Positions 1-12,048 of a DNA stretch of 12,048 nt are shown here, one piece after another. Each line of letters opens with the position of its first letter. The stretch's first letter is position 1. The stretch lies in the NCBI GenBank assembly GCA_046861645.1, contig JBHHUM010000063.1, positions 1 through 12,048 of the forward strand, given 5' to 3'. The position numbers and the translations under genes are program-made. The notes beneath the pieces are model-generated. The model did no database searches. It was not told the origin of the DNA and saw nothing but the letters and a program-made list of their open reading frames with translations. The stretch comes from Fidelibacterota bacterium (lineage in GTDB: Bacteria > Fidelibacterota > Marinisomatia > Marinisomatales > UBA2128).

Positions 1-1560
1 GCCTATAGTAAACCTGCCAATATGCTTTATAACCTGAAAGGTTATTTAGGCGAGGAGAGATTTCTGAAGGCTATGCAGGCTTATTATGACCAGTGGAAAC
101 TGAAACATCCCAATGAAGAACGTTTCCGCTTTGTCATGGAGAAGGTCACTGATGAGGAACTGGATTGGTTTTTTAACTCTTGGCTTCATGAAAAGGGGTT
201 TGCCGATTATACCCTTTCAGGATGGGACAGAAAGCAATTGTCTAATGGGGAATATGAAGTGACAGCTACAATTATTAACAAGGGTACCATGGAATATCCC
301 TTGGATGTAGAGGTTGAGTTGGCAAATGGTAAAAAGTATCGTCCAGAGAGGTGGACAAATTTTATTAACAATTGGAAAGACAACTACACATTTACAGTAC
401 CCAGTAAACCCAAAAGAATCACACTTGACCCCGATGATTGGATTCTGGATATTGATCGAAGAGATAATTCTTCTGGTTTATTACGGCACAAATTATCCTT
501 ACAATTAAATCCAGCATTTAATAGTCCACGTGATGCCTATAAAGTGACAATATTTCCCTCGCTAATATGGTATCACCCTTTGGATGGTTGGAAACCCGGA
601 CTAATGTTAAATAGAGCTTATGGTTTCTGGACCCACCAGACTTTAAATCTAAGCTATGGTATCAAGTCACAGCGCATTTTCTGGTCATTTGGTTCCTCTC
701 ATGACTTGCGTAATATCTTGCCAGGAGTGAACCTGAGCTGGGGCATTTCAGAACTGGAAGGAGTAAAGAGCAGAGAAATTCAAATTGACCATTTCTGGAG
801 TAAGTGGTACCATTATCCTCCTACGTTCAGCTTTTCTGGTGGTTACCAGGTGACAACTGCTGACGGATCAAATTATACCGACCTCTACGAGGCTGGAACA
901 GTAGGATTGCTTTTTGGAAATGTAGGTCTTTCGGTAAAAGTAGGATATTTTAATAGCGAAATTAACATTGCTATCTCGTCCTCGGGAGGCAGCATTAGTG
1001 ATTGGGATTTTTCCAGGTTAATTATATCGGGGAAATTCAGTACCAGTAAGGATAAGGTACACCTGGCATTTAGGTTCATGGGAGGGGGTACAGCAGTAGG
1101 TAGTGAGGGGTTACCGATTCAAGAGAAATTCACCATTCAATCAGCAGGAGCTGCTGATTATTATCACTGGTCTCATTTACGGCATAGGGACATCCTTTCT
1201 GGTTTGCGGGATCATTTTCACATCTACGGTGATGCCAATCTCCGAGGCTATTATGCCCATGGATATGAAGGAGCAGAGTCGGTGATCGTCTCCACTCTGG
1301 AGGCTGGTTATCAACTATTTTCATCTCTAAAAGTGAGAAGCTTTTTTGATGGGGGATGGCTCTGGAGTGTAGCAGATAACTTCGAAGGTGATTTGCTGAT
1401 GGATGCTGGAGTTGGATTTAGTTTTAAACCTGATTTCAATTTCTATGGTTATAGTATCAGTTTGAGGATTGACTTTCCTTTTTGGATAAGTGAAGAGACA
1501 GCAGACCAATCAGAAGTAGATTTCAACCGTTGGTTAATTAGTTTCCAAAAAGGATTGTAG
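1..1560 (+). CDS. 5'-truncated M1-family zinc aminopeptidase (C-terminal part) fused to an Omp85/BamA-like outer-membrane beta-barrel
   Basis: Frame is open from base 1 (AYSKPANMLYNLKGYLGEERFLKAMQAYYDQWKLKHP), matching the M1 'YxK(G/P)..L..L...G...F..A...Y...W..KHP' segment with the catalytic Tyr. It is followed by 'LDWFFNSW' and an Ig-like domain ending 'LDPDDWILDIDRRDN'. The C-terminal ~350 aa are amphipathic beta-strands with Omp85 hallmarks LRGY (1240-1251), FFDGG (1342-1356), DAGVGF and LRIDFPF. The HExxH motif would lie upstream of the window; the ATG at 22 is internal. Confidence 0.8.
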   Translation, partial: AYSKPANMLYNLKGYLGEERFLKAMQAYYDQWKLKHPNEERFRFVMEKVTDEELDWFFNSWLHEKGFADYTLSGWDRKQLSNGEYEVTATIINKGTMEYPLDVEVELANGKKYRPERWTNFINNWKDNYTFTVPSKPKRITLDPDDWILDIDRRDNSSGLLRHKLSLQLNPAFNSPRDAYKVTIFPSLIWYHPLDGWKPGLMLNRAYGFWTHQTLNLSYGIKSQRIFWSFGSSHDLRNILPGVNLSWGISELEGVKSREIQIDHFWSKWYHYPPTFSFSGGYQVTTADGSNYTDLYEAGTVGLLFGNVGLSVKVGYFNSEINIAISSSGGSISDWDFSRLIISGKFSTSKDKVHLAFRFMGGGTAVGSEGLPIQEKFTIQSAGAADYYHWSHLRHRDILSGLRDHFHIYGDANLRGYYAHGYEGAESVIVSTLEAGYQLFSSLKVRSFFDGGWLWSVADNFEGDLLMDAGVGFSFKPDFNFYGYSISLRIDFPFWISEETADQSEVDFNRWLISFQKGL

Positions 1561-1973
1561 GGATATTGTTAATGGGATTATTATTAAAATATATTCTTTA
1601 AGTTATGTATAATTATTAGTGGCTAATTGTGATAATTCTCGTTATACATTACCCATAGAAAATGATACAGACGAGTGAATTGATATGTCTTGAAGTTACC
1701 GGTAATAAAATGCCAAGGAGAAGTCTATCAGGAAAAATCTAAGGATTAAATTAAAAGAAGTGCTGGAGTTTATTCCCAACAGGAACGATGCTTTTCAGGA
1801 GGGCGTGGATAAAGAACAGGATATTAGAGAGGAAATAGGGGAAGGCAGCGTTAAACATCTTTGTAGAAAGAGATTTATTGAGTGAATGAGAAGATGCAGG
1901 ATTCTAGAATTAAAGCCCATCATATAATTATCAGTAAAGACTCCAAATATTTTGATAATAGATAAAATCATTT

Positions 1974-1980
1974 AAGAGGA
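1974..1980 (+). promoter_or_regulatory. Shine-Dalgarno site (AAGAGGA) for the ATG at 1987
   Basis: AAGAGGA lies 6 nt before ATG 1987 and directly abuts the TTG at 1981, which favours 1987 as the start. Confidence 0.6.
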
Positions 1981-1986
1981 TTGAAA

Positions 1987-3111
1987 ATGATAATAAAAAA
2001 CTACTCAATCATTTTATTTGTGATACTGTTTATTTTTGGATGCGAAGATAATGTACAGGAGTCAGGGGAAATCTATAAGGTTTATGTTGCTTACCAGAGT
2101 TCTGACAGGGTCGCAGTTTTTAATGGTGAAACAGGTGAGCCGATAAGGGAAGTGGATGTTGATATCACTCCTAATGTAGCAGATAATCCCCATTATATTG
2201 TCATTGATGAAGTACATAAGGTATGGTTCGTCACGTTAATTTCTTCCGGTTATGTGCTCAAGTACGACCTGTTAACAGATAATTTATTAGATTCTGTATT
2301 TGTTGGGAATCAACCGGCACTTATGGAGATTGATCCTGAAGGGAAATATCTGTATGTATCCCGTTTCATGCCCATGATGGGTATAGGAACAGCTTCTACA
2401 TTTGTACATCGCATAGATTTGGAAACCATGGATATCGACAGTGTAAATGTTGGTGCTGCTTCGCCTCATGGAATTGCTCTCAACAATGATGGAAGTGAGC
2501 TTTGGGTGGCGAGTAATCAGGCGTCTCATTTCTTCAGGATCGAAACTGAAAGATTCACTGAATCGGGCTATGAACCAGTGAGTTACAAGATTGGCAGTGA
2601 TGTTCCTGATGCTATTGGAATTAATGATGGCATATACGAAGCACTGGAACTTGTGATTTCACCCGATGGTGAAAAATTATTCATGAGTTGTTCTGACATT
2701 GGAGTAAATCAAATTCGAGTTTTTTCAACTACCACTGGTGATTCGTTGGGTGCCTATTCGCTGGGGATGATGGGGATGCAACCTTGGCATCTAATAACTG
2801 ATCCTGTGGGAGACTATGTTTATGTAGCCTGTCGTATGGCAAACGATATAGCTGTAATTAATTTGGGCTCTGATACGGGTCAAATCACTTTCATCGAGGA
2901 TGACCTAATGGATACTCCTCATGGCATTGGGGTTTCATCGAAAGGTGATCGTCTATTTGTTACTGGAAGTGCAATGATGAGTGGTAGTAAAAGCTATCTC
3001 CATATCATCGATACGGAAACCAATTTAGTCATCGAAAATGTCTTTTTGGGTGAGGGAGTAATAGCCACAGGATTAGCAGTAATGCAAACTACTTGTAATG
3101 GTTGTGATTGA
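1987..3111 (+). CDS. YVTN/YncE-family beta-propeller lipoprotein, His/Met-rich, with C-terminal CxxC
   Basis: Signal peptide with lipobox-like IFG-C (MIIKNYSIILFVILFIFGC). About 7 blades with repeats such as PHYIVID..VWFVT, PALMEIDPEGKYLYVS, PHGIALNNDGSELWVAS, LELVISPDGEKLFMS, PWHLITDPVGDYVYVA and PHGIGVSSKGDRLFVT. Ends TTCNGCD. 374 aa from ATG 1987. Confidence 0.85.
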   Translation: MIIKNYSIILFVILFIFGCEDNVQESGEIYKVYVAYQSSDRVAVFNGETGEPIREVDVDITPNVADNPHYIVIDEVHKVWFVTLISSGYVLKYDLLTDNLLDSVFVGNQPALMEIDPEGKYLYVSRFMPMMGIGTASTFVHRIDLETMDIDSVNVGAASPHGIALNNDGSELWVASNQASHFFRIETERFTESGYEPVSYKIGSDVPDAIGINDGIYEALELVISPDGEKLFMSCSDIGVNQIRVFSTTTGDSLGAYSLGMMGMQPWHLITDPVGDYVYVACRMANDIAVINLGSDTGQITFIEDDLMDTPHGIGVSSKGDRLFVTGSAMMSGSKSYLHIIDTETNLVIENVFLGEGVIATGLAVMQTTCNGCD

Positions 3112-3114
3112 GAG

Positions 3115-3120
3115 AAAGGA
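3115..3120 (+). promoter_or_regulatory. Shine-Dalgarno site (AAAGGA) for the ATG at 3127
   Basis: AAAGGA lies 6 nt upstream of the ATG, in the 15-nt gap between the two lipoprotein genes. Confidence 0.55.
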
Positions 3121-3126
3121 TTAGAT

Positions 3127-4434
3127 ATGAAATGGAGATATTTTGAGTTGATATTTGCTTTCTTTGCACTGGGAATTTTTTCCTGTAGTAGTGAAGGAAA
3201 TGGTGAGAAAGCACTCGAGGTGCCTTCTCCACAGGAAACTATCAATTTAACTGACTTCAAAGAAGCGGTATCATGTAAGCCCTGTCATCCGGTACAATAT
3301 GAAGAATGGCAATATTCAATGCACGCCTATTCAATGAAAGACCCTGTTTTTCATTCTGGTTGGGAAGGGGAGAAAACTCACCGCCCTGATACTGGAGAAC
3401 GCTTTTGTATTCAGTGTCACAGTCCATATGCTTATGTTACTGGAAGTGAAGTTGACACTACAGTTGCCCAGATAGCCGAAGGCATAGGGTGCGATCTTTG
3501 CCATACAATGGTCGCATCTCATGATCAAATCATTACTGATGACAATGTAGCTGCTTCGGCTGAATACTTCCTAAATGCTGAAAAGGATATCAGGTTTGGT
3601 GAAATCATGGATCCAGTAGATAACGGATTTCACGAGAGTGTGGGAATCGCTTTTTTCAACTCTTCCCGGGCTTGTCTGCCCTGTCACGATTTTATTATCC
3701 GTGGTGTGGATGCTGAGATCACGTTTTCTGAGTGGGCCGGGTCTGGTTTCGCCGCTATGTCAATGGAATGTCAATCCTGCCATATGCAGGAATATGAGGG
3801 CTATGCAGCAGATCCGATAGCAAATCCTGGAGTTCCCAAAAGAATTATTCATGACCATAGTATGGTGGGAGTTGATCTTGACCTTAAAAAATCATTGGCT
3901 GACAATCCTCAGGGGGAAGCGGTGGTTGACCTCCTGCAGTCCGCTGCTGTTCTGGACTTAACAGATTCTCCTACGATTGTTAATGATACCCTTCAACTTT
4001 CTTTTACGATTCAGAATTTGACAGGACACAGTTTTCCTACAGGTGTCTCTTTCGTAAGGGAGTTGTGGATGGAACTGCAGGTTTATGATGAGTCCCAAGT
4101 ATACTTTTCATCGGGTATATTGGAGACGGATTCCAGCGATCTGGGAGAAGAAGTCGAAATTTTTAATGCGGAATTGTTTGATGGACAGGGCATAGCTGGT
4201 GTTGGAGTTACAGATGTAGTTTCCATGACCAATAACTCGCTGCAAGCTAATGAAGCCAGGGTGAAAACATTCTCCACTCCAATCACATCAGCTACAGATT
4301 CTATAACAGTTGCAGCTCGCTTACTTTTCCGATCATTTCCTCCTTCATCTCTGAGAGAGCAACATCAGGATTTACTGGCAAATTTACCAGTCATTACCAT
4401 TGATAGTCTCTCTTTCTCAATCGCTATACCCTGA
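3127..4434 (+). CDS. Multiheme (5x CxxCH) c-type cytochrome lipoprotein, cytochrome c554/c552-like, with C-terminal beta-sandwich
   Basis: Lipobox-like IFS-C. Heme motifs CKPCH (3274-3288), CIQCH (3406-3420), CDLCH (3490-3504), CLPCH (3673-3687) and CQSCH (3769-3783). Family-typical 'QYEEWQYSMHA', 'TFSEW..S', 'HDHSMVG' and 'N.TGHSFPTG...RELW'. Confidence 0.9.
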   Translation: MKWRYFELIFAFFALGIFSCSSEGNGEKALEVPSPQETINLTDFKEAVSCKPCHPVQYEEWQYSMHAYSMKDPVFHSGWEGEKTHRPDTGERFCIQCHSPYAYVTGSEVDTTVAQIAEGIGCDLCHTMVASHDQIITDDNVAASAEYFLNAEKDIRFGEIMDPVDNGFHESVGIAFFNSSRACLPCHDFIIRGVDAEITFSEWAGSGFAAMSMECQSCHMQEYEGYAADPIANPGVPKRIIHDHSMVGVDLDLKKSLADNPQGEAVVDLLQSAAVLDLTDSPTIVNDTLQLSFTIQNLTGHSFPTGVSFVRELWMELQVYDESQVYFSSGILETDSSDLGEEVEIFNAELFDGQGIAGVGVTDVVSMTNNSLQANEARVKTFSTPITSATDSITVAARLLFRSFPPSSLREQHQDLLANLPVITIDSLSFSIAIP

Positions 4435-4460
4435 AAAGAGATGATCGGTAACTGCTTTTT

Positions 4461-6554
4461 TTGGTGGCCGATACCCAGTTGAGAAAGATATCCGATCTGA
4501 TATTTAGAGTTCTTTTCCTTTCCTCAATACTTCTTCCACAGTCCTTCCAAAGAGAAGTTAACCCTTTCCCTGTCATCATTGAAGATGACGAATTGAAAGT
4601 CCCCTTTTTAGGTGGCTTCAATAAACCAGCTCCACAATTTCTCGATTGGAATGGAGATGGGTTGGTGGATATGTTTGTACGGGATGTGGATGGTCGAATT
4701 CAATATTTCTCGAACGTTGGATCTCTTCAGCACCCTGAGTTTGAATTACAGACAAAGTCTTTTCAGGATCTTTATGTTGGTCATTGGTTTCATTTCTTTG
4801 ATTATGATCACGATGGTGATATTGACCTTATGGCTGGTCCACAAAGCCCTGATGTGTCTCTGTTTGAGAATATAGGAGATAGCTTAATACAAGTTGTAGC
4901 ACATTTGATAGATGATAACTCTGTAGCTGTCTATGGGGGACAGATAGTGATCCCCACTGTAGCCGACATTGACGGAGATGGATGGGAAGATTTTTTTGTT
5001 GGAGGTATATCAGGCTCTGTTACTTATTATCGAAATACAGGATTAACCGATGGGGTGCCGGTTTATCATTTAGAGACAAACTCATTTGAGGATATCCTTA
5101 TTGTGTGGGTGCCGGGTAGATATTCTCGTCATGGAGCCAATGCCTTGGAGTTCTACGATATTGATCAAGATGTTGATCTTGATCTTTTCTGGGGTGATTA
5201 TTATCAACCTGGACTTTTTTTCCTGGAGAACTTCGGTACTCCTAATGATCCGGAAATACCTGATAGTCTTATGGTTGATACCTATCCACCATCAGATCCC
5301 GTAAATAGTGCTGGTTTTAATGTACCCCGTTTGGTAGATCTTAATAACGATGGAGAAGCAGAACTCTTTGTGGGCGTCCAGTCTGGAGCTTATGGTACCG
5401 ATTATAAAGATAATTTCTGGTATTATGAGCCGTTAGGATCAGGAGATTTTGATCTGGTAACCAAGAATTATTTTGCGACTATAGATTTTATTTCCAGTAC
5501 CAATCCAACTTTAGCAGATATTGACGCTGATGGTGATTTTGATCTTTTTGTCGGTAATGAGTTTGATGATTCTAATCCAGGCTGGAACGGTGATATCTAT
5601 TTCTTTGAAAATACTGGTACACCCTTTGATCCACGTTTTGTTTTAGTAGACAGTACTTTTTTTGAGGAAGGTTTGGGAAATAATATGGCACCTGCTTTTG
5701 GAGATTTGGATGCTGATGGTGATCTGGATGCTCTGGTGGGAGATTACAATGGTGAGATTTCCTTTTACCTGAATGAGGGTCAACCTGATTTGCCTAACTT
5801 CAGTTATCAGGGGAAATTCCTGGAAATTGACTTGGCCGGGCGAGCTTCCCCTACCTTAGGAGATATAGATGGCAACGGCACTCTCGAACTTTTTGTGGGG
5901 GATAAGAATGGTACTGTGCATGTATGGCATAATGAAGGTGATCCGATAAACTATAACTTTGTGAAGATAAGTGACGATTTATTTGAAGGAGAAAACTTAG
6001 GATTGGAGATTTCCCTTGAGTTATCAGATTTCGACTTTGATGGAGAATTAGATTTGCTCATTGGGAATAAAGAAGGCGAAATCTATTTAGCCGATCCTTC
6101 AGGAGGAGAATTCCATAAGTTTGAGAAGTTCCCCCATTCTGGTCTGAACCTATCGATGACGTCAGGAGATGTGAATGGGGATGGATTGATGGATTTGATC
6201 GTTGGGTCTAATGAAGGAGGTTTACAGTTCTTTAGTGTGGGAGAAGAATCATCAATCGACAGTGAACCTTTGCCATCAAATCCCTCTCTGGTCGTTTGTT
6301 ATCCCAATCCATTTAACAGTAATACCATTTTTCGTTTCTCTGCAGATATTCCTGTTAACTCTAAATTAGTTATTTATGACCTTCTTGGTCGAAGGGTAGA
6401 GCAAATGAACATCCCAGATTTCAGAAACAACTCAATTCAAGTAGTATGGGAAACGAGTGAATTAGCTTCGGGGCAATATATCTGGCAGTTAATAAAAATT
6501 ACTGGAGCAAGTAAGCTGACATTGGATAGTGGTAAGCTGATGCTCCTGAAGTGA
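4461..6554 (+). CDS. FG-GAP/VCBS-repeat Ca2+-binding secreted protein with T9SS type-A-like (Por secretion tail/FlgD Ig) C-terminal domain
   Basis: Ten DxDxDGxxDL-type motifs (DWNGDGLVD, DYDHDGDID, DIDGDGWED, DIDQDVDLD, DLNNDGEAE, DIDADGDFD, DLDADGDLD, DIDGNGTLE, DFDFDGELD, DVNGDGLMD). N-terminal hydrophobic signal and C-terminal 'YPNPFNS...IYDLLGR...LASGQY...KLMLLK' (~6300-6554). The start is uncertain (TTG 4461, GTG 4464 or TTG 4479). Confidence 0.85.
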   Translation: MVADTQLRKISDLIFRVLFLSSILLPQSFQREVNPFPVIIEDDELKVPFLGGFNKPAPQFLDWNGDGLVDMFVRDVDGRIQYFSNVGSLQHPEFELQTKSFQDLYVGHWFHFFDYDHDGDIDLMAGPQSPDVSLFENIGDSLIQVVAHLIDDNSVAVYGGQIVIPTVADIDGDGWEDFFVGGISGSVTYYRNTGLTDGVPVYHLETNSFEDILIVWVPGRYSRHGANALEFYDIDQDVDLDLFWGDYYQPGLFFLENFGTPNDPEIPDSLMVDTYPPSDPVNSAGFNVPRLVDLNNDGEAELFVGVQSGAYGTDYKDNFWYYEPLGSGDFDLVTKNYFATIDFISSTNPTLADIDADGDFDLFVGNEFDDSNPGWNGDIYFFENTGTPFDPRFVLVDSTFFEEGLGNNMAPAFGDLDADGDLDALVGDYNGEISFYLNEGQPDLPNFSYQGKFLEIDLAGRASPTLGDIDGNGTLELFVGDKNGTVHVWHNEGDPINYNFVKISDDLFEGENLGLEISLELSDFDFDGELDLLIGNKEGEIYLADPSGGEFHKFEKFPHSGLNLSMTSGDVNGDGLMDLIVGSNEGGLQFFSVGEESSIDSEPLPSNPSLVVCYPNPFNSNTIFRFSADIPVNSKLVIYDLLGRRVEQMNIPDFRNNSIQVVWETSELASGQYIWQLIKITGASKLTLDSGKLMLLK

Positions 6555-6556
6555 AT

Positions 6557-6572
6557 GAGATAATGTTATCTC
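6557..6572. promoter_or_regulatory. Perfect 7-2-7 palindrome GAGATAA-TG-TTATCTC, possible operator
   Basis: Exact inverted repeat immediately after the stop at 6554 and upstream of the C25 gene. The 2-nt spacer and lack of a U-tract fit a DNA site better than a terminator. Function is inferred. Confidence 0.3.
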
Positions 6573-6701
6573 CGTCACAAATAAATCCAAGCTGTTATCA
6601 TATTATTGGAGAGGAAATTTAGTAAAAAAAGCTTAAGTTTGGCGACTATTGAAAAACTCCATTCATTTAGATTAAAATTAAACTTCATGGAAGTTAGAGA
6701 A

Positions 6702-9700
6702 ATGAAACGACTACTTACTATTAGTTCGGTATTGATTTTTGGCGTAACAACTTTATTTGCCAAGGAGTGGGAAGTAGCATCATCTTCTGGGGTGGAGCAA
6801 TTGACTATTGATCTTTTAGGCTCTACTATCAATCATAGTGAACTTAGTTTCAGATTGGATGGATTTTATACTGACTTTATCGACATTGATGGGCAAAATT
6901 ATGTCGTAGTTACTCATCCTGATGCTCCAGGATTCCTGTTGGAGGGATTTCCCGGACTTCCCCGGGTCAACCGCAGCCTTATTATTCCAGATATAGGAGC
7001 AATAGAGGTAACAGTTACATCTATAGTCTATAAGGAATATAAATTAGGTCCTGTTGCACCCTCAAAAGGGAATCTATTGAGAACACAGAATCCTGAGGAT
7101 ATTCCCTACGTTTTTAATGAATATTATCAGACAGATAATTGGTTTCCTGCTGAAAACGTGACCCTAAGTGAGCCATTTATTTTCCGGGGAGTGCGAGGTG
7201 TTAACGTACAATTTCAACCCTTCCAATACAATCCCTCGTCTCAAACCCTCCGAGTAGCAATGGAAATGACCATTTCTCTTGATGCTATTCCTGGAGAAGC
7301 TCCCAACTCAATTCATAGGCAAAATAGAATTCCATCTAACCGAGATTTCGTCAGAATACAAAAGGATTTCTTCGCCAACTTTGAAGAAACTCAAGATATT
7401 TACTACGAAGGAATAGAAGAACCAGGTTATTTAGTGATTATTACTTTTGATGATTTCATTGATGCAATTCAGCCCCTGGCAGAGTGGAAGCTTCAGAAGG
7501 GCATACCTACCGAAGTTGTACCCCTGAGTTCCATTGGCAGCACTACAAGTGATATATTATCTTTTCTGCAAACCAGGTATGATACTGGTGAATTGACCTA
7601 TGTGATACTGGTGGGAGATGATGCTCAGATTCCTACTCTTTATGGTTCTACTGGAGCTGGTTCTGATCCTTCTTACGTCATGCTGGATGGTAGCGATTAT
7701 TATCCTGATGCCTTCATTTCGCGGATTTCTGCTACTACCGAGAGCGAAGTCGCTGATCAGGTAGCTAAGTTTTTGGCGTACGAAATAGATCCTCCAGGTT
7801 CGGTCTGGTTCAGCCGAGGATTGGGTGTCGCTAGTGCCGAAGGAAGTAGTATCCCACCTGATTATCTGGCTGATTGGGAACGGGCTGAACTACTCAGGGA
7901 TATGCTAATGAACTATACCTATTCAGATGTGGATCAGATCTATGATCCAGGTGCATCCCTCAGTGAACTGGTATCTGCCCTGAATGAGGGACGCTCAATT
8001 TTCAACTATATTGGGCATGGAGCAGGCACCTATTGGGGCACAACAGGTTTCAGTAACAGCCATGCTTCCTCTCTGAATAATGGTTTCATGATGCCCTTTG
8101 TAATCGATGTATCTTGCCTGAATGGACAGTGGCACGGTACGACCTGTTTAGCCGAGGCTTTCATGCGTAATCCTGAGGGAGGAGCAGTGGGAATGTTTTC
8201 CTCTTCAGTTAGTTGTTCTTGGGTACCTCCTACAGTTATGCAGTATCATATTGTTGAACTTCTGACTACAGAACAGCGCAATACCATGGGTGGTTTGAGT
8301 ATGCACGGGTCCATTCATACACTGGAATCTTATAACGGTGGTTCTGAAGGTATTGCTATTGTTGAGGAATACATACTTTTTGGTGATTGTACACTTCCCA
8401 TGAGGACGGTCAGTCCCATCACCGTAACCGCTTCACATGATCCTATTATTCCCTTGGGCTCTACATCTTTTTCAGTCCTAACAATACCGGGTGCTATGGT
8501 TGGTTTGACAATGGATGGAATCCTTTATGGAACGGCCATTGCCGGTGCTGATGGTATCGCCAACGTGGAATTTGAAGAAGCTCTTTCCGTCCCAGGAGCT
8601 ATAACGGTTACCGTTACTGCCTACAATTTTCTACCCTACATTACTGAAGTAAATGTCATTCAACCGGAAGGACCTTATGTAGCATTTGACTCCTATACGA
8701 TCTATGATATTAACGGCAATTTCGATGGTACAGTAGATTTTGGCGAAACTGTGGATATGTTCTTAAGTGTGACTAATGTTGGGGTGGAAGAAGCTTTCAA
8801 TGTGACCGGAATTATAACCTCTGAAGATCCACTGGTTACTATGATTGACGGTGATGTGACCTTTGGAAATATTGCTTCCGATGAGACAGTGACCAGTCAG
8901 GACGAGTTGATTATTATTGTGTCAGAAGAGACTGAGGATGGTCACATTATTCCATTTAGCATAGTTATCAATGGTACAGATAGTAATGGAAGTGAACTGC
9001 AGTGGGAATCTAATTTCAGTGTTACCGTTGAGGCTCCGGTTTTGGGTTTTGTAAGCTACAGTTTAGAAGGAACAGGTGAAAATGGAGTATTCGATCCGGG
9101 CGAGACTGTACAATTAGTGGTGACCCTATCCAACGAAGGTGCAGAAGATGCTACCAGTGTCATGGCAGAAATAGCAGAGAGTTCCAGTTATATTACGGTT
9201 GATGATAATCAAACTTACTTTGCTACAGTGACTGCTGGCGGGTCGGTGTCTAATAGTTCCAACCCTTTTACTGTGACAGCATCTACCAATACTCCTCTGG
9301 GGACAGAAATAGAATTTACTCTGACTGTTACCGCTCAAAATAATTACACCATTGTAGAGACATTTTCACTGATTGTGGGGCAAAATCAATTCTTCAGCGA
9401 AGATGTTCCTCTGGATTTTGGCCCTAACAACATAGAAAGTATTCTCAACATCCCAGTCTCATTTTTAATCAGTGATATTAATGTTATGGTGGATATCACT
9501 CATCCTTGGGTAGGTGATATTCAGTTACGACTCCGGTCTCCAGCAGGTACGGAAGTAGCATTGGTCACCAATCAAGGAGGATCTGGTGATAATTTCACTG
9601 AAACCGTATTTGATGATGATGCAGAAACCCCCATTGATAGTGGTACACCTCCTTATAATGGTAGTTTCCAACCAGAAGAACCTTTGGCGAATTTTAATAG

Positions 9701-10589
9701 TGAGGAATCACTTGGTAGTTGGACCCTTATCGTAATTGATACTTATCCTTCTCTGGATGATGGCACATTAAATGCCTGGAGTCTTACCATCAGCGGTGAA
9801 AGTTCTTCGCCCTGTGAAAAAGGAGATGTCAATTCGGATGGTTTTATAGATGTCTTTGATGTTATTAAAACAGTGAATATTATTCTTGGAATTGATACCG
9901 AACCTACAGAGGATGAGATATGTGCTGCCGATTATGATGACGATGGCTCGGTTGATGTTTTCGATGTCGTCAAAATGGTAAATTATATCCTTGGCATAGG
10001 CCAGACAAAGATGACCGCTCCGGCTACTTCAGCGGTTCTGATCCAGAGTGGTGAGACAATTTCTCTTAGCGCCAATGGGCCAGTTGCGGCTTTACAATTC
10101 TCTATCGAGACCGAAAGTGAGATTATTCCCCTGACAATTGAAGGTTTGGAAATCTTATACAACCGTATCAGTGAAACTACCGTCGAGGTATTGATCTTCA
10201 GTATGGATGGTACTACTTTGGAAAAAGATAAGTTACTGACGGTTAAAGGCAATTATTCCCTGAGAGATATTCAGGTATCCAACCTTAAAGGGGAAAAAGT
10301 TGCTGCTGAGATCCGGATTGTTCCGGAAGAATTTGTTTTGTTTCAGAACTACCCAAACCCTTTTAATCCGATTACTACCATTTCTTACGATTTACCTGAG
10401 GAAGGGTATGTTAGACTGGTGATCTACGATATTCTCGGCCAGGAAATAGTAAACTTAGTAGATGAAGAGCAATCTGCGGGCAGTTATCAGGTACGCTGGG
10501 AACCTGATAATATTGCCAGTGGCATTTACATTTACAGGTTGATTGCTGCTGGTACAAGTCGGACAGCACGCATGATCTTGTTGAAATAG
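6702..10589 (+). CDS. C25-family (gingipain-like) cysteine peptidase: signal peptide, C25 propeptide, C25 catalytic domain, C25 Ig-like domain, 2x CARDB-like Ig repeats, proprotein-convertase P-domain, dockerin, T9SS type-A-like CTD
   Basis: ATG 6702 gives a classic signal peptide (MKRLLTISSVLIFGVTTLFA). Propeptide motifs G.PGLP, APSKG..LR, FIFRGVRG and PFQYNP. Catalytic FNYIGHG (His 8016-8018) and DVSCLNG (Cys 8115-8117), plus YVILVGD, SDPSY, CLAEAFMR and LFGD. P-domain 'VDITHPWVGDIQLRLRSPAGT...WTLIVID...LNAWSLTI' (~9402-9797), dockerin 9822-9995, CTD 'LFQNYPNPFNPITTISYDLP...IYDILGQ...SGIYIY...MILLK' (~10323-10589). 1295 aa. Confidence 0.92.
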   Translation: MKRLLTISSVLIFGVTTLFAKEWEVASSSGVEQLTIDLLGSTINHSELSFRLDGFYTDFIDIDGQNYVVVTHPDAPGFLLEGFPGLPRVNRSLIIPDIGAIEVTVTSIVYKEYKLGPVAPSKGNLLRTQNPEDIPYVFNEYYQTDNWFPAENVTLSEPFIFRGVRGVNVQFQPFQYNPSSQTLRVAMEMTISLDAIPGEAPNSIHRQNRIPSNRDFVRIQKDFFANFEETQDIYYEGIEEPGYLVIITFDDFIDAIQPLAEWKLQKGIPTEVVPLSSIGSTTSDILSFLQTRYDTGELTYVILVGDDAQIPTLYGSTGAGSDPSYVMLDGSDYYPDAFISRISATTESEVADQVAKFLAYEIDPPGSVWFSRGLGVASAEGSSIPPDYLADWERAELLRDMLMNYTYSDVDQIYDPGASLSELVSALNEGRSIFNYIGHGAGTYWGTTGFSNSHASSLNNGFMMPFVIDVSCLNGQWHGTTCLAEAFMRNPEGGAVGMFSSSVSCSWVPPTVMQYHIVELLTTEQRNTMGGLSMHGSIHTLESYNGGSEGIAIVEEYILFGDCTLPMRTVSPITVTASHDPIIPLGSTSFSVLTIPGAMVGLTMDGILYGTAIAGADGIANVEFEEALSVPGAITVTVTAYNFLPYITEVNVIQPEGPYVAFDSYTIYDINGNFDGTVDFGETVDMFLSVTNVGVEEAFNVTGIITSEDPLVTMIDGDVTFGNIASDETVTSQDELIIIVSEETEDGHIIPFSIVINGTDSNGSELQWESNFSVTVEAPVLGFVSYSLEGTGENGVFDPGETVQLVVTLSNEGAEDATSVMAEIAESSSYITVDDNQTYFATVTAGGSVSNSSNPFTVTASTNTPLGTEIEFTLTVTAQNNYTIVETFSLIVGQNQFFSEDVPLDFGPNNIESILNIPVSFLISDINVMVDITHPWVGDIQLRLRSPAGTEVALVTNQGGSGDNFTETVFDDDAETPIDSGTPPYNGSFQPEEPLANFNSEESLGSWTLIVIDTYPSLDDGTLNAWSLTISGESSSPCEKGDVNSDGFIDVFDVIKTVNIILGIDTEPTEDEICAADYDDDGSVDVFDVVKMVNYILGIGQTKMTAPATSAVLIQSGETISLSANGPVAALQFSIETESEIIPLTIEGLEILYNRISETTVEVLIFSMDGTTLEKDKLLTVKGNYSLRDIQVSNLKGEKVAAEIRIVPEEFVLFQNYPNPFNPITTISYDLPEEGYVRLVIYDILGQEIVNLVDEEQSAGSYQVRWEPDNIASGIYIYRLIAAGTSRTARMILLK
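8673..9380 (+). repeat. Two tandem ~115-120 aa Ig-like (CARDB-like) protein repeats within the C25 gene
   Basis: 'PYVAFDSYTI...DGTVDFGETVDMFLSVTNVGVEEAFNV...' (8673-9032) versus 'PVLGFVSYSL...NGVFDPGETVQLVVTLSNEGAEDATSV...' (9036-9380). Confidence 0.75.
9822..9995 (+). repeat. Type I dockerin duplicated Ca-binding segments within the C25 gene
   Basis: GDVNSDGFIDVFDVIKTVNIILG and ADYDDDGSVDVFDVVKMVNYILG. The duplication is also visible at nucleotide level. Confidence 0.85.
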
Positions 10590-10713
10590 TGTGATTGAGC
10601 GCAAGGATTTATATGAAATGCTTAAAACCTCGTTGTTTTAACGACTTCGGTGAGTAAATTTGATTTGATGATTTATCTTTGGAACCTCAATTCAGTAGGT
10701 ATTAACAGTTAGT

Positions 10714-10724
10714 AAGGAGGAGGT
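10714..10724 (+). promoter_or_regulatory. Strong Shine-Dalgarno site (AAGGAGGAGGT) for the ATG at 10728
   Basis: GGAGG at 10716-10720 is 7 nt from ATG 10728. Confidence 0.8.
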
Positions 10725-10727
10725 AAA

Positions 10728-12048
10728 ATGTCACGTACACTGACAAGAATAGTTGCTGCAATCTTTATATTAAGCTTCACCTCTATATCCTCAGGTCAAG
10801 CTTTATGTCCCCCATCGAATCTAGTTGCTGGTGGCGGAGATGGAGAGGTTTTACTCTCTTGGACTGAGCCTAACTTTGAAGGAGGAAGTGGCGAGTGGGA
10901 GATTCTTGCCGAATTAATGGCCAATGCTGATTGGGACTCTGCATCCATCGACTTGAGTTCTTATACTGGTTCGATCATACAATTAGCCTTTCACTATAAT
11001 GATGGTGGTTCTTGGGCTGATGGTTCAGGAGTCGATGATGTAGTCATTAATGGCGATAGCAGCTCAATCGTATCAGCAAATTTTGATGATGGACAGCTGC
11101 CTGCAGATTGGTCAATAGAAACTCCTGGAGTGGGCTGGGAATTCGCTGATGCCACTTATTTTAACAGCAATGGAGCTAATTTCATTACCTTTCCAGAACA
11201 TGGCATCTTTGCCGGAAATGATGACGATGGTAATGGATCGAGTAATATAGCTGATGATTATCTCATTACCTCCTCAATTGATTTAAGCAGTGTGAGTTCC
11301 GCCAATATTGAATTTCTTTACTGGCACTCTGGTCAGTATGGTGGCGTCCTCACTCTTGAGGTTCGAGTTATTGAAGCAGCCGATTGTGGGACGTTCTCTC
11401 ACTATATTGTCTATCGCGATAGCTTGGAACTTGATACCACTTCGGATGCCACTTATATTGATGCGAGTGTCACTAATGGTACCGAGTATTGCTACATGGT
11501 ATCTGCTCAATACACAGAGGGTGAGTCATCCCCTACTGATGAAGCTTGTGCCACGCCAGCAGAGATGTATGTGGCGACACTTCCTATCAGTGAAGATTTT
11601 GAAGGTGCTCTCGGTGAAGGATGGGGCCAGGAAGTTTCTGAAGGAGCCCCTGCAGAATGGTCTTTTGGTATCAATAGCGCTATACCTCCAGGTGATGGCA
11701 ACTATGCCTGGATTAATGACGATGAAGTGGGTTCAGGTACTCCGGGTTATATCGCTACCCTGCACACTCCCTTTTTCGATGCTGATAGTGGTATTATTAT
11801 TCTTTCCTTCGACTACATATTTAATGAGTTAGGGGATTTCTTTGATCTCGTCTACCGGCTGCCCGGTGGCGACTGGCAGGAGTTAATGCCCCTTACAGAA
11901 GTACTCAGTTGGACATCTTTGACGGTAGATTTAACTGCTGACATTGGTGGCATGAGCGCTGTACAAATTGGCTTTCAATATGATGATGCTTCCTCGTGGG
12001 CCTGGTGGCTTGGTGTTGATAACGTTGCTGTGAATTCCATGACAGAGG
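10728..12048 (+). CDS. 3'-truncated secreted adhesin-like protein with Fn3 and cleaved-adhesin/MAM-like (choice-of-anchor J-like) domains
   Basis: Translated by hand; it is absent from the ORF track, presumably because there is no stop in the window. 440 open codons: MSRTLTRIVAAIFILSFTSISSG-QALCPPSNLVAGGGDGEVLLSWTEP...IDLSSYTGSIIQLAFHY...VDDVVI...NFDDGQLPADW...YLITSSIDLS...YIVYRDS...TYIDASVTNGTEYCYMVSAQYTEGESSP...LPISEDFE...VQIGFQYDD..WAWWLGVDNVAV. Has a signal peptide and a strong RBS. Confidence 0.9.
   Translation, partial: MSRTLTRIVAAIFILSFTSISSGQALCPPSNLVAGGGDGEVLLSWTEPNFEGGSGEWEILAELMANADWDSASIDLSSYTGSIIQLAFHYNDGGSWADGSGVDDVVINGDSSSIVSANFDDGQLPADWSIETPGVGWEFADATYFNSNGANFITFPEHGIFAGNDDDGNGSSNIADDYLITSSIDLSSVSSANIEFLYWHSGQYGGVLTLEVRVIEAADCGTFSHYIVYRDSLELDTTSDATYIDASVTNGTEYCYMVSAQYTEGESSPTDEACATPAEMYVATLPISEDFEGALGEGWGQEVSEGAPAEWSFGINSAIPPGDGNYAWINDDEVGSGTPGYIATLHTPFFDADSGIIILSFDYIFNELGDFFDLVYRLPGGDWQELMPLTEVLSWTSLTVDLTADIGGMSAVQIGFQYDDASSWAWWLGVDNVAVNSMTE

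Follow-up and report, generated by a model that had tools for sequence, protein, structure and literature searches.

A probable natural circular permutant of a choice-of-anchor J/MAM-like jelly-roll, nested in an FN3 domain of a T9SS-secreted protein from a Fidelibacterota bacterium

RESULTS

Locus organization and protein context

The window analyzed here, i.e., the whole stretch of 12,048 nucleotides from a Fidelibacterota bacterium, carries at its right end the gene for a secreted surface protein of this uncultured vent bacterium. The open reading frame (10728..12047, forward strand) remains open at its 3' end because the contig ends there, and it encodes the first 440 residues of a T9SS-secreted multidomain protein. 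The full-length form, P0153, comprises 1151 amino acids, is encoded on a 14358-base contig, and is 100% identical across the query region. Pfam detected CarboxypepD_reg, Dockerin_1, and FlgD_ig in P0153, together with a subthreshold match to Por_Secre_tail (21.6 bits compared to a cut-off of 27). Judged by its sequence, the gene product is predicted to be large, to be surface-located or secreted, and to have a T9SS sorting domain at its C terminus. The upstream gene (6606..10589, forward strand) encodes a Peptidase_C25 (gingipain-family) protease with a propeptide, a P-domain, a dockerin, and a T9SS tail, as assigned by Pfam and NCBIfam. All coordinates given in a preliminary description of this DNA were confirmed.

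Canonical copy and family assignment

The protein contains two copies of a jelly-roll domain. Copy 2 (11580..12035, forward strand; residues 285-436) is a choice-of-anchor J/MAM-like domain in canonical order. Both copies were evaluated using a domain HMM of 159 positions, for which 26 canonical domains from 8 unrelated proteins were used and the window's own protein was excluded. Residues 285-436 matched HMM positions 1-159 with a score of 55.3 bits. Copy 2 is also colinear with positions 2-162 of the 162 positions of NCBIfam model NF038128 (choice_anch_J), for which the whole protein scored 59.9 bits compared to a curated cut-off of 30 and the copy 2 piece alone scored 30.3.

The PDB was searched using profile A4, derived from six sequences of canonical copies including copy 2 and thus testing the canonical copy rather than copy 1. 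It matched the MAM domain of neuropilin-1 (10ri_E, E value of 7e-5; 5l73_A, 1.6e-4), the MAM-like domain of InhA (4yu5_A, 9e-5), and PTPRK (8a1f_A, 4.6e-3). Another PDB search, with alignment A3, was discarded as useless; its full-length row had stretched the profile to 1684 positions, and dockerins and calmodulins were retrieved. When the whole protein and six pieces of it were compared to Pfam, the only model returned for these domains was InhA-like_MAM (PF20773), which matched residues 67-118 only, in the C-terminal part of copy 1, with 21.2 to 24.6 bits and hence below its gathering threshold of 26.9.

In the preliminary description, both copies had been labeled as cleaved-adhesin/MAM-like. 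The MAM link holds for the canonical copy through the profile search, and the cleaved-adhesin part was not confirmed: Pfam Cleaved_Adhesin gave no match at an E value of ≤10 for the whole protein or its pieces. The adhesin regions of Porphyromonas gingipains and HagA combine a C25 protease with cleaved-adhesin domains. The locus resembles this system in that the immediately preceding gene codes for a C25 protease with a T9SS tail, and in that the protein studied here has MAM-like jelly-rolls and a subthreshold T9SS-tail match. It differs in that the protease and the adhesin-like modules reside on separate genes, as well as in the missing Cleaved_Adhesin match.

Copy 1 consists of two complementary pieces in swapped order

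The first piece of copy 1 (10884..11051, forward strand; residues 53-108) represents the C-terminal portion of a canonical domain, and it matched HMM positions 104-159 (46.8 bits, i-E value of 9.8e-16). The second piece (11073..11366, forward strand; residues 116-213) corresponds to the N-terminal part and matched positions 4-100 (50.8 bits, i-E value of 5.9e-17). Between the two matches lies a linker of seven residues, GDSSSIV (11052..11072, forward strand; residues 109-115), which joins the ancestral C and N termini. By eye, the spacing from VDDV to NF(D/E) across this linker resembles that found in the tandem arrays P0034, P0093, and P0098, whose junctions are colinear with copy 1. The swapped segments thereby cover one domain with zero overlap and only positions 101-103 absent, and each of them scores about as high on the canonical HMM as the entire copy 2.

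Re-ordering copy 1 in silico, a check that the preliminary description had proposed, yielded one end-to-end match to HMM positions 4-159 with 109.1 bits instead of two reversed partial ones. Conversely, when copy 2 was cut at the equivalent site and its halves were swapped as a control, two separate matches were obtained. The cut in copy 1 falls into the hairpin turn whose sequence in copy 2 is LPGG. These data bear out the order proposed previously, with the C-terminal half first, GDSSS within the linker of the original termini, and the new termini in the hairpin reading YRLPGGDW in copy 2.

The C-terminal half of copy 1 (residues 56-109, 10893-11051) shares 21 of 55 positions (38%) with the end of copy 2 (E value of 5e-10, two-sequence BLASTP), and it matched positions 114-162 of the 162 positions of NF038128. 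For the N-terminal half (residues 115-214), pairwise BLASTP detected no significant similarity to copy 2 (best E value of 0.98), and no Pfam or NCBIfam model matched this half alone. It matches the N-terminal parts of canonical domains in other genomes (e.g., G009:C1:16215-16499, E value of 1.3e-8), and the HMM match shows it to be clearly homologous to the N-terminal part of the choice-of-anchor J family. Self-comparison of the whole protein by BLASTP returned the trivial self match alone, and phmmer searches of PDB sequences with copy 1 and with copy 2 gave matches at chance level (E values of 0.12 to 0.14).

When residues 50-220 were searched alone, NF038128 scored 36.7 bits, summed over two stretches. 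The model did not align to copy 1 in a single colinear match; the C-terminal part (positions 114-162) came first and the N-terminal part followed. Canonical choice-of-anchor J (NF038128) and MAM copies have the same residues and motifs in both parts. Copy 1 is a choice-of-anchor J homologue with altered topology rather than a colinear member of the family.

Copy 1 is nested in a split FN3 domain

An FN3 domain, split into residues 26-52 and 217-279, hosts copy 1 in its BC loop. A custom FN3 HMM, built from 102 sequences, matched strands A-B (10803..10883, forward strand; residues 26-52) at positions 5-31 with 13.3 bits (i-E value of 2.2e-5), and strands C-G (11376..11564, forward strand; residues 217-279) at positions 29-90 with 78.2 bits (i-E value of 1.2e-25). 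Pfam fn3 itself gave no match at an E value of ≤10 in the 440 residues encoded in the window. In the AlphaFold2 model of the nested construct (pLDDT of 79.2, pTM of 0.64; strands C-G at pLDDT of 87 to 94), the FN3 domain was rebuilt from both pieces. The structure comparison tool VIA aligned 85 residues to FN3 with a Z score of 12.4 and an rmsd of 1.7 Å (model range 1..256); all 50 of the 50 matches shown covered the range 1..253-260 with Z scores of 11 to 12.4 and 82 to 97 aligned residues. The custom HMM and the model together thus recover a complete FN3 fold from two separated pieces. Foldseek returned multidomain matches of low TM score for the nested model.

The preliminary description had placed the new termini of copy 1 in the hairpin and had missed the host domain. 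The cut within the hairpin stands, and the FN3 HMM and the model reveal nesting; the new termini are junctions with the host domain and not chain ends.

Domains of the same family were also found in canonical order inside split FN3 domains of L007, L010, L012, L013, P0134 (twice), and P0076 (once). These nested copies from related genomes share with copy 1 the FN3 BC-loop host and the type of T9SS multidomain protein. They join FN3 through their first and last strands, whereas in copy 1 the parts are swapped and the connection runs through the hairpin at HMM positions 100/104. P0064, a homologue with matching architecture, can be aligned with the full-length protein on either side of the insertion, first as far as FEGG and then from (A/S)DCGTF through the end (40% identity over 957 columns). 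Between these identical boundaries, P0064 carries a different insert of 103 amino acids. The NFEGG motif preceding the C-terminal part of copy 1 was also considered as a leftover first strand of a lost half-domain. This reading was rejected because P0064 has SFEGG at this site, ahead of an unrelated insert.

Structure prediction of copy 1

AlphaFold2 folded the copy 1 domain alone into one compact domain with a pLDDT of 81.0 and a pTM of 0.81. The ancestral last and first strands, E51-61 and E64-69, pair as a hairpin in this model, and the loops at model residues 1-4 and 119-124 have a pLDDT of less than 50. The alignments behind the two models were shallow, with 7 and 10 rows. Alignment A2, made of full-length tandem proteins, was poor across the N-terminal part and was left out of folding.

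VIA ranked two jelly-rolls jointly best for the copy 1 model: the Dioclea ConA-type lectin 2jdz_A (Z score of 8.5, 136 residues aligned, 3.2 Å) and the "circularly permuted" beta-glucanase CPA16M-127 (1ajo_B; Z score of 8.5, 135 residues aligned, 3.6 Å). A Z score of 8.5 is borderline, lying barely above the 7 to 8 usual for models that lack a clear match. Foldseek found zero matches to the PDB at an E value of ≤0.001, and no MAM or gingipain adhesin chain was among the top 50 VIA matches. Such an absence is expected when a sequential aligner is applied to a permutant, and a wrong model would give the same result.

The two halves were also submitted to ESMFold2 as separate chains. They were placed together with a score of 0.59, compared to 0.00 for the best of three controls, which the tool rates as "weak support." Among 78 solved complexes, 51 attain the mark for this test, as do 2 of 108 mismatched pairs; scores of ≤0.60 comprise only 5 of the 78 solved complexes and every one of the four passing mismatches (out of 180). 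The runs shared 97% or more of their contacts, and the pLDDT of the partner was 76 or higher. Halves of one domain may pass this test through their likeness to solved folds, and it is blind to whether pairing occurs within or between chains.

Conservation and selection

As sought in the preliminary description, homologues with the same order exist. Colinear matches over query residues 2-260, at 71 to 78% identity, were found in all three other genomes (species) of the genus. None of 37 genomes from other families contained a colinear match over these residues. In a collection of 5.8 billion proteins, the permuted arrangement was represented by only four clusters at 90% identity within reach of a word-based search. 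Of 914 candidates, this search with the nested domain led to the four orthologue clusters only, and it says little on distant permutants.

The permuted region is under purifying selection, with dN/dS values of 0.061, 0.099, and 0.056 for the three pairs with unsaturated dS; all three pairs involving the window's genome were saturated for this region. Copy 2 yielded values of 0.14 to 0.15 in two of the former pairs, and the third (G003-G002) was saturated.

DISCUSSION

Interpretation of copy 1 and alternative explanations

In our judgment, residues 53-213 very probably form a choice-of-anchor J/MAM-like beta jelly-roll that is genuinely circularly permuted, functional, and inserted in FN3. The chain would run from the last third of the canonical domain through a 7-residue linker joining the ancestral termini to the first two thirds. 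The whole unit would be mounted in the FN3 BC loop, with its new ends plugging into the FN3 stubs (...WTEPNFEGG / ADCGTFSHY...). The proposal of a natural circular permutant beside a canonical copy is accordingly backed by profiles, conservation, selection, and structure prediction. Judging from its family membership, the permuted domain may, like its relatives in canonical order, act as a ligand-binding module for a glycan or a protein. Any change in the orientation of the binding face, as put forward in the preliminary description, is likewise hypothetical.

A repeated domain near a contig end raises the question of misassembly or of a chimeric metagenome-assembled genome. The contig stops 10 bases past copy 2, and the contig that continues it (C107) has just 39 bases in common with it, opening with 83 unrelated bases that contain stop codons, so that an assembly fork exists nearby. 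This fork, however, is located at 12010-12048, away from the junctions at 10890, 11055, and 11370. All four per-run assemblies, which derive from one sample that is possibly the source of the window, span 10500-12048 in a single contig with zero or one difference and no joints. Moreover, the three other species keep the order, and P0153 provides the full-length version of this protein on a longer contig. We regard an assembly artifact, for which the preliminary description had asked that reads be checked, as already effectively refuted.

Two further explanations concern what the pieces do. They could be decayed remnants of a tandem pair, a tail and a head, that form a nondomain spacer in the FN3 loop; tandem arrays with junctions like that in copy 1 are common, and loops of the N-terminal part have low model confidence. 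Against this, the pieces together make up precisely one domain (HMM 104-159 and 4-100) without overlap or loss, each matches the canonical profile as strongly as all of copy 2, the pTM speaks for a single compact fold, and the dN/dS of 0.06 to 0.10 indicates constraint at least equal to that of copy 2, which makes decay very unlikely. Alternatively, the jelly-roll could form between molecules by a 3D domain swap, in which the C-terminal part pairs with the N-terminal part of another chain to build cell-surface oligomers. The joint placement of the separate halves would agree with such pairing, at a score in the range occupied by every passing mismatch. Yet closure within the chain is sterically easy because, in the model, the linker simply connects the ancestral last strand to the ancestral first one in a hairpin, and nothing indicates oligomers; we consider the swap highly improbable.

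Origin of the permuted arrangement

For the circular permutant, the most likely origin is the capture, from a tandem array, of a piece one domain in length but out of register. Such a piece would have comprised the C-terminal part of one unit and the N-terminal part of the next, and would have been captured into an existing FN3 insertion site or have replaced the insert there. Alternatively, the domain may have arisen by in-place duplication followed by trimming at either side. Copy 1 does not appear to be a recent duplicate of copy 2, given the 38% identity of the C-terminal parts and their placement as nonsisters in a FastTree tree taken without support values. The different insert at the same boundaries in P0064 favors capture or replacement over simple duplication with end trimming. 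Tandem duplication and trimming, named as the probable origin in the preliminary description, is correspondingly less favored.

A broader version of capture is conceivable but doubtful: the FN3 BC loop may be a general docking site for domain cassettes, with the permutant born in one step by copying of an array piece. If true, this would be a natural way of reaching a viable circular permutant in one step, bypassing broken intermediates, and a binding domain would have been re-mounted on its stalk through a different edge.

Relation to known permutations

Circular permutation of jelly-rolls is textbook knowledge, and ConA is permuted posttranslationally. ConA versus favin and the permuted (1-3,1-4)-beta-glucanases (1AJO, CPA16M-127) are classic permutations of the ConA-like jelly-roll, akin to copy 1. 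According to its entry title, 1AJO was engineered, whereas the permutation of copy 1 is encoded in the gene and its domain is nested in another. No sequence similarity is detectable between copy 1 and the ConA-type lectin or 1AJO (10% identity). PMC13552848 cites Cunningham's paper of 1979.

The preliminary description had stated unawareness of any such case, a claim that proved too strong. In 2022, section 3.6.1 of the SeqCP paper (PMC9763678) reported the choice-of-anchor J protein UPI00057E200D as a circular permutant of 3m1hA, described there as a "lysine-specific cysteine protease." Similarly to copy 1, UPI00057E200D bears the choice-of-anchor J label and has its C-terminal part first (approximately 70 residues compared to about 56 to 62), and both permutations were recognized from sequence comparison and AlphaFold2 only (PMC9763678). 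The link of copy 1 to 3m1hA runs solely through this reported case of another protein. Section 3.6.1, compared here by its description, makes no mention, for UPI00057E200D, of an FN3 host, of selection or conservation, or of a canonical copy elsewhere in the chain. In searches of the open-access literature, neither a J/MAM domain nested in FN3 nor any permuted J/MAM member other than that of SeqCP came to light.

Since jelly-roll permutation is well established and one permuted choice-of-anchor J protein is in print, the phenomenon is not new, and the novelty of the locus is modest. It adds a well-controlled natural example in which permuted and canonical copies in one chain can be directly compared. 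Further comparators are the canonical FN3-nested copies in sister lineages, the different insert in P0064 at identical boundaries, and tandem arrays as possible donors. With these at hand, the route, i.e., out-of-register capture or duplication and trimming, becomes testable. For protein engineers, the locus offers a natural design of a permuted putative binding domain grafted into an FN3 loop. It also illustrates that colinear family models underannotate permuted domains, as NCBIfam and Pfam see copy 1 as a half-domain only.

Copy 1 is a circularly permuted choice-of-anchor J domain

The ORF that carries both copies (10728-12047, + strand) is the last on the contig and open at the contig end. 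The preliminary description had placed and transcribed both copies correctly. Its assignment of the C-half of copy 1 was borne out, as residues 56-109 shared 21 of 55 identities with the end of copy 2 (E = 5e-10) and matched positions 114-162 of 162 in NF038128, the NCBIfam model for the choice-of-anchor J (J) domain. Pairwise support for the N-half was weaker than had been implied: its best E value against copy 2 was 0.98 and, searched alone, it matched no Pfam or NCBIfam model. An independent HMM was therefore built. A jackhmmer search seeded with copy 2 over 149 other proteins from a representative search identified 8 proteins that together contain 26 full-length canonical domains. The alignment of these domains, from which the window's protein was excluded, gave a 159-position HMM. 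This HMM did match the N-half (residues 116-213, HMM 4-100, 50.8 bits, i-E 5.9e-17) as well as the C-half (residues 53-108, HMM 104-159, 46.8 bits, i-E 9.8e-16), the two pieces being exactly complementary. Copy 2 (residues 285-436) was matched over HMM 1-159 (55.3 bits, i-E 2.4e-18). As predicted, copy 1 with its halves swapped in silico produced a single match (HMM 4-159, 109.1 bits); the control, in which copy 2 was divided at the corresponding site and swapped, produced two. The permutation cut corresponds to the LPGG turn of copy 2.

Residues 49-219 were folded on a seven-row alignment of orthologues and three tandem-junction stretches. In the resulting model (pLDDT 81.0, pTM 0.81), the ancestral last and first strands form a hairpin across the linker. 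Foldseek returned no match to it at an E value of 0.001 or less. A VIA search against 48161 chains gave just two matches with Z of at least 8, both borderline at 8.5: a Dioclea ConA-type lectin (136 residues aligned, 3.2 Å) and an entry titled 'circularly permuted (1-3,1-4)-beta-D-glucan 4-glucanohydrolase CPA16M-127' (135 aligned, 3.6 Å). That a sequential aligner preferred permuted ConA-like jelly-rolls over MAM/adhesin domains at this borderline Z is consistent with a permutant. When folded as two chains, the halves scored 0.59 and the best of three controls 0.00 (tool verdict, 'weak support'). Of 78 solved complexes, 51 reached this mark, as did 2 of 108 mismatches; passes with scores of 0.60 or less comprise 5 of the 78 complexes and all four mismatches that passed (of 180), and halves of one domain may pass through resemblance to solved folds. 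Contact agreement between runs was at least 97%, with a partner pLDDT of at least 76.

The permuted domain is nested in a split FN3 domain

The preliminary description recognized the permutation but missed that copy 1 is nested within another domain. One FN3 domain lies in two halves around it, CPPSNLVAGGGDGEVLLSWTEP before the C-part and GTFSHYIVYRD...EACATP after the N-part. Searched with a custom FN3 HMM derived from 102 hit-list sequences, residues 26-52 matched positions 5-31 (13.3 bits, i-E 2.2e-5) and residues 217-279 matched positions 29-90 (78.2 bits), which places the split in the BC loop. An AlphaFold2 model of residues 25-284 (pLDDT 79.2, pTM 0.64) was searched with VIA, and all 50 of the 50 rows listed were FN3 domains (Z 10.8-12.4, 82-97 residues aligned). 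These matches run from model residue 1-2 to 253-260 and so span both ends; in the model, the two pieces together restore an entire FN3 domain.

The arrangement is genuine and under constraint

The region 10500-12048 was covered in one piece by Logan contigs in all four runs, with 0-1 differences and no joints; the runs are not independent of the assembly because all derive from one sample, possibly the source. One per-run contig (X4) has G instead of T at 11252, within the N-part of copy 1, at a depth of 12 and 255 bases from its end. Independent support against mis-assembly came from the three other genomes of the genus, all colinear over query positions 2-260 at 71-78% identity, and their translated ORFs keep the order FN3(A-B), C-part, N-part, FN3(C-G), canonical copy. 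No colinear match over this range was present in any of the 37 genomes belonging to the order's other families. The assembly forks only at the extreme contig end, where contig C107 of the same genome shares 39 bases with the window (12010-12048). C107 (1-122) continues the gene, and its first 83 bases are unrelated to the window and contain stop codons in the gene frame. This fork just past copy 2 is possibly a strain variant.

Synonymous divergence of the permuted region was saturated in the three pairs that involve the window's genome, and the remaining three species pairs gave dN/dS values of 0.061, 0.099, and 0.056. Copy 2, for which dS could be estimated in two of these pairs, had dN/dS values of 0.14 and 0.15. 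Copy 1 is a permuted, conserved, and constrained domain within a split FN3 domain.

Distribution and comparators

Within the reach of word-based searches, the permuted arrangement was found in just four 90%-identity clusters: P0153, the full-length form of the window protein, and its orthologues P0003, P0154, and P0155. Among the best 150 of 2414 matches in the representative library, P0003 alone was colinear across the whole query. P0034, P0093, and P0098 were rejected as further permutants, their colinearity reflecting junctions of tandem canonical domains. P0042 was another apparently colinear match among those inspected; its J domains are not adjacent. None of the 19 domain-bearing proteins among the 149 hit proteins had the permuted order, and in the window's genome the swapped pair occurs in this ORF only. 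A search of 121 genomes of the class with NF038128 gave matches in 46, and among the matches listed the sole C-part-then-N-part pair was the orthologue in a relative's genome (G003). One complete genome of the order (G119:C1) has 27 matches, most in a 50-kb cluster at approximately 1533000-1581000 with tandem J domain genes, an array type that could donate an out-of-register unit.

Split FN3 domains are recurring hosts, with 23 in 8 of the 149 proteins and inserts of 67-213 residues. Canonical-order copies sit inside them in four ORFs of related genomes (L007, L010, L012, and L013), in P0134 (twice), and in P0076. P0153 has a second split FN3 domain (residues ~529-557 and 780-853, in C107 beyond the window), whose insert of ~220 residues has no Pfam family. 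From its poor alignment with the equivalent region of P0064, this second nest also looks variable. A third split FN3 domain (CPPTDLSA...LSWTAP ... CGEFIEYIIYQDG; insert of ~180 residues) lies upstream in the orthologues of two species of the genus, G001 and G002. These orthologues (L006 in G001 and L005 in G002; P0154 and P0155) are 1529-1684 aa long with extra N-terminal modules; unlike them, the window protein begins with a hydrophobic leader right before the nested domain.

P0064, a 1120-aa homologue with the same architecture from another lineage, is the most telling comparator. Its alignment with P0153 reaches ...FEGG (22/35 identities), breaks off exactly there, and resumes at (A/S)DCGTF to continue through the C-terminus (384/957, 40%). 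Between these points it has an unrelated insert of 103 residues (139-241; no Pfam match at an E value of 0.01 or less) versus the 164-residue permuted domain of P0153.

Origin and possible function

Copy 1 most likely arose when a stretch of a tandem array, one domain long but out of register, was captured into a pre-existing FN3 insertion site; a single such event would suffice to produce a viable permutant. Duplication in place followed by two trimmings could also have produced it and is the less probable route. The permuted domain fell near tandem-array domains in an unsupported FastTree tree, apart from copy 2, which grouped with the J domain of P0064.

The canonical-copy profile matched the MAM domains of neuropilin-1 and PTPRK and the MAM-like domain of InhA, and by analogy with such modules copy 1 may bind a ligand. 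Its new mounting might also turn the binding face, as the preliminary description proposed. ConA-like jelly-rolls are a classic case of circular permutation. Concanavalin-like folds make up about 20% of CPDB pairs according to PMC13552848. The SeqCP paper (PMC9763678, section 3.6.1) reports that one choice-of-anchor J protein is permuted relative to 3m1hA, with its cut at residue 71, close to the cut in copy 1. The preliminary suggestion that such a permutant had not been described is thus too strong for the family; for the nested form, no description of a J/MAM domain within FN3 was found in the open-access full-text literature searched.

Protein context and neighboring genes

The window is a complete contig (C36) of a metagenome-assembled genome (184 contigs, 94% complete). 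P0153 (1151 aa, on a 14358-base contig) is 100% identical across the query region and has Pfam matches to CarboxypepD_reg (442-520), Dockerin_1 (856-907), and FlgD_ig, with a sub-threshold Por_Secre_tail (1068-1148; 21.6 bits, cut-off 27). We interpret it as a large protein of several domains, probably exported through a type IX secretion system (T9SS). The upstream gene (6606-10589, +) encodes a gingipain-family Peptidase_C25 protease with a C25 propeptide, C-terminal Ig-like domain, proprotein-convertase P-domain, dockerin, and T9SS tail. The other genes, all on the + strand, encode the C-terminal part of an M1 peptidase (1-1560), a lactonase-type beta-propeller (1981-3111), a multihaem cytochrome c of the Cytochrome_C554/NapC-NirT type (3127-4434), and an FG-GAP repeat protein (4461-6554) whose match to a T9SS tail is sub-threshold (24.4 bits, cut-off 27). 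Dockerin modules occur in both the C25 protease and the adjoining MAM-like multidomain protein. The sole cohesin-like match in the window's genome (G000:C67:9624-9899; 24.9 bits, cut-off 24.1) falls within a 1229-aa ORF, which bears a canonical J domain as well, and this protein is a possible partner of both dockerins.
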